Shown: positions 1 through 64,000 of the stretch, one piece after another | Layout of the letters: each line of letters begins with the position of its first letter | How positions within the stretch are numbered: the stretch's first letter is position 1 | Source of the DNA: a virus | DNA: 64,000 bases | Virus record (IMG/VR): IMGVR_UViG_3300025736_000010 | Location: 48,897-112,896 of that record | Reading direction: 5' to 3' (one strand) | Notes under the pieces: model-generated | What the model was told of the DNA's origin: nothing | Databases searched by the model: none | The model's input: the letters and a program-made list of their open reading frames with translations, nothing else | Translations under genes and position numbers: made by a program

Positions 1-329
1 CGTGGACAAACGCTACTACGACTAACGTTACTCCAGATACTGATTTTGAGATCGATTTACGCAATTCTGACTATTGCACAATCCAACTAGACTCTACAGC
101 GACGGCGAGCACTTCTTCTAGTATTGATTGCAACGTGTGGGCTAGCAATGACGGCGTTGTGTGGGATACACTAGCGAGATGGGACGGATATGATACACTT
201 GCGGATAATAAAATCCATTCATTCGCAATTACTCTCGGTGCTGCGTTTGTCAGACTGCGTTTGGATAACAACACTGGCTCCAGTAGGGCAGATGTTACAG
301 CTCGCGTATGGATTGGTTTGAAGAAATAG
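1..329 (+). CDS. Partial virion beta-sandwich protein (5' end outside window)
   Basis: Frame of ORF 135..329 is open back to nt 3 (WTNATTTNVTPDTDFEIDLRNSDYCTIQLD...); resembles the outer part of ORF 24411. Confidence 0.6.
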   Translation, partial: WTNATTTNVTPDTDFEIDLRNSDYCTIQLDSTATASTSSSIDCNVWASNDGVVWDTLARWDGYDTLADNKIHSFAITLGAAFVRLRLDNNTGSSRADVTARVWIGLKK

Positions 330-364
330 TTTAGGCGCGGCTTAATTATAGCGACAGGAGACAG

Positions 365-667
365 ATGGTAAGAATAAGGCCAGAACAGATTCGCGGACGA
401 GTGCTATCGACTCCACCTACAAATCCGTCAGAAGAAGATCTCTATCTAGACGACGGAACAAATACAGCGTCTGGAACATTAGGATTTAGGCGATATGACG
501 GAAGCGCGTGGGAAGATTTCGGCCTGCAATCTGGGGCTGGATCTGAAACACTTGAAGGGTTAACTGATGTTAGCATAACAAGCGTAGCTAATAGCAATCG
601 TCTTGTTTATGATAGCGCGAGTAGCAAATGGAAAAACGAGGACGTTATTGATGGCGGAAGTTTCTAG
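365..667 (+). CDS. Small virion fibre/decoration protein
   Basis: AGGAG RBS; LEGLTDVSITS...LVYDSASSKWKN fibre-type motif; ends IDGGSF. Confidence 0.6.
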   Translation: MVRIRPEQIRGRVLSTPPTNPSEEDLYLDDGTNTASGTLGFRRYDGSAWEDFGLQSGAGSETLEGLTDVSITSVANSNRLVYDSASSKWKNEDVIDGGSF

Positions 668-694
668 AAACAATATTAAAGGAGGATATGAATA

Positions 695-2155
695 ATGGCT
701 AACCAGATCCAGATTATGAGAGGAACTGCTGCTAACCTAGTTACCAAGGGTAACCTTGCAGCAGGCGAGTTGGGGTTCAGTACAGATACATTCCAGATGC
801 ACGTTGGTAGTGGGGCTGCGAATTATGAGTTCGTGATGCACCAGCTGTTTGGCGCTCAATCGATTATAGCAGCTACCGCTGATAACACACCGGCAGAGTT
901 GACTGTTGGAGAGCAAAGTGTTGTCGGGCGTATTACTAGCGGTAATGTAGCGGCATTGACAGGTGCAAACCTATGGACAATCCTTACCGGGCAGGCAGCT
1001 GCTGATGTTTCGATGAATTCTCACAAACTTACAAGCGTAACCGACCCTACTGGCGCACAAGATGCAGCGACTAAAGCATACGTAGACGCTCTAGTTCAGG
1101 GATTAAAAATTCACGATGCTGTGGCGTGCGCTACAACTGCAAATATTTCATTGACTGCCGAACAGACTCTTGACGGAATCCTTACATCTACAAGCAGAGT
1201 GCTTGTTAAAGATCAGACAGCTCCAGAAGAGAATGGTATTTACGTGTCTGCTGCCGGTGCATGGGCTCGTGCTGCCGATATGGATGCTGCTGCTGAAGTG
1301 CCGCAATCATTCGCATTCGTTTCTGGGGGAACAACGCTAGGATCTACCGGATGGGCATGTACTGTTGATCCAGACGGTTTCGTACTCGATACGACAGCAA
1401 TGCCTTGGGCGCAGTTCTCCAGCACTGGTTACGTTACAGCAAGCGCCGGATTAACAAAGACCGGCAACGATATTGCTCCCGATGGGAACCTTGAAGATCT
1501 AAACACAGTTGGCCCAGTAGATGGCGCTGATTACTTCTTGGCAGGAACTGCCGCTGGGGCGTTGGCGTGGGAAACTGGAGATACAGTTAGAACATCTCTT
1601 GGGTTAGCAATTGGAACAGATGTTCTTGCAGAGCAGACAATTGGTATTGCAAATGACAATCTATTAGAAGTAGACGGTACTCCATTAGATACAGAAGTAG
1701 CAGTGTTCACTGCAAATGGCATTAACGGTTTATCTAAGGCTGAGACAATGGCACACCTTTCTGCTGGCGCTACTGCTGATTTCTCGATGAACACTAATAA
1801 AATCACCGCAGTAAAAGATCCGACGGCAGATCAAGACGCTGCTACTTTCAAGTGGGTTACTGATAACTTTGCTTCTGGTTCTGCCGGTGCAAATACAGCA
1901 CTAAGCAACCTTGCAAGCGTTGCAATTAACCTACCGTTGCTTCCAGACGCAGCAGCTGCTGACGATTTCGGCTCTGCTACATTGCCGTTTAAGACAATGT
2001 TCTTTGCCGGTACCTCTGGAACTCCAGGCACGAATAATTTCCAATTAACTGGTGCAAGCACATCTGGAACGCGAACTGCGGCATTCCCAGATAAGTCTGG
2101 TTATGTGCTAATAACAACAGCTGCAAGCGTTATTGACGGAGGAGCATTTGTATAA
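695..2155 (+). CDS. Fibre/head decoration protein
   Basis: AAGGAGG RBS; two DPTxxQDAATxxxV motifs; RVLVKDQTAPEENGIY motif; Ala/Gly/Thr-rich; ends IDGGAF. Confidence 0.7.
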   Translation: MANQIQIMRGTAANLVTKGNLAAGELGFSTDTFQMHVGSGAANYEFVMHQLFGAQSIIAATADNTPAELTVGEQSVVGRITSGNVAALTGANLWTILTGQAAADVSMNSHKLTSVTDPTGAQDAATKAYVDALVQGLKIHDAVACATTANISLTAEQTLDGILTSTSRVLVKDQTAPEENGIYVSAAGAWARAADMDAAAEVPQSFAFVSGGTTLGSTGWACTVDPDGFVLDTTAMPWAQFSSTGYVTASAGLTKTGNDIAPDGNLEDLNTVGPVDGADYFLAGTAAGALAWETGDTVRTSLGLAIGTDVLAEQTIGIANDNLLEVDGTPLDTEVAVFTANGINGLSKAETMAHLSAGATADFSMNTNKITAVKDPTADQDAATFKWVTDNFASGSAGANTALSNLASVAINLPLLPDAAAADDFGSATLPFKTMFFAGTSGTPGTNNFQLTGASTSGTRTAAFPDKSGYVLITTAASVIDGGAFV

Positions 2156-2247
2156 TAGTTGCAATTTAACTTATAATTGTGTATAATAACAAAAGGGGAG
2201 AGGCAATCTCTCCCCGATCTTAATAAATAAAAGGGAGGAGTATTAAT

Positions 2248-2865
2248 ATGATGGAAGAAGCAAAAATTAGCCAAGTAGCAAATGAAACGGCGAAGCCTGC
2301 TGGGATGCCAATGCTAGTTACAGAGGATGACCTTCAGCTCGAAATTGGTAGGTGGGTTGTGGCCTCGCTCAACAAGGACAAAATCCTCAACCGCATGGTT
2401 GAAATCCAGCAACAACAGTCGGCTGCCATTGCAAATATGAAGGCGACGATAGACGCAGCGGCTCCATTAGCTGAGTCTAACTCAAAGCTAGGCGCAAAGA
2501 ATAAAGAACTTGGCGATGCAATAACAGCTGTGAGGGCTGAGGCCAAGGCTGGAATAGACGCCGCCAAGAACGAGGCTAATGCAATAGTTGCAACAGCTAA
2601 GTCTGAATCTAAGGCGATGATAGCAACTGCTAAAAATGATGCAACAGCAAGTATATCTGCCGCTAAAGCAGACTCTGATGCAAGAGTAGTTATAGCAGAA
2701 GAAGATGCTGGCGCTAAAGCGGACGCAGAGGTAGTTGCAGTTAAAGAAGAAGCTAGAAAATTAGCGGATGAGGCTACAGAGAAACTAGAAAAGCAAGAGA
2801 AGATAATCGTTGATTTGAAAGCAAAGTTGGCAAAATTAAAGCCAGCTAAAAAGAGGAAGAAGTAA
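2248..2865 (+). CDS. Ala/Lys-rich coiled-coil protein
   Basis: GGGAGG RBS; 11-residue AKxEAxA repeats; preceded by promoter 2159-2187 and hairpin 2195-2215. Confidence 0.6.
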   Translation: MMEEAKISQVANETAKPAGMPMLVTEDDLQLEIGRWVVASLNKDKILNRMVEIQQQQSAAIANMKATIDAAAPLAESNSKLGAKNKELGDAITAVRAEAKAGIDAAKNEANAIVATAKSESKAMIATAKNDATASISAAKADSDARVVIAEEDAGAKADAEVVAVKEEARKLADEATEKLEKQEKIIVDLKAKLAKLKPAKKRKK

Positions 2866-3605
2866 TGTCAAATACAGTAAAGATTCGTAGTGGGACAGCG
2901 GCTAACCTTGTGACACTGGGGGCGCTTGAGGCAAGTGAACTTGGACGCGAGACAGACACAGACAAGGTATATATTGGAGATGGGGCTGCTAATCATGAGT
3001 TCGTTATGCACGATCTGTTTGATGCTCAGAGTGTCTTGGCAGCTACCGCTGATAATACTCCTGTGAAACTTACAATTGACGAACAAACAGTCGTAGGAAG
3101 GATCACAAGTGGCAATGTCGCAGCGTTGACAGTAGCACAGCTTCAGACGCTGGTACTGTCTGCGAACTTACCTGAGAACGTGACGATCAAGCTAGATCCA
3201 ATTCTCAGTGCGGATACGAAGTGGACAGGTACTACTCGTGATGTGGTAGCTGGAACAACTGCTCTTGTCTACGGATACTGTTACTACATGGCTGCTACCG
3301 GGAAATGGGAACTGACAAACGCTACTGCGATAGCCACTTCTCATGGTGAGGTTGGTATGTGCGTTGTCGCTGCTGCGACAGATGCGACCGGCACGTTGTT
3401 GATGAGTGGAATGATTCGTGCAGATGATGAGTTTGATACATTCACCAAGGGTAGTGACATCTTCTTGAGTGCTGCTAATGCCGGGAAGTTGACAGAAACA
3501 GCGCCTACAGGCACAACTGACTTCGTTGTGAGGATCGTGGCGGCAGCTCCAACGGCTGACAGCATATCGTTCACTGGCGAACAGGCATACGCGACATTGG
3601 CATAG
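2865..3605 (+). CDS. Fibre/decoration protein, N-terminal paralog of 695..2155
   Basis: First about 90 aa closely match ORF 695 (GTAANLVT...EFVMHxLF...AATADNTP...VVGRITSGNVAALT). Confidence 0.7.
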   Translation: MSNTVKIRSGTAANLVTLGALEASELGRETDTDKVYIGDGAANHEFVMHDLFDAQSVLAATADNTPVKLTIDEQTVVGRITSGNVAALTVAQLQTLVLSANLPENVTIKLDPILSADTKWTGTTRDVVAGTTALVYGYCYYMAATGKWELTNATAIATSHGEVGMCVVAAATDATGTLLMSGMIRADDEFDTFTKGSDIFLSAANAGKLTETAPTGTTDFVVRIVAAAPTADSISFTGEQAYATLA

Positions 3606-3615
3606 GAGATAGATA

Positions 3616-3819
3616 ATGAATGGCAAGAAAGAAATAAGTCGAGATAACATACAAGCCGGCCGTAAAGCTGTTGACGCTTACCGTGAAGCCCACGCGAAAC
3701 TTCATGCAGGCGGTTGGCACAAGGGCATATCCGAGGATCACGCGCCGCTTTTGGAGAAGCTTGTCGCCACCCTTGAGAAACTGGGCATCACTTCGATTGA
3801 GAGGTTAAAATGGAGTTAG
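3616..3819 (+). CDS. Hypothetical protein
   Basis: AGGAG RBS; fills the gap in the operon. Confidence 0.45.
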   Translation: MNGKKEISRDNIQAGRKAVDAYREAHAKLHAGGWHKGISEDHAPLLEKLVATLEKLGITSIERLKWS

Positions 3820-4553
3820 TCAAGCGAGAAACCTGCCAAGAATACTTTGAACGCCGCCTGCGAGAGGGCTGGAAATGCATCAGCCTTGAGGGGTATAATG
3901 CTGTCCTTTTGTCTCCTGATGGTATCAGGCGGGAACTTGACCTAAGGAATGACGTTGAAACCCTTAGACCCAGTGGAGGTTCCTTTGCCACGTTTGGTTA
4001 TTATGATGGTAGTTATCATGGTGGCCTGCGAGAGGAGAATTGGAAACAGGTTGATGAGGTTACTGCTGATGACGATGCCACTTTTGTATATCAGGCTATT
4101 ACGGCATGGTCCGAAGACCACTATACATTTCCAGCCCATTCTGATGGTTCAGGGACTATCAACAATATTAAAGTATACTGTCGTATGGTTGGACTCGGGG
4201 GAACAGAACAGAGTAAATGTGTAGCTTATGTTAATAGCGTTTTATATTACGGGGACGTAGAGACTTTAACTACGTCTTGGGCATCTTATTCCAAGACATG
4301 GACCAAAAACCCTAATACAGGACTTGATTGGACTTGGGATAATATAGATGCTTTAATAATTGGTGTTGCCCTTAATAACAATAACGGCACGGTGGCAAAA
4401 TGCACCCAAGTCTATGTTGAGGTTGATTACACGGCGTCTGGAGCAACCAGCATAAAAACAGTCCTCGGCGTACCAATTGCCGACATCAAGACAATCATGG
4501 GAGTGCCTATCGCCAATGTGAAGTCATTCCTTGGAGTATCGAATGTTAGTTAG
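3810..4553 (+). CDS. Putative virion beta-sandwich protein
   Basis: GAGG RBS; Trp/Thr-rich; C-terminal triple repeat IKTVLGVPIA/IKTIMGVPIA/VKSFLGV. Confidence 0.55.
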   Translation: MELVKRETCQEYFERRLREGWKCISLEGYNAVLLSPDGIRRELDLRNDVETLRPSGGSFATFGYYDGSYHGGLREENWKQVDEVTADDDATFVYQAITAWSEDHYTFPAHSDGSGTINNIKVYCRMVGLGGTEQSKCVAYVNSVLYYGDVETLTTSWASYSKTWTKNPNTGLDWTWDNIDALIIGVALNNNNGTVAKCTQVYVEVDYTASGATSIKTVLGVPIADIKTIMGVPIANVKSFLGVSNVS

Positions 4554-4576
4554 GACAAATATAGGAGGTAATTAAA

Positions 4577-4900
4577 TTGGCAACAGTACAAGGAAGCATA
4601 CCAGAAACATGTCTATACGTTGACGATGCGCGTGATTTAGCGATAAGCGTTACTCGTGGCAATGTTTCAGGTAGCTATGCTGCCGTTACGCCGGATTCCG
4701 CGACAATAAAAGTTGATACAACCGATGGAACTGAAGTTATGGCAGAGGTAGCCGCTGGCGTTTCTGGGAGCCAAGTATATTACCCAATAAACACAGATAA
4801 CATTACTGACACTGCCAGGCGATTAGTTGTTACTTGGAAAGTAGTGTACGGTGACGAAATAGCACGCTTACTACATTATCTAACAATACAGGAAGTATAA
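4577..4900 (+). CDS. Small virion protein
   Basis: AGGAGG RBS with TTG start; TAATG coupling to next gene. Confidence 0.55.
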   Translation: MATVQGSIPETCLYVDDARDLAISVTRGNVSGSYAAVTPDSATIKVDTTDGTEVMAEVAAGVSGSQVYYPINTDNITDTARRLVVTWKVVYGDEIARLLHYLTIQEV

Positions 4901-5217
4901 TGGGACAGTATCGAGTTAGTAATATTACGATAGGATATTCTGGAGAGGATGAAACCGACCTATACAGATCGGCAGACACGAGCATAATGTATTCTATTAC
5001 AGAGTTATCCTTGCCGCTTTGGGTGCATACACACGGTTATTTTGCTGTGCCGTCAGAACAGATTGATGGTGAGAGAACTGACTTTACATTCCAAGGTAGC
5101 TACATGGAGATTTTGTTGAACGGAATACCGCAACTCTACACAAAGACGGCAACCGGAATAAGTTTAGATGAGGCTCCTGTTGTTGGAGATCATTTATGGG
5201 GATGGTGGACACTATAA
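4900..5217 (+). CDS. Small virion protein
   Basis: PSEQIDGERTDFTF...APVVGD motif shared with next ORF. Confidence 0.5.
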   Translation: MGQYRVSNITIGYSGEDETDLYRSADTSIMYSITELSLPLWVHTHGYFAVPSEQIDGERTDFTFQGSYMEILLNGIPQLYTKTATGISLDEAPVVGDHLWGWWTL

Positions 5218-5468
5218 CTTATCACATGCACAGATGGTACAGAGACAGCAGCAGTACGACTAATCCAGTTTCTGGTGTTGTTAACGGTGTGAATAAGACA
5301 TTCACTTTATCGGAAACGCCAATAACTGGGACTGTTAGAATGTTCGTGAATATGGAACAATTACCAACGGAAGATTTCACGGTGAGCGGACTGATTATAA
5401 CTTCTGCTGAGGCCCCAGTGACGGGTGACGATGTATGGTGCCACTATCAGATAGAGGTGGATGAGTGA
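5196..5468 (+). CDS. Small virion protein (start uncertain)
   Basis: GVVNGVNKTFTL...APVTGD motif. Confidence 0.55.
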   Translation: MGMVDTITYHMHRWYRDSSSTTNPVSGVVNGVNKTFTLSETPITGTVRMFVNMEQLPTEDFTVSGLIITSAEAPVTGDDVWCHYQIEVDE

Positions 5469-5488
5469 TAAAACCAGATCATAAAAAC

Positions 5489-5517
5489 TTGACAAGTAAA
5501 CGTATTTATAGTATAAT
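5489..5517 (+). promoter_or_regulatory. Sigma70/sigmaA promoter
   Basis: TTGACA-17 nt-TATAAT. Confidence 0.85.
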
Positions 5518-5545
5518 TAGTAGACGAAAAGGAGGCAATTAGAAG

Positions 5546-5998
5546 ATGTGGCATTATAGCGGAAACCCAGGAGACAGCAACATTGATGCTATTAGATTCT
5601 ACTCGCAACTTACAGATACTGACGATCAACGGTTAAGTGACGAAGAGCTTACTTTTTTGCGCACTAAAGAAGATACTAATATAGGTGCTGCTGCGCGTGC
5701 GTGCGAGACGTTAGCTGTGAAATATGCCTCTGAAGCGGACGTCAAGGTTGGAGCCAGTGGGGAATTTAGCATAAAAGCGTCTCAACTCTCCTCCCAGTTT
5801 TCCGCTATGGCTGTTGTGTTGCGTAGAGAAGCATCTAAACATGCATCTCCGTGGTCTGCGGGAATTAGCGTAAGCGAGAAGCTGGCGCAAGAAGAACGAA
5901 CTGACAGAGTAGAACCTGCATTTACAAGGGATCAGTTTGGAGGAGAAGGTGCTGGACAGAACGTATCACCTGAATGGGACGATGAGGGATATAGGTAA
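5546..5998 (+). CDS. Head-tail adaptor/connector protein
   Basis: W-Y-S-G-N-P...IRF...DTD..Q.LSDEE pattern; first gene of neck cluster. Confidence 0.7.
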   Translation: MWHYSGNPGDSNIDAIRFYSQLTDTDDQRLSDEELTFLRTKEDTNIGAAARACETLAVKYASEADVKVGASGEFSIKASQLSSQFSAMAVVLRREASKHASPWSAGISVSEKLAQEERTDRVEPAFTRDQFGGEGAGQNVSPEWDDEGYR

Positions 5999-6675
5999 TG
6001 GCATTATCATATTCTAGCCAAGTAGATAAGTCGATAAAGTATATGCTTAACAGACTAGGATCGACAGTCACGTATAAGCGGCTGCAAGCGCCTGGCGAGT
6101 GGAATCCTGATCCATCTAAGGTTATTGACATTTTGTGGGAGTGGCCAACTTTCAAAGCAATTATATATGATGTTAAAACCTCTGATGTCGAGGAGAGCGG
6201 CGGCAGGCTTGAGTTAGGTGATAAGGCATTTGCTTTTCTTAGTGATGTGTTTACGTCGCATACAAATGAAGAATACATTAAATTCACCGCTGGCGCGACA
6301 GAGTTTATGGTAGGAGAATTGTTGACAGGTGCGACAAGCGGAGAAACAGCAAATGTGGTTAGCTCATACGAAGACAGCGGGACATGGGCTGCTGGTACAG
6401 CAGTTGGAGTAGTGTGGGTTAGCGGAGCTTCTGGTGAGTTTGGAGCGTCTGAAATTATTAATGGAAGTGTCGGCGGAACAAACATGGCGACAACTACAAA
6501 GACGAACACTTCTGGCGGGACTGACAGTGCTGCGCCGGAATCTGGTGACAAGATAGTTTATGGCGGGGATACGTATAAAGTTGATCTAGCTGCAACTGGC
6601 GGTGGAACAATTATACGAGAAGATATTACAGGGATAACAAGTACGATATGGGCGCGGGTGATAGAAAATGGCTAA
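5998..6675 (+). CDS. Head closure/stopper-like protein with inserted module
   Basis: Position; GSTVTYKR...LGDK...PESGDKIVYGGDTYKV; internal Gly/Thr insert. Confidence 0.55.
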   Translation: MALSYSSQVDKSIKYMLNRLGSTVTYKRLQAPGEWNPDPSKVIDILWEWPTFKAIIYDVKTSDVEESGGRLELGDKAFAFLSDVFTSHTNEEYIKFTAGATEFMVGELLTGATSGETANVVSSYEDSGTWAAGTAVGVVWVSGASGEFGASEIINGSVGGTNMATTTKTNTSGGTDSAAPESGDKIVYGGDTYKVDLAATGGGTIIREDITGITSTIWARVIENG

Positions 6676-7033
6676 TTCTGTACAATGGAAGTTGGAGGGT
6701 TTCTATGATAGAGCTGGAACGCAAACGCTTAGTTCTGGATTAATTACCAATACATTTACACAATTTGGTATTCAGAGCACTAGGGCTATGTTGAATAGAC
6801 TGCTTCCACAACTAGCGGCGGCGGCGACTGCTCTGTGTCCTAGAAGCGGACTAGAAAAGGCTCACTTGCAGGACTCAATAGAGTGGTTTGTTTCGCCAAC
6901 AGGATTGTGGGGCGCGTATGGATCTAATTTCCCATATGCAATTTTTGTTGAGGCAGGTACTGTAAATATGACCGGACGACATTTCTTAACTGGCGCACTT
7001 AACGTAATTAAAATGCAAAACTTGGGAGGCTAG
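6668..7033 (+). CDS. HK97 gp10-like neck protein
   Basis: ALCP...HLQDSI...YAIFVEAGTVNM.GRHFL motif. Confidence 0.8.
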   Translation: MANSVQWKLEGFYDRAGTQTLSSGLITNTFTQFGIQSTRAMLNRLLPQLAAAATALCPRSGLEKAHLQDSIEWFVSPTGLWGAYGSNFPYAIFVEAGTVNMTGRHFLTGALNVIKMQNLGG

Positions 7034-7034
7034 A

Positions 7035-7271
7035 ATGTTTTTAGTATTACACAGAATCGACACAGAACACGGAGTAATGGGCGCGGAACCAAAGTACATC
7101 GAGTACAATTTGCCTATAGATCTATTAGGGCCATTCGAGGTACATCCACAAGGAACAATGGTATACTTGCGAAACAACATGGGATATGTTATAATTAAAG
7201 AAACGACAGAGGCAGTACGCAACAAAGTAATGGAATTGATTACGAATGTTGCTCGGCAAAATAATGGGTAA
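7035..7271 (+). CDS. Hypothetical protein
   Basis: GGAGG RBS; in operon. Confidence 0.5.
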   Translation: MFLVLHRIDTEHGVMGAEPKYIEYNLPIDLLGPFEVHPQGTMVYLRNNMGYVIIKETTEAVRNKVMELITNVARQNNG

Positions 7272-7281
7272 GGGGTAGATT

Positions 7282-7701
7282 ATGGCAGACTTATCTACAG
7301 AGCTAGAAGAGGCGGTCTATAATTTGGCTGTCGCTGATAGCGATTTGTTGGATGAAGTTGGCGGAAGGATGAAAAACGGCAGACCTATTGCCGGATGGAC
7401 TTTCCCGTACATACTGTATAGTTTCCCAAATCTACCATCAACGAACGTATTTCAGTCAAGTTCACCAGTAGCGACATCCATTAGCATATATTTTGACGTT
7501 TTTAGCGAGAACGACTTTTTGGCGTCGGAGGCAGGACCCATAGCAGGTTACATAAAAACCGTTTTTAACGGTGCATCTCTGACAATGACTGGATATCAGA
7601 ATATGACTATCAAGTTAGTATCAGAGAGATCGACGCAAGAAGAAGAAACAGGACTGTGGCACGCGCAACTTGGATATCAAGGAATGGCGTGTACTACTTA
7701 A
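7282..7701 (+). CDS. Tail terminator (DUF3168-like)
   Basis: AVYNL...L...VGGR...FPYI...FDVFS...WH pattern; precedes tube gene. Confidence 0.7.
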   Translation: MADLSTELEEAVYNLAVADSDLLDEVGGRMKNGRPIAGWTFPYILYSFPNLPSTNVFQSSSPVATSISIYFDVFSENDFLASEAGPIAGYIKTVFNGASLTMTGYQNMTIKLVSERSTQEEETGLWHAQLGYQGMACTT

Positions 7702-7741
7702 TTAAGAGGATATACCTAGAAAATAGGTATGGAGGTGAAAT

Positions 7742-8143
7742 ATGACTGTTTATCAGGGCGCATCAGGCTACTTTATGGCAGCCGCAACTACTACCAGTGC
7801 AGCATTGGTTGGCGAGATTAACCGGTACACCATAACAAAAACTTCCGATGCGATTGATACTTCTGTATTCGGAACGCGATGGAAGAGCTATGTTAATGGG
7901 TCAGTGGGTTGGACCGCCAGCATTAGCGGGTTCTACTATTGCGGCGATGCGGCACAAGAGGATATCGAAGATTCAATTGATGACGGAACTGCAATCGATT
8001 TGTACGCCCATGTTAGTGATGATATTTATCACTATGGCGTTGGGTATACTACAAACTTTACAGTTGAGCAGTCGCACGACGGGGTCGCCACTCTTAGTGC
8101 GGACATTCAGGGGACAGATATTCTGTATCGTACCTGCCCGTAA
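7742..8143 (+). CDS. Major tail tube protein
   Basis: GGAGGTG RBS; IDTSVFG..WKSYV.G..GWTASISG; followed by terminator. Confidence 0.8.
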   Translation: MTVYQGASGYFMAAATTTSAALVGEINRYTITKTSDAIDTSVFGTRWKSYVNGSVGWTASISGFYYCGDAAQEDIEDSIDDGTAIDLYAHVSDDIYHYGVGYTTNFTVEQSHDGVATLSADIQGTDILYRTCP

Positions 8144-8164
8144 ACTCGTGTTTTAGCGTACTTT

Positions 8165-8195
8165 AGGGCTTGGCGTAAAAACCAAGCCCTTTTTT
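8165..8195 (+). terminator. Rho-independent terminator
   Basis: AGGGCTTGG-loop-CCAAGCCCT followed by a T run. Confidence 0.85.
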
Positions 8196-8197
8196 AC

Positions 8198-8226
8198 TTG
8201 ACAAACTTTGCTAAATAGTGTATAAT
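8198..8226 (+). promoter_or_regulatory. Sigma70 promoter with extended -10
   Basis: TTGACAAAC...AATAGTG TATAAT, 17-nt spacer. Confidence 0.85.
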
Positions 8227-8252
8227 CATGCTATTGATGGGAGGCGGTTAAA

Positions 8253-8789
8253 ATAGAGTGGAGAGAAATTCCTGGTTATGAGGATAACTATTTGTGTTCC
8301 GATCATGGGGATATATTTAGTTTGTCTCACAACAAGATAAAAGGTAAAAGACTGTCTAACAACGGATACCTTAGAGTCAATCTATATAAGAAATGCAAGC
8401 AAGAAACAGCGCTTGTTCATTCTGTTGTGGCGAGAACGTTTATTGGTGAACGCCCAGAAGGAATGCAAATAAACCACAAAGATGGTGATAAAACCAACAA
8501 TCACGTATTAAATTTAGAGTACGTTACTAGTAAAGAAAACTCTAGCCACGCTATTCGCACAGGATTGTTTAATCCTGTAGGCGAAAATAATGCAAGCAGC
8601 AAACTGTTAGAATCTGATGTTGTGGAGATACAGTATATGATTGATAGCAAGAATTTTATGCAAAAACAGATTGCAGACAAATATCATGTTTCTTCCGCAA
8701 CAATATCGGCTATAGCGACTGGTAGAATCTGGGGCACAGTAACAAATATTGAGTACTGCCCCAAAAAGAGAATAAAGGAGAGTGCATAA
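8253..8789 (+). CDS. NUMOD4-HNH homing endonuclease with C-terminal HTH (probable ATA start)
   Basis: In-frame upstream EWREIPGYEDNY NUMOD4 motif; INHKDGDKTNNHVLNLEY; paralogs at 37927 and 53941. Confidence 0.85.
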   Translation: MEWREIPGYEDNYLCSDHGDIFSLSHNKIKGKRLSNNGYLRVNLYKKCKQETALVHSVVARTFIGERPEGMQINHKDGDKTNNHVLNLEYVTSKENSSHAIRTGLFNPVGENNASSKLLESDVVEIQYMIDSKNFMQKQIADKYHVSSATISAIATGRIWGTVTNIEYCPKKRIKESA

Positions 8790-9928
8790 TTAATATCTTG
8801 ATGTGTATATCTACAGAGCAAGACATAGAATCTCCGTCAATGGGATCGGAACGCGAAATGCTTGGCTATTCCGAGGCTTTAGCGGAAAGGGGGCACGTAG
8901 TATCAATTGTAAACGTACTTAGAGCGGCTCCTGACTGGAACATTGATTATGATGTTTGTCATCTGGTAAATGCAGGTGGATGGAAAGGCGCACCGATTCT
9001 AACAGCGCAAATGTGCAAGTTAAAAGGAATACCAGTTGTGATTTCTCCTGTCTACTGGCCCACAGATGAGATGCAGCGTGAAATCGCGGAAAAGTTCAAA
9101 AAAAATCCAGAACTTGTATCAGACCAATTTGGCGCACATCTACAAGGCGTTAAGAGCATGTTGGAAGAGGCTGATTGGTTGTTGCCAAACGCTGAAATTG
9201 AGATGGACAGAGTAGCAGAATTATTGTATGGCGATACATCAAATCTTTATGACGATGAAATAGATCAAATTGGATATACAGTTATCAGCAACGGTGTTGA
9301 TGTTGCGAACGAAACAGACATGGCGCTCCGCCTTAACTACGAGGAATTGCTATTTGACGATAGCCTTGAGGATATTCTAGCAGATAGATTTATTCTATGC
9401 GTTGGCAGGGTCGAAATTAGGAAAAACCAAGCATCTCTCGTCGAAGCGATGAAACCACTGTGGGAAGAAGATCCAGACCTACAGTTAGTATTGATGGGGG
9501 CAAAGTCAATACCATACGTAGATTACATCAAGGAAGAGATTAAAGGCAAGAATATTCTATTTTGTCCTCCAGGCCCTCCTGTAGCTGTTGCTAAGATGAT
9601 GCGTAGATGTGCCGTCCATGTTCTAGTATCGCTCATCGAAACTCCGGGATTAGTGAACCTAGAAGCTGCTGCCCTCAACAAACCTATCGTCGTAGCAGAC
9701 CGTGGTTCTGTCTCTGAGTATTTTGGCAGCGAACCAGGGGTCTTCTACTGCGATCCATTTGATATCGAAGGAATGACTTTTGCATTACGAGGCGCGTTGA
9801 AAATGAAGGAAGCCAATGTTCTTGGTGATTTTGTACGTAAAACGTATTCACACGCTAAGATTGCTGGTGATATCGAGGCAGTTTACGAGAAAGTTATTGC
9901 CTCAACGCGAAAAGGAAACATTAAATGA
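8789..9928 (+). CDS. Glycosyltransferase family 4 (GT-B), probable ATT start
   Basis: VGRVEIRKNQ; ETPGLVNLEAA (EX7E); NILMC N-terminus. Confidence 0.85.
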   Translation: MNILMCISTEQDIESPSMGSEREMLGYSEALAERGHVVSIVNVLRAAPDWNIDYDVCHLVNAGGWKGAPILTAQMCKLKGIPVVISPVYWPTDEMQREIAEKFKKNPELVSDQFGAHLQGVKSMLEEADWLLPNAEIEMDRVAELLYGDTSNLYDDEIDQIGYTVISNGVDVANETDMALRLNYEELLFDDSLEDILADRFILCVGRVEIRKNQASLVEAMKPLWEEDPDLQLVLMGAKSIPYVDYIKEEIKGKNILFCPPGPPVAVAKMMRRCAVHVLVSLIETPGLVNLEAAALNKPIVVADRGSVSEYFGSEPGVFYCDPFDIEGMTFALRGALKMKEANVLGDFVRKTYSHAKIAGDIEAVYEKVIASTRKGNIK

Positions 9929-11574
9929 GGGCCGCACTTTTAACAAACCAACTATTTTTATGGGAAAACCCAAACGAACTAGCAATAGGCGGAGGAGAAC
10001 GGTTTTCGCTACAGTTTGCGCAATTGCTATTAGATCTTGGATACGAAGTTCATATATATCAGTATTCTCCGGTAGGATTTGACAAAATGCACAATGGAAC
10101 GCACGTTCACGGCATTCCTAATTTCAAAGGCGACGGACTATTGTGGACTGGAATGTGCGATTACTTTTACGATTACACGAAGCGCTTTGATCGTGTGTTT
10201 ATTAATCTTCCTGATTTCGCGGCTGGTAAAGTTCGCGGCGACGCAACGCTAATTACGCACGGGGTTCTCTGGTGCAATAAGCCAGTCGGCGAACTACCTG
10301 ACGATAAGAAAGAAAAACTTTGTAAGATATGGAGCAAGGTTTATAAGAATGTTGTCGTCCATGAATTTACGAGAGAAACAATTCGAGAACTTGGGTTAGA
10401 CGATGTTGCAGATAAGATAGTTTGCATAGGTAACTATGTTGATACAGATATATTTAAGCCAGCCAATAAGAAGCCAATTATTATATTTCCTGGCAGAGCG
10501 GAGGTTTTCAAGGGGACAGGACTAATGCAGGAAGTACTTGAGCGTCTTTCTGATACTGGTTGGGAGGTGGCGTGGGTTGGGGATGGAGCACAGTTTGATA
10601 AACTAAAGACGCTGGAAGACAAGTATAGTAATTTTAGCGCAATAAGCGTTCCTTTAGACACAATGCATGAAGTTTATTCACACGCATCAATATGTATGGT
10701 GTTTAATATATCATCTCGCGGTAACAGCTTGACGTTGATGGAGAGCATGGCTAGCGGTTGTGCGTGTATCGGAATTGACGGCGGAACAACGCTTATAGAA
10801 GATAAAGTAAACGGATTGTTGTGTAAGCCTAATGCGCAGGATGTGGCTGACAAAATTAAGCAGTTAATTGCAGATGAGGATCTACGCAACAGGCTTGGTT
10901 TTCAAAGCCGGAAAGACATTATTAGCGAACACAACAAAGAAAAGTGGGAAAGAGAATGGATTAATGTAATAGATGGAGAGGGAGGAAATATGACAGACAT
11001 TTACCAAGAACGCTATGTAAAGCACCAAGAGGCTAAGAAGAATATGACGGCTACAGATAAAAAGCCAGAATACACAGACACAGAGATTATGACGCTATTT
11101 AAGGTAATGCACGAACGCAGAAGCCAGAGATTGTTTAACGATGACAATATAGATACAGACAGGCTAAAGGGTATTATGAAAGCCGCAGAACTTGCTCCTT
11201 CTTCATGTAATCGCAAAGCCGTTAGGGCAGAATTGATTAGGTCGGAACATGATATATCGTTGTTGTCGAAGCTTCTTGTAGGTGGATCTGGTTGGTTAGA
11301 AAATGCGAACGCTGTTGTGTTGTTGCTTGCTGATATGGCCGCATATAAATCGCCAGCAGAGGTTGGGTTTATGCCGTTTCTTGACGCAGGCGTGATTGCG
11401 CAGAATATCTATCTTATCGGTGAGGCTCTTGGCGTTGGTGCGTGTTTCGTTAATCCAAATATTCGCGAGGCTGACAAGGAAGAATTTGATTCGTCGTTTT
11501 TGCCAGATGGATATCGATTCTGTGGAGCACTTGCTCTTGGGAATTATGATTTAAGGGAGGCAAAGCACGCTTGA
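9925..11574 (+). CDS. GT4 glycosyltransferase in frame with a nitroreductase domain
   Basis: GGGER, PGRAEVFKG, SLTLMESMASG; then RRSQR.F, APSSCN, DAGVIAQNIYL nitroreductase motifs; internal GGAGG+ATG at 10990. Confidence 0.85.
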   Translation: MRAALLTNQLFLWENPNELAIGGGERFSLQFAQLLLDLGYEVHIYQYSPVGFDKMHNGTHVHGIPNFKGDGLLWTGMCDYFYDYTKRFDRVFINLPDFAAGKVRGDATLITHGVLWCNKPVGELPDDKKEKLCKIWSKVYKNVVVHEFTRETIRELGLDDVADKIVCIGNYVDTDIFKPANKKPIIIFPGRAEVFKGTGLMQEVLERLSDTGWEVAWVGDGAQFDKLKTLEDKYSNFSAISVPLDTMHEVYSHASICMVFNISSRGNSLTLMESMASGCACIGIDGGTTLIEDKVNGLLCKPNAQDVADKIKQLIADEDLRNRLGFQSRKDIISEHNKEKWEREWINVIDGEGGNMTDIYQERYVKHQEAKKNMTATDKKPEYTDTEIMTLFKVMHERRSQRLFNDDNIDTDRLKGIMKAAELAPSSCNRKAVRAELIRSEHDISLLSKLLVGGSGWLENANAVVLLLADMAAYKSPAEVGFMPFLDAGVIAQNIYLIGEALGVGACFVNPNIREADKEEFDSSFLPDGYRFCGALALGNYDLREAKHA

Positions 11575-11599
11575 CAAACTCCGAAAAATAGTGTATAAT
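11571..11599 (+). promoter_or_regulatory. Sigma70 promoter with no ORF before the next hairpin and promoter
   Basis: TTGACAAAC...AATAGTG TATAAT. Confidence 0.8.
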
Positions 11600-11666
11600 C
11601 ACTAACGTTACTCTTCTTTGTTGCTCCCGGCCCTGAGAAATCGGGGCCTCTCCTTTGTTAATACAC

Positions 11667-11695
11667 TTGACTTTTACACAAAAATATGTTATAAT
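11667..11695 (+). promoter_or_regulatory. Sigma70 promoter
   Basis: TTGACT-17 nt-TATAAT with TG extension. Confidence 0.8.
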
Positions 11696-11718
11696 AGGTT
11701 AATAAGGAGAGTGAAAAT

Positions 11719-12231
11719 ATGAAAGCAAGTGAACTAAGAAAGAAGATCAGTGTAAAGTATGCAGAGGGTATTGTTAAGACGGATGATGGCAAAGAGGTAG
11801 TTGTTCGATTTCCGTTGTTAACATCCGGTGACTGGGGAGAGTTCAAGGACATGACATCCATTGATATCTGGGATCTCTTGCTTTCCGTCAGTGCAGGCTC
11901 GGACAGTGCGAAAGTTGCCGATATGAACGAAGATGAATTGGCAGAGCATCAGAAAGAGACAAGTATTAATCTGCTTAAGAAGATCGATCAGAAGTCGCAG
12001 ATTGTTATGATCTATCTATCTCTAAGACGAGATGACGAAGAAGTAGAAATGGACGACGTTGACTGGATTGTGTCATACGGTATGAATCAGTCGGAATACA
12101 TCAAGATTGTTAACTTCTTGCTATACGGCGTAACTTCTGAGCAAGTAAAGGATCTCCAGGAAGACGGTGATACAAAAAACGAGCCAAAGGACAAGACGGC
12201 CAAAGTTGGGGATACGGAGGAAGATCTATAA
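11719..12231 (+). CDS. Tail assembly chaperone (lambda gpG-like)
   Basis: Acidic 170 aa between tube and tape measure genes; slippery A AAA AAC near 3' end. Confidence 0.75.
   Translation: MKASELRKKISVKYAEGIVKTDDGKEVVVRFPLLTSGDWGEFKDMTSIDIWDLLLSVSAGSDSAKVADMNEDELAEHQKETSINLLKKIDQKSQIVMIYLSLRRDDEEVEMDDVDWIVSYGMNQSEYIKIVNFLLYGVTSEQVKDLQEDGDTKNEPKDKTAKVGDTEEDL
12174..12180 (+). promoter_or_regulatory. Programmed -1 frameshift slippery site
   Basis: A AAA AAC in frame; the -1 frame is open for 36 codons and joins ORF 12288..12572. Confidence 0.85.
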
Positions 12232-12572
12232 GTTGGGGCGGAATTAAGATATTCTTCGGAAAGTGGTATGGAATAAAAGAGGAGGATATGTGCCAGATGT
12301 ATTGGAGCGAGATTCTTGATAACGCTCAGGGCGTAATGATACTTGAGGGAATCGAGAACTCGCGCCAAGCTCTTCCGATGACAGATGCTTCTGGAATGAT
12401 GTCGTTTAGGACTCAGCAAAAAGAACAGATGAAAGGAATCTGGGAAATAATGTTCCCACATTCTGTGCAATATCATGAGGAAGAGGCAGAAAAGCTACAA
12501 GCGTTCAAGAGCAGGAAAGAGATGTATCAGAAGATGGCTGACGATATAAATCGGAAGAGGGGTATAAAGTAG
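12180..12572 (+). CDS. gpT-like frameshift extension of tail chaperone
   Basis: Open -1 frame from the slippery site. Confidence 0.75.
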   Translation, partial: RAKGQDGQSWGYGGRSISWGGIKIFFGKWYGIKEEDMCQMYWSEILDNAQGVMILEGIENSRQALPMTDASGMMSFRTQQKEQMKGIWEIMFPHSVQYHEEEAEKLQAFKSRKEMYQKMADDINRKRGIK

Positions 12573-12583
12573 ATTAGTGCGCC

Positions 12584-12734
12584 TTGACAAACGGCTGTTG
12601 ATAGTGTATAATATCGGTGTCGTCTAGGAGACTTGACACTCCAGGATGATACGTATAATATCATTACTTGACAGGAGCCTCGTTATAGCGGGGCTTTTGT
12701 CTTGCTTGACAAACGTTGGGGAATAGTGTATAAT
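12584..12734 (+). promoter_or_regulatory. Stack of tandem promoters with a hairpin
   Basis: TTGACA/TATAAT at 12584-12612 and 12706-12734 (17 nt), 12633-12659 (15 nt); hairpin GACAGGAGCCTCG/CGGGGCTTTTGTC. Confidence 0.75.
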
Positions 12735-12760
12735 GGTTAATATACGAAGCACAAGGGAGA

Positions 12761-13003
12761 GTGATCGACATGCGAAAAGAAGAGTTGGACTATAATGCAG
12801 ATGATGTAGCATTGATTGGAGAGCGAGAAATAGCTGGCGGAGTATTTGAGATAACTGGTGGTATTGGTCGCTGGATTGAAGTTAACTTAGATGGGAAGGG
12901 AGAAGCACACACTGATTTTCAACGCACAAATATAAAGAGAGACGAATACGGGATAATAATTCTGGAATTTACAGAAATGCTAGATAAATATATCGTTGTT
13001 TAG
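12761..13003 (+). CDS. Hypothetical protein
   Basis: Promoter and RBS upstream. Confidence 0.55.
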   Translation: MIDMRKEELDYNADDVALIGEREIAGGVFEITGGIGRWIEVNLDGKGEAHTDFQRTNIKRDEYGIIILEFTEMLDKYIVV

Positions 13004-13014
13004 CGGGGAGATAT

Positions 13015-14016
13015 ATGGCTAAACGTGTAACTGATGAAGAGAGGGTTAAGATTCTGAGTATGCGCGAACAAGGGATGACATATAAAGCGATTGGTTTAGA
13101 GATTGGAAGGGGGAGAACAACAGTTGCCTCTGTGTGCGATCCTAAATATAAGGCTTATGCAAAAGCATACGGACAGTCACCAGAGCGCAAGGAAAAACAA
13201 AAGGCACGAAGAGCAACGCCAGAATATAAAGCTTATGCTAAAGAGTACAACCAAAGGCCAGAGCAAAAGGCGTATATGAAAGCGTATCGGCACACCCCTC
13301 GTTATAAAGATGCGAGAAGTTTGTATATGAAGGAATATAAGGACTCTAAGGAGTTCAAGGAGTCTCGCAAGAAATATCGAGAATCGCCAAAAGGAAAGGC
13401 TACTATAAGAGCTTACGAACAATCTGCGAGCAGGAAGGCACATAGGTCAGCTTATGGAAAAGAATATTGGCAAAGACCGGAAGTTAAAGCAGCCAACATT
13501 GCATACAATCAATCTCCTGGGCGCATAGCTTATAGGCAATCGCAAAGACATAAAGATCTAAAGGCTGCCTACGGGAAAGAATATCGCCAAAGGCCAGAGG
13601 TCAAGGCAGCCAGAGAAGCTTATCAACAATCACCAGAATATAAAGCATTTATGAGCGACTATCAAAGGGGTCCTGGGCGGTTAGCGCATAACCTGCGCTC
13701 AAGGCTAACATCGGCAATTTATAGCGACCAAGCTGCTGGCGGCGCAATAGACGATCTTGGATGTACTATAGATGAACTAAGGGAATATCTTGAATTGCAA
13801 TTTAAGCCGGGGATGTCTTGGGACAACTGGGCTTTGGATGGCTGGCACATTGACCATATCCGCCCGCTAGCATCATTTGATCTTACAGACCGCGCTCAAT
13901 TTTTGGAGGCGTGCCACTACACAAACTTGCAGCCATTATGGGCAGAGGAGAATTGGAGCAAGGGCGACAGGTTGGATGTTGATGAGCATAAAATCACAGA
14001 CAACGGAGGTGATTAA
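13015..14016 (+). CDS. HNH-type homing endonuclease with N-terminal HTH and helical repeats
   Basis: YxQSPExK repeats; LGCTIDEL...GMSWDN...WHIDHIRPL...CHYTNLQPLW..EN. Confidence 0.8.
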   Translation: MAKRVTDEERVKILSMREQGMTYKAIGLEIGRGRTTVASVCDPKYKAYAKAYGQSPERKEKQKARRATPEYKAYAKEYNQRPEQKAYMKAYRHTPRYKDARSLYMKEYKDSKEFKESRKKYRESPKGKATIRAYEQSASRKAHRSAYGKEYWQRPEVKAANIAYNQSPGRIAYRQSQRHKDLKAAYGKEYRQRPEVKAAREAYQQSPEYKAFMSDYQRGPGRLAHNLRSRLTSAIYSDQAAGGAIDDLGCTIDELREYLELQFKPGMSWDNWALDGWHIDHIRPLASFDLTDRAQFLEACHYTNLQPLWAEENWSKGDRLDVDEHKITDNGGD

Positions 14017-14017
14017 C

Positions 14018-14275
14018 GTGAACCTTAAAATTCTTGTTAAGGACGACTACTACAAGGGCGTATTTATTGACGGAGAGCCAATTCCAGAAGTCTATTTAGT
14101 TGAAATTAAAATAGCTACTCCTAGCGACGATAGTAACACTATCAAGGTATATCGCTACAAGAAAGAAAACGACAAAATTGTCATAGTAGATGATGAAGCA
14201 GTAACAATCATCGACGAGTACTTGGTTAAGGGCGAGATTGTCTTTGATACGGAAGTAATTCCAGTAGAAAAATAG
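14018..14275 (+). CDS. Hypothetical protein
   Basis: GGAGGTG RBS before GTG at 14018. Confidence 0.55.
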   Translation: MNLKILVKDDYYKGVFIDGEPIPEVYLVEIKIATPSDDSNTIKVYRYKKENDKIVIVDDEAVTIIDEYLVKGEIVFDTEVIPVEK

Positions 14276-14286
14276 AGGGGGCAGAC

Positions 14287-14670
14287 ATGAGTGATAAAAT
14301 AAGGGTGTATACGAAAAATGCGCCAAGTTTAGAAAGCCTGCAAGAGATGCAAGCGACACGTGACTGTTTAGAGGATGAAGCCGATGAGATTGCAGAACAA
14401 ATAAGGTCGGCGGAGGCCGTATATCACAAGACCAGAGTATTTGCTGACCCAGATTGGTATTGCCGTGCTAAGAACGCTCTCAAGATTAAGCGCAAAATGA
14501 AGGCCCGCCTTGATCGAACTATTAGCCTGCATCGGAAATCTGAGAGCGAGAAAAAGTCAGCTACCTTTGAGCGATTCTTTATCGAAGAGGCTCGCAGTGT
14601 CTTGTCAACCGAGGAATTCGACAGCATAATTGAATCTACAAAACGAAGAACAGACGTAAGCCAACTTTAG
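14287..14670 (+). CDS. Hypothetical helical protein
   Basis: GAGGGG RBS; clean ORF. Confidence 0.55.
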   Translation: MSDKIRVYTKNAPSLESLQEMQATRDCLEDEADEIAEQIRSAEAVYHKTRVFADPDWYCRAKNALKIKRKMKARLDRTISLHRKSESEKKSATFERFFIEEARSVLSTEEFDSIIESTKRRTDVSQL

Positions 14671-14718
14671 ATAAGACACAAGCGTAGTCCCTACTTTCTT
14701 GATGCATCTCCTTTCACT

Positions 14719-14747
14719 AGGCTTCGGGTAAAACCGAGGCCTTTTTC
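14719..14747 (+). terminator. Rho-independent terminator
   Basis: AGGCTTCGG/CCGAGGCCT followed by TTTT. Confidence 0.8.
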
Positions 14748-14760
14748 TATGTAAATACAC

Positions 14761-14789
14761 TTGACTTTTCCCCTAATATATGGTATAAT
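14761..14789 (+). promoter_or_regulatory. Sigma70 promoter
   Basis: TTGACT-17 nt-TATAAT with TG extension. Confidence 0.8.
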
Positions 14790-14876
14790 AGTAAGAATAG
14801 AAGAATAGCGCAAAGAAAGAACGTAAGCGAATAAGAGGGATGTTTGATAAAAAATGGGGAGAGGGGTATCGAATAG

Positions 14877-15815
14877 ATGGGCGTAAAAAGAGTAACGCCG
14901 GAAGAAAGCGCCTTAATGATAACTGCATACGAGAATGGAGCTACTGGGAAAGAAGCTGCTGCTCTTTGCGGTAAGTCTACACGTACATTTTATGGCGTTC
15001 TGAGAAGGGCTGGTAAAGAGTCTAGAGGCAATAGGAAGTATTCGCTCGACGAGGACTTCTTTGGGGTTATAGACTCTGAAGAGAAGGCATACTGGTTGGG
15101 ATTTATAGCCGCTGATGGCGGGGTTTATAAGCGCACGCTTGAAATTACATTAAAATCATCCGACGTAGGACATTTAAGAAAATTTGCCTCTGCTATTAAT
15201 TCAGATTGCCCAATCAAAGGGATTAGAAAAGATGGAATAATAACAAAATATAGAATACGAATAAACTCGGTGAAGGTTGTAAAAGATCTGAGTATGCTTG
15301 GGATCGTTCCGAATAAAACTTTCATTGTGCGCCCAACACCGGGCATTTCAAAATCTCTGTTAAGACATTATTGGAGAGGAGTAGTAGATGGGGATGGTTG
15401 TTTGCGTATTTTTAAAAGCCATCGATCTACTGGCAAATTACAGGCACGAGTTGCACTTGCTGGTAGTTTTTGGATAGTCGATGGGTTTAGAGAGTTTGTT
15501 TTGGGGTTTACGAATTCGCGTACAAAGCCATATAAAAAGGAAAACATATTTCAAATAGATTATTGTGGCCTCGGGCTTCCGCAAAATATTGTGTCTGTGT
15601 TATATAGCAATGTGCGTATCGCGCTAGACAGAAAAGACGATCTTGCAAAACAAATATTAGCATTAAAAAAGTTTGAATCAAAATATATTCATATAACAAA
15701 AGATATTATTCTTTCCGCATATAAGGATGCAGGGAGTTGGAAGGGTGCTGCCCGCAAACTAGCAATTCCAGAGACAAGCTTGTGTCGTATCCGCGACAAT
15801 CTTATGGTGATATAA
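14877..15815 (+). CDS. Free-standing LAGLIDADG homing endonuclease
   Basis: AYWLGFIAADG and HYWRGVVDGDG motifs. Confidence 0.9.
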   Translation: MGVKRVTPEESALMITAYENGATGKEAAALCGKSTRTFYGVLRRAGKESRGNRKYSLDEDFFGVIDSEEKAYWLGFIAADGGVYKRTLEITLKSSDVGHLRKFASAINSDCPIKGIRKDGIITKYRIRINSVKVVKDLSMLGIVPNKTFIVRPTPGISKSLLRHYWRGVVDGDGCLRIFKSHRSTGKLQARVALAGSFWIVDGFREFVLGFTNSRTKPYKKENIFQIDYCGLGLPQNIVSVLYSNVRIALDRKDDLAKQILALKKFESKYIHITKDIILSAYKDAGSWKGAARKLAIPETSLCRIRDNLMVI

Positions 15816-15816
15816 T

Positions 15817-18800
15817 ATGCCCGCACTCGGAGCAATGGCTGGATCTGCTGTTACTGGCAATATAGGGAGCGCATGGGTAACTGTAGGAGCGAATACAAGC
15901 CAGCTTGTTAGTGGTATGGGCGCAGCGACAACGTCCATGAAGACATTTGGAAAAGCTGCTATGGTCCTGTATGCTGTTGTCGCTGCTGTTAAAGCAACTA
16001 CAAGCGCATTCATTGAATTTGATCGCCAATTGAAAAACACATGGACATTGCTCGATTCGTCATCTAAACAGATGGACGCTACAGGCAATAGTGTAAGGAC
16101 AATGGCTAGGCAGTATCAAACAGGCGCTGCCGAGGCACAAGAAGCGCTTTATCATATCGTCAGCGCCACCTTCTATAATGCAGATGCCATGCGCATTCTA
16201 GAAGAAGCCACCAAAGGCGCAGCCGCTGGACTTGCATCTCTTGGCTCTACCGGCGACATGCTCACAACTGTATTGAATGCGTATAGAATGTCTGCTAGCG
16301 AGGCTACTACAATTAGTGATTATTTGTTCCAGACAATCCGTTACGGGAAGTGTGTGACAGGCGATACTAGAGTTCTTCTGTCAAACGGAAAATACGAGAG
16401 AATCGATGGTTTAGAGAATGGCGCAGAGGTTGTCTCGTTTGATGGTGAGCGTTTTGTTCCTAAAAACGCTGAATGGGTATATCAAGGTGAAAAGATTGTT
16501 GTAAAACTTACGACACAACTGGGTCGCGAGATTAAAACGACATTTAATCATCCTTATCTTACAAAAGACGGCTGGAAAAAGGTGATGGACCTTTCTGTCG
16601 GTGATGAGATAGCAGTACCGACAAACATCCCATACTTTGGTAACGTTCATGTTGATAAGAATAAAGCAGCGTTCTTAGGCTTATGGATTGCTGAGAGTGC
16701 GCCAGAAGCCGGTTGCCCGAGGATAACAACCTCTCTATATAAAGACAAGCTAGAAGAAGTTGCTAAATATTTTGGATGCACTATTAATAATGTTGAGAAA
16801 AGGCCTGGCAAGACTCCGGTGTACGATTTCTCTAATAACTATAACGGGAATAAGGCGATGGAGTTCTTGCGCGAAACTGGGCTAGACAACTGCACTACTG
16901 CGACAAAATACGTGCCAGATGAAGTGTTTTCTTGGGACAAAGAATCAGTGGCTGAGTTTTTGCATTGGTATTTTAACGGTGATGGGTGGTTGAACAGGGG
17001 GATAGATAAAGGGCGAGGGTATAATCACCAGCTTGGCGTTTGTTCAAAGTCAGAAATCCTTATTAGGCAAGTTAGCCATCTATTATTGCGCTTTGGCATT
17101 GTAGGCAGAGTTAGGAAGAGACGATACTCTGAAAAAATAATAAAGAGCCTTGTAAGAGAGAACAATAACGAGTTTTGGGTATGGGAATGTGCTAGGAACA
17201 CTGATATACGTAGATTTGTAAAATTTATAGGAATAGACAGGGAATTTGCTGAAGAGGCTGCTAATAGACCATTCGCCGAAAGGCGCGATCATGCTAACTG
17301 TAAAATATCGTCTGATGATGTGATTAGCATTCACGAGCTATACGCAGCTGGTGAACATACCGCCACGGAAATATCAAAGATGTTCGGCATTAGCCAACAG
17401 TACGTTTCTGATATTGTACGCGGAAAGAGAAGAGGGGAAAGTCTTGTATTCCCTAAATCACTTGACGTTAAAACACACTATAGATATGACAAGATAGTTG
17501 AGATCGAAGAACTGCATAAAGAGAAGGTATACGATTTAGTTGTTCCAGATTTGCACAACTTTGTCGCGGAAGATATTATTGCCCACAATACCACCATGTC
17601 AGAGCTGGCGCACCAAATGGGTCGTTTGAGCGGAGTTGCTGCGCCGGTAGGTGCCTCATTCTCGGATATGAGTGCAGCAGTGGCGACGCTAACAAGACAA
17701 GGAATTAGAACTGACTGGGCAATCACGAGTCTGCGCCAAACTCTCATGCAATTCATCAAACCTGTTAAAAATCTCAAAATGGCGCTGAAATCTCTTGGAT
17801 ATGAGTCAGGTGCTGTGCTAATCAAGCAAGAAGGGTTTGCTGGCGCGCTGAAGCTGATCACTAAATACGCTGAAGAAAACGGCATTGAGATGGAGCAAAT
17901 GTTCACCAACGTTCGTGCCATCACTGCTGTTCTTCCTTTGGCCACGACTGCTGCTGGCGAGTACGCAAAAGATCTTGACAGAATGGCGCATTCTAGTGGC
18001 GCCGCAACTGCTGCGTTTGAAAAACAGACTCAATCATGGTCATATCAGATACAAAAGTTTACTACAATGCTTAATGATTTTGCTATTAGCCTGGGCGAGC
18101 TATTAATGCCAGCACTGAAGGGCGTAATGGTGGTTATAGAGGGAATTACAACCGCGTTGCGGCCCGTTTTGGCGTTATTTAAGATGCTCGGAGGGGATCT
18201 TTTATTGGGGGTCGTTTCAACTGCCGGGGCTATGGCTGTTGCTGTGTGGTTGTCCGTAAAGGCGTGGGCTGCATTAGCGGCAACGGTGTCGAAGGCGGCA
18301 GCCGCGATGGGGATTGCTACGGCGGCTACTGTTGCTTTAACGAAGGCCCAACAAGCATTAGCCTTGTCTACATATACAACTGGCGGACTTATTCCGAACG
18401 TTTCTATGGCTTTTGCTGGAGGGGCTACCGGTGCCGCTGGGACGGTTGGATTTTTAGCATCGTTAAAAAAATCAATAGGTAAAATTATTTCAAAGTTTGG
18501 TGCCTTGAAGTTGTTGGGGGCGGGCCTGGCCGGGGCTTTTGCAGTTAAACAAATAATGAATATTGAGGTCGAGCCCGTTATAAAGATGGGACAGGTGCAA
18601 GGGGGCGCGACAGCAAGGAAGGCCCTAAGTGATTCGCTGAATAATGTGCTTGGTGGGGTTGCTGGTGGAGCAGTAATGGGGGCTATGATTGGCGGGCCGT
18701 GGGGAGCGCTTGCTGGTGGCGTGACGGCCGGTGTTGGCATAATAATAAGAATAGTCCATGAAATAAGAACAACTCAAGCAGAACTAGACGCTCCAAGAAT

Positions 18801-21800
18801 AGAAGAGCTGAAAAGTAAATTCATAGCTGAGTTTGATTTTCCTGAAGGAATAAAAGGAACCATAGAAACAGTAGAAGATTTTTTACGCAGTTTCGATAAC
18901 GTTCCAGATGGTGCACTTGATGCTATAGTGAAAGAACTTGAAAGATTTTATGATGTTGAGTGGGATTTTCTTACGCCTGAAACGCACGTTCTTACAAAGA
19001 CAGCCTCTGAGTTCAAGAAGTTTTTTGGCGACATGTCGTTTATTGCTTCTGCTGGGATGGATGAAGTTCTATCTTCATTTGAATCTGCTTGGAGAAGTAG
19101 CAAAGTATTAGAACTTACTGGTGGTGCGGCCACTCCAACTTCGTCTGAACTAATGCTTATGGGTGAGGATGCTTCGGCATTTTGGACAGCAGCAAGGAAT
19201 TTGCGAACAGACACAATGGACGAAGCAAATATTGGCGACATTCTTGACTTTTATGCAGAACAAGGAGCGGAAGTAAGGGCCGCTATTTATGGCGGACTAG
19301 CTTCAGAAGAGATAGATACAATATCTGTGCAAAGAGCAATATATGAGGCCATAAATGCTTACAAGGGGGAAAATAATCCAGCACAGGCAAGAAAGGCTCT
19401 TGAGCTGGCCGTGAAACCGTTGCTAGATGTTCTTGACGCAGATCAAATACTTGCATTTATAAGTGAAGGATTCGTCGGGACGGCCCCTGGCATGATAAAA
19501 ACAATTCTAGACGCGGCTGGTAAGACTATAGAAGAATATTTATCATTCCTTGAATCTTCCGCAACAATGCCAAATGTTCCGCAGATTGAAATGGCCGGAA
19601 TAAGCGAAGGCATGTTTAGCCTGTCTCTGGCGGCGACTGGGCTTGATCCTCTTGTGTCTAAATTAGGTAGTGAGTTTTACGTTTTGTGGAAAGCGATGGA
19701 CGAGGCGGACCTTGCGGACAAGGCGGCTGAGTGGAAAAAAATGAGCGACTTGCTGGACGATTGGACTGAGAGAGTGGAGATTCTAGCACAAGCAGACGAG
19801 ATTACAGAAGCCCAGGCAAATATGCTTGTTTTAACCATAGGAAAACTTGGGGATGCAATAGGGATAACAAACAAAGAAACTAAATCCTTAGTAGACAGTC
19901 TGAACGAAATTAAACTTTCAAATCTTTTGAAAGGTCTTAATAATCTAGACACATTAATGGTAGATGCAGTTAAGGAGTCATTATCTACTAGATATATTCC
20001 TTCTGATATCTCGCCAACAGGTACATCCAACATTGATCAATCTGCTTCAGCCTTTTCTGGTATTGACCAAACGGTTGGGGCTTTTAGCGATTCAGTTTTC
20101 TCATTTACGGGTGGAATAGAAAAGATCAATCAAGGCATTGAAAGTTTTGTAGAAACCGGAATAGAAGGAGTTGAGTCTCTAAATGCAGGCGCAGATCTAT
20201 CTGGATTTGTAAGTGCAATACAGGAAGCTGTAGGAATTGCAACATCGCTTGGAACAATTATAGAAGGAATTGGGGCGTGGATAGACATGGGGAGTCTTGA
20301 CAAATTCACAGAGGAACAACAGAGAGAAATTCTTGAGCATTACGAAACCCTAAAGGCGCTTAAAGAAAAATACGATGCTGCTGAACTTGCCAGGGCCAAG
20401 GCAACCGCAGATGCTATAAGAAGAGCAGATCTCTGGGGTGCCATTATTGAAGGAATGGAGTCTGTTGCGAACGCATTGGCATCAGCAATAATGCCAGAGG
20501 ATTCAAACTATAAGGGCACAGCATCGTCTGTAATTGGACTAGGAACAACGGCTGCTTCTTATGCTCTTGGGCTTATTAGCGGACCTGTTGGGTGGATAGC
20601 AGCAGCCGGAACTTTAATTGCAAGTGTTATAACTGACTCTGCCAACGCGATGAAAAAAGCTAAAGAAAAAGCGATGCAAACATTTTCTGAAATAGTGTCC
20701 ATTGGCTCCGATATATTCGACGGCCTAAAGAACGCCATTACTACTACAATATCGTTGTTCGGCGATCTTTCAGATGGAACACAGAAACTTATAAATGGAT
20801 TTGCAAGCCTATTCACACAAACTGAGGTATACGGGAGATTGCAAAGCGCTCTAGCCTCTGCGCAAAGTACAATATTCAACATGCTTCTAGGATTCCTATG
20901 GCCTATCGTTGCTGTTTTCGAGGCGCTCTTCGGAGTAACTACAGAAGTAGCTGAGGTAATAGAAAAAGAAACTGAGGCGAGAATGGCAAGCCTTAATGTG
21001 CCTTCTGGATACAAAGTAACTAGGGCAGAGTGGGAAGCAGCTACCCCTGGGCAACCTGGTATGCCGACTACAACTACAGACACACCAGACATACCAGACA
21101 AGCCAGACTCGGACCTACCTGAATGGGTACAAGAATTCATAGACCAGTGGGGTAGTGCGATTGATGACGCGATAGAGCCACTGAAAAGATTTGGCGACGC
21201 TTTAATAGAAATGTGGCAAGTATTAATGCCTGGAGTAATGGATGCGCTTCTTGAGTCTGTACATGAGTTTGGAACAAACATGCTTGGAATTGCGGAAAGG
21301 ATAAGAACAGACTTGTTGCCTGTGCTTGAAGATACTCTGCCGAACACTATATCAGGATTGTTCGATTTCTTTGCTGGGGCAATCGAAGGTGTCGCGATAT
21401 TGTTTGTTGATGTACTGACAAATACGATGCCGAGCATAGAAGGATTTGCAATCGCACTTGGACTGCTTGGAGATGAATTTCCAAGGCTTGCAGAACAACT
21501 TGCAGAAGGATTAAGCCCCGCGATAACTTCTTTAATCGACGGCATATCAACTCTTATAAACGTGTTAATAGGGACTGAGGGGTTCGATTGGACTAACTTA
21601 TTTGGAGATGGTTTTGATTGGACTAACTTTTTCGGAGATGTAGACATTGATTGGGAAGATATGCTTAGTGGTATATCGCCGTTCTTTGACTGGCTGAATG
21701 AAAATCTTAGTGATATCGAACTTACGGCGTTAGATGACATTGTTAGAACTGTGACCGGCGCATTTAATCTATTAGCCGGGGCAGTTGAAGGAATAATAAA

Positions 21801-22836
21801 CTTCTTTGTTGGACTAACATTGCCTAATTTGGACTCTATTGCAGATTTATTTGATGTTCTTGGCGATATAGGTACATTGCTCCCTGATTTGGGGCTAGCA
21901 ATAGGGCTTGGATTGGCACCAGTTATGCAGACAATTTTAGAAGGAGCATTAATTCCATTAGCTGGGTGGATAAGGGACACGTTTATTCCTGATCTTGAGG
22001 GTTTATTTGGTGCATTTGGTAGTTGGTGGATTACTAATATGGACCCGTGGCTTCAAGATGACTTCTTCCCAAGGATAGCTGGATGGTTGGAAACCATATA
22101 TGGTTATTTAGATCCAATATTTGAATGGCTGTCAGGTGATGTTTGGGATTGGTTTTCTGGTCCAGTTTGGGATGCAATACAACCTTTTGTTGATTCTGTT
22201 CTTGAAATGTTTGAGGAATTTGGTGAATGGGTTGACGAAAACTGGGATGAGATATCAGAATTCTTAACCACAGTGTTAGCAGAGAAACTCGGCGACCTTC
22301 TTAGCGAATTAGATGGTTTTCTCGAAACCGTGAAAGAATGGACAACTGGTGGCAACCCAATGGCTAATGCACTCAGCAATCTTAAAGATTCATTTGTTTT
22401 ATTGTGGGATGTGCTAAAGCCGCTTGTTGGGCCTATATTTTATGCTGCTATCCTTCTACTTACGGCAGGAATAAGTATATTAGCTGGCGTTGTTTTAGGA
22501 GTTTTGATTGCGGTAGTGGCTGTTTTAAATGCAGTTATATGGGCGTGGAATAATCTTATACCATTTTCAACCAATATTGACTATATTGATTATCCAAGCC
22601 TGGATGTTGGCGGTGAAATACTGAGTAGCGGAATTGCATTAGTCCATAAGGGAGAAGTTGTTGCACCGGCAGGAACAGCTCCGCTTGGCAATTATAGTGG
22701 CGGCGGGAAGGCTATAGATAACACAATAGTTCTAGACGGCAATGTTTTATATAGAGGAATGAGAAAAGTAAATCAACGAGAACAACGAAGGAAAACAGGA
22801 TCGTCAATAGGGGGGAGGGCGTGGAACAGTGCGTAG
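15817..22836 (+). CDS. Tape measure protein (TP901-type core) with intein
   Basis: 2339 aa, Ala/Gly-rich helical, TP901-like N-terminal core, periodic W/F C-terminus; follows chaperones. Confidence 0.92.
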   Translation: MPALGAMAGSAVTGNIGSAWVTVGANTSQLVSGMGAATTSMKTFGKAAMVLYAVVAAVKATTSAFIEFDRQLKNTWTLLDSSSKQMDATGNSVRTMARQYQTGAAEAQEALYHIVSATFYNADAMRILEEATKGAAAGLASLGSTGDMLTTVLNAYRMSASEATTISDYLFQTIRYGKCVTGDTRVLLSNGKYERIDGLENGAEVVSFDGERFVPKNAEWVYQGEKIVVKLTTQLGREIKTTFNHPYLTKDGWKKVMDLSVGDEIAVPTNIPYFGNVHVDKNKAAFLGLWIAESAPEAGCPRITTSLYKDKLEEVAKYFGCTINNVEKRPGKTPVYDFSNNYNGNKAMEFLRETGLDNCTTATKYVPDEVFSWDKESVAEFLHWYFNGDGWLNRGIDKGRGYNHQLGVCSKSEILIRQVSHLLLRFGIVGRVRKRRYSEKIIKSLVRENNNEFWVWECARNTDIRRFVKFIGIDREFAEEAANRPFAERRDHANCKISSDDVISIHELYAAGEHTATEISKMFGISQQYVSDIVRGKRRGESLVFPKSLDVKTHYRYDKIVEIEELHKEKVYDLVVPDLHNFVAEDIIAHNTTMSELAHQMGRLSGVAAPVGASFSDMSAAVATLTRQGIRTDWAITSLRQTLMQFIKPVKNLKMALKSLGYESGAVLIKQEGFAGALKLITKYAEENGIEMEQMFTNVRAITAVLPLATTAAGEYAKDLDRMAHSSGAATAAFEKQTQSWSYQIQKFTTMLNDFAISLGELLMPALKGVMVVIEGITTALRPVLALFKMLGGDLLLGVVSTAGAMAVAVWLSVKAWAALAATVSKAAAAMGIATAATVALTKAQQALALSTYTTGGLIPNVSMAFAGGATGAAGTVGFLASLKKSIGKIISKFGALKLLGAGLAGAFAVKQIMNIEVEPVIKMGQVQGGATARKALSDSLNNVLGGVAGGAVMGAMIGGPWGALAGGVTAGVGIIIRIVHEIRTTQAELDAPRIEELKSKFIAEFDFPEGIKGTIETVEDFLRSFDNVPDGALDAIVKELERFYDVEWDFLTPETHVLTKTASEFKKFFGDMSFIASAGMDEVLSSFESAWRSSKVLELTGGAATPTSSELMLMGEDASAFWTAARNLRTDTMDEANIGDILDFYAEQGAEVRAAIYGGLASEEIDTISVQRAIYEAINAYKGENNPAQARKALELAVKPLLDVLDADQILAFISEGFVGTAPGMIKTILDAAGKTIEEYLSFLESSATMPNVPQIEMAGISEGMFSLSLAATGLDPLVSKLGSEFYVLWKAMDEADLADKAAEWKKMSDLLDDWTERVEILAQADEITEAQANMLVLTIGKLGDAIGITNKETKSLVDSLNEIKLSNLLKGLNNLDTLMVDAVKESLSTRYIPSDISPTGTSNIDQSASAFSGIDQTVGAFSDSVFSFTGGIEKINQGIESFVETGIEGVESLNAGADLSGFVSAIQEAVGIATSLGTIIEGIGAWIDMGSLDKFTEEQQREILEHYETLKALKEKYDAAELARAKATADAIRRADLWGAIIEGMESVANALASAIMPEDSNYKGTASSVIGLGTTAASYALGLISGPVGWIAAAGTLIASVITDSANAMKKAKEKAMQTFSEIVSIGSDIFDGLKNAITTTISLFGDLSDGTQKLINGFASLFTQTEVYGRLQSALASAQSTIFNMLLGFLWPIVAVFEALFGVTTEVAEVIEKETEARMASLNVPSGYKVTRAEWEAATPGQPGMPTTTTDTPDIPDKPDSDLPEWVQEFIDQWGSAIDDAIEPLKRFGDALIEMWQVLMPGVMDALLESVHEFGTNMLGIAERIRTDLLPVLEDTLPNTISGLFDFFAGAIEGVAILFVDVLTNTMPSIEGFAIALGLLGDEFPRLAEQLAEGLSPAITSLIDGISTLINVLIGTEGFDWTNLFGDGFDWTNFFGDVDIDWEDMLSGISPFFDWLNENLSDIELTALDDIVRTVTGAFNLLAGAVEGIINFFVGLTLPNLDSIADLFDVLGDIGTLLPDLGLAIGLGLAPVMQTILEGALIPLAGWIRDTFIPDLEGLFGAFGSWWITNMDPWLQDDFFPRIAGWLETIYGYLDPIFEWLSGDVWDWFSGPVWDAIQPFVDSVLEMFEEFGEWVDENWDEISEFLTTVLAEKLGDLLSELDGFLETVKEWTTGGNPMANALSNLKDSFVLLWDVLKPLVGPIFYAAILLLTAGISILAGVVLGVLIAVVAVLNAVIWAWNNLIPFSTNIDYIDYPSLDVGGEILSSGIALVHKGEVVAPAGTAPLGNYSGGGKAIDNTIVLDGNVLYRGMRKVNQREQRRKTGSSIGGRAWNSA
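16351..17589 (+). mobile_element. Intein (413 aa) with LAGLIDADG endonuclease in tape measure protein
   Basis: YGK/CVTGDTRV; TTFNHPYL block B; FLHWYFNGDG; VYDLVV...NFVAEDIIAHN/T. Confidence 0.95.
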
Positions 22837-24367
22837 TATGGTGAACGGAGACTCAACAACAGAATGTTTGCCTCGCATTAAAGTCAAAGATGGCGACGGA
22901 ACGTGGATAGACCTTACTGATCGGCTATATTCAGTTAGCCTTGACGATAGTTTAGAGGCAGATTCAGCGTCAGTGAGTCTTGAGTTTAGAAATAACTCGG
23001 ACAAATACGTGTCTGGTGCATCTAATTACAATCTAGATCCACTAGACGTGTCTTCATTGTACTACAAAAATTCTGAGCCGATATTCGGTCGATACCACGA
23101 AGTGAAGCTTGAGGTTAGCAAAAACGACGGCGTAAATTACTATGAAGTATTTCGTGGATACGCAGGCCCGGAAACAGTCAACGTTACAACTTCAACAGAC
23201 AGAGATGATACAATAACGCTTAGGCCCTGCGATTTGAGCTTCCCGTACAAAGAGTTCCACTTTTATGACAGCCTCATATACAAATCGGCGGACGCTGTGA
23301 GCATAATGACGCAGATATTCACCGACCATGGGTTTAACGAAACAGTAGAAGAGGTTGATGCCCCTGCATTTCACGTTGAAGAGGTTCGCACAGGAGAAAC
23401 AAATGTTTGGGCTGCGCAGAAAGCATTAATTGGCCCTACAGGATATATATACAGAATCAAATGGAACGAGGACGTAACGTCTGCTTTCAAACCATGCGTA
23501 TACGACCCAGACAGAACTAAGACAGTTCCAGACGCAGCTTTTGCAGGAACATTCCAACACAGAAGAATAGATATAAGCGAGGCGGATGTAAGGACAAAGG
23601 TTGTAGTAATTTACAGGCACAGAGACAGCGGAACAATTGAATACGCGCAGGCCGAGAGCGAAGCAGCAAGAGACAAGTACGGGATTCCTGATGGGAGTGG
23701 AAACAGAAAACATAAAACAATGTGGCTAGCGGTTCAAGGTACCGGAACGAATTATAGTTTGATAGACACAGGACCAGAGGCGAAAGACCTTGCCGATTAC
23801 GTGTTATACGACTTGAAAGAGCCTGTTCCAGATATCGAGGTTAGGATACCACGAATCATCCCTGGAATTGAGATACACGACCTTCTCTCGTTTATAGGAG
23901 ATGACTACACTGTGACCATGGGCGTAACCTCAGTTAACTGGGACTGGAATACCGATAACAAAATAGGAACTACAACTGTTCGTGGAACTACCGATAGGGT
24001 AATTGGGGAGTTCGGGCTTTGGCTCGCTCAAGATGCCCACTCGCCAGAAGTTATGCGGGATTTGCAATTGGCATTCTTACAAGGGGATGGAATGCCGCCA
24101 GCGAAACCTGCGACGCCTGAGTTGCTTTCGTTTAGAGGAGTTGATTCGGCTACTGGGAAAGAGACTTCGGTTGTTGTGGCGACGGCAACGCCGAATTCTG
24201 AGTGGGACATTTCTCATTATAGGTTTTTTTGGCAAATTGTAGGCGAGGCGGAAACTGAAAGTCGTGTAGAAACTAAACCAAGACTGGTCATAAAAGACTT
24301 GCCGGTAGGAGCAACAGTTAAAATTTGGGTACAGGCAGTCGATTGGAGCGCAAGTGGCTTGTCTTAG
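22829..24367 (+). CDS. Tail tip/hub protein with C-terminal FN3-like segment
   Basis: Directly after tape measure; ARDKYG, PGIEIHDLL hub-like motifs; IKDLPVGATVKIWVQAVD. Confidence 0.65.
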   Translation: MRSMVNGDSTTECLPRIKVKDGDGTWIDLTDRLYSVSLDDSLEADSASVSLEFRNNSDKYVSGASNYNLDPLDVSSLYYKNSEPIFGRYHEVKLEVSKNDGVNYYEVFRGYAGPETVNVTTSTDRDDTITLRPCDLSFPYKEFHFYDSLIYKSADAVSIMTQIFTDHGFNETVEEVDAPAFHVEEVRTGETNVWAAQKALIGPTGYIYRIKWNEDVTSAFKPCVYDPDRTKTVPDAAFAGTFQHRRIDISEADVRTKVVVIYRHRDSGTIEYAQAESEAARDKYGIPDGSGNRKHKTMWLAVQGTGTNYSLIDTGPEAKDLADYVLYDLKEPVPDIEVRIPRIIPGIEIHDLLSFIGDDYTVTMGVTSVNWDWNTDNKIGTTTVRGTTDRVIGEFGLWLAQDAHSPEVMRDLQLAFLQGDGMPPAKPATPELLSFRGVDSATGKETSVVVATATPNSEWDISHYRFFWQIVGEAETESRVETKPRLVIKDLPVGATVKIWVQAVDWSASGLS

Positions 24368-24387
24368 AGGTAAAAATAGTGTATAAT
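24359..24387 (+). promoter_or_regulatory. Sigma70 promoter
   Basis: TTGTCT-17 nt-TATAAT with AATAGTG. Confidence 0.7.
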
Positions 24388-24410
24388 GTAAGTATCAGGA
24401 GGATTGACTA

Positions 24411-25010
24411 ATGGACAAAAGTTTAACGACCGTGCTGGCATCAACAACGATTGCTGCCGGAGAGACATCTATTTTGGCATCGGCCACCGCAACTGACTGC
24501 TCAAGAGGAACACAATTAATATACACAGTTCATGCTACTTTTAACGCTTCTGCAACTGAGGGGCTTATGGTATACCTTTTCACCAGCACAGATAATGCAA
24601 CCTGGGACAGCGTGGCTTGGGATTCTTGGGAAGTAGATAACGTTAGGCAAATCGGATATACCGCTGGCGATCTGTCGTGGATGTTCGGGGAGACTGTGAC
24701 TGGGCAGTCAGGTGGTACTGGGACGGTCGAGAATTGGTCTTTAGATTCTGGAACATGGGCTTTGGATACTGCCGCCGGAAATGTTTATTTAAGTTCCCTG
24801 ACAGGCACGTTTACAGACACTGAAACGCTCACGGGGTCTGATAGTGGATGTGTGGCAACACAGAGCGGCTCTGTGGCTGCGCACGCTCTTACCGCGACGT
24901 ATTTTTCCACGACGCCAACTCCGATGTTCATTAAAGCAAGGGTTCATAATCTAGATACTACACAATCAATTACGCTGTGCAGTTTGGGGGCTGTAAGCCA
25001 GACTATCTAA
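24411..25010 (+). CDS. Putative virion protein with inserted module
   Basis: AGGAGG RBS; Thr/Ser-rich; insert shared with ORF 5998. Confidence 0.6.
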   Translation: MDKSLTTVLASTTIAAGETSILASATATDCSRGTQLIYTVHATFNASATEGLMVYLFTSTDNATWDSVAWDSWEVDNVRQIGYTAGDLSWMFGETVTGQSGGTGTVENWSLDSGTWALDTAAGNVYLSSLTGTFTDTETLTGSDSGCVATQSGSVAAHALTATYFSTTPTPMFIKARVHNLDTTQSITLCSLGAVSQTI

Positions 25011-25012
25011 TC

Positions 25013-25855
25013 ATGCCAAAGCGACTAGATCTAGACGATGCTGACATAGTGCGCAGATACAAATCTGGCGAGTCCCAGTTATCAATAGCAACTAGTCTTG
25101 GCATTACTTCGCCGCCGATATTTAGGAGGCTGCAAGAAGCTGGAGCATCACTTTGTTCAACTAAAGCTGAAAATACATACAATAATATGGAGTGGCTAAT
25201 AGAAGAATATGTAGTTAAGAAAAGATCCGGCAGGGATATTGCGAGAGGATGCGGTGTCGGTCACCACACTATTTTTGCACGTATTGACAAATATAATATT
25301 GAAAGGTCTGCGAATCAAGAAGTTGTAGATTTGAGTGGGCAAAGATTTGGCAGGCTCGTCGCAATTAGCCTAGAAGAAGGAAGAAGAGGGTGGGGAGGTA
25401 CATCATGGGAATGTCGTTGCGATTGCGGTAGCGCAGTAAGCGTGTTATCAGGCAATCTTGTTTCTGGGCATACGCAAAGTTGTGGGTGTTTAAATGAGGA
25501 AATAATAGCAAAATTCAGGTTTAAGCGCGGCGAGGAGCACCCAAACTGGAGTTATGATAAAACAGATGAAGAACGTAAAAGGGAACGTAGTTATCCTGGA
25601 TATAAAAAATGGCGGAAAGCCATTGTGGTAAGAGATAATTATACGTGTCAAAAATGCATGGAATCTGGAGGCGATTTGCGGGCGCATCATATAGAATCTC
25701 ATAACCTGAACAAGGGGTTGAGGCTTGTGCTAGAGAACGGAATTACATTATGCGCCGGTTGTCACAAAAACTTTCACCGCATCTACGGCCTCGGGAATAA
25801 CACCAGCGAACAATTCAACGAATTCATGCTAATGGATGGTGATTCTAATTCCTAA
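25013..25855 (+). CDS. HNH homing endonuclease
   Basis: DLSGQRFGRLV..WECRCDCG..SCGC; RDNYTCQKC..AHHI..NGITLC..CH. Confidence 0.88.
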   Translation: MPKRLDLDDADIVRRYKSGESQLSIATSLGITSPPIFRRLQEAGASLCSTKAENTYNNMEWLIEEYVVKKRSGRDIARGCGVGHHTIFARIDKYNIERSANQEVVDLSGQRFGRLVAISLEEGRRGWGGTSWECRCDCGSAVSVLSGNLVSGHTQSCGCLNEEIIAKFRFKRGEEHPNWSYDKTDEERKRERSYPGYKKWRKAIVVRDNYTCQKCMESGGDLRAHHIESHNLNKGLRLVLENGITLCAGCHKNFHRIYGLGNNTSEQFNEFMLMDGDSNS

Positions 25856-27779
25856 TCGTGAATTAATAATGGAACTGAACAGCGAACAAACAAACCTCGC
25901 TAGAACTGGCGTCTCAATAGCTTCTGACGTTGCAACCATCACGGTAGTTGGTGATGAATTAAGCCCCTCCGCTCCGACAGGTCCTTCAGCAACCCAGATC
26001 CCACAAGGTATTAAGGTGACTTGGCAAAACCCATCTACAAACTCAGATGGTTCAGTGTGTTATGATATGCGCTGGACAAAACTGTATTATTCAGCAACAT
26101 CTCCTGTCACAACAAGCGATTCATCCTATACAGTCGCTGCACGCGCTGGAACTTCCTCTGCATTCTCTGATACTGTAGCCGTTGCAACCGCTCGCTACTA
26201 TATCATCACAGCTCTAGATAATTCTGGAAACGAGTCTACCGCAAGCAGTGAAGTCAATTCTACTGGCGGTCCTATTACTCCTACAACTGACATCCCCACA
26301 GATGCCAGTGGTCTGATCTTCGACGATACTGTAGGGACGGAAGGCGTGGTAGTTGGTGATGGAATCCTTGGAATTGCATTTCTAAATCCAGTTGACACTT
26401 GGGTAAACTTCGATCACTTTCGTCTATGGTATGCTGAAGATGATGGCGGCGGATTTGGCGCATGGGTTGAAATATCCCCAACCAACCGTATTGGCTATAT
26501 ACACAAAGGGCTTGACACAACTCATGATTACCGCTACAAAGCTACTGTTGTTTCTACTGACGGCGAAGAGAGCACAACTCCAGATAAGGCAAAATCTGAC
26601 GATTCTGGATATACGCCAAGCGGCTCTAACAATGATTTAATTGTAGCCGAGCTTGTGTTTGCAGAGAATATAGTTGCCGTAAACGAAGTCCGTGGAAACA
26701 ATTTCTACGCATCAAGTTACCTACATATCGGGGCTGACAGCTGGCAAGGTGACGGGATACAATCAGAATATAATTCAGGCGATCCTAGATTTTACGTAGG
26801 TAACGGCACTGCTGTTGCGGACGCCGCTGCTAGATTCTTTCAATTTGACGGAACCAACACAAGATGGAAAGGAGCGAACACAGAACTTGATGCCAGTGGA
26901 AACCTAATTGCTACTAGCGCGACGTTAACAGGTGTAATTACAGCGGACACAGGGTACATTGGCGGAACAAGCGGATGGGTTATAGCAGCAGGAAAACTCA
27001 CGTCAACTGATATTGGCATGGCAACTACGGAAGGCGACGCTACCTATGCGTTCTGGGCGGGGAATGATACTCCCGCTAGCGCGGAATTTAGCGTAACTCA
27101 TGCGGGCGCGTTAGTCGCTGGTGGATTTACAATAGACATTGATAATGGCCTCTATGCGGGCGCTGGGGCAACTAGGGTTCAAATGAAGCCTGGCGTTGGA
27201 TTCTGGGCTGGGGCGACGGCATTTGTAGACGCTCCATTCAGTGTAGATGAAGTTGGCAATATGGCCCTTGGAGTTACTATTTTTACATGGGATGTAGCCA
27301 CATCTACTGCCATTATGCAAGGAACGACGAAGACGGCTAATTCAGGAGAGCGCCTTGCAATCTTTGGGGCTGGCACCGATGCACACAACATGTTTGCATA
27401 CGATGCTGCTGGAATCCGCGCTTCAATCAACTCAGACGACATTCGTGTTTTCGGATCAGCTTGGGATGGAGACTCAGGAACCAAAGCAGCTGCAACGTTG
27501 AGCGTATTCCCATCGACGCCAGCGACTGTAGCACATATAGGTAACGACGAAGTGATTATAGACAACGACTTAATCGTAGGAAGGGCGACTGATCCATCGA
27601 CGGGAGATGCGCTACACGTAACAGGGACAGGTCTCTTCACGAGCACAGTAGTTGTTGGAGACCACGGAGAGAGTACGACTCCAAGCATTGTCAACGTGCT
27701 GTTTTACACGACTGGAAACATCCCAGATGCCGATACTACCCCCAGAGGTACATTTGCTGTACAGGTGCCAGCAGCGTGA
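25836..27779 (+). CDS. FN3-containing tail fibre/tip protein (start uncertain)
   Basis: PSAPTG...VTW...YYIITALDNSGNES FN3 motifs; F.V...G.L.A fibre repeats. Confidence 0.75.
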   Translation: MVILIPNRELIMELNSEQTNLARTGVSIASDVATITVVGDELSPSAPTGPSATQIPQGIKVTWQNPSTNSDGSVCYDMRWTKLYYSATSPVTTSDSSYTVAARAGTSSAFSDTVAVATARYYIITALDNSGNESTASSEVNSTGGPITPTTDIPTDASGLIFDDTVGTEGVVVGDGILGIAFLNPVDTWVNFDHFRLWYAEDDGGGFGAWVEISPTNRIGYIHKGLDTTHDYRYKATVVSTDGEESTTPDKAKSDDSGYTPSGSNNDLIVAELVFAENIVAVNEVRGNNFYASSYLHIGADSWQGDGIQSEYNSGDPRFYVGNGTAVADAAARFFQFDGTNTRWKGANTELDASGNLIATSATLTGVITADTGYIGGTSGWVIAAGKLTSTDIGMATTEGDATYAFWAGNDTPASAEFSVTHAGALVAGGFTIDIDNGLYAGAGATRVQMKPGVGFWAGATAFVDAPFSVDEVGNMALGVTIFTWDVATSTAIMQGTTKTANSGERLAIFGAGTDAHNMFAYDAAGIRASINSDDIRVFGSAWDGDSGTKAAATLSVFPSTPATVAHIGNDEVIIDNDLIVGRATDPSTGDALHVTGTGLFTSTVVVGDHGESTTPSIVNVLFYTTGNIPDADTTPRGTFAVQVPAA

Positions 27780-29830
27780 GTACCGAGGTAACATTCCACA
27801 GCACTACCAGTGATGGGTATATGTACTCTAAGACAGACTCCAATTTTAGTGTAGCGAGAGATGCTGGGACTGCCGACGGGATTGATGCAGTAACTGATCG
27901 TCTTGGAGTTGGTCTTGACTATCCGAATGCTGCTGGAGACAAATACCGTTTCTACAGAACGTATCTATACTTTGACACATCATCTATCCCCGATGGGGCA
28001 ACGATCATAGCCGCAGAGATTAAACTATATGCAATAGGAGAATACACTATAATCACACCTGGGTTTTCTCTTGTTCTTATGAAAGACACAGATGAAACAT
28101 ACCCTCACGATCCTCTTGTTGTGGGCGATTTTGACCGAGCGTTCTATATTGGCGGTGGCGCTTCTTCACAATCTATCTACACTGGGCAATCAGGCTATAA
28201 GACATTCACATTTAATGAGGTCGGAAAAGCACTCTGGGTAAACGATACAGGAACATCAAAGTTTGTTGTCATGTCATCGCTAGATATTGGGTACACAATC
28301 CCTACGACGAAAATGTTCACTACGCTCTACTCGAACGAAGAAGGAGATGGTTATTGGCCAGAACTAAAGCTGACATATGCAACTCAATGCACTGTGACAA
28401 CAGGGGCAGCAACAGTAATTCTGGCGAGCGGCGCTACAGGTAATGGGAACGTCACAGATGCTGGTAGCGAAACAGTCACAACACGCGGAGTAATCTGGAA
28501 TGATGATGGTACTGATCCTGTTGACTGGGACAGTAAGGACAATTTTGCGGCGGCGGTTGCTGGCGGAACAGGAGCATTCACAGCAGAGATAACTGGATGC
28601 GATGCAGAGACATCGTACTACTACAGGGCGTATGCAACGTCGTGGGCAGAGGATGTCGGCCCGAATGGTACATCTGTTGGCGCAGCAGTCCAGTTCACAA
28701 CTACGGCTGACTCAACTATCCTCACGGTAACAACGCAGGCAGCAACAGACGTTGCTATTACAACCGTGACTGCCAATGGAACAATTATTGAGGATGCAGC
28801 TCACGATGTAACTGCATACGGATTTGTCTACAAACTTAGCGGCGATCCTGGGGTGCCAGCTGATCCAACAACCGCAGATAACTACACAGATGAAGGCGCT
28901 GAATCATCGCCAGCAGAAGGTGCATTTACGTCTGTTAATGACCCAATAACTGGCCTTACTTCGGCATCAACATATTTCATCCGTGCTTATGCTACTACAT
29001 CTGAAGATGGGACTGCCTATGGAGCATTAGACGTATTCTACACGGGAACTGAAACAACGGCGACTCTTTACTCATCCACAAGCGATGGCTACATTCATTG
29101 CAAGGGATCGTATCACACCAATTGGTCTACAACTTGGAATATGGCGCACGATAGCGATGGAAGTGCTGGGGGTTCTTATACTTCTGTAGACCAGGATGTA
29201 ACCGGGGATGATATCTATGCTTACGTTAATGCTGGTACTAACGCATACAACATATATCGCGGGTATCTGTTCTTCGATACAAGCGGCATCCCAGCCGGAG
29301 TTACTGTTATTTCTGCTACTCTATCTCTTTATATTAAAGGGAAGTACAAGGCAGACAGGGATTCGTCACTCGTCATTCAAAAGGGGGCAACAGGCTATCC
29401 GCACGACCCGTTGGAAAACACTGACTACGATTATACAGAATACTCAGGCAGTTACGGATCATTAGCGTATGACGACGCAACAATATCCCAATACAACGAC
29501 ATAGTGCTTGATACGGGCATCATTGTTGCTGGAGGAGACACCAATCTATGCGTGCGCGAGGGGGAATATGATGTTGCCGATAGTGCATCGGGACTTGGAT
29601 CTGATGATTACGCAGGTTTCATATTCTATGCGGCTGAAAAACTGACTACGTATAGACCAAAGCTGGTTGTGGTCTACTCAGTAGCACAAGAACCATCATT
29701 CCCATTGGTTAACATTGGCGATGCGTGGGTAGCACCTCTTAACATATTAGTTAACATTGGCGATGAATGGATTTCATATCTAGATCTTGACGTGAACATT
29801 GGAGACGCTTGGGTTGCGCCGGTTGAATAA
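27776..29830 (+). CDS. Tail-associated protein with duplicated domains
   Basis: Two STxSDGY...R.YL.FDTS.IP.G.T.I.A domains, two YY.RAYAT FN3-like units, C-terminal VNIGD(A/E)W x3. Confidence 0.7.
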   Translation: MSTEVTFHSTTSDGYMYSKTDSNFSVARDAGTADGIDAVTDRLGVGLDYPNAAGDKYRFYRTYLYFDTSSIPDGATIIAAEIKLYAIGEYTIITPGFSLVLMKDTDETYPHDPLVVGDFDRAFYIGGGASSQSIYTGQSGYKTFTFNEVGKALWVNDTGTSKFVVMSSLDIGYTIPTTKMFTTLYSNEEGDGYWPELKLTYATQCTVTTGAATVILASGATGNGNVTDAGSETVTTRGVIWNDDGTDPVDWDSKDNFAAAVAGGTGAFTAEITGCDAETSYYYRAYATSWAEDVGPNGTSVGAAVQFTTTADSTILTVTTQAATDVAITTVTANGTIIEDAAHDVTAYGFVYKLSGDPGVPADPTTADNYTDEGAESSPAEGAFTSVNDPITGLTSASTYFIRAYATTSEDGTAYGALDVFYTGTETTATLYSSTSDGYIHCKGSYHTNWSTTWNMAHDSDGSAGGSYTSVDQDVTGDDIYAYVNAGTNAYNIYRGYLFFDTSGIPAGVTVISATLSLYIKGKYKADRDSSLVIQKGATGYPHDPLENTDYDYTEYSGSYGSLAYDDATISQYNDIVLDTGIIVAGGDTNLCVREGEYDVADSASGLGSDDYAGFIFYAAEKLTTYRPKLVVVYSVAQEPSFPLVNIGDAWVAPLNILVNIGDEWISYLDLDVNIGDAWVAPVE

Positions 29831-29850
29831 TATAGTTTCAGTGCAATCAC

Positions 29851-29879
29851 TTGACATTTGATACAAAATATGGTATAAT
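29851..29879 (+). promoter_or_regulatory. Sigma70 promoter
   Basis: TTGACA-17 nt-TATAAT with TG extension. Confidence 0.85.
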
Positions 29880-29934
29880 AGAGCATGGTTCAAGGAGAAG
29901 ACTTGGAAAGGAATAAAACAGGAGGAAGATAGTT

Positions 29935-31848
<1,914 letters not shown>

Positions 31849-31898
31849 GGATTGGCGGTGTATCAAACGTAAGCTAAATAATAAATAGGGAGATACTT

Positions 31899-32801
31899 AT
31901 GGTAATTGAAACTACAAAGATTAGCGTTTATTCTATTTGTCGAAATGAGGAAGCAAGTTGCAGAGTAGCATGGGAATCAGTAAAGGACGCTGACGAGCTT
32001 GTAGTAGTGATTGATAGCCGCACATCTGATAATACAGAGGAAATTGCGCGAGAATTTACCGATAAAATTTATCATTTTGATTGGTCCGAAAGTTTCTCAG
32101 AAATGAAAAACTTCGCTGCATCTATGTGTTCGCATAATTGGGTATTCCACCTCGGAGGAGCTAAGACACTAGAAGAAGGTGGGATAGAAAAGATGAGGTC
32201 TATCATACATGAGCACGGTGACGCACATGATTCCTTTCTAGTCAAACTTGTATCAAAGACAGTTTCAGAACATTCCCATTATCTACCGCATCTTTATCGA
32301 AAGGATAATGTAGAGTACAGCGGCGCAATCCACGAGGTGATTACTGATACAGGATTCTACGCTGGCGATGTGGTAATTACATGGGGACAAAATCCGAACC
32401 ATAAAGCAGATCCTGACAGGAACATGCGTATCCTAAAAAAAGAGGTTGCTAAAATTACGAATGGTGCTAGGTGGAAATTCTATTTAGCCAGGGAGTACTA
32501 TTACAGGAATGATTGGGAAAAGTCATTTAATTTGTTTAGCGAGTATATCAAGATTTCAAAGTTTAAAGCGGAGAAAGGAGACGCATACCTGCTTGCTTCT
32601 AAGTGTTTGTTTCAGTTGGGGAGGGGCAATGAAGCAAGAGAGCATTGCCTGCGCTCGATAGAGATAAACCCTGACCATGAGGAGGCCCTTCGCTTTATGG
32701 CAGACTTGCACTATGAACCATGGAAAAGAAAATGGCTTCAATTCGCTGATATGGCTGAAAATAATGGCGTACTTTTCGTCGTTAAAAGAGCGAACTTGTG
32801 A
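31899..32801 (+). CDS. GT2-family glycosyltransferase with TPR domain
   Basis: ISVYSICRNEE, D..TSDNT, W..SFS..KN, IHE; FYLAREYY TPR. Confidence 0.85.
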   Translation: MVIETTKISVYSICRNEEASCRVAWESVKDADELVVVIDSRTSDNTEEIAREFTDKIYHFDWSESFSEMKNFAASMCSHNWVFHLGGAKTLEEGGIEKMRSIIHEHGDAHDSFLVKLVSKTVSEHSHYLPHLYRKDNVEYSGAIHEVITDTGFYAGDVVITWGQNPNHKADPDRNMRILKKEVAKITNGARWKFYLAREYYYRNDWEKSFNLFSEYIKISKFKAEKGDAYLLASKCLFQLGRGNEAREHCLRSIEINPDHEEALRFMADLHYEPWKRKWLQFADMAENNGVLFVVKRANL

Positions 32802-32827
32802 AAAGTGTAAAATATGGAAACGCCGCC

Positions 32828-32856
32828 TTGACAGAAAATTATCTATGTAGTATAAT
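32828..32856 (+). promoter_or_regulatory. Sigma70 promoter
   Basis: TTGACA-17 nt-TATAAT. Confidence 0.85.
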
Positions 32857-32878
32857 ATAACTAATTGGAGGCAACAAA

Positions 32879-33325
32879 TTGCAGTCTAATATAGAACTTC
32901 TAGAGGAATTAACGAAGAACCTACCGATATTAGATCCTTTAATGTTTGCTGGAATAAGCAATTCTACAGTGTCTTATGCCGTTGAGTGCGGAGAAGGAAC
33001 CGCTAAAAACCTCATGAACATTGACGGAATTGCAGTAGCCAATTGTATCTTTTCGCCAGACACCGTGTTGCCGAGACACAATCACGAAGAAAAGGAGTGG
33101 TTTTTAGTCTATTCTGGAACGCTTGATGTTGCCATAGATGGACTAGCCACAGAAGACATCGGGAGATTGATGGGCAACGGGAGCAATTTTATGCTAAAAG
33201 CAGGCGATTTTATCTTTGTTCCTCCGAGAATACCGCATGTTGTGTCTTCGACCAATGGCGCTAAATTTATTGCGATCACTATCCCAAGTTCTCCTGCATT
33301 TCCGGGTGACGATGCCAGAGAATAA
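32879..33325 (+). CDS. Cupin domain protein
   Basis: HNHEEKEW..V.SG and GDFIFVPP..PH. Confidence 0.85.
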   Translation: MQSNIELLEELTKNLPILDPLMFAGISNSTVSYAVECGEGTAKNLMNIDGIAVANCIFSPDTVLPRHNHEEKEWFLVYSGTLDVAIDGLATEDIGRLMGNGSNFMLKAGDFIFVPPRIPHVVSSTNGAKFIAITIPSSPAFPGDDARE

Positions 33326-33617
33326 CGGAGATGGGTGGGCGAATTGGGCCAATCATGTATTAGCCGAGCTAAAGAGGAACGCCGACGGAAATCAACGCAT
33401 AGAAGATAAGCTAGACACAATGAACGAACAATTGACTCGCCATGAAGTGTACATCGAGGAAGCAAAAGACAAGGATATCATTGGCAAGGTTGTAAATAAC
33501 ACAAAGTTTGTCACCAACGTTAATAAACTCGTGTGGAAACTTGTCGGAACCGCTCTTGTATCCGCCGGAGGAATAACTGGACTTGTGAACTATCTGTCTG
33601 GTGCCTTTACCAAATAA
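33312..33617 (+). CDS. Holin/XhlA-like coiled-coil membrane protein
   Basis: RIEDKLD coiled coil plus C-terminal hydrophobic helix; after tail genes. Confidence 0.5.
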   Translation: MPENNGDGWANWANHVLAELKRNADGNQRIEDKLDTMNEQLTRHEVYIEEAKDKDIIGKVVNNTKFVTNVNKLVWKLVGTALVSAGGITGLVNYLSGAFTK

Positions 33618-33625
33618 AACTCGCC

Positions 33626-33717
33626 TTGCAATCATCTTCCTAATAGTGTATAATCATATCAATAAGGGAGGACATCAAACCAAAAGACTTGACAAACTGG
33701 TAGATTTGTGGTATACT
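33626..33717 (+). promoter_or_regulatory. Two tandem promoters
   Basis: TTGCAA-17-TATAAT (33626-33654) and TTGACA-17-TATACT (33689-33717). Confidence 0.7.
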
Positions 33718-33742
33718 TGGTTAAATTATTGAGGAGGCTTAT

Positions 33743-34369
33743 ATGAAGAAGATTAAGATTGGGCTGCTAGTGGGAGTTTTAGTGGCCATGTGTATTGGGT
33801 TGGCGTCGTGTATGTTGCCCGGAGAGTTGGTAGGAGGCGCTGTGCCAGTGGCCAGCTTTGATGTAACAATTGACGACCTTGCGGTGACGTTTGACGGCAG
33901 CAATTCCTATGATGTTTATGGTGGAGCTATTTCGTATGATTGGTATTTTGGTGACGGAGCAATTAGCGCTCGTAAGAAGCCGCGACATACGTATGCGAAT
34001 TACGGTACATATAGCGTGTTGTTGATTGTCACCAACGAAAGTGGGGATACTGGACGGGCTGAAAGAGAGATAACTATCACAGGCGAGCTTGACTTTGATC
34101 CGGTCGTTTTGTTTTCATACATTCCGGCTAAAATTCAGACTGATTCAATCGTAATATTTAATGGCAGCGAATCACACGCGATTGGCACGAAAATCTATTG
34201 GTGTAGATGGGATTTTGGTGATGGAGAAACAACCGGAAAGGAAAGTTGGGAGAAGGCAAAAACAGTTTGGCATACATATCAAGACGCCGGAATTTATACG
34301 GTATTCCTAACAGTATGGGATGGCAATGGAAAAGTTAAGTCTACGTGGCATAGTATAACTGTCAAATAG
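33743..34369 (+). CDS. Lipoprotein with two PKD domains
   Basis: LASC lipobox; W.FGDG...HTY...G.Y.V.L.V x2. Confidence 0.9.
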   Translation: MKKIKIGLLVGVLVAMCIGLASCMLPGELVGGAVPVASFDVTIDDLAVTFDGSNSYDVYGGAISYDWYFGDGAISARKKPRHTYANYGTYSVLLIVTNESGDTGRAEREITITGELDFDPVVLFSYIPAKIQTDSIVIFNGSESHAIGTKIYWCRWDFGDGETTGKESWEKAKTVWHTYQDAGIYTVFLTVWDGNGKVKSTWHSITVK

Positions 34370-34370
34370 G

Positions 34371-34399
34371 TTGACTTTTTGACGAAACTATGGTATAAT
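34371..34399 (+). promoter_or_regulatory. Sigma70 promoter
   Basis: TTGACT-17 nt-TATAAT with TG extension. Confidence 0.8.
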
Positions 34400-34420
34400 A
34401 TTAATCAGTAATGGAGGTAC

Positions 34421-34696
34421 ATGATGGAAGAAAAGAAAGGAGGGGCATTTTTCGAGTGGCTGAAGGCGCGAGGGGCTGGTTTTCTAGTTTGGATTCTCCG
34501 CACAGCTATTTGGCGAATCTTAGTTAAGATTCTAGAAAAGGCCAATTCGGCTGATATTGCAGACAAGGTTCGTCCTTACCTGCGAAGTTTGTATAAGAAA
34601 CTTGGTCCAGACGCACAGGTTGCGATTACTGAGGCTATTAGGAAGATGGCGGCATTTGCCGAGGAACTATTAGAAAATGAAGAAGTAGGAAATTAA
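34421..34696 (+). CDS. Amphipathic helical protein
   Basis: GGAGG RBS; hydrophobic segment. Confidence 0.55.
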   Translation: MMEEKKGGAFFEWLKARGAGFLVWILRTAIWRILVKILEKANSADIADKVRPYLRSLYKKLGPDAQVAITEAIRKMAAFAEELLENEEVGN

Positions 34697-34712
34697 ATCT
34701 AGGAGGTTTATA

Positions 34713-35183
34713 ATGAAGAAGTTTTTGATTGCACTTATTACGCTTGTCGCTTTGAGTACGGCTGTTTTTGCTGGCGGTCCATTGCTTGGTGTTGCTATTA
34801 CCCCAATCAACGGTCAAAATAGTATGCTTACATTTGGGTATGACTTCGGTGACGTGAATCTTGAAATTCAGAAGGATGACTTGTCGACTCCATTTCTTCT
34901 TTGGAATTCCGCAGTTATGTGGACCCCGCGACTTCCAGACGGTTTTGGCTATAGGGCCGGGGCAAAGTTAACAATGAATTATGCACAGATAAGAAACACC
35001 AATACCGGCAGACTGCAATATAATCAGTTTTCATTTGCACTTGGTGTTTCTAAAACATGGGGGCCTCTACAACTTTATGGCGATCTAAATCTTTCACCAA
35101 GAGGAGCTGGCAATCTTATCGTTCTTCCTGTTATCGGAGTTAACTTTCTGTTCGGGGATCTGATCCCAGACGTAAGTATCTAG
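34713..35183 (+). CDS. Secreted beta-strand-rich protein (outer-membrane barrel-like)
   Basis: Signal peptide ending VFA; alternating hydrophobic strands. Confidence 0.6.
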   Translation: MKKFLIALITLVALSTAVFAGGPLLGVAITPINGQNSMLTFGYDFGDVNLEIQKDDLSTPFLLWNSAVMWTPRLPDGFGYRAGAKLTMNYAQIRNTNTGRLQYNQFSFALGVSKTWGPLQLYGDLNLSPRGAGNLIVLPVIGVNFLFGDLIPDVSI

Positions 35184-35242
35184 CATTACAAAAGCGTGGC
35201 GGAATAAACGCCGCCACGCACATCTTATAAAAGGGAGAAAAC

Positions 35243-36028
35243 ATGAAACGAATTCTAACACTAATTCTTCTTCTATCTCTATCACTTATGTATGGGTGTT
35301 TTGAGGCGCCTAGTGTGGTAGTAATCGAAGTAGTTTTGATTTCGCCAGAAGGCACTATAAACGCACCGCTGCTTAACGGCCAGCCGTTTGGGTATAATAC
35401 GCCACAGCCTGGGAATGCGCTGCTTGTTAGTTTTGCGTCTTACGTTGACCAATACGGTGCAAGCACTGGGCTATCCGACGACGAGAAATATACTGTAAAG
35501 AACGCTACATTCAGGATGCCATCTAAGTGTGAGAACGACACAGTATTTTGGACAGTAGACTTGCCGAGGAATCAGTTTAGGGTTGTGCCAGGTTGGACAG
35601 GAACTATTAACCCGTATAATGGATTTGAATGGGCACCGTTCATTGGATGGGAACCTTACAAGTTTGATTGCAAAATGGAATATGGATCACAACTTCCTTA
35701 TGGTATGCCAGAAGGTGACGCCGAGATGTTTGTTGAGGCAGAGGCCAACAAAATTGACGTTGAGTTTGCTGCCGACCCCACGTTCGGAACCAGATACCCT
35801 GGAGGGTATTACAAACTTGACGTGTCGTACTCAGACAAGATCAATACACACAGATTTGTTGCAGAAATAGAAGAGCCTGGAGTTTACGATGTTAATTACT
35901 ATGATGTTGGTGGAAAACTGGTTGGTTCGTGGCGATACACAGTCCCGGCGACTTGGTTTACGATCGACGAGTTGTTCTATGTTCATGTTGGTGGAAATGG
36001 GCAGTGTGCGTTATCGGGAGAAAAATGA
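35243..36028 (+). CDS. Putative lipoprotein
   Basis: MKRILTLILLLSLSLMYGC signal. Confidence 0.65.
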   Translation: MKRILTLILLLSLSLMYGCFEAPSVVVIEVVLISPEGTINAPLLNGQPFGYNTPQPGNALLVSFASYVDQYGASTGLSDDEKYTVKNATFRMPSKCENDTVFWTVDLPRNQFRVVPGWTGTINPYNGFEWAPFIGWEPYKFDCKMEYGSQLPYGMPEGDAEMFVEAEANKIDVEFAADPTFGTRYPGGYYKLDVSYSDKINTHRFVAEIEEPGVYDVNYYDVGGKLVGSWRYTVPATWFTIDELFYVHVGGNGQCALSGEK

Positions 36029-36537
36029 ACACAATACGAAGAATAGGGGCTTGGCTGAGGAAGTGGCTTACTCTTAAAAACACTGTAGTTGTGCCAGAAC
36101 CGCCGACTCCAATTAATGACAACGGAGTTTACATCACAGCTAAACAGGCTAACGATATCATTGTTGCTGCATTGGGAAAGCGGTTGGCATCACGCTCGCA
36201 CATTCATTTAGCTGACGCGGAATATTACTGTCCGTCAAAGGAATACGTTGAACACCTAGTTGAGCAAGACAACACAGACTCGAATATATACGCTGCTGAG
36301 CGTTTTGACTGCGATGATTTTTCGTTCACACTAAAGGCTAGTTTTTGTATAGATGCGTATAGGAATGGAGTTCGCCGGTCTGCACATGCAGCAGGTATTG
36401 TGTGGGGAAAGATACCACATCCGCACGCTATGAACTGGGTTATCACTGACGATCTGAAGTTGAGATTGATTGAACCGCAAACCGACGCATGGAAAGAATG
36501 GGGAGATAAGTTCTCTATATGGTTGATGGCCGCTTAA
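36025..36537 (+). CDS. Papain/transglutaminase-like putative cysteine protease
   Basis: FDCDDFS...GIVWG...HAMNW...IEPQTD (Cys-His-Glu/Asn arrangement). Confidence 0.65.
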   Translation: MNTIRRIGAWLRKWLTLKNTVVVPEPPTPINDNGVYITAKQANDIIVAALGKRLASRSHIHLADAEYYCPSKEYVEHLVEQDNTDSNIYAAERFDCDDFSFTLKASFCIDAYRNGVRRSAHAAGIVWGKIPHPHAMNWVITDDLKLRLIEPQTDAWKEWGDKFSIWLMAA

Positions 36538-36548
36538 TTGGAGGGAGA

Positions 36549-37190
36549 ATGACAGATAACTTACGAATTTGGAATAACGTAAAACAGCCACCGGCAGAAA
36601 TGTTGAAGCCGATTCCGGCAGGTCGATTGAAGGGATTTACTGATATTGATCCGACATGGCGATTGATGGAACTTACTAAACAGTTTGGGATGTGCGGAAT
36701 TGGATGGAAGTATACTATTGAAAATAAGTGGCTAGAGGAAGCCGCATTTGATGAGGTAATCGCGTTTGTTGACATTTTTCTGTATGTTAAAGGCGACGAT
36801 GGTTGGTCGGATGCAATCCCGGGACACGGAAGTTCAAAATTTACAGTGAAGGAAAGGAACGGACTATATAACAACGATGAAGCATATAAAATGGCATTAA
36901 CGGATAGCTTCTCGGTTGCGTGCAAGGCGCTTGGTTTCGGCGCTGACATTTATCTTGGACGCTGGGACGGTGCTAATTACGCTAATTATACTGTTGATGA
37001 GTCCAAGGTAGACGAGTGGCTCTCTGAGTGTGAGGCCGCTAGCAATTCCAGTGCAGATGTTTTTGCTGAGTGGTGGACAGGAAATAGGGATCAAATCAAG
37101 AACGAATGCGGAGACGCCGGAGCTGTAGAAGTCTACAATCTATTTACCGCATATCATGAAAGGCTAAAGAAAGAAGCGTCTGGTAGCTAA
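36549..37190 (+). CDS. Rad52/Sak-like single-strand annealing protein
   Basis: FG.CGIGW...DEAYKMALTD....ACKALGFGADIY; adjacent to exonuclease. Confidence 0.75.
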   Translation: MTDNLRIWNNVKQPPAEMLKPIPAGRLKGFTDIDPTWRLMELTKQFGMCGIGWKYTIENKWLEEAAFDEVIAFVDIFLYVKGDDGWSDAIPGHGSSKFTVKERNGLYNNDEAYKMALTDSFSVACKALGFGADIYLGRWDGANYANYTVDESKVDEWLSECEAASNSSADVFAEWWTGNRDQIKNECGDAGAVEVYNLFTAYHERLKKEASGS

Positions 37191-37192
37191 CA

Positions 37193-37795
37193 ATGCGTAT
37201 AATTGACTGCGAACAGCGGACAGACGAGTGGTATAAGGCGCGTTTGGGAATCCCCAGCGCGTCCAATTACGGGAAAATCGTTGACGGGAGCGGTAAGCCG
37301 TCTAAGTCTCAGAAGGACTATCTTAATAGACTAGCTGCTGAGAGGATAACCGGTGTGCGCGAAGAGACACATACATCGGCTGCTATGCAGACAGGTATTG
37401 ATAGAGAAGATCTATCTCGCGGTGTGTACGCCATGACATATGAGGTCACGGTTGAGGAGGTTGGGTTCTGCCTTAGTGATTCAGGCAGATACGGCGCATC
37501 CCCAGATGGATTTGTGGGCGAGAATGGACTAGTCGAACTAAAGAATCCTTTGGCAAAAACCGCTGTTGGGTATCTTCGCAGTGGGAAACTTCCGTCTATC
37601 TATTTCCAACAAGTTGAAGGACAACTTCTCGTTACAAAGCGCGAGTGGTGCGATTTTGTGACGTACTATCCCGGTCTTCCGCTATTTGTTGTTCGTGTTG
37701 AACGAGACGAAGAGTTTTTGGCTCGTTTGGAAGATGAGCTTAATGTGTTCTGCGACAAACTAGATAAAGTTTGTAAGGAGTTAGGTGAGGAATGA
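37193..37795 (+). CDS. YqaJ/lambda-type exonuclease
   Basis: EQRTDEW...R.G..SAS; GASPDG; ELKNP. Confidence 0.9.
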   Translation: MRIIDCEQRTDEWYKARLGIPSASNYGKIVDGSGKPSKSQKDYLNRLAAERITGVREETHTSAAMQTGIDREDLSRGVYAMTYEVTVEEVGFCLSDSGRYGASPDGFVGENGLVELKNPLAKTAVGYLRSGKLPSIYFQQVEGQLLVTKREWCDFVTYYPGLPLFVVRVERDEEFLARLEDELNVFCDKLDKVCKELGEE

Positions 37796-37806
37796 ACTTT
37801 TCTCGC

Positions 37807-37835
37807 TTGACAAAACGTTAGAAATAGTGTATAAT
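37807..37835 (+). promoter_or_regulatory. Sigma70 promoter
   Basis: TTGACAAAAC...AATAGTG TATAAT. Confidence 0.85.
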
Positions 37836-37841
37836 ATAAAC

Positions 37842-37920
37842 GTTGGCGGCAAGGGCATCAGGCAGCATTGCCTATCCTACGGGTTGCCCGGTCGTCAACA
37901 AATAAACTTGCCGTAGGAGG
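37842..37920 (+). ncRNA. Structured pseudoknot leader RNA, copy 1
   Basis: Three stems plus loop pairing to the RBS; same topology as 53857-53933. Confidence 0.6.
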
Positions 37921-37926
37921 TCGAGA

Positions 37927-38484
37927 ATGAAAGAGAAGTACGATGAAGAAATTATTGGAGAACGATGGGAACCAGTTGTTGGCTATAAAGGATGGTACGA
38001 GGTTAGCGATATTGGAAGAGCGCGTAATGTAGCGGACAGAAAGCATACATTCGTTGGTAAGATTCTGAAGCAACGCATAATTAGCAGTGGCTATTGCGGC
38101 ATTAGTCTTTGTAGAAATGGCGATCAACATGATGCGATTGTCCACCGACTAGTTATGGCCGCATTCGTCGGCCAATGCCCAGAAGGCAAAGAGGTCAACC
38201 ATAAGGATGGCGATAAAACCAACAATAGATTGGACAACCTAGAGTATGTAACACAATCTGAGAATATGATTCACGCATTTGATACTGGACTACATTCTCT
38301 CGGTGGCGAGAAAAACAATATGAGTAAATTGACTGAGGAGAACGTGCATGAAATTAGGCGGCTTTTGCGTGCTGGGTTGACGCATAAATCTATTAGCGCT
38401 CTTTTCAATGTTTCTCGCTCTTGTATTGGCCTGATCGCAACAGGGGAAAGATGGGCCTATCTAAAAGAAGAAGGGGAGGAATAG
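37927..38484 (+). CDS. NUMOD4-HNH homing endonuclease with C-terminal HTH
   Basis: WEPVVGYKGWYEVSD.G; VNHKDGDKTNNRLDNLEY. Confidence 0.9.
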   Translation: MKEKYDEEIIGERWEPVVGYKGWYEVSDIGRARNVADRKHTFVGKILKQRIISSGYCGISLCRNGDQHDAIVHRLVMAAFVGQCPEGKEVNHKDGDKTNNRLDNLEYVTQSENMIHAFDTGLHSLGGEKNNMSKLTEENVHEIRRLLRAGLTHKSISALFNVSRSCIGLIATGERWAYLKEEGEE

Positions 38485-39746
38485 TGGTAATTACAAAATT
38501 ATTGCTACAAAATGTGTTAAAAATCAAAGCCGTGAATATAACTCCAATGGGGAATATTGTAAAAATCACTGGCAGGAACGCTCAAGGGAAATCGAGCATA
38601 CTAGACGGCATAGAAATTCTGCTAAGAGGGCCTTCTTCTTTCCCGGATAAGCCTATTAGGGAAGGAGAAAAACAGGGCGCTGGCCAGATTGATTTTGGAG
38701 ATTTTGTAATCACAAGAACAATCGATCCACACAAATTAACAGTTGTCTATAAAGGGTCTGACGAAAAGATCAAGAGGCCGCAAGAGTTCCTGGATAGTCT
38801 TCTCAATAAATACACCTGCGATCCGTTGAAATTAATGGGCTTGTCGCCTTCTGAACAAATGAACGAAGTTAAGAATATTTTAGGTATTGACTTCACCGAC
38901 TTAGACAAAGAATACGATTCTATCTATGAAACTCGCCGAGATCTAAATCGGGACGCGAAAGCCTTGAATTCTCTAACTAAAGGATATAGTGCCGACTCTC
39001 CAGTAGATCAAATAGACGATAGCGAACTTCTGGCAAAACATAGTAATGCGCGAGAAGTAAATACTGCGAATGCTAAACTAAGATTCGAGCTTGAAACAGA
39101 ACGTGATCGCGTTAAGTCGTTGAAGGAAGATGCGGCAAAGTTAGAAGATCAACTTCGTTCGATCAATGAAGAGATAGACAAGCGAACGGAGTCAGGTAAG
39201 GCATTGGCGGAAACAGTAGCTGGCCTTGTAGACGTTGACGACGCCAATCTGTTTGCAGAAATACAACGTATCCAAAAACACAATAGCGAGGCAAGCAAGA
39301 ACAAAGAGGTGGTAGGACTAGTCGTTGAGCTAAATGACAACGTAGCTGCGATAGAAAAGATAGAAGCCAGGATGGAAGAAATTAAGGAATACAAGATCAG
39401 CGTTATTAGGGACGCAAAGTTTTCTATTGAGGGCTTGACTATACAGGATAATGCGTTATACTATGCAGGCGTGCCGCTCAACCAAGCGAGTCAGGCCGAA
39501 AAATTGCGTGTGTGTATGGCGTTATCAATAGCAGGTAAGCCAGAAATAAAAGTCATCCTCATGCCGCAAGCTTCGCTGTTAGATGAAGACAATATGGAAT
39601 TAGTATCAAAAATGGCGGAAGAGTTGGACTTTCAGATATGGATGGAAATCGTTGGTGATGGTGATCCTCTTTCTTTCGTGATTGAGGACGGCGAGGTAAA
39701 ACATTCCCCTGACGGCGACGTTGTGGGACAAGAGAAGTTATTTTAG
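38484..39746 (+). CDS. SMC/SbcC-like ABC ATPase
   Basis: GRNAQGKSS Walker A, long coiled coil, ASQAE signature; GGAGG RBS before GTG. Confidence 0.8.
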   Translation: MVITKLLLQNVLKIKAVNITPMGNIVKITGRNAQGKSSILDGIEILLRGPSSFPDKPIREGEKQGAGQIDFGDFVITRTIDPHKLTVVYKGSDEKIKRPQEFLDSLLNKYTCDPLKLMGLSPSEQMNEVKNILGIDFTDLDKEYDSIYETRRDLNRDAKALNSLTKGYSADSPVDQIDDSELLAKHSNAREVNTANAKLRFELETERDRVKSLKEDAAKLEDQLRSINEEIDKRTESGKALAETVAGLVDVDDANLFAEIQRIQKHNSEASKNKEVVGLVVELNDNVAAIEKIEARMEEIKEYKISVIRDAKFSIEGLTIQDNALYYAGVPLNQASQAEKLRVCMALSIAGKPEIKVILMPQASLLDEDNMELVSKMAEELDFQIWMEIVGDGDPLSFVIEDGEVKHSPDGDVVGQEKLF

Positions 39747-39754
39747 GGGGTAGT

Positions 39755-40153
39755 ATGTTAAATAAAGTTATGTTTATTGGGAGACTTACGCGGAATCCCG
39801 AACTAAAGACTGTTGGATCAGGAAAGTCCGTTACAACGTTTGGGCTTGCTCTGAACCGGAAATATAAAGACGCGCACGGCGATCTACAGGAAGACGTAAC
39901 GTTTGTAGACATTGTTTGCTGGGACAAGCTCGCAGAAAACGTCGCTAAGTACCAGACAAAGGGAAAGAGAGTTTACGTTGAGGGGCGATTACAAATTGAC
40001 GCAGTTGACGGAGAAGACGGCCGCAAGAAGTATTTCACCAAGATTGTCGCTCATACCGTGTTGTTCCTTGACAATCGTGAGGACTCAGAGCGAGCAAAGC
40101 CAGTATATGGCGACAACGTACCGTATAAAGGCAACGAGGAAGTACCGTTCTAA
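39755..40153 (+). CDS. ssb: Single-stranded DNA-binding protein
   Basis: NKV..IGRLTR.PE; VYVEGRL; C-terminal EVPF. Confidence 0.95.
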   Translation: MLNKVMFIGRLTRNPELKTVGSGKSVTTFGLALNRKYKDAHGDLQEDVTFVDIVCWDKLAENVAKYQTKGKRVYVEGRLQIDAVDGEDGRKKYFTKIVAHTVLFLDNREDSERAKPVYGDNVPYKGNEEVPF

Positions 40154-40164
40154 AGGAGGGGATA

Positions 40165-40911
40165 GTGGCTATTTGCGAGCGATGGGGTCCACTCAGAAAG
40201 GCACAGTTTGGCTCGCTTAACAATTGTAGCATTGGGGCTGAGATGCTTTATACAAGAATCTTGGCCCGATGTGACTGCAACGGAAGTTATTTTGCGACGC
40301 CGGAAAAGATTAACGGACGTTTGTTTGAGAGCCGCCACATAAACGGAGAAACATCGCCGTCAATTATAGAAGAGTGGATTGACGAACTAGAGAACAACGG
40401 ACTGATAGTTGTGTTTTCTGATGGCGGAGAAGAATATTTGAATATAGTTGGTGTGTTCAGTAGCCGAGATAACGAAGTAAAGGCCGAGTTTCCAATACCG
40501 GACTTTTTAGAGGAGGTATTAGCTTCTAGAGAATCTAATGATGCTGGATTGCAAGCACGCAATAGGGCTGCCGATAGGATAACTGATTACATAAACGAGA
40601 CTGCTAAGAAATACAACGTGAGTTTTAGCTATCGGCACTCTAAGACATCTAGGAATGTTATTATCCCTAGAATGCGCGACGACGGATATGTCGAATATGA
40701 CCTAAAGTTAGTCGTAGAGCATAAATGCATGGAGTGGCTTGGTGATGATAAGATGATGGGATTTGTCAGGCCAATAACGCTTTTCAGGGCGTCCAAGTTT
40801 GAGGGGTATCTTAACTCTGCTAGGGCATGGGCGGCAGGCGGAAAGAGACAGAAGGGCGGATTGTATAGAGGACAAGAATCAAAGGATGACTATGGAGCAG
40901 TGGTGCGTTGA
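40165..40911 (+). CDS. Phage replication initiator-like protein
   Basis: C-terminal EW..D.KM..FVRP.TLF..SKFEGYLN domain; precedes DnaC-like gene. Confidence 0.75.
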   Translation: MAICERWGPLRKAQFGSLNNCSIGAEMLYTRILARCDCNGSYFATPEKINGRLFESRHINGETSPSIIEEWIDELENNGLIVVFSDGGEEYLNIVGVFSSRDNEVKAEFPIPDFLEEVLASRESNDAGLQARNRAADRITDYINETAKKYNVSFSYRHSKTSRNVIIPRMRDDGYVEYDLKLVVEHKCMEWLGDDKMMGFVRPITLFRASKFEGYLNSARAWAAGGKRQKGGLYRGQESKDDYGAVVR

Positions 40912-41558
40912 TAATCAATCGAGATTTAATTGGAGATAGGTTCGCCGAGTGTTCATTCGATAGCTTTGAAGTGCTGTCAGCGGCGCATAGGAAGGCCCTG
41001 GATGCGTGTAAGTCGCTGTTAGATGGAACTTCTGGCGGCGTTGTGCTTACTGGGCCTGTTGGTCGTGGCAAGACGCACCTGCTTGTGTCTCTGGCTAACG
41101 AGTTTAATAGAGAGGCTGATCTAGAACTACTTGACGATAACGACTATGTATTAGTTACTGATCCTGGTAACTGCGTAGTGTTCTGGCCGCACAAAGAACT
41201 ATTCAGGGCTGTTACGGATGGGTTTTCAGACGGGTCTTCTTCTGGATATATTGAGGAATGCAAGGCTGCTGATCTTCTTATTATTGACGAACTTATGTCT
41301 GAAGGAACTGGCAATGATGGAAAAATAAGCCCGTATGTAAAGGAGCTTACTGAAGAGATAATAGAGCATAGGTACAATAAAGAGCTTCCAATAGCCATAT
41401 CAAGCAATTTAGGATTTGCACAAATGGGCGGCGCGTATAGCCCTCGTGTTGTTTCTAGGCTTGCTGATATGTGTGGAGATTGTATTATATTACTTAATGG
41501 AGATGAGGACTACAGGCTGAAGAAAAACGGGAGGAGAGATGGCAAAAAGAGATCCTGA
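40908..41558 (+). CDS. DnaC/IstB-like helicase loader ATPase
   Basis: GPVGRGKTHL; LLIIDEL; SSN; RVVSRL. Confidence 0.88.
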   Translation: MIINRDLIGDRFAECSFDSFEVLSAAHRKALDACKSLLDGTSGGVVLTGPVGRGKTHLLVSLANEFNREADLELLDDNDYVLVTDPGNCVVFWPHKELFRAVTDGFSDGSSSGYIEECKAADLLIIDELMSEGTGNDGKISPYVKELTEEIIEHRYNKELPIAISSNLGFAQMGGAYSPRVVSRLADMCGDCIILLNGDEDYRLKKNGRRDGKKRS

Positions 41559-42495
41559 CTTTAGGAAAGACGTGCTGGCGCTTGATGGGTATCGTTGTGT
41601 TATTTGTGGGTTCAATGGAGAAGATGAGGAGTATGTTGGATTCTTGCAGGCCGACCATGTTAGCCCTAGAGGATCTGGCGGTGACCCTACAAAGGACGAT
41701 AGAAAGAATGGAATGACGTTGTGTTCTAAGTGTCATAGCTTGAAAACAGATGAGATCATTCAGATCAAAGATAACGAGTGGGATCGCGAAGACAAAGAAA
41801 ACGGATTGACAGTATTCCAGAATGGAGCAATCAGAGATAGAGATACGTTGTGGTTCTATATAAAGCACGACAAGGAACTATTGGAACAGAGTATTGACGC
41901 TCTATCAGCAATGGCTTCCAGCGAAGCGCATAGGGCTAAGATCCTGGCGTTTGTATGGGAGCACTATAGCCTTTCTGGTGATTCTAAGTCGCCTCAACAG
42001 CTAGTCGCGGGACTTGGATTAGATCCTAATCAGTCTGAGAAAGAAGCAAGGGCATACGCACAACTAGAATCGTTAGGGCTAGAATGGAACGACGGCGTAA
42101 ACTACTCGAAAATAGAACTAATACTAAGCGCACTAGAGGGCAAGTCGTCTCTTACTGTAGAAGAGAACGCAAAATACACTGAGATATTGTTGCAAGCACG
42201 ATCAGCGTCATTCACTGATCTTAAGAAGGATTTCGTGGAAGATGGGCTGATAGAACCCAACGGTAATGGTTCGAGTAAAGAAAAGCTATACGTTGCGTGC
42301 AACAAGGATGATTTCTTCAAGCATTGCCGCCCAGTATTCGCTAAGGAAGGTGGAATTCCGCTGGACGACAATCAAATACTATTACGAGTTGATAAGGTAT
42401 ATTCGCCGATGCGTAAGCGTGCTGGTAGAGTTTTTGTTATGAATGGATTGATTGAAGAGGAAGTCAAGGTGGATAGTTATGAACCTACTACGTAA
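41539..42495 (+). CDS. HNH nuclease-domain protein
   Basis: DGYRCVICG...ADHV...NGMTLCSKCH. Confidence 0.75.
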   Translation: MAKRDPDFRKDVLALDGYRCVICGFNGEDEEYVGFLQADHVSPRGSGGDPTKDDRKNGMTLCSKCHSLKTDEIIQIKDNEWDREDKENGLTVFQNGAIRDRDTLWFYIKHDKELLEQSIDALSAMASSEAHRAKILAFVWEHYSLSGDSKSPQQLVAGLGLDPNQSEKEARAYAQLESLGLEWNDGVNYSKIELILSALEGKSSLTVEENAKYTEILLQARSASFTDLKKDFVEDGLIEPNGNGSSKEKLYVACNKDDFFKHCRPVFAKEGGIPLDDNQILLRVDKVYSPMRKRAGRVFVMNGLIEEEVKVDSYEPTT

Positions 42496-42839
42496 TTGGG
42501 AATCTCTGCTCTGTCGGCTTCCTCCAGCGCGTTCTTTGTTTCGCCGGGCTTGCCGCTATAAAACGCAATTACTCTGTCTGACTCTCCGATCATTTCTTTA
42601 TCACGGATAAGTCCAGCAATCGCACCAAAGCTTTCTCTGTCTGCTGGATAGCACTTGAATTCAATGTCGCTATCCAGCGCGTACTTTTTCGCCAACGATG
42701 ATGCTCCCTTGCTATCGCTTGAAATGATACTGATTGTTTCCTCAGCATGGATGTCTACGAACGTATCTAAGACAGATTTCATGCCAGGATAGTCGTTGAA
42801 ACTTTTGTCTCCGATAATCGCAATCCTTAGATCAGTCAT
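42477..42839 (-). CDS. SLOG (YspA/cpYpsA-related) protein, divergent
   Basis: RIAIIG..F.DY...IIS...GA..LA..YA...AG.IR..M...VIAF pattern. Confidence 0.7.
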   Translation of the reverse strand: MTDLRIAIIGDKSFNDYPGMKSVLDTFVDIHAEETISIISSDSKGASSLAKKYALDSDIEFKCYPADRESFGAIAGLIRDKEMIGESDRVIAFYSGKPGETKNALEEADRAEIPNYVVGS

Positions 42840-43195
42840 TAAACACGTCCTCCGCAATGATCGCAATAGTTATCGAAGTCAAGCACAAGTTCCATAGGTT
42901 CAGATGAATCAAATGCATCTTCCCATGAACCCCCCGGGGCGTATGTGAGACTTGCTAGTGCTGCAATCTGGCCCCAAGGAGACGATCCTTTCCAAAAGAA
43001 GAACGCAATCGCCTTAACATTATCGGACTCCTTTTCAATTAGATATTCGCAAATACCTCGCATAGTTTCTTCGTATGGATTTTTACTAGCAGTAGTCATC
43101 CTGTAGATGATTCGCTTAGTATCGTTCTTGGCGTTCACCGTATCTAGCATTACTTCTCGTTCCTGAATTGTTACATAACTTGGTAATTTATCCAT
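42839..43195 (-). CDS. Hypothetical protein
   Basis: GGAGG RBS; coupled to neighbours. Confidence 0.55.
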   Translation of the reverse strand: MDKLPSYVTIQEREVMLDTVNAKNDTKRIIYRMTTASKNPYEETMRGICEYLIEKESDNVKAIAFFFWKGSSPWGQIAALASLTYAPGGSWEDAFDSSEPMELVLDFDNYCDHCGGRV

Positions 43196-43511
43196 CGTTA
43201 TCCTCCTCCCACTTGCCTTCTTTTATAAGCCTAAGTATCTTCTCGAATGGAACTAGCGCGTATGCCTCGCCTCTGTCTTCTCGAAATACAACGATATCAA
43301 CACCGTCGTCTATTCTAAGATATTCGGGTAACTTCTTCCTGCGTTTCGCTTGAATCCGCACCCCGCCAATAACCACATCGACTTCTTTTACTTCTCCTAG
43401 AGCGCGGCCATCGCTGGCGTATGACCTTTCGGCCTCTATGCCAATTTCTTTTGCTTTATTTACAAGCTCCCTCTCAAAAACATTCCCCTTCACCTTATTT
43501 GGATGCGTCAC
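43188..43511 (-). CDS. Holliday junction resolvase-like PD-(D/E)XK nuclease
   Basis: KGNVFERE...VDV...IQAKR; GGAGG RBS before GTG. Confidence 0.75.
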   Translation of the reverse strand: MTHPNKVKGNVFERELVNKAKEIGIEAERSYASDGRALGEVKEVDVVIGGVRIQAKRRKKLPEYLRIDDGVDIVVFREDRGEAYALVPFEKILRLIKEGKWEEDNDG

Positions 43512-43686
43512 GCTATATAAACCTCCGTAATAGGGCATATCAAGTATGTCAAGCTAGTTAAGGGCGATTTCTTACGTGCAAATAAAATAGCAGTTTTGCA
43601 CATGCTAAAACACTGTCCCTGTACGGGTTTGCGCGCGCATCTTTCGCCTATTTTGCTAAAACGCTTCAAACGCCCTCGGATTACGC

Positions 43687-44019
43687 TCATCTTCCCTTGT
43701 TGGCGATAACGCTTGCCAATGAGCCAGCCTTGCGCGGTGATTTAATCAATAAAGACTGAATCGGTATTCTTCCAGAAACACTAATGACGTAAGGATGCTT
43801 AGTAGTTGACAACTCAAGCCCATTTTTATTGATTTTGAAAAACGGTGACTCAAGAAGTGCTCGTGTTATTACCGGTATATGAGAACCAACTTCAGCAGTC
43901 CCTTCTTTGGCCGATCTAGCGGAAAAGTAAATACAAACTTCTTGCTCGTCGTCCTTAAGCCCATTTTTGTCCGGTACATTTTCTCCATTCCATTTCGATG
44001 AGTACTGTAACTTAGCCAT
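43687..44019 (-). CDS. Hypothetical protein
   Basis: AGGGG RBS. Confidence 0.5.
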   Translation of the reverse strand: MAKLQYSSKWNGENVPDKNGLKDDEQEVCIYFSARSAKEGTAEVGSHIPVITRALLESPFFKINKNGLELSTTKHPYVISVSGRIPIQSLLIKSPRKAGSLASVIANKGR

Positions 44020-44027
44020 GTTCCCCC

Positions 44028-44219
44028 TTACCTCTCTCCGAATATAGCGTCAATATTATTAGGATGCCACCCAGCAGCCAATAGAACTGGCCTGATTAGC
44101 TCGTCTACCATTTGATCCATGTCAGGGTCCCAATTAGGAATCCCTACACTGTAAGCGCATGTACCTTCTGGATAGTCAACCTCCAACGTCAATCTAGTTG
44201 CGCACTTGTCTTCAATCAT
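44028..44219 (-). CDS. Hypothetical protein
   Basis: AGGAGG RBS; leftward TAGTGTATAAT promoter near 44245. Confidence 0.55.
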   Translation of the reverse strand: MIEDKCATRLTLEVDYPEGTCAYSVGIPNWDPDMDQMVDELIRPVLLAAGWHPNNIDAIFGER

Positions 44220-44330
44220 AGCGCCTCCTTCAATACAAACACAATTATACACTAATCAACGCCAAAAAGCAAGCCATTGACAAACGCCTTGAAATACTGT
44301 ATGATTGTGATCGTAGCGAAAGGAGTACCA

Positions 44331-44939
44331 ATGAGACGAAAAGCAGATAAGATTTTGGTCTGTGATGTAGAAAGTACCTGTTGGGCTGGATTCCCGCCAA
44401 AGGGTGAAAGAAGCGAAATCATAGAAATCGGAGTAGTTCCAGTTGATCTTAGAACGCATGAAATCGGTGAGGGTGAATCAATATATGTTTATCCAGAAAG
44501 ATCGACGGTTTCAGATTATTGCACTGACCTTACTGGAATAACTACTAAAATACTAAAAGACAAAGGCGTAAAGTATGTAGATGCCATTAGAACGCTAACT
44601 GAGAAGTACGATTCGAGAAAGTACACTATGATCTCGTGGGGCGATTACGATAAGAATATGTTCTGGAAGATGGCTGATCTTCATGTAACTGATTATCCAT
44701 TTCCGCCAACGCATATTAACCTGAAGTATTTCTTCGGAATGTGGATAGGGATGACAAACTTGATTGGCCTAAAGAAGGCGCTGGATAAGTTGGGAATGGA
44801 ATTTGAGGGAGTCCAACACTGTGGAAGAGACGATGCCTATAACACTGCTAGGATATTTGTGGCGATGCTTGATTCATTTAAGCTCGTGCGGGATATGAGC
44901 ATTGGCGAGCATCATGCGGAATGGGAGTCCCATAAATAG
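44331..44939 (+). CDS. DEDDh 3'-5' exonuclease (ERI1/KapD-like)
   Basis: DVESTC, EIIEIG, SWGDYD, HCGRDDAYN; promoter 44277-44305. Confidence 0.9.
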   Translation: MRRKADKILVCDVESTCWAGFPPKGERSEIIEIGVVPVDLRTHEIGEGESIYVYPERSTVSDYCTDLTGITTKILKDKGVKYVDAIRTLTEKYDSRKYTMISWGDYDKNMFWKMADLHVTDYPFPPTHINLKYFFGMWIGMTNLIGLKKALDKLGMEFEGVQHCGRDDAYNTARIFVAMLDSFKLVRDMSIGEHHAEWESHK

Positions 44940-44982
44940 CACACATAACAAAGGAGAATACATACGCGAAACATAAGGAGGA

Positions 44983-45240
44983 ATGATGAAGAAATGCTTG
45001 CGGCTTGAGGATGAGACTGGACACCATATCGGTGATGTCAACGAAAAGGTTCTTGTCGATATTAAGAAATTGCGAAAGCTTGAAAAGGCTGGCGTTTACA
45101 AATACTCTGCGCGTGAAGGTCTTGGTGGCGCCTATTACGAAATATGTGAGGGTGGTTGCCCTGTATGTAAACGAGATATGAAGCGCGATAAACATAAGCC
45201 AGGCTGCTGGTTAGGGAATTTGTTAAATGACAAGGAGTGA
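44983..45240 (+). CDS. Hypothetical protein (CPVC...H...C zinc motif)
   Basis: AGGAGG RBS. Confidence 0.55.
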   Translation: MMKKCLRLEDETGHHIGDVNEKVLVDIKKLRKLEKAGVYKYSAREGLGGAYYEICEGGCPVCKRDMKRDKHKPGCWLGNLLNDKE

Positions 45241-45243
45241 ATA

Positions 45244-45519
45244 ATGAGCGGTGGACATTTTGATTACGAATGCTTTAAGATTCAACACTTTGCGGATCAG
45301 TTGCGATGTGAAATTGACAACAATGAAAAAGAGGGAGACTTTGGCTACTTCTATGGCTTCAGCGAAGAGACTATCTCGCTGCTAAATGTTGCACAACAAA
45401 TGATTGATAACGCAGCAAAATTAGCATATCAAATCGAATGGTTATATTCTGGCGATATTGGAGAGGAACAACTTGTTGAGAGGATTAGTAAGGTTATGGC
45501 TGGATTAGATGCTTCTTAA
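45244..45519 (+). CDS. Hypothetical phage protein
   Basis: MSGGHFDY...IEWLYSGDIGE; AAGGAG RBS. Confidence 0.65.
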   Translation: MSGGHFDYECFKIQHFADQLRCEIDNNEKEGDFGYFYGFSEETISLLNVAQQMIDNAAKLAYQIEWLYSGDIGEEQLVERISKVMAGLDAS

Positions 45520-45632
45520 GAAACATAAGTCAGTCCCATAAATAACACACATAACAAATAAAACTTGAAAATCAACTGAATATATGGTATACTATTAGTC
45601 CGCATTAAAACGGAGAGAAAATTCAAATAAAT

Positions 45633-48482
45633 ATGACAAAATTAAATAGGATAGATAGGTACTTGAGTCGGGAAGGCTGGGAAATCAGAGAGAATAGCAA
45701 TATGGGGTACTCGCTACAGGGTTTGAACGTGAGTATAACTGAAAATGAAATTTCAAAATATTGGCTGAATGAGGTATATCCCAAGGATATTAAGGAGGCG
45801 CACGAGAGCGGGGACTTTCATATTCACGACCTTGGAACGTTGGGCTCATACTGTGTGGGATGGGACTTAATGGACCTTCTTACTAAGGGATTTAAGGGTG
45901 TTCGAGGGAAGATCGAATCTCTCCCAGCAAAACATCTAAGAGTTGCGATGTTGCAGATAGTTAATTTCATGTATACGCTACAGGGGGAAACGGCAGGAGC
46001 ACAAGCGTTCTCTAATGTCGATACATTTCTTGCTGCTTTTATTAGGTCTGACAATGTTTCATACGAAGATTTGAAACAAAATGTCCAAGAATTTATATTC
46101 AATTTGAACGTCCCGACTCGCGTTGGGGCGCAAGCGCCATTCACAAACTTCACTTTAGATTTAGTCGTTCCAGACCATCTAAAGAAACTCCCAGCCATCG
46201 TTGGAGGGAAGCCGTGCGATTTTACGTATGGTGAACTACAGCATGAAGTTGACATGTTTAACAGAGCATTCGCTGAAATTATGATTGAGGGCGATGCTGG
46301 TGAAAGACCATTCACGTTCCCAATTCCCACATATAATCTAACAGAAGATTTTGACTGGGAAAACCCTATATACAATCCAATTTGGGAAATGACGGCCAAG
46401 TACGGCACCCCGTATTTTTCTAATTTTATTAACAGCGATATGAATCCCGAGGATGTCAGAAGCATGGCTATTCTTGGTTCACAGAATGTAATATATAAGA
46501 ATGGGAATGGGAGGGTTTCTATAGATGAAATTAGAAACATTGTTTCTAGGTGGATAAGCAGCAAAGAAAAACCAAGCTATAGCATACTTAATAATGGAAA
46601 ATTTGTTAGCATCTCAGACATGTTTGAAGTCCCGTATGATAAATACGATAAGTATGTGTCTATCATGCTTGATAATGGGTTGAAGCAGAATTTCTCGATG
46701 CAGCATAAATGCCCTGTGGTGCGCGACGGAGAGATAACAAACGTTGAGAGCCAAGACCTAATTGCTGGCGATATGCTTCTTTTTGCAAAAAGAGCATATG
46801 ATATAGATGAGGCAATTGGTAGCTACGAAGCCGGATTAATGGTTGGTTATTTTCTTGGAGAAGGATGGAAACAAACACATAGTGATTCTGAAATAAACTT
46901 CGCCATAAACATAGAAAGGGAAGACATAGTTAAAAGGATATATGATTTCTTTACTGCAATCGGGTGTGAAGTATCGTATTATAAACAGGAAGATGTGCAC
47001 ATATTCAAGGTTCACGTTTATGGCAGACAGGCCGTTGGGTTTGTATCTCAATATATTCGTGGTACAACAGCAAAGACAAAAAGGATAGACTATAAAACGT
47101 GGAACACAAGCCTTCTTTTTAGGGAGGGAATGTTTGAAGGATACCAAGATACTGATGGAAGTAAAAAGGTAAGAAATATAGCACACACTACTAATAAAAA
47201 GCTCGTTGAAGATCTTGTTGTCCTTTGTTCTTCTATTGGTAGAGGAGTTTCTTATTCTGTGAATAAAAACAATACCAGATACTTCAAGAAGGATAAGTCG
47301 GATTTTGAACGCTTTACAAGCTATAAGCTGGAAGAAAGAGATTACAACGATTTTAATGACGACTATTATACTGTTGATGTTAAGTCTGTTTCTTTTGAGA
47401 ACTCAAAATCGGATGTTGTTTATAATTTTACAGTTTCTACAAAAGAACATCTATATGAACTTCCTAATGGTATAGTCACACACCAATGCTGTAGGCTGCG
47501 GATCAACAACGGAGATCTATACAAAAGGGGCGGCGGGTTATTTGGAGCAAATCCCAAGACTGGAAGTTTAGGTGTAGTCACAATTAATTTGCCTAGAATT
47601 GGGTGTATCGCAGATAACGAAGAGGAGTTTTTAGATATTCTTACTGGGCTTATGTGGAAGGCAAAAGACTCTTTAGAAATTAAGAGAGAACTTCTAGAAA
47701 AGCTAACAGAACAAGGGCTTTATCCGTACTCTGAGTTTTATCTTAGAGATATTAGTGTTAGTGGGAAAGGATACTGGCATAATCATTTTTCGACAATCGG
47801 CACAATTGGGATGAATGATGCTTTGTACAATTTGCTCGATACAGATATTATGTCTGAAGAGGGGAAGGAATTTGCAATTAGGGTTTTATCGCATATGAGA
47901 GAGGTCATTTCATTGTTTCAGAACAACACTGGGAATATTTACAACTTGGAAGCAACCCCCGCAGAATCCGCAAGCTTCAAACTAGCGCTGAAAGACCTTA
48001 AATATCTTGACGACATCAAGTTTTATAACATAGACGTTGTTGGCGGGGATACTCCGTATTATACGAATTCTTCCCAATTGCCTGCATCATCTGGGCTTAA
48101 TTTATTTGATTCTCTAGATTTACAAGACGAGCTACAGGTATTGTACACTGGAGGGACTGTGTTCCATACTTTCCTTGGCGAGCGAGCGCCTGATATTGGC
48201 TCGTTGAAGGCTCTCATCAAAAAGATTGCGACAAACTATCATTTGCCTTACTTTTCCATAACTCCGACCTTTTCCGTATGCCCTAATCATGGGTACGTTG
48301 CTGGAGAACATTTGTTTTGCCCAGAATGTGAGGAAAGATGCGAGATATATTCCCGTGTTGTTGGCTACATAAGGCCGCTTGATGCGTTTAATGATGCCAA
48401 GGTCGCCGAGTTCTTCCAAAGAGACAACTATACAGTTTCTGGGGATGTTCCAGAAGACGACTTGACAAACACCAAAGAATAG
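45633..48482 (+). CDS. nrdD: Anaerobic (class III) ribonucleotide reductase with intein
   Basis: HIHDL, GAQA, FTFPIPT, spliced SMCCRL, EATPAES, YSRVVGY glycyl-radical motif; no ATP cone. Confidence 0.95.
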   Translation: MTKLNRIDRYLSREGWEIRENSNMGYSLQGLNVSITENEISKYWLNEVYPKDIKEAHESGDFHIHDLGTLGSYCVGWDLMDLLTKGFKGVRGKIESLPAKHLRVAMLQIVNFMYTLQGETAGAQAFSNVDTFLAAFIRSDNVSYEDLKQNVQEFIFNLNVPTRVGAQAPFTNFTLDLVVPDHLKKLPAIVGGKPCDFTYGELQHEVDMFNRAFAEIMIEGDAGERPFTFPIPTYNLTEDFDWENPIYNPIWEMTAKYGTPYFSNFINSDMNPEDVRSMAILGSQNVIYKNGNGRVSIDEIRNIVSRWISSKEKPSYSILNNGKFVSISDMFEVPYDKYDKYVSIMLDNGLKQNFSMQHKCPVVRDGEITNVESQDLIAGDMLLFAKRAYDIDEAIGSYEAGLMVGYFLGEGWKQTHSDSEINFAINIEREDIVKRIYDFFTAIGCEVSYYKQEDVHIFKVHVYGRQAVGFVSQYIRGTTAKTKRIDYKTWNTSLLFREGMFEGYQDTDGSKKVRNIAHTTNKKLVEDLVVLCSSIGRGVSYSVNKNNTRYFKKDKSDFERFTSYKLEERDYNDFNDDYYTVDVKSVSFENSKSDVVYNFTVSTKEHLYELPNGIVTHQCCRLRINNGDLYKRGGGLFGANPKTGSLGVVTINLPRIGCIADNEEEFLDILTGLMWKAKDSLEIKRELLEKLTEQGLYPYSEFYLRDISVSGKGYWHNHFSTIGTIGMNDALYNLLDTDIMSEEGKEFAIRVLSHMREVISLFQNNTGNIYNLEATPAESASFKLALKDLKYLDDIKFYNIDVVGGDTPYYTNSSQLPASSGLNLFDSLDLQDELQVLYTGGTVFHTFLGERAPDIGSLKALIKKIATNYHLPYFSITPTFSVCPNHGYVAGEHLFCPECEERCEIYSRVVGYIRPLDAFNDAKVAEFFQRDNYTVSGDVPEDDLTNTKE
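46467..47486 (+). mobile_element. Intein (340 aa) with LAGLIDADG domain, Ala1 and C-terminal Gln
   Basis: RSM/AILGSQ...VYNFTV...ELPNGIVTHQ/CCRL; GYFLGEG and EGYQDTDG. Confidence 0.9.
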
Positions 48483-48490
48483 TATATAAT
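48462..48490 (+). promoter_or_regulatory. Sigma70 promoter
   Basis: TTGACAAAC...TATAAT, 17-nt spacer. Confidence 0.85.
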
Positions 48491-48495
48491 GATTT

Positions 48496-48613
48496 TTGTG
48501 CGGTTGCGGCTTCTTAGGAAGATCTGACGTGCGAACGGCAGGCGGAAAGCAAGTCGATATGACCACTGCAACCCATAAGATCGGGAAGGCACGGCTCCCG
48601 GCCAGCCGCACAA
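48496..48613 (+). ncRNA. tRNA-like structured RNA, copy A
   Basis: 11-bp closing stem TTGTGCGGTTG/CAGCCGCACAA starting at the predicted +1. Confidence 0.6.
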
Positions 48614-48636
48614 TCTAAAGCAACAAGGGAGAAACC

Positions 48637-48927
48637 ATGAAAACAGTAGAAGTGCATCTGGGGTATTTCAAACAGGGGGATGATTTACAGTCCTGCATAG
48701 AGGAAGAAGGCAACAACGCAAAGGCACTTTATTTGCTTGCTGAAAGATTAGAGGGAGTCGTTAAACACATTGACAGCATTTCTAGTGTCTTCACCTCAAA
48801 AACTCACATAGATATATGTGCCGACACTCATTACATTGCTATTACATGCGAAGACGAAGTAGCGCAAAAACTAGTAGATGAGGGCTTGGCATATTTTCCA
48901 GAATACGATGAAGAAGATGGCCTATGA
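48637..48927 (+). CDS. Hypothetical protein
   Basis: AGGGAG RBS. Confidence 0.6.
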   Translation: MKTVEVHLGYFKQGDDLQSCIEEEGNNAKALYLLAERLEGVVKHIDSISSVFTSKTHIDICADTHYIAITCEDEVAQKLVDEGLAYFPEYDEEDGL

Positions 48928-49097
48928 AACTACTAACAGAAGACGTGCAAGAGATAAGGCGTTATAGCGACACGCAGGAGCAAATCGCTGAATACTTTAG
49001 TGTTGACGAAGACATGCTTGGCGCAATTGTTCCCGGCACAACATTCGCTTCGTTGAGAGAACTAAGAGAGAACGAGGATGTGTACGAAATTTACTGA
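48924..49097 (+). CDS. 57-aa stand-alone HTH resembling the HNH C-terminal module
   Basis: MKLLTEDVQEIRRYSDTQEQIAEYFSV; ATGA overlap. Confidence 0.55.
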   Translation: MKLLTEDVQEIRRYSDTQEQIAEYFSVDEDMLGAIVPGTTFASLRELRENEDVYEIY

Positions 49098-49111
49098 CAA
49101 AGGGAGATATC

Positions 49112-49435
49112 ATGGAGAAATTTGACCTCAAAACAAAATGCCATTGCCTTAACTGTGAATTTGAAGGAACATACGACGAGCTAGAATATACAGACTTTAA
49201 TCGAGGAGAGCCATCATGTCCTTATTGTGGATGCGGAGAAATTGAAGAAGGAGCCTTTACGTTGCTTTCCGACATGGTTGAAATTTCACGCGAAACACTA
49301 GAAGAACTCCGAGACTGGCTATCATATCCGCAAACAACTGGCGGTAGCTTTCCTATGGAAACACACAGAGCTGAATCAGAGGGGTTAGATCACATATATA
49401 GCGAGATAGTTGATGCGATTGAAGGAGGAGAATAA
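49112..49435 (+). CDS. Zinc-ribbon hypothetical protein
   Basis: CLNC...CPYC. Confidence 0.55.
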   Translation: MEKFDLKTKCHCLNCEFEGTYDELEYTDFNRGEPSCPYCGCGEIEEGAFTLLSDMVEISRETLEELRDWLSYPQTTGGSFPMETHRAESEGLDHIYSEIVDAIEGGE

Positions 49436-49601
49436 TGAACGAAGACGCGCTTAGTATTGCCGAATCTATCCAATATAACCTTAAGAATTTAGTTAGACTG
49501 GCTGACAATCCTTCTTATAGCACTATATATATGGTTATTTGCGGCCAGGTTGATACACTTGTAGGATTATTGGAGGATGAGTATGAAGAGGACGGTGCGT
49601 T

Positions 49602-50264
49602 ATAAATATTGTAAGGGTAGAACCTGTCTCAACCGTCGATTTTCCTGGAGAAGTATCCTCAGTGTTCTTTGCGTCTGGGTGCAATTTCCGGTGTCCATGG
49701 TGTTTCAATAAAGAGTTGGTGCCATTTGACACAGATGGACGAAAAGTGTATTCATTGGATGAAGCACTCAAGTTAGTCCCTAAACAAATAGACTGCATAG
49801 TTTTATCAGGTGGCGAGGCGTTCGCTCAAGAAGGAATCATAGAGACAATCCATGCGTTGAAAAGCAAAGGATACAGGGTAGCCGTTCATACTAACGGCAG
49901 TTTCCCAAAACTTATCGAACAGGTTATCTACTTGCTAGACTACATCGCCATGGACATAAAAGGCAAACTTAACATGTATTCAATGCGTTGTGGTACAAAT
50001 GTTAACACTACAGACATATTTGATAGTATTCAGTTGATAACAGACAGTGGCATTCCGCACGAGTTTAGGACAACGGCAGCGCCAGGAATTAGGCATTCAG
50101 AAATACACGCCATAGGTAAACTGCTTAGTGACTTAAACGCACATATATACTACTTACAACCGTATATTGAGGTGAGGGATAAGCTGAAGAATGATTATCT
50201 GACAGTTGGCGAACTTCGTGAAATTGCAAAGACGCTGCCGATAAAGACGTTGGTAAGGGGGTAA
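49602..50264 (+). CDS. nrdG: Anaerobic RNR activating enzyme (radical SAM), probable ATA start
   Basis: STVDFPG..SSVFF..GCNFRCPWC; SGGE; TNGS; AMDIK; EFRTT. Confidence 0.9.
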   Translation: MNIVRVEPVSTVDFPGEVSSVFFASGCNFRCPWCFNKELVPFDTDGRKVYSLDEALKLVPKQIDCIVLSGGEAFAQEGIIETIHALKSKGYRVAVHTNGSFPKLIEQVIYLLDYIAMDIKGKLNMYSMRCGTNVNTTDIFDSIQLITDSGIPHEFRTTAAPGIRHSEIHAIGKLLSDLNAHIYYLQPYIEVRDKLKNDYLTVGELREIAKTLPIKTLVRG

Positions 50265-50266
50265 AA

Positions 50267-50662
50267 ATGAAGATAAAGAAAGAGCCAAAGAAGCCTGCGC
50301 GGATAAAGAACAAACAATATGAGAAGGAGATATTCGAGGGAGAAAGCCTTAAATCTATAGTCGATTTTCTGGCCGAACAAGGTATTGATCTTGCGAGTGT
50401 AACGATAGACAAAAAACGCGAGTATTGGGATGATTATTATATTGTATACCTTTACTGGAAGGCTGATGAATCGGACGAAGAATTCTCCAAACGAACGAAA
50501 GCTTATAACACAAAGCTCGCAAATTATAAGAAGTGGTGCAGTGAAAACGAGTCGGAAATAAAAGCGGAAATAGAAAAGCGAGAAGAGGAAGAAGAAAAGA
50601 AACACCAAAGAGAAATAGTTAGGTTAGAGACAAAGTTAAAGAAGCTAAAGGAAGGAGAGTAA
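50267..50662 (+). CDS. Hypothetical charged protein
   Basis: Clean ORF in operon. Confidence 0.55.
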   Translation: MKIKKEPKKPARIKNKQYEKEIFEGESLKSIVDFLAEQGIDLASVTIDKKREYWDDYYIVYLYWKADESDEEFSKRTKAYNTKLANYKKWCSENESEIKAEIEKREEEEEKKHQREIVRLETKLKKLKEGE

Positions 50663-50666
50663 TAAC

Positions 50667-51017
50667 ATGAAAATAGCACAAGAAACAGCTGAGTACATCT
50701 ACAACAGACAGATATCTGACTACCCGATGTACGTTGACGAACTTGAGTCGTTCATTGCGTTTAAGATTAACGGCGGTGAAACACCAAAACATATCAAGGT
50801 TAATCTTGACCTTATTCCAGTAAAAGAATGTTTGCCTACAAACAAAGAGGCAATGTGGTGTCTTGAGATTGTACGCATAAACACATGCGGAGAACGCGAA
50901 CGTGATTTCGCTGAATATGATGATGGCCGGTGGTTGGCTGTTGACGGGACAGGCGATATATACAAAAAAGTGACTCATTGGTCAACAATCCCCGGCTTGA
51001 CAAACGCCGAAGAGTAG
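50667..51017 (+). CDS. Hypothetical protein (VTHW motif)
   Basis: IPVKECLP...VTHW; AAGGAG RBS. Confidence 0.55.
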   Translation: MKIAQETAEYIYNRQISDYPMYVDELESFIAFKINGGETPKHIKVNLDLIPVKECLPTNKEAMWCLEIVRINTCGERERDFAEYDDGRWLAVDGTGDIYKKVTHWSTIPGLTNAEE

Positions 51018-51025
51018 TGTATAAT
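50997..51025 (+). promoter_or_regulatory. Sigma70 promoter of tmRNA
   Basis: TTGACAAAC...TAGTG TATAAT. Confidence 0.85.
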
Positions 51026-51053
51026 TAGTACATATAGGAGGCAAAAAATATAT

Positions 51054-51418
51054 GGGGGCGACTTTGGAATCGAGCGGTTACAGGAAGACATGATTGCAAG
51101 CGTAGCGCCAACTACTAAACTGGCAACAAAAACAAAGTTCAACATTAAAACACTCTTCGCTAATGCGAAGGATCGAGTCGTAAGCTTCGTCAGTGGACTC
51201 TTCTCGGTCAACGCCACACTGGCAAACGCAGTACCTGTCCCAGCTTAGAGCAAGGGACCTACAGAGGCTTTCCTGGTTGAGCCAATACTAATCGACCAAG
51301 TGGTGGAACGACCGAAGCTGGTCAACCCCAAGGCATCCATGCCTAACTGGATATGCTTGTAGACGTTGTGTAGAATGTAGATCGTGACTCGGTGTTCGAA
51401 TCACCGACGCCTCCACCA
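51054..51418 (+). ncRNA. ssrA: tmRNA
   Basis: GGGGGCG/CGCCTCC acceptor with G3:U70, GGAATCGA D-region, GACTCGGTG-TTCGAAT-CACCG T arm, ACCA end, internal tag frame; 365 nt. Confidence 0.92.
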
Positions 51419-51433
51419 GAGATGGTGATAAAG

Positions 51434-52018
51434 ATGAAAACAGTTACAATAAAATGCGCTGAATGCGGGCAGTTGTTTGATAAACCCAAGAAGGAGATAA
51501 CGAGACAGAACAAAAAGGGGAATAATAGATTCTTTTGCTCGCTTTCTTGTGCCGTAATATATGGCAACAAGGGTAGAAAACTTCCAATGATAAACGTAAT
51601 GTGTGAATATTGCGGGGAAGAGTTTGAAACTTCGTCTGGGTGCAGACAAGCCAGATTCTGTTCTCGTTCATGTGCTAGCGCTGGTAGCGTTACAGATTAC
51701 CGTAGGTCAAAGCAACGCGAAGCGGGGCTAAACTCTAAGAACCGAGAGGCGCTTAGATCGCATATAGGAGACAGTCTACGCGCTAGAGAGTGGTGGAAAT
51801 ACGCAGATATTAATAGCTTTATTGACAAACGAGGCGACATGAAGAAGATGCGGATGGAAGATGTAACTCATATCTGTGCTAATGCTTGCGAATTCATTCA
51901 AGAAGCGTTGATGGAATTTGACATTTACTTATCCGATGAAAAAGAAGACAAGGTGTTCGACGCCATCTTAGCAATCCTTGAACTTGAAGGCGAAGGGGAT
52001 TACAAGAGCTATAATTAA
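51434..52018 (+). CDS. Double zinc-finger protein fused to an acidic small domain
   Basis: CAECG...FCSLSC and CEYCG...FCSRSC; internal GAGG+ATG at 51839. Confidence 0.6.
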   Translation: MKTVTIKCAECGQLFDKPKKEITRQNKKGNNRFFCSLSCAVIYGNKGRKLPMINVMCEYCGEEFETSSGCRQARFCSRSCASAGSVTDYRRSKQREAGLNSKNREALRSHIGDSLRAREWWKYADINSFIDKRGDMKKMRMEDVTHICANACEFIQEALMEFDIYLSDEKEDKVFDAILAILELEGEGDYKSYN

Positions 52019-52028
52019 GGGAGGATTT

Positions 52029-53796
52029 ATGAAATTAGAAGCGGGAGACGTAGTAAAGGCAACATCTTTAATGGGAGAATGTTGGCAGCATAGTGAACGC
52101 GGAGAATGTCTGGGAGAAAACGTAACAGTAATCGGACCTAAAGACAATGGCTATGAGGTTAACGTATTCTTAGGCGGAGAACTAAAATCGTTCGTATTTG
52201 CACCAAGCGAATTATCGGAACTAGACTGATGAAAAAGTGGATTGCTGCATCAGGTGTCTCGAAAATGCTCAATTGCAACGTATATACTGTATATAAAGCC
52301 GCAAGTAATGGCAAATGGGAATATAAGATGGGAAAGCCTCCGAAGGGTGGGGGTAAAAGCCCGAAGTTGTACCTATCCTCAGATGCTATGTCGTGGAAGA
52401 AAATGCTCGATAGCAACAAGGCTGGTAACGGGACGAACAGTGCTTTTGGCGATATTCTAAAGTTGGTTAAGTGGGCGGATGCACTTTCTGCTTATCCGAG
52501 TGACGCAGAAATCGAAAAGCACACCACATTCACCTATAGAGTTCCTGATATTGTGAGCGTTATTGAGAATAGGGTTGCGAGAGGATTCGCTGAGTTAAAG
52601 ATGGTATAAGGGAGATAATATGAAATCTACAGCCGTTATTGGTCTATTGGTTGTTTTTGGCGGACTTGTCCTGTTGAGCGCTGTTCCCGTGTGGCTATTG
52701 TGGAATGGAGTGCTAGTAAATGTAGTCTCAGGGGTTTCAGAGGTTAGTTTCTGGCAGGCGTTGGGGATGACGTTCCTTTGTTCGATGTTGTTTAAGTCTT
52801 ACAATACGACGGCAAAATAAAAGGAGGCAACAATGGAAAAGACACTTAGGGTGATCGCGGAGTGCTTTGCTAATAGGATTGACAAGATTGACCAGAATAT
52901 TGTAGGGATACTAAGAGAACCTGCGCTATGGTTCTCTCCTAAAATCAGGCGAGATCAGAAACGCATAAAAGACTTGAGGTTTCGCAAAATGATACTATTA
53001 GACATTAGCATAGCGTTAACAAGTGCGTCGATTGAGCTTGGAAAAGAGAAATAATGGGCATTGAAAGCACTAGATATATCACAAGAGAAGATGCTATTGA
53101 TAGGATTAAAGGCATGTCTCAGTTATTCATAGAGCGCAATTATTTGGAAATAGAGGCGCATTCATTTGAACAAGGCATAGGAGGTGGGAGAATGCTGGAA
53201 TTCGTTGATAATTGGAATCCTGATGAGGTTTATGGATTTGAAAATTGGACGGATGAAATGCTTGGTAACTATATGGACAATCCGTTTTTCAGGTATGCGA
53301 TGTTTGAGAATTACTTGATTGAGGAGGAAAACAAATGACACAAAAAGAAATAAACGCAATGACAGATGAGGAGTTACGTGTCAAGGCTGATGAATTACTC
53401 CACCCTGGCAATAGAATCAACTTCTTTTGTGATAAATTGGCTAGATTCTATCCTGGCGACTACGAAGAATATGATTGGGTCCCAGATTATCCTAACGATA
53501 TAGCAGCAGCGCGGGGGTTGGTTGATCTTGTATTTGCCGACAACAACGCAGACCAGATGGAGTATCACGAGTTCTACTTGGATAATTCACATCTTATACA
53601 TGTTGGGGCAAAGCCATTTTTAGAACACAGTTTAGCGGAAAGATACATTCAGGCATTATGTGAGGTTGTTGATGTACGTCCACTTGGCTTGGCTTACTCC
53701 GATTTTGGGTCTGTGTCTTACGGCGATCTGTCTAAATTAATCTATGCGCATCCAAACACAATCACAAAAGCGTTCATACTTGCATCGACGGGTTGA
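52029..53796 (+). other. Run of six small hypothetical genes (52029, 52229, 52620, 52833, 53054, 53335)
   Basis: Head-to-tail ORFs with RBSs or overlaps; 52229 HTH-like, 52620 membrane protein. Confidence 0.55.
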
Positions 53797-53819
53797 TAAG
53801 CTGGAAGAAACACTAATAC

Positions 53820-53848
53820 TTGACAAATAGCATAAAATAGTGTATAAT
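53820..53848 (+). promoter_or_regulatory. Sigma70 promoter
   Basis: TTGACAAAT...AATAGTG TATAAT. Confidence 0.85.
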
Positions 53849-53856
53849 GATAGATG

Positions 53857-53933
53857 CAGGCGGCCTAAGTCGTGGGTCATATTGATCCATCTCATGGAAC
53901 GATGCGGGTCGCCTGACAAAATAACCATGAGGT
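53857..53933 (+). ncRNA. Structured pseudoknot leader RNA, copy 2
   Basis: Same topology as 37842-37920 with compensatory changes. Confidence 0.6.
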
Positions 53934-53940
53934 GTTAGGA

Positions 53941-54483
53941 ATGAAGGAGATGGAAAATTGGAAAGACGTAGTTGGCTATGAAGGATGGTATGAGATTAGT
54001 GATTGGGGGAATGTCAAGAGGGTAAAGAAATGGAAAGGCGCAGTTGTGGGGAGGGTTCTCAGGAATCAGACAGATAAGTATGGATACAGGAGTGTCTATC
54101 TCAATAGAGACGGGAGCCGCAGGTTTTTCAGAATCCATCGTCTAGTCGCGGCGGCGTTTATTGGTGTATGCCCTGACGGCAAGGAAGTTAATCATAAAGA
54201 TGGGCGTAAGGCGAATAACCATTTAGAGAATCTTGAATATGTAACATCGTCTGAAAACCAACGCCATTCGTATGCCATGGGATTAAGGTCTAATCGCGGG
54301 GAGAAGGCGCCAAACAGCAAGTTGAAAGAAGAAGATGTGCGTAAGATAATTCTGCGTATTGGGAAAGAAACGCATAAATCAATCGCTGCGGATTTTAACG
54401 TAGGGAGATCGACCATTGCTGCTATTGCGTGCGGTCAAAATTGGGCGTATCTAAAAGAGGAGGACGATGACGAACGAACTTAA
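53941..54483 (+). CDS. NUMOD4-HNH homing endonuclease with C-terminal HTH
   Basis: WKDVVGYEGWYEISDWG; VNHKDGRKANNHLENLEY. Confidence 0.9.
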   Translation: MKEMENWKDVVGYEGWYEISDWGNVKRVKKWKGAVVGRVLRNQTDKYGYRSVYLNRDGSRRFFRIHRLVAAAFIGVCPDGKEVNHKDGRKANNHLENLEYVTSSENQRHSYAMGLRSNRGEKAPNSKLKEEDVRKIILRIGKETHKSIAADFNVGRSTIAAIACGQNWAYLKEEDDDERT

Positions 54484-56071
54484 AATAACAGAAAGCGATA
54501 TCGCTAAGCTGAACAGTTTAGAATGGAGTAAGCGCAATAGGATGGTCAAGTCTAAGATTGAACTGAAGTATGTCCCGTTTTCAATAGACACACCGCCGTA
54601 TATATATCCCTTTCTAAAAGAAATCTACTATAGCCGCTCGATAGGCGGACCAAGACATCTTGTGATAATGAAGCCAAGGCAAATTGGCGCTACTGAACTT
54701 GCAATTAACTCGGCATTTTACGCTAACGACGTTTTTTCCGCAAATGTGATCTATTGCTTACCCGGGCAGACGGATCTGAGAAAATTCGCAGGCGCAAGAA
54801 TTAACGAAATAATAAGAAGCTCCCCTAGGATAAGGTCGAATTTTACGGCAATTGATAATTTGGAGCTAAAAGTAGGGCGAAATGCGTCTATCCATCTGAA
54901 AGGTATGCAGTCTGAGGCGGGGCTTGAAGAAACGCCCGCTGACTATATTATACGTGATGAAATAGACCAAATGCCACCTGCTAACGCGGCAATGATACTT
55001 GAGGCACTTGGGGGTTCGTTCCTGAAGTGGATTCTTGATTTGAGCCACCCGACATATCCTGGCAAAGGCATACATGAATCATATCGAGAGTCGAGTCAAG
55101 GCACTTGGATGTTTATCTGCCCTTACTGTGGCGCTAAACAAAATCTGAGCTGGGAGGGGAACGTAGATGTTGTGAACCACTGCTATAAATGCGCTCAGTG
55201 TTATAAGCGTCTTGAGAAGAAAGATTTTTGGACTGGTTTTTACGAGCATAAGATTCCAGATCATCGTGTTAGGGGCTTCCAGTTTAACCAGATAATGAGT
55301 CCTACCGTGGACCTTTCTGACCAAATTATTAAGTGGAACCTATCACAAGGAATTCCTTATAAGATGCGGATTTTTCACAATACTGTGCTTGGTCTTCCGT
55401 ACGCAGAGAATTCAAAAAAACTAACTGAAGAGGCTGTACGCGATCTTATGAAAGACCAGCCGCACATGGTATTTAAGGCGGCTGAATCTGTTATGGGTCT
55501 AGATGTTGGCAGCGGATTACATTTATGGGTGCAGTCCGGCGAAAATCTGTTGACCGTTGCGTTGTTAGATGATTGGGGAGAGCTAGATAAATATGTCGAT
55601 AGGTACAACCCAAAATGCGTCGTTATTGATGCTGGGCCGGAAGGTCACGCCGCCAAGACAATGGTTGAGGCGCTAAGAGAAAAGGGGATAGATGCCTGGA
55701 TGTGCATGAGGTCTGATGGGTTGGCTGGGCATAGAATTATTGACGACAATACAATGACGATAAAAGTAAATAAGACTGAACAATTTGATGAGTTTTACGC
55801 TCGCCTTTTAGGGATGAACTTGCCGTCTAATCTACCGCAGGAAGCAATTGACCAACTAGTCGCCCCAGTAAGGACGTACAGAACAGCGCCAGACGGCAGC
55901 AAGAAGGGCATATATGACAAAGGCATCTGCCACTATGCGGACAGCGCGTCATACGCAATGGAAGCCGCAAAACAAATGGAATCACGCTACATCATACCCA
56001 AAGACATCATAGTGCCACAGATAACCGGAAAAAGTAGATGGAAAGGTAAACTAACGGGGGATAATGGCTGA
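54467..56071 (+). CDS. Terminase large subunit (lambda GpA-like)
   Basis: MKPRQIGATE, IRDEID, CPYCG...CAQC, FHNTVLGLPY, GLDVG. Confidence 0.88.
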   Translation: MTNELKITESDIAKLNSLEWSKRNRMVKSKIELKYVPFSIDTPPYIYPFLKEIYYSRSIGGPRHLVIMKPRQIGATELAINSAFYANDVFSANVIYCLPGQTDLRKFAGARINEIIRSSPRIRSNFTAIDNLELKVGRNASIHLKGMQSEAGLEETPADYIIRDEIDQMPPANAAMILEALGGSFLKWILDLSHPTYPGKGIHESYRESSQGTWMFICPYCGAKQNLSWEGNVDVVNHCYKCAQCYKRLEKKDFWTGFYEHKIPDHRVRGFQFNQIMSPTVDLSDQIIKWNLSQGIPYKMRIFHNTVLGLPYAENSKKLTEEAVRDLMKDQPHMVFKAAESVMGLDVGSGLHLWVQSGENLLTVALLDDWGELDKYVDRYNPKCVVIDAGPEGHAAKTMVEALREKGIDAWMCMRSDGLAGHRIIDDNTMTIKVNKTEQFDEFYARLLGMNLPSNLPQEAIDQLVAPVRTYRTAPDGSKKGIYDKGICHYADSASYAMEAAKQMESRYIIPKDIIVPQITGKSRWKGKLTGDNG

Positions 56072-57458
56072 TATACGAGAATTGCCTAAAAACATAGAGG
56101 CAGAGCAGGTTGTATTGGGATCTGTTATGCTTGAGCCGGAATCAGTGTGTCGTATTGTCCAGGAGAAAAAGTTAGAGCCTGAGCATTTCTACGAAGCGCG
56201 ACATCGTGTTATATACGCCTCTATTAAAGAGCTATTAGATGCTGGTGATCCGCCGGATATTGTAATACTGTCAAATCACCTAGAAGACAAGAACGACATG
56301 GAGAAAGCTGGCGGTAGAATGTACCTTAACGAGTTATTGGATCGTACTTCTACGACCGCAAGTATAGAGCATTATATTGACATTGTGAAAACTAAGTCTG
56401 CTATGAGGCAGATAATCGAAGCTGGGGCAAAGATTGAAGAGGTCGGATATAAAGAAAACGTTGATATTGCTGAAGTGTTTTCTAAGGCGACACAAATAAT
56501 AGGCGACATTGATATGCCTGAAGATAAACCGCCTTACGTTATGTTAGGCGACGAAGTAGCTGAACAAATTAGTATTCTTGAGCAGATACACGCGCAAGGC
56601 GGCGGTGGGGTCGTTGGCGTTCCTAGTGGGTTCGCTGAATTAGATAAGATTACGTCTGGTTTTAGAGACTCTGATTTGATTATAATTGCAGCTCGCCCAG
56701 GCGTTGGAAAAAGCGCGATGACTACATCAATAGCTAGAAGGGCGGCGCTCGATGGCTATAAAGTTGGGTTCTTTTCACTTGAAATGTCGCGGGAACAAAT
56801 GCTACAAAGGTTACTGTGCGGTGAGGCTCGCGTTAATCTCCAGAAGATGCGCGGTGGGTATATGGGCATGGAGGATTGGCGGCGTCTAACTGATGTTGCT
56901 GGCAAGATTAGGTCTGCGCCGATATATGTAGATGACACTCCAGGAAATCCGCTATCGGATATTGTTTCAAGAGCGCGAAGAATGAAAGAGAACGAGGCGA
57001 TTGATATGCTGTTTATAGATTACTTGCAGTTAATCGAGATACCAGGATTCACTCGTAACCGCGAGAACGAAGTTGCTAAGACAGCTAGAACGCTGAAGAA
57101 GCTTGCCAGGGAGCTTGAGATACCTATTATCGCGCTGTCTCAGTTGAATAGAAACACAGAACAGCGAACAGTTAAGAATAAGAGACCAACGCTAGCTGAT
57201 CTGAGAGAATCCGGTGCCCTGGAACAAGATACGGATATGGTGATATTCATATATAGGGATGACTACTATAATACAGAAACCGAAGAGATTGATACTGTTG
57301 TTCCCGCCGAGCTTATCATTGCAAAGCAACGTAACGGACCACTGGGCAGGGTACACGTATCATTCCACAAATCATTTGTAGACTTTTACCCGAACGTTTA
57401 CGCCGACGAATATAAGGGATTTGGGTTTACGCCCGAACAGGATGGACAATATGAATGA
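56064..57458 (+). CDS. dnaB: Replicative DNA helicase
   Basis: NIEAEQ, AARPGVGKS, FSLEM, IDYLQL, LSQLNR, DLRESGALEQD, KQRNGP. Confidence 0.97.
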   Translation: MADIRELPKNIEAEQVVLGSVMLEPESVCRIVQEKKLEPEHFYEARHRVIYASIKELLDAGDPPDIVILSNHLEDKNDMEKAGGRMYLNELLDRTSTTASIEHYIDIVKTKSAMRQIIEAGAKIEEVGYKENVDIAEVFSKATQIIGDIDMPEDKPPYVMLGDEVAEQISILEQIHAQGGGGVVGVPSGFAELDKITSGFRDSDLIIIAARPGVGKSAMTTSIARRAALDGYKVGFFSLEMSREQMLQRLLCGEARVNLQKMRGGYMGMEDWRRLTDVAGKIRSAPIYVDDTPGNPLSDIVSRARRMKENEAIDMLFIDYLQLIEIPGFTRNRENEVAKTARTLKKLARELEIPIIALSQLNRNTEQRTVKNKRPTLADLRESGALEQDTDMVIFIYRDDYYNTETEEIDTVVPAELIIAKQRNGPLGRVHVSFHKSFVDFYPNVYADEYKGFGFTPEQDGQYE

Positions 57459-58065
57459 AATACAGGAATATAACGAGAAGGAGCTTGTATCAGAGAGGCG
57501 TAAAGAGCAGTTTGAAATGCGCCTACGTGGTATTAAGCGCGGAAAGATTACCGAAGAATTGAGTGCCAAATATGGTGTTGTTCCGGCCACTATTGACCAA
57601 GATTGGCAACGAAAATCAGACTGGTGGCTAGATGTTATCGGCATTAATGACGTATCTGGATTGGTTGTAACTACAATTGGATCGTTTAATCTTTCGCAAG
57701 ACTTCAGAAAGCAACTTTTCGAGGGGCTATTGGGCCTTGCTAACAAGATTTCGCCGGATAAAGACGATGATGATACGCTGACATTAGATGAATTAGAGGC
57801 ATTACCGGCAGTTTGGGGTATTATGATGAAACTTTTGAATGATATGGACGCCGCCGAAAAAACAAAGTCTGATATTCTAACCAAATTAGGCATATTGAAG
57901 GAGGCTCCGAAAAAAGTTGAGGTCAGAGAGACGAGGGTTGAGCATAAACTTGACTGGGCTAAGTTTACTGAGGGGTTGGATGACGAAACACGTCGAAAAT
58001 TCTTTGATGAAATAGGCGGAATAAATACATCTGGAGCAATAGATATTGAAGGAGGGGAGGAATAA
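57451..58065 (+). CDS. HTH protein, candidate terminase small subunit
   Basis: N-terminal HTH (KYGVVPATIDQD), helical core, KLGIL...PKKVE tail. Confidence 0.45.
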   Translation: MNEIQEYNEKELVSERRKEQFEMRLRGIKRGKITEELSAKYGVVPATIDQDWQRKSDWWLDVIGINDVSGLVVTTIGSFNLSQDFRKQLFEGLLGLANKISPDKDDDDTLTLDELEALPAVWGIMMKLLNDMDAAEKTKSDILTKLGILKEAPKKVEVRETRVEHKLDWAKFTEGLDDETRRKFFDEIGGINTSGAIDIEGGEE

Positions 58066-58067
58066 TC

Positions 58068-58533
58068 ATGGCTAAGGAACTATTATCCACAGAAGAAAAG
58101 AAAAGACGCAGAAGTGAGTACTATCGAAAATACTACATAGAACACAGGAAGGAAATTCGCGCTCAACAGAAAGATCATTACGCAGAGAATCGAGAAGAGA
58201 TAAGGGCGAACCAAAACAAGAACTATTGGGCGAACCGCGATAATATTTTGTCTAAGCGTAAATCCAAGAAGCTTGGAGCTGCGATTAAAAGGATCGAGGA
58301 GAAGAAAAATGCATAGTCTACCCATATTTCTAGAACATATTGTAGGAGAGACTAGAGATTATTTGGCCGATGTTAGGAAAGATCACATCGAGTTCAAACT
58401 TTGGTTCAATGGAGACGAGGGTATGTACAATTGTAAGTTCTCCTATGGCCGAGTTGGGCGTGGCTCAAAGATAGAAAGTGTATGCGCCGCTATAGCCAAC
58501 GCAATACTGGCAATCGACGAAGATGGGCCGTAA
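58068..58533 (+). other. Two small ORFs (58068..58316 with YYxxxRxEI repeats; 58309..58533)
   Basis: GGAG-type RBSs. Confidence 0.5.
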
Positions 58534-58574
58534 AAAGCCCATTTTTCGCCGAATATCCTAATAATCGTCACCCA

Positions 58575-58739
58575 CTAAAGAATAGTCATGTTCTCGAATT
58601 CTCTAGCATTTCTGTATTCGTCTTTTATTTTGATTGTGGCGGCAATGAATGATGTTGCATACACTAAAGCATATGCGCGAGCATCTTCATATCCCTGGCA
58701 ATAATGATCGTACATAAACCACACTAGAAATGTCTTCAT
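58575..58739 (-). CDS. Small hypothetical protein
   Basis: GGGAGG RBS; MKTFLVWFMY. Confidence 0.6.
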   Translation of the reverse strand: MKTFLVWFMYDHYCQGYEDARAYALVYATSFIAATIKIKDEYRNAREFENMTIL

Positions 58740-58756
58740 ACATCCTCCCTTTGTTG

Positions 58757-58868
58757 TTGAGCGACTAGTCAAGCCTAAGAGCTACCTGCCCATAAGGGCC
58801 GCTGGGTCTTTCGAGGTTACTCGTTTGCTCAACGCTACTGTTAACCTTTGTTCGCTATAGTCGCTCGA
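58757..58868 (-). ncRNA. tRNA-like structured RNA, copy B
   Basis: 9-bp closing stem GAGCGACTA/TAGTCGCTC just after promoter 58906-58878 (TTGACA-17-TATGAT). Confidence 0.55.
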
Positions 58869-58975
58869 TTCTGTCAGATCATACACTAAAACTCCAATGA
58901 TGTCAACCATATAGTTAGCGGCTTGCAATCGGTACGTTTTTGTGTATACTGTGGCTATCTGAAGGAGGCGCGACA

Positions 58976-60442
58976 ATGAAGATAGAACGATTGGAAGAGA
59001 TAGTAGAACACGCTGCTGCAATAGTGAATAAGTTGCCAACTACTCATCCAATGTTTCAATCAGCTCATACTCAGTGGTTTATGTTGGAGAAAGAACTAAC
59101 GGAAGCAGAGAAGGAGGCAGAATGAGCGATATAACAAGACTAGATGGCGAGGGAGATATTCGCACAACAACGCATGTTCACCGGCGAATCGAATGTGAAG
59201 AGTGCGGAGAACCTGCACATTACAAGTATTCATTTCTATTTGAAGGGATGAGATCAAATCCCGCATCATCGGCATACGGGTGTGATGATTGCAGTTGGTG
59301 CTCAGATGTTGACGTATTCACATGTAAAGGATGCCACCCTACTGTTCCGAATGGGTGCGTAAATACACCATCGCGCTATACGATGGGCGAGCGATTTGCG
59401 CACATGTTCTTGGAGTGGGATCTTGTTGATGAAGTAATCGAGAAGGAGTGACAATGTACGGATACCGCACAAGATATATGCTAACGCATCCACATAAGAT
59501 GATCCATCGCACATTCCGCGAGATACGATGGGCATGGCAACGAGTTGTTCGTGGATGGGATGATACGGTATGGTGGAGCCTTGACAGTTATCTTTGCCCG
59601 ATTATTATTCACACACTAACAAAGCTAAAGGAAGACGGGAACGGATACCCTTCTGACACGACTCTTGAAAAATGGGAAGAAGTACTTATGGAGATGATAG
59701 ACGGATTCAAGGCGGCGCAAGAAGCGTTAAATGACAATCTTAGTAGCGAGGAATATGAAGCCGCAATGGTGCGATACCGCCGAGGAATGGATCTATTCAA
59801 GGATAATTTCTTCAACTTGTGGGATTAGAACGCAAACTCAACTAAATCATACATAAAGAGGCAGATAAATGCTAACAGTATTAGGCATAGCAGTGTTCGC
59901 TTTTTTCGTATCGTGTACAGCAGTAACTGACAACGGAGTGTATATTACTTTGGGATTAATTGCGCTTGTTTGGTGTTTGTGTTCGCAACAGACAAAACGC
60001 AGTGAATAGGACATTTGTCCAGTCTAATTTCCATGTTTCTTCCATTAACATTTGAGCGGAAATACAGTAGGGTGTAAATATCAAAAGGGAGTGATCGTAA
60101 ATGGGTGATCGAGCAAACGTAAGAGTAGACGGTTCTGGTTCTGTTTATCTCTACACGCATTGGAATGGGTCAGAGCTGCCAGAAACACTGCAAAGGGCTT
60201 TGATGGCCGGAAGAAGCAGATGGGGCGATCCAATTTATCTGGCAAGGATAATCTTTTGCGAAATGGTTAGCGGACAAGAACGAGACATAACTGGTTTTGG
60301 TATCTCTGGAAATGTGGGTGATGGCGATAACCGTGTCCTCATTGTCGATGCTCGTGGCGGCACAGTTACATTTCCTAACGAGGATACATTGACGTTTGAG
60401 GAATATATAAACATTGATGATCCTGTTTGGCGAGATTCGTAG
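58976..60442 (+). other. Small hypothetical genes (58976, 59122, 59448, 59869, 60101)
   Basis: RBS-preceded ORFs; 59869..60009 is a 46-aa membrane peptide; 60101 has a YLYTHWNG motif. Confidence 0.55.
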
Positions 60443-60450
60443 TACGGCAA

Positions 60451-60523
60451 ACGCCCGTAGCTCAGCGGACAGAGCAGCGGTCTTCTAAACCGCTGGCCGA
60501 AGGTTCAAATCCTTCCGGGTGTA
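60451..60523 (+). tRNA. tRNA-Arg(UCU)
   Basis: Full cloverleaf; loop CTTCTAA; T loop TTCAAAT; CCA not encoded. Confidence 0.93.
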
Positions 60524-60548
60524 TAGGCAAGAAAAGGAGAGTAACACT

Positions 60549-61100
60549 ATGAGTGAAACAAGGCGAAAGACATTTGTTCACCTGAAAGAAGCATGGTATG
60601 GAGAAGCATCTCTAGGAAATAATGGCGAACGCCCTAATAGAATCGTAGATTCTGTGCTTATCATGCTACAGGACGAAGAAGACGATGGATGTTTTTACGA
60701 GTTTTCTATAGACTGGATACTATTGGGCGGCGATTTGTGTCCAGAACTGAGCATATTTAGTGATGCGTGGAAGGCGTTCGCTGAGTTTGGAGAACTATTC
60801 CACGAACTTGTACGGCGACATGGACAAGATCCAACGCCGGAATCAATCTGCGAGCTGCTGGAAGAATTACACTATGAAAATGTTACACCAACAAAATACC
60901 CGTATAATAGGAGCGATGACATGCAAATGGTAACTTACACTGGACATGACGAGGTTTTAGTATGTCCGCTAGAAGAAGAGCATAGAATGTTGGCTGAGTA
61001 CTTTGAGCCTGATAACCGCAATCTTGATGAGTACGACCGCGATGTGTGTACCTATGTTGTTCGTGTTAGCACTAGCCTTCGATCTGAAGTTACTGACTAG
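60549..61100 (+). CDS. Hypothetical protein
   Basis: AAGGAG RBS. Confidence 0.6.
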   Translation: MSETRRKTFVHLKEAWYGEASLGNNGERPNRIVDSVLIMLQDEEDDGCFYEFSIDWILLGGDLCPELSIFSDAWKAFAEFGELFHELVRRHGQDPTPESICELLEELHYENVTPTKYPYNRSDDMQMVTYTGHDEVLVCPLEEEHRMLAEYFEPDNRNLDEYDRDVCTYVVRVSTSLRSEVTD

Positions 61101-61414
61101 AAGTGTATTAAACTACGACAGCTAGATTCGGTCATCATTATGTAACGTTCGATACCTGAAACAGCGTGTTATACTAACTTTACTAGCAACAGTGTTGGCG
61201 CAGAAACGTAGCGACCTTTGTATAGTTTTAGGAGGAAAAATGGAATCATGGGTATGCTTGAAAATGTGGAAACTAATCCTATCAGTAGTCATGTTGCTTG
61301 CAAGTGGCGCACTATCGCTTAGGAAGAACAAGGCGGCTACTAGTGGATCAATCGCCTTGCTAATTGCTGCATGGATGGTTATAATGATACCTACGATTGA
61401 AGGAGGCGGATGAA

Positions 61415-61678
61415 ATGGATGATAAGGACATCACAAGCGAAGACAAGCACGAGGAGATACTAGGCTTACTCCGCAAAGACTTTGATGGATACCCACTATA
61501 CGACATGGAAACCGAGGAGCCTGAGAAAACTCTAGAACTGGCACTTGAATACTTAGATAACCTAAGAGAATCAGGACGGATCAACATGTTTGGCGCTGCT
61601 AGTTGGCTTGAGGAAGAGTTTAGTTTCCCAAAACAAGTAGCGAAAGGCGTGTTGGGATATTGGATGGAGACGTTCTAG
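61415..61678 (+). CDS. Hypothetical phage protein
   Basis: YLDNLRESG.INMFGA motif; AGGAGG RBS. Confidence 0.65.
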   Translation: MDDKDITSEDKHEEILGLLRKDFDGYPLYDMETEEPEKTLELALEYLDNLRESGRINMFGAASWLEEEFSFPKQVAKGVLGYWMETF

Positions 61679-61683
61679 AATGA

Positions 61684-61883
61684 TTGATCGGGTCCATAAC
61701 TCAAGGGGAGCAAGAAAAATATTGCTCCAGAGAGTGTCAGGAAATTGGTAGACGAAAGGTTGAGTGGCCAACTAAGGAAACCTTAAAGAACGACCTGGAA
61801 GACAACAGTTTTGCGGTGTTGGGAGAAAATACGGAGTTAGTAATAACTCTATCAGGAAGTGGATAAAACATTATGGGTTGTAA
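61684..61883 (+). pseudogene. Frameshifted C-terminal remnant of a homing endonuclease
   Basis: KYCSREC...RKVEWPTKETL continues in another frame as GRKYGVSNNSIRKW. Confidence 0.6.
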
Positions 61884-61908
61884 TTATACCGGAGAATGAA
61901 GTATATGC

Positions 61909-61984
61909 GCTCCCGTAGCTCAGTTGGAAGAGTATCGGTCTTATATGCCGGTTGCCGCAGGTTCGAGTCCTGCCGGGAGTACCA
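61909..61984 (+). tRNA. tRNA-Ile(UAU)
   Basis: GCTCCCG/CGGGAGT acceptor, loop CTTATAT, GTTCGAGTC, ACCA end. Confidence 0.88.
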
Positions 61985-62076
61985 GAAAAAGACGTGACAT
62001 TTGTCCTCTTGACATTCTACGCGACTTAGATTATGATATTTGTACGGATCTTAGAAAAGCAAAAAGGAGATACAAC

Positions 62077-62274
62077 ATGACAGCAAAGGCAGCAGCAAAG
62101 GCAGCAGCGAAACCTGAAGGCGTACTGGACAAACTTTCTTTGTACTTCCCAAAGAAGAAGGTAGAGTCTCACGCCCCAATCGAACGACTGGCGAACATGG
62201 CCGAAAAGAAGGATCGCTCTATCAACTATCTGGTAGTAGAGGCGATTCTAGCCTATTTGGAGGCGAACGAGTAG
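62077..62274 (+). CDS. Ribbon-helix-helix DNA-binding protein
   Basis: KLSLYF...ERL..MA.KKDRSINYLVVEAILAYL; AAGGAG RBS; promoter near 62009. Confidence 0.75.
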   Translation: MTAKAAAKAAAKPEGVLDKLSLYFPKKKVESHAPIERLANMAEKKDRSINYLVVEAILAYLEANE

Positions 62275-62278
62275 GAAA

Positions 62279-62344
62279 TTGATGGCTGCGGCGAGACGCA
62301 AGCGTTTCGGCAATCCGGCTCGAACCCGGCCAGCCGCTCTTCAA
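62279..62344 (+). ncRNA. tRNA-like structured RNA, copy C (minimal)
   Basis: TGGCTG/CAGCCG stem, GAGACG/CGTTTC hairpin, CCGG-CTCGAAC-CCGG T-arm-like hairpin. Confidence 0.5.
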
Positions 62345-62355
62345 GGAGGTATGTA

Positions 62356-63719
62356 ATGGGTCTATTTACAATTGGCATACTGGTATTTGCGCTGTTTTGG
62401 TGTCTTAACGAGATGTAAAGGAGCTAACATGAAGACGATAGAATTTGAGATAGCTAACAGTAAAAATCGTATACGAGGAATTGTGTATAGTGAAGTTCCG
62501 AATGGATCTGTATTTACAGGGTTAGTTTATACACCCGGCGGTGACGGTGAGGGTATGTTCGTCAAGGCCAATAATGGTGCATTTATAGCCGTTATCTACC
62601 ATCCATGCCTTGCTCCGGGAAGCAAGTGGACTGGATGCAATAAGATTTCTTTCTATGGCTATAAGGCAGTAAACAAAATCACAGTTGAGGTGTAGCATGT
62701 ACAAAGAATGTAGAAAAGACGCCAGGATAGTAAACGCAGCAAAAGACGCATATAACGCCCTGGATTCTCTTAACTTACACCATGTACTCGTAGAATGGTA
62801 TGAAGTAGTACGCCTAGCTATTGGTGCTTACGCTTCAGATCACGGACTTGGACTTGATTGGGTTGAAGGCCATCCGCTACACATAGTAATGTTGCATAAG
62901 ATAAGTGAATTGATGGGATTTGAGTTTCGGGAGAATGCAAACGCTGACATTGATAACGCCTACGATTGGGCATCTTCGCTGATAAAAGAACATGAATAAC
63001 CATCTCCACCTCCTTGAACTAGGGGCCATTAGTTATGAGCTGGTGGTCCCGCTCCTTTATTCAAAACGCCTGAAAGGGCTTGACAACGAGCGCGGAATGC
63101 GTATACTGAGGTTGTAGAACAGGGGAGGAATTATGAAGTGCGTATGCGGGTATGAGTACGAAGTGGACTGGAGTAACGGACAGCGCAAGGCTTTATCTGG
63201 TGATGAAGAATTCATCACAGTTGATACGAAGGCTACAATAGAATATACGGGATACCATGGAGGAAACCACGATGTTACCGTATGCGCCTGTCCGAAATGC
63301 GGAACACTCCGAATTGATAGGCACTAAACAACGGTGGTTGAACCCTAATTGCGAAGTTAAAAAGAGTAACCCCAATAGAGTATACAATAGGAAAGGGGAG
63401 GATAGAATGGACAGTAGAGACTTTGCGGAACTGGTAACAAAAGCATATGACGAATATGACGAAGGTGAGACTACCTTAAACGACTTTGAGAACGCAATCC
63501 GTGATTTAGTAGCAAACTTTATAGAAGGGGCTTACAATGGATAATGACTGGACGAAGACAATCGCGGGATTGAGAAAAAAGAACGATGAGATGGCAATAC
63601 TGTTGAAATGTGCGCTTGCTGATCTTGAGGGCATCATGCCGGATTATGAACGATCACATCCTGGATGGACTACGATTGAAGAAATACGAGCATTTCTTAA
63701 CTTTGGCGATAACACTTGA
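62356..63719 (+). other. Small hypothetical genes (62356, 62429, 62697, 63133, 63407, 63537)
   Basis: RBS-preceded ORFs; hairpin 63022-63050 and promoter near 63080. Confidence 0.5.
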
Positions 63720-64000
63720 AACATATAAAGTGAAAAACGACGTTAATCCCTAACTGAAGCCCTTTAAACAAAGACATAAGGTAAGGTAGAGGAGTGATAG
63801 AATGAACGATCTTACTAAGACAAAGGAGAGCGAAACGCCTGATTTTGTGTGCCCACACTGCGGTATGAAGTGGGACGAAACAGGAGAATATTGGCGCGAC
63901 GGAGAATATGGGTATTTCACGCTAGACGAAGGTAAAAGCATGGCCTTCTTTACCTGCGCTCACTATCGCAGTACTCTTAATGGGCGAAAGCTAGTACATG

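Follow-up and report, generated by a model that had tools for sequence, protein, structure and literature searches.

How phages tolerate homing endonucleases, which are toxic selfish genes, has been detailed only for T4-type phages, in which simple hairpins and internal late promoters are used. The restraint of T-even homing endonuclease genes by RNA structures that sequester the ribosome-binding site (RBS) is the established precedent (PMC2988022, section 12). In the account given there of I-TevI, I-TevII, I-TevIII, segB, and Aeh1 mobE, an RNA structure located 5' of the phage homing endonuclease gene buries a good Shine-Dalgarno (SD) sequence and limits translation (PMC2988022). The same account presents these hairpins as simple and local, without a conserved family-wide fold, and bypassed by means of a late promoter lying inside the structure (PMC2988022). 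In a similar topology, a stem loop or internal loop pairs with the SD region through an A-rich linker in the preQ1-II/III, SAM-II/V, and NAD+-II pnuC motif riboswitches. In the E. coli rpsO/S15 leader, a pseudoknot at or near the initiation region controls initiation. The T4 gene 32 leader likewise has a pseudoknot at or near the initiation region that controls initiation (PMC3014915, PMC535899). A structured RNA located 5' of an HNH-domain gene is also found in HEARO, the IscB omega-RNA. In this work, a leader RNA was analyzed upstream of two phage nuclease genes. As in the T-even phages, an SD sequence is held in structure directly upstream of an HNH-type ORF; here the pairing partner is the internal loop of an adjacent stem, so that a pseudoknot is formed.

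Results

The window, i.e., the whole stretch of 64,000 nt that was analyzed, is part of an IMG/VR virus record, and the features of the two leader-bearing cassettes are collected in Table 1. Perfect TTGACA-17-TATAAT promoters occur 11 times on the + strand of the window, compared with 0.01 expected by chance, and a promoter of this type opens each cassette. The two nucleases are paralogues (52–54% identical), and the cultured-phage homologues of the cassette 1 nuclease carry the annotation HNH homing endonuclease. Both cassettes lie directly upstream of essential-looking phage genes. An AAA ATPase ORF at 38487 follows directly 3' of the cassette 1 nuclease gene, and the ATG of the terminase large subunit (54467; the ORF is GpA_ATPase, 7e-25) overlaps the 3' end of the cassette 2 nuclease gene. 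Because of this arrangement, the cassette promoter probably feeds the ATPase and terminase genes too, while the leader would act on the nuclease alone.

Table 1. Coordinates of the window and of the two leader-bearing cassettes. Positions are those of the window, except in the first line.
Feature	Position	Strand	Details
Window	bases 48897-112896 of 112.9-kb IMG/VR virus record		
Cassette 1 promoter	37807..37835	+	TTGACA-17-TATAAT, 12/12 match
Leader copy 1	37842..37926	+	P1 37842-50/37891-99; P2 37853-57/37885-89; P3 37860-64/37869-73; A-rich linker 37900-10
Pseudoknot 5' strand, copy 1	37875..37882	+	UCCUACGG, 3' internal loop between P3 and P2
Pseudoknot 3' strand, copy 1	37911-18	+	CCGUAGGA, overlaps GGA of Shine-Dalgarno GGAGG 37916-20
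Nuclease gene, cassette 1	37927..38484	+	NUMOD4 + HNH_3 (+ weak C-terminal HTH), 185 aa; Pfam HNH_3 5e-18, NUMOD4 5e-10
Cassette 2 promoter	53820..53848	+	TTGACA-17-TATAAT
Leader copy 2	53857..53940	+	P1 53857-66/53906-15; P2 53869-73/53899-903; P3 53874-79/53883-88
Pseudoknot, copy 2	53890-97 with 53925-32	+	UCUCAUGG with CCAUGAGG; SD GAGGUG 53929-34; duplex -14.0 kcal/mol
Nuclease gene, cassette 2	53941..54483	+	NUMOD4 + HNH_3; Pfam HNH_3 8e-14, NUMOD4 7e-11

Several other promoter-associated features were observed in the window. A third NUMOD4-HNH_3 paralogue (8198-8789) has a consensus promoter at 8198-8226 and no structured leader, and only ~26 nt separate this promoter from the reading frame near 8253. 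From the in-frame stop (8235-37) to the conserved Trp, there is no ATG, GTG, or TTG, and GGGAGG lies 8 nt upstream of an ATA at 8253. A weak non-canonical codon may therefore serve as the start of the third paralogue; this would also keep the nuclease level low. Downstream of a consensus promoter at 48462-90 lie ~120 nt that fold strongly (105 nt of them with ~-35 kcal/mol) and in which neither an RBS nor an ORF is obvious; this region (48462-48620) may encode a promoter-defined non-coding RNA. A phage-encoded tmRNA (Rfam, 57 bits) is located in 50997-51418 and is driven by a consensus promoter at 50997-51025, and two tRNA genes (60451-60523 and 61909-61981) lie downstream of it. Finally, two consensus promoters 122 nt apart at 12584-12734 enclose two strong hairpins, the second of which is GC-rich and followed by a U-run in the manner of a terminator; a short transcript that runs from promoter to terminator may be produced here.

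The original prediction described three helices (P1, P2, and P3) and a pseudoknot in the leader of cassette 1, and all of them are present in the sequence where it had placed them. P1 of copy 1 consists of 9 bp, two of them G.U. The loop strand UCCUACGG is perfectly complementary to CCGUAGGA over 8 bp, with a duplex energy of -12.4 kcal/mol, and the overlap of the latter strand with the GGAGG of the RBS was likewise as predicted (Table 1). The spacing between the SD sequence and the ATG (37927) is 6 nt. The same topology with different helix sequences had been claimed for the second HNH gene (53941), and it was recovered there as copy 2. Between the two copies, the pseudoknot is changed on both sides at three positions. 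The nested P1-P2-P3 stem was recovered by RNAfold for both copies, with -35 and -32 kcal/mol and z = -3.0 and -2.4, respectively. ViennaRNA cannot score pseudoknots, so the stability of the complete fold is an estimate, composed of -22 to -35 kcal/mol for the nested part and -6 to -14 kcal/mol for the duplex.

A protein search returned ~180 HNH homologues, and the alignment of the closest (A1) led to 240 loci from metagenomes, IMG/VR, and GTDB genomes. The same leader was seen on inspection of the upstream regions of L015, L018, L016/L095, L022, L025, and L128. For a covariance model (R1), seven leaders were used, and both copy 1 and the pseudoknot were left out. The sole extra match of R1 across 288 kb was copy 1 (37841-37929, E = 1.6e-3), which an improved model (R2) matched at E = 6.6e-12. 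R1 also pointed to another leader copy in L025 and, as a weak candidate, to L037. A gene-independent pattern scan contributed L374 and a second, divergent copy in L375 (L375b), and whole-record searches with R2 contributed L387. Two broader patterns gave ~200 loci; in this approach the pseudoknot bases were left free, and the complementarity filter and the covariance model left only L503 and L549 as real. In total, 13 distinct homologous leaders with 9 different pseudoknot sequences were obtained from metagenome and IMG/VR phage contigs. A covariance model and a homologue search had been put forward with the original prediction as a check on it, and it withstood both, as a model made without copy 1 finds copy 1 and the leaders so collected covary.

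Candidates that did not hold up were L440, which has a perfect 8-bp complement but gave no covariance-model match and was taken as chance, L138, a plain hairpin with E = 0.2-0.3, and L210 with E = 0.6. In ~2.6 Mb of further phage and metagenome DNA, no non-member match fell below E = 0.08. Pattern scans of viral-contig DNA (primary-sequence, loose group-A, and promoter+P1) gave only chance matches besides the loci already known or confirmed. BLAST of the leaders against 50,697 records of cultured phages returned no leader-like sequence. The closest HNH homologues in cultured phages (Bacillus phages, 45% identity) have upstream spacers of 59–78 nt with no leader match. In metagenomes, IMG/VR, and GTDB genomes, the leader is lacking at a further ~230 loci that have HNH homologues, and it is therefore rare among NUMOD4-HNH genes. 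The leader survey covered loci other than the closest protein homologues (54–61% identity, ENA contigs).

Two of the loci have peculiarities of their own. In L025, identical leaders are found at 1116-1203 and 2223-2305, 1.1 kb apart on one metagenome contig; each has its own -10 box and a differing upstream sequence, and the second is truncated by the contig end. In L128/L373 (IMGVR_UViG_3300013120_000025), the HNH ORF behind an intact leader ends at 122 aa, compared with ~180 aa in its relatives, and it looks like a decaying homing endonuclease gene in which the leader has been retained.

The anatomy of the 13 leaders is uniform. The -10 hexamer ends 5–8 nt upstream of P1 in every one of them, so that the leader has a fixed position behind its promoter. 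This hexamer is TATAAT in most members and TAGAAT, TATACT, or TACAAT in the others, and a TTGACA- or TTGGAY-like -35 element is often present at 17–18 nt from it. P1 has 8–10 bp and is followed, after a short junction, by P2 (3–5 bp) stacked on P3 (4–6 bp) with a variable P3 loop. On the 3' side of P3 come one purine and the 8-nt loop strand, after which P2 and P1 are closed by their 3' strands. A linker of 7–14 nt, G-poor and A/C-rich, leads from P1 to the partner strand. In almost every member, this strand ends just 5' of the GG in GGAGG, GAGG, or AGAGG, and the start codon follows 5–9 nt past the junction of partner strand and SD sequence. The 8-bp pseudoknot overlaps the SD sequence in all 13 members. 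Both sequence and length differ among members in the junctions, the P3 loop, and the linker, and hardly any unpaired position is conserved save the one purine.

Covariation was tested on a model-made alignment (A5) of 14 distinct rows, to which the pseudoknot was added by hand. Standard pairs made up 92.9% of its 350 cells (77.5% in shuffles), changes on both sides were seen in 18 of 26 pairs (9.8 in shuffles), and the covariation score was 0.52 (0.24 in shuffles); none of 500 shuffles reached any of these measures. When the partners were slid by 1–3 columns, pairing fell to 36–53%, and a smaller alignment (A4) gave the same covariation picture. Both-sided changes were found in 5 of 10 pairs of P1, 4 of 4 of P2, and 6 of 8 of the helix between the loop and the SD region. 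As P1 and P2 are interleaved with this last helix, the fold is an H-type pseudoknot. The pseudoknot is also the best-supported helix, with 97% of its cells paired, and its three unpaired cells all come from the row of L037, which is shifted by an inserted column. Since the pseudoknot was absent from the search model, its covariation is independent evidence and was not fitted by the alignment. Each of the nine loop sequences, among them UCCUACGG, UCUCAUGG, UUCAGCAG, UCGCAUAG, UCCUACAG, UCUAUGAU, UCUGCUAU, and UCUUUGAG, matches its own exact partner. Furthermore, the alignment contains 32 G.U cells but 7 A.C cells. This excess assigns the fold to the sense strand and disfavors a fold of the antisense strand. 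The leader structure itself is almost certainly real, and the covarying pseudoknot of the original prediction is confirmed.

Ten of the leaders are located upstream of NUMOD4+HNH_3 genes. The leader of L374, which hardly differs from the L022 and L025 leaders, heads an unrelated small HNH protein (97 aa, PF01844). The L375b leader heads an HNH_3+AP2 protein, so one leader subtype serves both NUMOD4-HNH_3 and HNH_3+AP2 genes, and the L387 leader heads a ParB_N-like protein (24 bits, just below the Pfam cut-off). Because near-identical leaders stand on different genes, promoter and leader form a module that recombination has placed in front of various nuclease genes. The claim that the leader travels with the endonuclease family holds in that promoter and leader precede NUMOD4-HNH genes; the small HNH, HNH_3+AP2, and ParB_N-like genes are headed by them as well.

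Discussion

We hypothesize, with a probability of about 0.65, that promoter and pseudoknot leader are a portable module that occludes the RBS and lowers or gates translation of the nuclease, repression being what we infer. The leader would be a cis-acting 5' RNA within a portable expression cassette that consists of promoter, leader, and selfish nuclease gene. The predicted transcription start is the first base of P1 or lies 1–2 nt before it. The nascent RNA would fold as a coaxial P1-P2-P3 stem, the 3' internal loop of which would display the 8-nt strand, and the ribosome-binding region, emerging 7–14 nt after P1, would pair with this strand to give the H-type pseudoknot. Bases up to and including the first 1–3 nt of a strong SD sequence would thereby be buried, and 30S binding would be lowered or gated, so that little endonuclease would be made from a strongly transcribed message. 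The downstream ATPase or terminase on the same transcript would keep its own RBS. Both the direction and the size of the effect on translation are inferred in this account. However, the pseudoknot covers the SD sequence only partly, and two G residues lie outside the helix. Some RBS-adjacent pseudoknots activate translation, as in IncB/IncI repZ. In several group-B members, moreover, alternative nested hairpins are near in energy to the estimate for nested fold plus duplex.

The near-equal energies in group B are also what would be expected of a conditional switch with the pseudoknot as its OFF state. A ligand, temperature, a shared RNA-binding protein of phage or host, or a competing fold would open or stabilize this state, so that the nuclease would be timed. 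A strong promoter (12/12) and a strong SD sequence that is nevertheless masked would be wasteful for a purely constitutive brake, and this combination fits a conditional switch better. In most members, P2, P3, and the pseudoknot could also give way to a conserved local hairpin, CCGUC-N5-GACGG, which is incompatible with them and is 85% paired, compared with 31–52% when slid. A helix of 7 bp (CGGCAAG/CUUGCCG), which the original prediction had taken as the sign of a switch, does exist in copy 1, and a helix of this kind arises in 3 of 1000 shuffles. However, it is private to this copy and found in no other family member, and it is ~10 kcal/mol costlier than the nested fold before the pseudoknot is counted. 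Neither the CCGUC..GACGG hairpin nor a hairpin flanking the SD sequence covaries beyond shuffles, and both were set aside as lacking covariation support. The SD-flanking hairpin has 5–6 bp (e.g., CUUACU/GGUAAG with the loop GUAGGA), competes with the pseudoknot, and is found only in the subgroup of L016, L022, L025, L128, and L374 and in copy 1 (37905-37926).

A switch also sits poorly with other properties of the leader. Riboswitch aptamers have conserved unpaired positions, of which there are almost none here bar one purine, and the headed genes are selfish nucleases and not metabolic or transport genes. No Rfam riboswitch was matched by the leader. The pseudoknot sequences differ between the copies of one genome, so one antisense RNA cannot address both. 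A riboswitch-like sensor, as the original prediction had suggested, is therefore unlikely, and a conditional switch in the wider sense seems to us a tentative alternative of rather low probability. The same holds for its fuller form, a doubtful one in our opinion, in which a two-state riboregulator module swapped among selfish nuclease genes senses a common signal from phage or host, be it a protein, a small molecule, or the infection stage. Such a riboregulator, if true, would license cutting only at the right moment.

The main role of the leader could instead lie in mRNA stability or processing, with the 5' stem blocking 5'-end-dependent decay or the ~20-bp stacked stem serving as an RNase III site, and with RBS pairing being secondary or cleaved off. 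P1 starts at the predicted 5' end in all members, as this would require. The stack of P1 and P2/P3, with its ~two helical turns and an internal loop, is loosely like the RNase III sites of phages. However, such a role gives no account of the covariation between loop strand and SD region in nine versions, and we consider it improbable.

An autogenous operator, in which the endonuclease would bind its own leader and shut off its own translation, has phage precedents at or near a pseudoknot, as in T4 gene 32 (PMC3014915, PMC535899), and the NUMOD4-HNH proteins bear nucleic-acid-binding modules, including the weak HTH, that might serve for such binding. The original prediction had named this possibility, and it was weakened by the homologues. 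Four protein architectures (NUMOD4-HNH_3, small HNH PF01844, HNH_3+AP2, and ParB_N-like) share one leader fold, which argues against an operator specific for one protein. In addition, the helix sequences vary freely, which leaves little for a protein to read specifically, and the third paralogue in the genome has a promoter without a leader. An operator of this type is thus very improbable. A nuclease-associated RNA was also mentioned in the original prediction; a role of this kind as a guide RNA is unsupported, because the leader lies between transcription start and start codon, and what its variable strand matches is the RBS of the same RNA and not an external target.

RBS occlusion by a portable promoter-plus-pseudoknot module thus remains our preferred reading. 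The control element is a conserved, strongly covarying pseudoknot that moves with its promoter and is reused on unrelated nuclease genes, and the mobile unit would in this way bring its own translational brake. Both the promoter and the SD sequence are E. coli-like consensus signals. As the 8-nt "key" varies freely yet always fits its "lock", and as these signals are E. coli-like, testing with compensatory mutants would be easy. The leader could become a compact, programmable translation attenuator.

Comparison With Known Systems

The original prediction held that the leader belongs to no known Rfam family, and this was borne out, as no match was found for the region or for the member loci. 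With cut-offs of E <= 10 for 37700-38100 and E <= 1 for 10 member loci, the Rfam search gave nothing relevant. Among the SD-sequestering pseudoknot riboswitches, which the leader resembles in topology, no curated covariance model matched; the leader also differs from them in having no conserved core that looks like a ligand pocket, no highly conserved unpaired core in general, and a non-metabolic gene context with no single metabolic pathway. Models of self-cleaving ribozymes (pistol, twister, hammerhead, HDV-like) gave no Rfam match either. For HEARO and the IscB omega-RNA (RF02033), there was no Rfam match and no adjacent IscB (RuvC+HNH) gene. In contrast to the omega-RNA, the leader has ~85 nt and pairs with its own RBS, and the proteins that it heads are homing-type nucleases of 97–232 aa without a RuvC domain. 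The T4 gene 32 and rpsO/S15 operators are bound by the regulated protein and serve one gene family each, whereas the leader serves four architectures.

In a full-text literature search, no description of a pseudoknot leader on homing endonuclease genes was found; the unnamed candidates of Fremin et al. (2023) lie outside that search. In that study, the intergenic regions of IMG/VR were mined, and 8,495 unnamed candidate RNAs were reported; the study lists 879 candidates that lie no more than 25 bp 5' of a gene for a protein with known domains (PMC10690425). HNH leaders are not mentioned in its main text (PMC10690425), and the unnamed candidates could include the leader family described here.

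The closest comparison is that with the T-even phages. Between the loop strand and the SD sequence, no conserved promoter-like element was found that would correspond to the internal promoter of the T-even structures, and the sole recognizable promoter lies 5–8 nt upstream of P1 in every member. Here the promoter thus precedes the entire structure, masking is by a long-range pseudoknot formed from an internal loop, and promoter and leader are conserved as a unit across nuclease genes. Masking of the RBS by RNA on phage homing endonuclease genes is already known, and what appears to be new in this family is the fold and the placement of the promoter.

What the first reader, a model, noticed from the sequence alone, without database searches (positions are those of the whole stretch)
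48496..48613. Family of tRNA-like RNAs with conserved ends and variable interiors (copy A)
Seen: three dispersed elements share a 5' end GRYTR-YRGC and a 3' end YYGRC-YAGYCGC: A (GCGGTTG-CGGC...CCGGC-CAGCCGC), B on the minus strand (GCGACTA-TAGC...TTGAC-TAGTCGC) and C (TGGCTG-CGGC...CCGGC-CAGCCGC). The closing stem covaries (GGTTG/CAGCC, GACTA/TAGTC, GGCTG/CAGCC). YRGC sits where tRNA has U8-A9-G10-C11, and a hairpin abuts the 3' strand like a T arm. Interiors differ in length and sequence. A and B begin just after a promoter, and all three end just upstream of an RBS. Inference: tRNA-mimic leaders or sRNAs (RNase P/Z substrates, decoys for anticodon nucleases, or scaffolds carrying variable cargo).
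Basis: partly seen in the sequence, partly recalled or inferred. Interest (0 to 1): 0.78.

Follow-up and report, generated by a model that had tools for sequence, protein, structure and literature searches.

The report
Closed structured leader RNAs of a phage
An uncultivated 113-kb phage carries five related stretches of folded RNA, each clamped by a conserved helix between a strong promoter and the next gene's ribosome site; they are real and uncatalogued, but they are not tRNA look-alikes and most likely act as optional mRNA leader modules.

Summary
Elements A (48496-48613 +), B (58866-58759 -) and C (62282-62337 +) share a closing helix and the 3' motif YYGRC-YAGYCGC: 3 matches against 0.07 expected. 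Two more copies (D, E) lie in the same virus record outside the window. The helix covaries: 39 of 40 cells pair over 8 positions, with compensatory changes at 5 positions. Internal mismatches are only G-U, on the transcribed strand. In A, D and E the helix starts at the predicted +1 of a consensus TTGAC-17-TATAAT promoter. In four of five copies it ends 7-13 nt before the Shine-Dalgarno.

The tRNA-mimic reading is not supported. ARAGORN and Rfam (tRNA, tmRNA, Y RNA/YrlA, c4, ribozymes) find nothing. The 'U8-A9-G10-C11' block is absent from D and E. Only C has a T-loop-like hairpin.

Relatives show that the leader is an optional module. One metagenome contig keeps D at 95% identity. Another keeps the promoter and gene without the leader, and a third form lacks both promoter and leader.

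Best reading (about 0.37): cis-acting 'closed' 5' leaders that bury the mRNA 5' end and insulate the ribosome site, spread by cassette shuffling. Processing into separate small RNAs cannot be excluded. The function is untested, and no expression data or close genomes could be reached. This scan had already noted D and E on this genome.

The parts
48462..48490 (+). Promoter of element A (TTGACA-17-TATAAT, 12/12); it overlaps the end of nrdD
48496..48613 (+). Element A (118 nt). The P1 5' strand is 48496-48506 (TTGTGCGGTTG) and the 3' strand is 48603-48613 (CAGCCGCACAA), giving 11 bp with one U-G. CCGGC (48598-48602) directly precedes the 3' strand.
   Evidence: (MFE -44.7 kcal/mol, z -2.6)
48627..48639 (+). 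GGGAG ribosome site and ATG of the 96-aa ORF that heads the small-ORF/nrdG (radical SAM activase) operon
   Evidence: predicted unpaired probability of the SD is 0.60
58878..58906 (-). Promoter of element B (TTGACA-17-TATGAT, 11/12)
58759..58866 (-). Element B (108 nt). The P1 5' strand is 58866-58858 (GAGCGACTA) and the 3' strand is 58767-58759 (TAGTCGCTC), giving 9 bp, all Watson-Crick. TTGAC (58772-58768) precedes the 3' strand. B differs from A only by transitions, which are compensated in the helix.
   Evidence: (z -3.0)
58737..58749 (-). GGGAGG ribosome site and ATG of a 54-aa ORF downstream of B
62282..62337 (+). Element C (56 nt), the smallest copy. It is intercistronic, with no promoter of its own. 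The P1 strands are (A)TGGCTG 62282-62288 and CAGCCGC 62331-62337, giving 6 bp. A 7-bp hairpin carries a CAAG loop. A CCGG-CUCGAAC-CCGG hairpin abuts the 3' strand.
   Evidence: (z -0.2)
62345..62418 (+). GGAGG ribosome site and a 20-codon hydrophobic ORF (ATG 62356) downstream of C, followed by an 88-aa ORF at 62429
   Evidence: reading of the sequence; the coding status of the 20-codon ORF is inferred

Best explanation
The elements are a paralogous family of cis-acting 'closed' 5' leader domains of phage mRNAs. Host RNA polymerase starts at a consensus sigma-70-type promoter. The first 8-11 transcribed bases (GYGGYUG type) pair with a segment (YAGYCRC) that ends 7-13 nt before the Shine-Dalgarno. 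The whole variable interior is thereby tied off as one self-contained domain.

This arrangement would have two effects. First, the 5' end of the message is buried in a helix, which is the arrangement of known 5'-terminal stem-loop stabilisers that block 5'-end-dependent decay. Second, the ribosome site sits in a short, A-rich, unpaired tail whose context does not depend on what lies upstream.

The promoter-leader unit behaves as an optional cassette that is gained, lost or swapped between related phages. The shared closing sequence reflects common descent with compensated drift.

**Shown:** the family itself, the covarying helix, its sense-strand polarity, its position relative to predicted promoters and ribosome sites, and its optional presence in relatives.

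**Inferred:** the transcription start sites, the stabilising and insulating effect, and the role of the interiors.
For: **Family and helix**
- Five copies share the motif plus a helix. Chance gives about one weak hit per shuffled genome.
- In P1, 39 of 40 cells pair in the first 8 positions. Changes are double-sided at positions 1, 4, 6, 7 and 8. The only internal irregular pairs flanked by good pairs are U-G on the transcribed strand.
- All five copies are oriented with the downstream gene, on both genome strands.

**Position**
- The helix begins 5-7 nt after the -10 hexamer in A, D and E, which is the predicted +1.
- The predicted unpaired probability of the first six bases is 0.00-0.20 for A, D and E. 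The SD stays largely accessible (0.35-0.86).
- Other long leaders of the same genome are also closed from +1.

**Variation in relatives**
- The D ortholog in contig L031 differs by 7 substitutions.
- A-U to G-U in the CAC/GUG stem and G-U to A-U in the CGCGG/CUGCG hairpin both keep pairing.
- A further variant (P0015) changes the P1 U-G pair to U-A and a C-G pair to U-G.

**Optional presence**
- L032 has the same promoter type and gene but no leader.
- P0013 and P0014 lack both promoter and leader.
- The neighbouring leader F (121 nt, z -4.2) is replaced in L031 by a 7-bp hairpin between identical promoter and RBS.

**Literature**
- 5'-terminal stem-loops as stabilisers are established knowledge (Emory et al. 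1992 and Sharp and Bechhofer 2005, as cited in PMC7509114).
Against: - No transcript ends are known; the start sites are predictions from promoter consensus.
- B has about 5 unpaired bases before the helix. C has no promoter and sits inside an operon.
- E is followed by a second promoter-like site (TTGACT-17-TATGCT) before its gene, so that gene need not carry E.
- A simple hairpin would suffice for 5' protection. Interiors of 42-139 nt are therefore unexplained.
- D (z +0.3), E (z -1.0) and C (z -0.2) are no more stable than shuffled sequence.
- About a dozen equally strong promoters in the genome have short, unstructured leaders.
- The 95% identity of the D ortholog equals that of its flanks, so it is not evidence of special constraint.
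Confidence: 0.37

Rival explanations
1. The elements are processing modules. The stack of P1 on the adjacent helix, with its continuous 3' strand YYGRC-YAGYC, is a cleavage site for a host or phage endoribonuclease. Candidates are RNase III as in T7, lambda N-leader and SP82 early mRNAs, or RNase P/Z as for the phage's own tRNA-mRNA and tmRNA-mRNA cotranscripts. The interior would be released as a separate small RNA with a trans function, such as a decoy or scaffold, and the mRNA would receive a new 5' end.
For: - The layout is the same as that of the phage's true tRNA-Arg and tmRNA: promoter or upstream gene, RNA closed by its ends, then RBS and ORF.
- E has its own promoter and is followed by another promoter-like site, as an independent RNA gene would be.
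- C is intercistronic.
- The 3' strand at the junction is near-palindromic (CUGGCCAG in D and E, GACUAGUC in B), which would suit a dimeric enzyme.
- Dispersed paralogous RNase III sites in phage early mRNAs are established (Panganiban and Whiteley 1983, as cited in PMC4838370).
Against: - P1 is 6-11 bp and the stacked helix adds 4-7 bp. This is short and variable for RNase III.
- There is no T arm except loosely in C, no CCA, and no tRNA-model score.
- In A, D and E there would be nothing 5' of P1 for RNase P to remove.
- No terminator or other defined 3' end follows.
Confidence: 0.25
2. The elements are regulatory leaders. The conserved junction and helix would be the binding site of a phage or host protein, or part of a switch between alternative pairings, that controls translation or transcription of the downstream ORFan genes.
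For: - The junction shows sequence conservation beyond pairing: YYGRC before the 3' strand in all five copies.
- Internal decoy segments can pair with the 5' strand: GGUUGCGG with CUGCAACC in A, and UGGCUG with CAGCCA in D. The MFE of A switches to that pairing when coding sequence is added.
- C follows a small ORF whose C-terminus resembles ribbon-helix-helix regulators (my reading of the sequence; no Pfam hit).
Against: - The SD is not sequestered in the predicted folds.
- No terminators lie downstream.
- The interiors differ, so no common ligand is likely.
- The alternative pairings are unsupported by covariation.
- The downstream genes are unrelated and of unknown function.
Confidence: 0.15
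3. The elements work only at the DNA level. The repeats would be recombination linkers or relics of cassette shuffling, like the PeSL promoter/stem-loop cassettes of T4-type phages, with no function for the RNA fold itself.
For: - The leaders sit at mosaic boundaries. Identity between this phage and L031 drops from 92-98% to 44-68% exactly at the start codon after D.
- Leaders are present, absent or replaced between relatives.
- Short modules are shared among otherwise different leaders: A with F, and C with G.
- All copies lie in the ORFan-rich region that spans the record's ends.
- PeSL precedent: PMC2839356.
Against: - Compensatory transitions and G-U-only irregularities on the sense strand point to selection on RNA pairing.
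- Ortholog changes keep pairs.
- Orientation always follows transcription.
- The shared arms of 7-13 nt are short for homologous recombination.
Confidence: 0.13
4. The elements are processive antitermination RNAs of the HK022 put type, which modify RNA polymerase soon after the promoter.
For: - The position is promoter-proximal.
- boxA-like words follow P1 in C (CGCUCUUCA) and, weakly, in B and D. The resemblance is recalled from memory, not tested.
Against: - No convincing intrinsic terminators lie in the downstream operons.
- The put architecture of two adjacent stem-loops is absent.
- The interiors are not conserved.
Confidence: 0.04

Closest known systems
5'-terminal stem-loop mRNA stabilisers (ompA 5' UTR, aprE leader, SP82 early-mRNA stabiliser)
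   Same: A helix includes or nearly includes the first transcribed base. It lies upstream of an accessible ribosome site and acts in cis.
   Different: Those are simple hairpins with no paralogous family. Here a long-range helix closes a 42-139-nt variable domain, and five copies share its sequence.
RNase III processing sites of phage early mRNAs (T7 R0.3-R18.5, lambda N leader, SP82 sites)
   Same: Both are dispersed, sequence-related structured elements in one phage genome. They lie after promoters or between cistrons, directly upstream of ribosome sites.
   Different: Those are single irregular hairpins of about 20 bp or more. Here the helices are short and the structure is a multi-branch domain. 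Cleavage is untested.
PeSL mobile regulatory cassettes of T4-type phages (PMC2839356, PMC4122927)
   Same: Both combine a strong sigma-70-like promoter with a conserved stem-forming sequence. Both flank ORFan genes in plastic regions, and both coincide with insertion, deletion and replacement between close relatives.
   Different: The PeSL stem-loop is a compact terminator next to the promoter. Here the paired arms flank a long transcribed interior downstream of the promoter, and they show RNA-type covariation.
tRNA-like domain of tmRNA, and tRNA-like or Y RNA (YrlA) mimics
   Same: The topology is shared: the ends pair, a helix stacks on the 3' strand, and the interior is variable. B's 3' end, CUUGACUAGUC, resembles the 3' end of a vertebrate Y RNA as I recall it from memory.
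   Different: There is no T loop (except loosely in C), no D-loop analogue, no CCA, no model score and no Ro gene. The 5' partner needed for the Ro-binding bulged helix is absent.

Membership tests
tRNA / tRNA-like (Rfam RF00005, clan CL00001) | Cloverleaf recognised by ARAGORN or the tRNA covariance model | tested here: not met
   ARAGORN finds only tRNA-Arg 60451 and tRNA-Ile 61909. cmscan gives no tRNA-clan match at E up to 10 on A, or up to 5 on B-E.
tRNA / tRNA-like (Rfam RF00005, clan CL00001) | A 5-bp T stem with a 7-nt UUCRANY loop directly abutting a 7-bp acceptor 3' strand | tested here: not met
   Only C has a 7-nt loop (CUCGAAC), on a 4-bp stem with one spare base. A has a 3-nt loop. 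B, D and E use a long-range helix.
tRNA / tRNA-like (Rfam RF00005, clan CL00001) | U8-A9-G10-C11-like junction conserved across the family | tested here: not met
   The junction reads CGGC, TAGC and CGGC in A-C, but CACG and AGAA in D and E.
Y RNA / YrlA | Model match, and a Ro (TROVE) gene in the genome | tested here: not met
   No Rfam match. No TROVE match at E up to 1 in the 112.9-kb record, which is estimated 78% complete.
tmRNA | Match to RF00023 | tested here: not met
   The only match is the separate tmRNA gene at 51054-51418.
c4 antisense RNA and known self-cleaving ribozymes (hammerhead, twister, pistol, hatchet) | Match to the Rfam models | tested here: not met
   No match at permissive thresholds.
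5'-terminal stem-loop stabiliser | Helix within a few bases of the transcript 5' end | tested here: inconclusive
   This is met for A, D and E if transcription starts about 7 nt after the -10 hexamer. B has about 5 free bases and C has no promoter. The start sites have not been measured.
5'-terminal stem-loop stabiliser | Longer mRNA half-life when the element is present | not testable with these tools
   This needs a decay assay.
RNase III processing site | About two turns of near-continuous double helix | tested here: not met
   P1 is 6-11 bp. With the stacked helix the total is 10-17 bp, and one strand is interrupted.
RNase III processing site | Cleavage by RNase III | not testable with these tools
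   This needs an enzyme assay or end mapping.
PeSL-type mobile regulatory cassette | Conserved promoter plus stem sequence at the boundaries of insertions, deletions and replacements between close relatives | tested here: met
   However, the stem here is not a terminator next to the promoter.

The most novel reading that the evidence does not exclude
The elements are excised from their transcripts as a family of small RNAs. These would share a minihelix-like handle (P1 stacked on the adjacent helix) that is recognised by one host or phage enzyme, while each displays a different cargo domain. That would make them a phage-encoded set of decoy or scaffold RNAs, for example against host nucleases or defence systems.
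Probability: 0.1. Interest if true: 0.8.

Novelty: new variant of a known kind. Interest (0 to 1): 0.42.

Why it matters
If the reading is right, this phage shows a natural counterpart of synthetic 5'-UTR insulators. It would be a portable promoter-plus-closed-leader cassette that can be placed in front of any accessory gene, and that evolves by duplication, compensated drift and swapping.

The family also offers a compact test set of five paralogs of 56-157 nt. With it one could ask how a conserved closing helix affects mRNA stability, processing and translation in phage early expression.

It is a new RNA family absent from Rfam. So far, however, it is seen in only one phage lineage and has no functional data.

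Tried and rejected
**Readings rejected**
- **tRNA or decayed tRNA:** ARAGORN and Rfam are negative.
- **Y RNA/YrlA:** B's 3' end looks like a Y RNA end, but the 5' partner for the bulged Ro helix is missing. There is also no Rfam match and no TROVE gene.
- **Hammerhead-like core in A (CUGACGU...GGAAAG):** this does not fit the consensus and no model matches.
- **Coding leader:** the D leader is open in frame with its gene and was called as a 151-aa protein in databases (P0001, P0006). However, the 4 nonsynonymous and 2 synonymous changes against L031 show no coding constraint. A strong RBS precedes the inner ATG, and homologs start at that ATG, all of which argues against coding.
- **RBS masking:** only A has a CUCCC loop complementary to its GGGAG. 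The SD is mostly unpaired in the ensembles.

**Searches for homologs that found nothing useful**
- GenBank phages by DNA.
- IMG/VR by the gene after A; the relatives are 36-40% identical and lack the element.
- IMG/VR by NrdD.
- IMG/VR by terminase.
- IMG/VR by the gene family after D; the 15 loci contain no motif.
- Two promoter-helix-motif patterns in IMG/VR, which gave only chance hits in coding DNA.
- GTDB genomes by an exact D word and by terminase.
- Earlier scan notes by sequence.

**Tools unavailable**
Because of this, neither orthologs from the 14 Logan/ENA contigs nor any RNA reads could be examined.
- The remaining third of contig Ga0307928_10001026, which should carry the orthologs of B and C, was not fetched because of the stated half-record limit.

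Full report
**1. What is there**

The window is bases 48897-112896 of a 112,896-bp IMG/VR virus record, estimated 78% complete. Its terminase is only about 24% identical to those of SPO1-like Bacillus phages, and no DNA match exists among GenBank phages.

| Element | Window coordinates | 5' end ... 3' end |
|---|---|---|
| A | 48496-48613 (+) | TTGTGCGGTTG-CGGC ... CCGGC-CAGCCGCACAA |
| B | 58866-58759 (-) | GAGCGACTA-TAGC ... TTGAC-TAGTCGCTC |
| C | 62282-62337 (+) | ATGGCTG-CGGC ... CCGGC-CAGCCGC |

The 3' motif YYGRCYAGYCGC occurs three times in the window, against 0.07 expected.

Searching the whole record gave a fourth copy, and a promoter survey gave a fifth:
- D: genome 10900-10744, minus strand, GTGTGGCTG ... 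CTGGC-CAGCCGCAT.
- E: genome 19924-19796, minus strand, GATGGCTG ... CTGGC-CAGCCATC.

A combined motif-plus-pairing search returns these five and no other with 8-9 pairs. Shuffled genomes give about one 6-bp hit. Earlier first-stage notes of this scan had already flagged D and E as a family.

**2. The closing helix is an RNA helix**

I counted pairs from the inside outwards in the five copies.
- 39 of 40 cells in the first eight positions are Watson-Crick or G-U.
- Positions 1 and 4 are G-C in four copies and A-U in B.
- Position 6 is C-G, U-G or U-A.
- Position 7 is G-C or A-U.
- Position 8 is U-A, A-U, G-U or G-C.
- B differs from A only by transitions, each compensated.
- Irregular pairs flanked by good pairs are U-G on the transcribed strand. 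On the other strand they would be A-C.
- All five copies point the same way as the downstream gene, whichever genome strand that is.

A database variant of D (P0015) changes the codon covering position 6 so that U-G becomes U-A. The D ortholog in L031 and P0015 also change two inner hairpins in pair-preserving ways: A-U to G-U, G-U to A-U and C-G to U-G.

The helix is the robust feature. Whole-element stability is unremarkable for some copies:

| Element | z-score |
|---|---|
| A | -2.6 |
| B | -3.0 |
| C | -0.2 |
| D | +0.3 |
| E | -1.0 |

**3. Context**

The record has more than 30 near-consensus TTGAC-17-TATAAT promoters.
- In A, D and E the 5' strand begins 5-7 nt after the -10 hexamer, which is the predicted +1.
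- In B it begins about 5 nt later.
- C has no promoter. It lies between a 65-aa ORF and a GGAGG site that heads a 20-codon hydrophobic ORF.
- In A, B, C and D the 3' strand ends 7-13 nt before the Shine-Dalgarno, in an A-rich tail.
- In E a second promoter-like site intervenes.

Predicted ensembles keep the first bases paired in A, D and E and leave the SD mostly open.

Other long leaders in the genome have the same closed design but different sequences. They include leader F at genome 12396 (minus strand) and the two leaders before HNH endonuclease genes. About a dozen promoters have short, plain leaders.

Short modules are shared between otherwise different leaders:
- The GGCUUCUUA(G/C)GAAG hairpin plus CUGAC occurs in both A and F.
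- AGCGUUUCGG...GCAAUC occurs in both C and G.

The downstream genes have no family assignment, except that the operon after A contains a radical-SAM activase (nrdG-like).

**4. Not tRNA-like by test**

- ARAGORN and Rfam find the two true tRNAs and a tmRNA, but nothing at any element, even at E up to 5-10 on short slices.
- The proposed U8-A9-G10-C11 block is not kept in D and E.
- A T-loop-like loop occurs only in C.
- No CCA follows.
- No Ro/TROVE gene is present.
- The five bases before the 3' strand pair with a nearby segment in A and C, but with a distant one in B, D and E. What is shared is therefore a helix stacked on P1 with a continuous 3' strand, not a T arm.

**5. Relatives**

Close relatives are scarce in the collections I could reach. 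The gene after D gave the only useful set.

- Metagenome contig L031 (Ga0307928_10001026) is syntenic with the left arm of the record and wraps to its right end, so the record's two ends are contiguous in the relative. It carries D at 95% identity, the same level as its flanks. Identity collapses exactly at the start codon of the downstream gene.
- L032 has the same promoter type and gene with no leader.
- P0013 and P0014 read straight from the upstream gene into the D gene, so both promoter and leader are absent.
- At the F locus, identical promoter and RBS enclose a 121-nt leader here and a 7-bp hairpin in L031.

The promoter-leader unit is therefore an optional, exchangeable module.

**6. 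Mechanism**

The best-supported reading is a cis-acting closed leader. P1 buries the 5' end and ties off the interior, leaving a constant, open ribosome site. This matches the known behaviour of 5'-terminal stem-loop stabilisers (PMC7509114). It also explains why P1, rather than the interior, is conserved.

The reading has weak points:
- The interiors are unexplained.
- C sits inside an operon.
- E is followed by a second promoter-like site.
- No transcript data are available.

The main rival is processing at the P1 junction, by RNase III as in T7 and SP82 (PMC4838370) or by RNase P/Z as for the phage's own tRNA and tmRNA cotranscripts. That would release small RNAs. The topology and the near-palindromic junction fit this rival, but the helix lengths and the failed tRNA tests do not.

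Three further readings are less likely:
- A protein-binding or switch leader.
- A purely DNA-level PeSL-like cassette (PMC2839356).
- A put-like antiterminator.

**7. Verdict**

This is a real, covarying, uncatalogued paralogous RNA family in one uncultivated phage lineage. The tRNA-mimic idea is not supported. The function is inferred, not shown.

Noticed in passing
window 51054-51418 (+), promoter 50997-51025: The phage encodes a tmRNA. Rfam RF00023 matches at 57 bits over the full model length, but ARAGORN does not call it. It follows a 12/12 consensus promoter and has an encoded CCA. An RBS and ORF follow directly. A 13-codon ORF with AGGAGG overlaps its 5' end.
   Followed up: partly
window 60451-60523 and 61909-61984 (+): tRNA-Arg(UCU) and tRNA-Ile(UAU) lack an encoded CCA. 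tRNA-Arg is followed within about 25 nt by an RBS and ORF. This is the same 'closed RNA, then RBS' layout as the leaders.
   Followed up: partly
genome 12361-12245 (-), outside the window (locus L013); L031 2920-2950: Leader F is 121 nt, with a 17-bp closing helix starting at +1 and z -4.2. In the related contig L031 it is replaced by a 7-bp hairpin (UAGCCGC-GUGU-GCGGUUA) between identical promoter and RBS. F ends in CCUGAC-AGCCAC, a one-base-shorter version of the family's 3' motif.
   Followed up: partly
window 37842-37929 and 53857-53943 (+): Two further closed leaders start at +1 of consensus promoters, in front of NUMOD4/HNH-like endonuclease ORFs. First-stage notes propose an RBS-masking pseudoknot. 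I confirmed only that they are closed from +1 (z -2.3 and -4.8).
   Followed up: partly
genome 19795-19740 (-), outside the window (locus L012): A second promoter-like site (TTGACT-17-TATGCT) lies between element E and the RBS of its downstream 143-aa gene. The gene can therefore be transcribed with or without E.
   Followed up: no
L031 13029-14143 versus genome 112701-111966, and L031 12860-13032 versus genome 497-328: The related contig runs across the two ends of the virus record. The record is therefore circularly permuted or nearly complete at that junction. All five elements fall in one contiguous ORFan-rich region of about 36 kb.
   Followed up: partly
window 45633-48482 (+): The NrdD ORF is 949 aa, far longer than usual. 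First-stage notes call an intein in it. The peptides that the search for related loci picked from it looked like intein or endonuclease sequence, and they found no relatives.
   Followed up: no
window 62356-62418 (+): A 20-codon hydrophobic ORF (MGLFTIGILVFALFWCLNEM) has a strong RBS directly after element C and overlaps the RBS of the next gene. It is a possible small membrane peptide.
   Followed up: no

What the first reader, a model, noticed from the sequence alone, without database searches (positions are those of the whole stretch)
53857..53943. Second copy of the HNH-leader pseudoknot, with compensatory changes, heading the terminase-DnaB operon
Seen: P1 CAGGCGGCC/GGTCGCCTG, P2 GTCGT/ACGAT, P3 GGGTCA/TGATCC, junction ATCTCATGG (53889-97) pairing with CCATGAGGT (53925-33), which covers the GAGGTG RBS, via linker ACAAAATAA. 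The pseudoknot core changes from CTAC/GTAG to TCAT/ATGA while ATC...GG and CC are kept. The third paralog (8253) lacks the leader but appears to use a weak ATA start, possibly a different way of limiting a toxic nuclease. Inference: it may also affect the overlapping terL gene downstream.
Basis: partly seen in the sequence, partly recalled or inferred. Interest (0 to 1): 0.78.

Follow-up and report, generated by a model that had tools for sequence, protein, structure and literature searches.

The report
RBS-masking pseudoknot leader of HNH cassette
The 85 bases between a strong promoter and a selfish DNA-cutting-enzyme (HNH homing endonuclease) gene of this salt-lake phage fold into a conserved RNA pseudoknot that buries the gene's ribosome-binding site; it most likely keeps nuclease production low, and it is a new shape of a known kind of control.

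Summary
All four helices lie at the stated coordinates. The fold begins 1-3 nt after the predicted start of a 12/12 consensus promoter and ends in an 8-9 bp helix over the GAGGTG Shine-Dalgarno of the NUMOD4/HNH_3 gene (ATG 53941).

It is not chance. My descriptor scan scores the two window leaders 71 and 69. The rest of the window reaches 54 at most, and 768 kb of shuffled sequence reaches 64.

Metagenome relatives add two more distinct leaders (L085, L091) and a near-identical copy (L087). The pseudoknot keeps 8 pairs in all four distinct leaders. Four of its positions carry compensatory double changes, and G-U pairs fix the fold to the + strand.

Rfam has no match. Unpaired positions are not conserved, so nothing suggests a metabolite pocket.

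Best reading (0.62): a cis-acting translational throttle that is part of a promoter-leader-HNH cassette. The nuclease is kept low while the same transcript feeds downstream genes that carry their own SD. RBS masking of homing-endonuclease mRNAs is known from T-even phages (I-TevI, mobE, segB). The H-type pseudoknot with its anti-SD in an internal loop is a new variant.

This scan has already noted similar uncatalogued nuclease leaders in many other phages.

The parts
53820..53848 (+). Promoter TTGACA-17-TATAAT (12/12 consensus). The predicted transcription start at about 53854-56 lies 1-3 nt before P1.
   Evidence: It is one of 11 perfect promoters of this type in the window, all on the + strand.
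53857..53865 (+). P1 5' strand (CAGGCGGCC). It pairs with 53907-53915.
53869..53873 (+). P2 5' strand (GTCGT). It pairs with 53899-53903.
   Evidence: It covaries with copy 1 (GGGCA/TGCCC) and L091 (CCGT/ACGG).
53874..53888 (+). P3 hairpin, GGGTCA[TAT]TGATCC.
53889..53897 (+). Anti-SD strand of the pseudoknot (ATCTCATGG), in the 3' side of the internal loop between P3 and P2.
   Evidence: Duplex energy with the tail is -12.1 kcal/mol.
53899..53903 (+). P2 3' strand (ACGAT).
53907..53915 (+). P1 3' strand (GGTCGCCTG).
53916..53924 (+). Linker ACAAAATAA: A/C-rich, without G. The linker is 9-11 nt in every member.
53925..53933 (+). 3' strand of the pseudoknot (CCATGAGGT). It overlaps the Shine-Dalgarno GAGGTG at 53929-34.
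53941..54483 (+). NUMOD4 + HNH_3 homing-endonuclease gene (180 aa).
   Evidence: Pfam E 7e-11 and 8.5e-14. Paralogues lie at 37927 (55% identity) and 8253 (41%).
54457..54463 (+). SD (GAGGAGG) of the downstream gene, encoded by the last HNH codons (..LKEED..).
54467..56071 (+). GpA-type terminase-large-subunit-like ATPase/nuclease gene. It overlaps the HNH end by 17 nt.
56064..57458 (+). DnaB-type helicase gene. It overlaps the previous gene by 8 nt.
37842..37929 (+). Paralogous leader (copy 1) with the same topology, before the HNH gene at 37927-38484. The promoter is at 37807-37835.

Best explanation
The stretch is the 5' untranslated leader of an mRNA that starts at a strong sigma-70-type promoter and encodes a free-standing NUMOD4/HNH homing endonuclease.

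The leader folds as a stacked hairpin (P1-P2-P3). The 3' side of its large internal loop is an anti-Shine-Dalgarno strand. After a 9-nt A/C-rich linker, this strand pairs with the ribosome-binding site. The result is an H-type pseudoknot with P3 embedded in loop 1.

Because the hairpin is made first, the SD is captured as soon as it is transcribed. Few 30S subunits can bind, so little nuclease is made. The 5'-terminal stem P1 probably also protects the poorly translated mRNA from 5'-end-dependent decay.

Promoter, leader and HNH gene travel together as one cassette. The same transcript runs on into the downstream genes (terminase-like ATPase and DnaB here, an SbcC-like ATPase at copy 1). These genes have their own SD inside the last HNH codons. 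The leader thus uncouples nuclease translation from operon transcription.

Shown: the structure, its covariation, its position relative to promoter and SD, and its co-occurrence with the gene in three genomic contexts.

Inferred: the repression itself, the stabilising role of P1, read-through into the downstream genes, and whether the mask is constitutive or can be lifted by processing in the linker, by a protein or by physical conditions.
For: Anatomy.

Thermodynamics:
- RNAfold recovers P1-P2-P3 with z -4.3 and -4.0.
- The pseudoknot duplexes are -11.0 to -13.2 kcal/mol. That equals or exceeds my computed SD pairing with the short anti-SD motif ACCUCCUUU, which is -6.6 to -11.5.

Specificity:
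- Descriptor scores are 71 and 69, against 54 at most in the rest of the window and 64 at most in 768 kb of shuffles.
- Of 11 identical-class promoters in the window, the others I folded have -3 to -17 kcal/mol in their first 60 nt. Several of these (5489, 32828, 50997) carry a plain short SD leader. The two HNH leaders have -27 and -29.

Covariation:
- Leaders with the same architecture precede HNH relatives in metagenome contigs L085 (85% aa identity), L087 and L091.
- All 8 core pseudoknot pairs hold in the 4 distinct leaders. Positions 4, 5, 7 and 8 change on both sides.
- The count of structure pairs gives 93% of cells paired, against 35-62% when partners are slid, and 0 of 500 shuffles reach the covariation score.
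- One to four G-U pairs per leader place the fold on the + strand RNA.

P1 begins 6-8 nt after the -10 box in all five leaders.

Cassette: the leader plus HNH sits in three different genomic contexts. These are YqaJ|SbcC-like, before the terminase-like gene, and beside a homologue of G000 at about 30.8 kb. The downstream genes have their own SDs and overlapping starts.

Precedent: RBS sequestration is established for I-TevI, I-TevII/III, mobE and segB (PMC3014915). SD masking in the primary transcript is established for type I toxin mRNAs (PMC11295053).
Against: - There is no experimental or expression evidence.
- Only four distinct sequences exist, all from closely related uncultured salt-lake phages. 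The statistical power is therefore small, and relatedness inflates the shuffle test.
- P2 is weak in L085 (3 bp). L091 has a competing hairpin in the MFE fold.
- A 9-nt linker has to span about 14 bp of P1+P2. By my estimate this is possible only if the linker is nearly extended.
- Keeping a strong SD and masking it, rather than weakening it as paralogue 3 seems to do with an ATA start, hints at a conditional switch that this explanation does not specify.
- HNH relatives at 43-51% identity, and 80 more distant ones, have no such leader.
Confidence: 0.62

Rival explanations
1. It is a conditional switch rather than a fixed throttle. The pseudoknot would be stabilised or opened by a trans factor. 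Candidates are the HNH protein itself (autoregulation through its C-terminal HTH), another phage or host protein, a small molecule or ion, or temperature. Alternatively, cleavage in the single-stranded A-rich linker could separate the anti-SD from the SD and activate the mRNA.
For: - A strong SD with standard spacing is kept and masked in every member. That is typical of regulated leaders.
- The topology equals that of translational H-type pseudoknot riboswitches (from my knowledge of preQ1-II, SAM-II and NAD+-II).
- Type I toxin mRNAs are activated by processing or by a slow conformational switch (PMC11295053).
- L091 and L085 can form an alternative small hairpin that competes with the pseudoknot.
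Against: - No unpaired nucleotide outside the SD is conserved among the four leaders. J12, J21, the P3 loop and the linker all vary, so there is no sign of a ligand pocket.
- No Rfam riboswitch, ribozyme or protein-binding leader matches at E <= 10.
- The association is with a selfish nuclease gene, not with a metabolic pathway.
- A similar architecture precedes a non-HNH gene in the same phage. This speaks against HNH-specific autoregulation.
Confidence: 0.22
2. It is mainly an mRNA processing or stability element. It would be a roughly 20-bp irregular hairpin acting as an RNase III-type site or a 5'-terminal stabiliser, as in phage T7 early mRNAs. On this reading the SD complementarity is secondary.
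For: - P1 starts at the predicted +1 in all members.
- P1+P2+P3 add up to about 20 bp with internal loops. From my knowledge, this resembles T7 RNase III sites.
Against: - It does not explain why the internal-loop strand and the SD region covary at four positions.
- It does not explain why the linker length is kept at 9-11 nt.
Confidence: 0.1
3. It is a DNA-level element (an operator, or a recombination or homing site made of inverted repeats), or a fold of an antisense RNA from the opposite strand.
For: - All helices are inverted repeats at the DNA level.
Against: - Sequence varies while pairing is kept.
- One to four G-U pairs per leader would be A-C mismatches on the other strand.
- The covariance model scores 103 bits on the + strand and 13 bits on the - strand.
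- None of the window's perfect promoters is on the - strand.
Confidence: 0.03

Closest known systems
RBS-sequestering RNA structures of T-even phage homing-endonuclease genes (I-TevI, I-TevII, I-TevIII, Aeh1 mobE, T4 segB)
   Same: The SD or start codon of a selfish endonuclease gene is buried in an intramolecular helix that lowers 30S binding (PMC3014915, section 29). Free-standing genes are included.
   Different: Those structures are simple hairpins. Their 5' arm holds a late promoter, so late transcripts escape repression. Here the mask is an H-type pseudoknot on top of a three-helix hairpin. The whole fold lies downstream of the gene's own promoter. No internal promoter-like site was found. 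There is no sequence relationship.
Translational H-type pseudoknot riboswitches (preQ1-II, SAM-II/SAM-V, NAD+-II pnuC motif)
   Same: A hairpin element pairs with a 3' tail that contains the SD, and a purine-rich loop crosses a helix groove. In NAD+-II the tail also pairs with an internal loop (from my knowledge).
   Different: No Rfam model matches. There are no conserved pocket nucleotides. The embedded hairpin lies in loop 1, not loop 3. The gene context is a nuclease, not metabolism.
5' UTR masking of type I toxin mRNAs (tisB, dinQ, hok, timP)
   Same: Co-transcriptional folding hides the SD of a potentially harmful protein, so that transcription and translation are uncoupled (PMC11295053).
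   Different: Those systems include an antisense antitoxin RNA and an activation step (processing or a slow switch). Neither was found here.
Autoregulatory mRNA pseudoknots (E. coli rpsO/S15, T4 gene 32)
   Same: A 5'-leader pseudoknot at or near the ribosome-binding site controls initiation (rpsO is mentioned in PMC11295053; T4 gene 32 is from my knowledge).
   Different: Those are bound by the encoded protein. Binding by the HNH protein is untested here.
Uncatalogued homing-endonuclease leader RNAs noted earlier by this scan in other phages (three-way junction or kissing-loop types)
   Same: A leader of about 90-110 nt lies between a promoter and a mobile nuclease gene. A covarying pairing involves the RBS. 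The leader travels with the gene as a cassette (AI notes, not checked here).
   Different: Those leaders are described as three-armed folds in which a hairpin loop pairs with the RBS or with a second loop. Here the anti-SD lies in an internal loop of a single stacked hairpin. No look-alike stretch was found by sequence.

Membership tests
Any Rfam 15 family (riboswitches, ribozymes, protein-binding leaders, int-alpA, pnuC, preQ1-II and others) | A match to the family covariance model. | tested here: not met
   There is no match at gathering score in the window apart from 2 tRNAs and a tmRNA. There is no match at E <= 10 in 53780-54000. Only two chance snoRNA hits (E 1.6 and 4.1) appear in 37780-38000.
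RBS-sequestering structures of homing-endonuclease mRNAs (a functional class, T-even type) | The SD and/or start codon of the endonuclease gene lies in an intramolecular helix. | tested here: met
   The pseudoknot 53889-97 / 53925-33 covers GAGGT of the SD. It is kept through compensatory changes in 4 distinct leaders.
RBS-sequestering structures of homing-endonuclease mRNAs (a functional class, T-even type) | A late promoter lies inside the 5' arm, so that late transcripts lack the masking strand. | tested here: inconclusive
   No sigma-70-like site lies between 53857 and 53943 on the + strand. The late-promoter consensus of this phage is unknown.
RBS-sequestering structures of homing-endonuclease mRNAs (a functional class, T-even type) | The structure measurably lowers translation. 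| not testable with these tools
   This needs reporter fusions or toeprinting.
H-type pseudoknot translational riboswitch | An H-type topology with the SD in the second stem. | tested here: met
   The order is P1/P2 5' strand, P3, anti-SD, P2/P1 3' strand, linker, SD strand.
H-type pseudoknot translational riboswitch | Conserved unpaired nucleotides that form a ligand pocket. | tested here: not met
   J12 is TAA/TGAT/AA/AAC. J21 is GCG/TGAT/G/CGC. The P3 loop is TAT/ATTTA/GCAT/CATTGC. The linkers differ. Only 4 sequences are available.
Kissing-loop or three-way-junction nuclease leaders noted earlier by this scan | A three-armed fold with a hairpin loop that pairs with the RBS region. | tested here: inconclusive
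   The consensus fold is a single stacked hairpin with the anti-SD in an internal loop. The MFE folds of L085 and L091 do place part of the anti-SD in a small extra hairpin.

The most novel reading that the evidence does not exclude
The leader is one architectural branch of a large, uncatalogued superfamily of portable 'nuclease-lock' RNAs that travel with homing-endonuclease genes across unrelated phage groups. On this reading the lock is conditional. It would be opened by a defined signal, so that the nuclease is made only when homing can succeed. Candidate signals are cleavage in the A-rich linker, the nuclease itself, or a stage-specific phage factor.
Probability: 0.2. Interest if true: 0.75.

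Novelty: new variant of a known kind. Interest (0 to 1): 0.5.

Why it matters
Homing endonucleases must be expressed enough to spread but not enough to harm their phage. How free-standing ones are restrained is known in detail only for a few T-even genes.

This leader shows a different, pseudoknot-based solution. It is inherited and moved together with its promoter and gene. It keeps its pairing through many compensatory changes. It appears to let a strong promoter serve the neighbouring essential genes while the nuclease stays low.

Together with the similar leaders this scan has noted in other phage groups, it suggests that RBS-locking leader RNAs are a general but uncatalogued part of mobile nuclease cassettes. 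A compact, sequence-programmable SD lock of about 85 nt is also a simple object for reporter and structure-probing experiments.

Tried and rejected
The DNA of the many closer protein relatives found (P0003-P0060, 47-64% identity) could not be fetched. This is the main limit on the covariation evidence.
- Single-protein scans of IMG/VR for copy 2 and copy 1 added nothing close.
- The genome-contig scan gave only four distant hits.
- A scan for the phage promoter word AAATAGTGTATAAT in IMG/VR returned mostly unrelated single matches.
- A scan with the terminase-like protein found no relative, so an empty site could not be compared.
- A scan with the 385-aa protein behind the third leader-like structure found relatives of its C-terminal half only. 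Conservation of that structure could not be tested.
- The covariance model R1, built from copy 2 and L085, finds L091 at E 2.5e-5. It finds copy 1 only at E 0.05-0.35 and with P2 out of register. I therefore parsed the helices by coordinates. MAFFT alignment A3 is structure-consistent only for the pseudoknot and the outer part of P3, and only those pairs were given to the count of structure pairs.
- Sequencing runs: no RNA holder is listed. Contigs of runs X12, X13 and X15 are 99% or more identical where they cover the stretch. X17 holds many short divergent contigs over the promoter, leader and first HNH codons. They cannot be phased, so no conclusion on pairing was drawn.
- Considered and rejected, each for the reason given:
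  - Intrinsic terminator: the hairpin is followed by an A-run, not a U-run.
  - Leader peptide: no conserved ORF.
  - Known small ribozymes: no Rfam match.
  - A fold on the minus strand: the G-U pairs exclude it.

Full report
**What is there**

The window is the right-hand 64 kb of a 112,896-base IMG/VR virus record, about 78% complete. Salt-lake metagenome runs hold it. Pieces 99% or more identical to it were laid from three runs.

At 53820-53848 lies a perfect TTGACA-17-TATAAT promoter. The usual start, about 7 nt after the -10 box, falls at 53854-56. From 53857 the sequence reads as four helices:
- P1, 53857-65 with 53907-15.
- P2, 53869-73 with 53899-903.
- P3, 53874-79 with 53883-88.
- A pseudoknot, 53889-97 with 53925-33. 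It is reached through the linker ACAAAATAA (53916-24).

The pseudoknot covers GAGGT of the Shine-Dalgarno GAGGTG (53929-34). ATG follows at 53941.

The gene is a 180-aa NUMOD4 + HNH_3 endonuclease. Two paralogues lie in the same genome, at 37927 (55% identity) and about 8253 (41%).

**Is it more than chance?**

- RNAfold, which cannot see the pseudoknot, returns exactly P1-P2-P3 for copy 2 and copy 1. The z-scores are -4.3 and -4.0, and none of 200 shuffles folds as well.
- I wrote a descriptor for the whole architecture: P1 >= 6, P2 >= 4 and P3 >= 4 pairs, plus a pairing of >= 6 between the 3' internal loop and the tail. Pairs are scored GC 3, AU 2, GU 1.
  - On both strands of the window the two HNH leaders score 71 and 69, and the next best hit scores 54.
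  - Twelve block-shuffles of the window (768 kb) never exceed 64.
- Both hits lie exactly between a 12/12 promoter and the start codon of paralogous genes.
- I folded the first 60 nt behind all 11 perfect promoters of this class, all on the + strand. The other nine give -3 to -17 kcal/mol, and several carry a plain short SD leader. The two HNH leaders give -27 and -29.

**Relatives and covariation**

A protein search found many HNH relatives at 47-84% identity in metagenomes. The single metagenome scan still returned three useful contigs:
- L085: 85% identical HNH, same position before the terminase-like gene, leader at 1390-1476.
- L087: the copy-1 locus of a relative, leader at 37-124. It differs from copy 1 only at a few positions of the linker.
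- L091: 48% identical HNH in a different genomic context, leader at 621-707.

All have a -10 box 6-8 nt before P1 and the same order of helices.

The pseudoknot aligns without gaps. Its eight core pairs hold in all four distinct leaders. At four positions both sides change: T-A/G-C/C-G, C-G/T-A, T-A/C-G and G-C/A-T. The last alternation does not follow the grouping of the sequences, so it arose more than once.

The count of structure pairs was run on the MAFFT alignment for the pseudoknot and the outer part of P3. It gives 93% of cells paired, against 35-62% when partners are slid by 1-3 columns. No shuffle of 500 reaches the observed covariation score. With five related rows this shuffle count is not a probability.

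Between copy 1 and copy 2, none of 26 aligned pairs is broken and about 12 are changed on both sides. The register of P1-P3 depends on how the helices are anchored.

Each leader has one to four G-U pairs. The covariance model scores 103 bits on the + strand and 13 on the - strand. The fold therefore belongs to the + strand RNA.

Two weak points remain. P2 is only 3 bp in L085. L091 has a competing hairpin in its MFE fold.

**Context**

HNH relatives at 43-51% identity (L088, L089/90, L092-L096), and 80 more distant ones in IMG/VR, show no such leader. The element is so far confined to one HNH subgroup in a few related salt-lake phages.

Within that group the leader plus gene occupies three different contexts:
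- Between a YqaJ-type exonuclease and an SbcC-like ATPase (copy 1, L087).
- Before the GpA-type terminase-like gene (copy 2, L085).
- Beside a homologue of G000 at about 30.8 kb (L091).

Promoter, leader and nuclease gene therefore behave as one cassette.

In both window copies the last HNH codons (..YLKEE..) encode the SD of the next gene, and the reading frames overlap. GAGGAGG at 54457-63 precedes ATG 54467. GGGGAGG at 38473-79 precedes GTG 38484, in a TAGTG stop-start overlap.

No convincing terminator separates HNH, the terminase-like gene and DnaB. The next gene does not need HNH translation to start.

**How it most likely works**

In topology this is an H-type pseudoknot. Stem A is P1+P2 and stem B is anti-SD with SD. 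P3 sits in loop 1, loop 2 is 0-2 nt, and the linker of 9-11 nt is loop 3.

The hairpin is complete before the SD is transcribed, so the SD can be captured at once. The pseudoknot duplex is -11 to -13 kcal/mol. That equals or exceeds my computed pairing of the SD with the short anti-SD motif ACCUCCUUU.

I therefore read the leader as a cis-acting brake on initiation of the nuclease gene. P1 at the very 5' end probably also stabilises the weakly translated mRNA. That second point rests on established knowledge of 5'-terminal stem-loops and is not tested here.

Both an SD (GAGG or GGAGG) at 6-8 nt from ATG and the mask are kept in every member. Paralogue 3, by contrast, has a short plain leader and seems to rely on an ATA start. 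This leaves room for a conditional release. Cleavage in the single-stranded A-rich linker, a protein, or physical conditions could lift the mask. I give that rival 0.22.

Nothing points to a metabolite. The unpaired positions vary freely, and no Rfam riboswitch or ribozyme model matches even at E <= 10.

**Comparison with what is known**

Masking of the ribosome-binding site is established for the T-even homing-endonuclease genes I-TevI, I-TevII and I-TevIII, for Aeh1 mobE and, by implication, for T4 segB (PMC3014915). Those are plain hairpins, relieved on late transcripts by an embedded late promoter.

Type I toxin mRNAs also hide their SD by co-transcriptional folding (PMC11295053).

The present leader works like these. 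It differs in fold (a pseudoknot on a three-helix hairpin), in lying wholly behind its own promoter, and in sequence. I class it as a new variant of a known kind.

This scan has already noted covarying RBS-pairing leaders before homing-endonuclease genes in many other uncultured phages. They are described as three-armed or kissing-loop folds. Those are unchecked AI notes. I could not compare sequences, and a look-up by sequence found nothing. They are a lead that such leaders are widespread, not support for this one.

**Limits**

There are only four distinct sequences from close relatives. There are no RNA data. The pseudoknot cannot be modelled by the folding tools. The steric fit of a 9-nt linker over about 14 bp is only my estimate. 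Function is inferred throughout.

Noticed in passing
Outside the window: G000:C1:20164-20262 (= L084 1165-1262): A third structure of the same architecture, with the highest descriptor score in the genome (74). P1 is 12 bp and runs straight into a 5-bp P2. P3 is TGGC[TAAC]GCCA. The internal-loop strand CCTCCGTGGT is complementary to ATCACGGAGG, which holds the SD of a 385-aa HTH_36 protein that is not an HNH. The hairpin z-score is -6.9. Here the linker is only AAAA and P1 starts about 100 nt after the promoter. Full P1 and the pseudoknot therefore look sterically exclusive, which may mean a different, switch-like logic. No relatives with the N-terminal half were found, so there is no test of covariation.
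   Followed up: partly
window 8198-8789: The third HNH paralogue has the same perfect promoter (8198-8226) but only a short plain leader. There is no ATG, GTG or TTG between the in-frame TGA (8235-37) and Trp 8259. ATA at 8253 lies 8 nt after GGAGG. A four-codon mini-ORF, ATG GGA GGC GGT TAA (8237-51), overlaps the SD in another frame. A terminator-like hairpin with a T-run (about 8168-8197) precedes the promoter.
   Followed up: partly
window 38473-38486 and 54457-54469: The conserved C-terminal ..YLKEE.. codons of both HNH genes double as the Shine-Dalgarno of the next gene, and the frames overlap (TAGTG at copy 1; ATG 17 nt before the HNH stop at copy 2). The inserted nuclease gene thus supplies the start signals of its neighbour.
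   Followed up: partly
window 50997-51418: Rfam calls a tmRNA at 51054-51418 (57 bits, gathering score 47). ARAGORN does not. It lies behind a perfect promoter, and an SD-ATG (AGGAGGCAAAAAATATATG) runs into its first bases. The window also holds tRNA-Arg(TCT) at 60451 and tRNA-Ile(TAT) at 61909.
   Followed up: no
window, + strand: 5489, 8198, 11571, 12584, 12706, 29851, 32828, 37807, 48462, 50997, 53820: There are eleven perfect TTGACA-17-TATAAT promoters, all on the + strand and none on the - strand. Three of them head the three HNH paralogues.
   Followed up: partly
L085 441-1145 versus window 53335-53796 and 13015-13965: In the related phage contig, the 153-aa ORF upstream of the copy-2 cassette is replaced by a relative of the window's gene at 13015-13965. 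The flanks stay syntenic. This is a local gene swap next to the cassette.
   Followed up: no
window 53819-54022, run X17: In one 'marine metagenome' run, the summed contig depth over the promoter, the leader and the first HNH codons is 40-90. Over the rest of the gene it is 1-3. Many short variants are up to 20% divergent. This suggests a diverse population of cassettes that share this 5' part, but the contigs are too short to phase.
   Followed up: partly
L276 1410-1490: A distant HNH relative (34% identity) in another IMG/VR contig has a 10-bp complement (TCATCTCTGA / TCGGAGGTGA) between an upstream loop and its SD. The descriptor score is 51, which lies within background.
   Followed up: no
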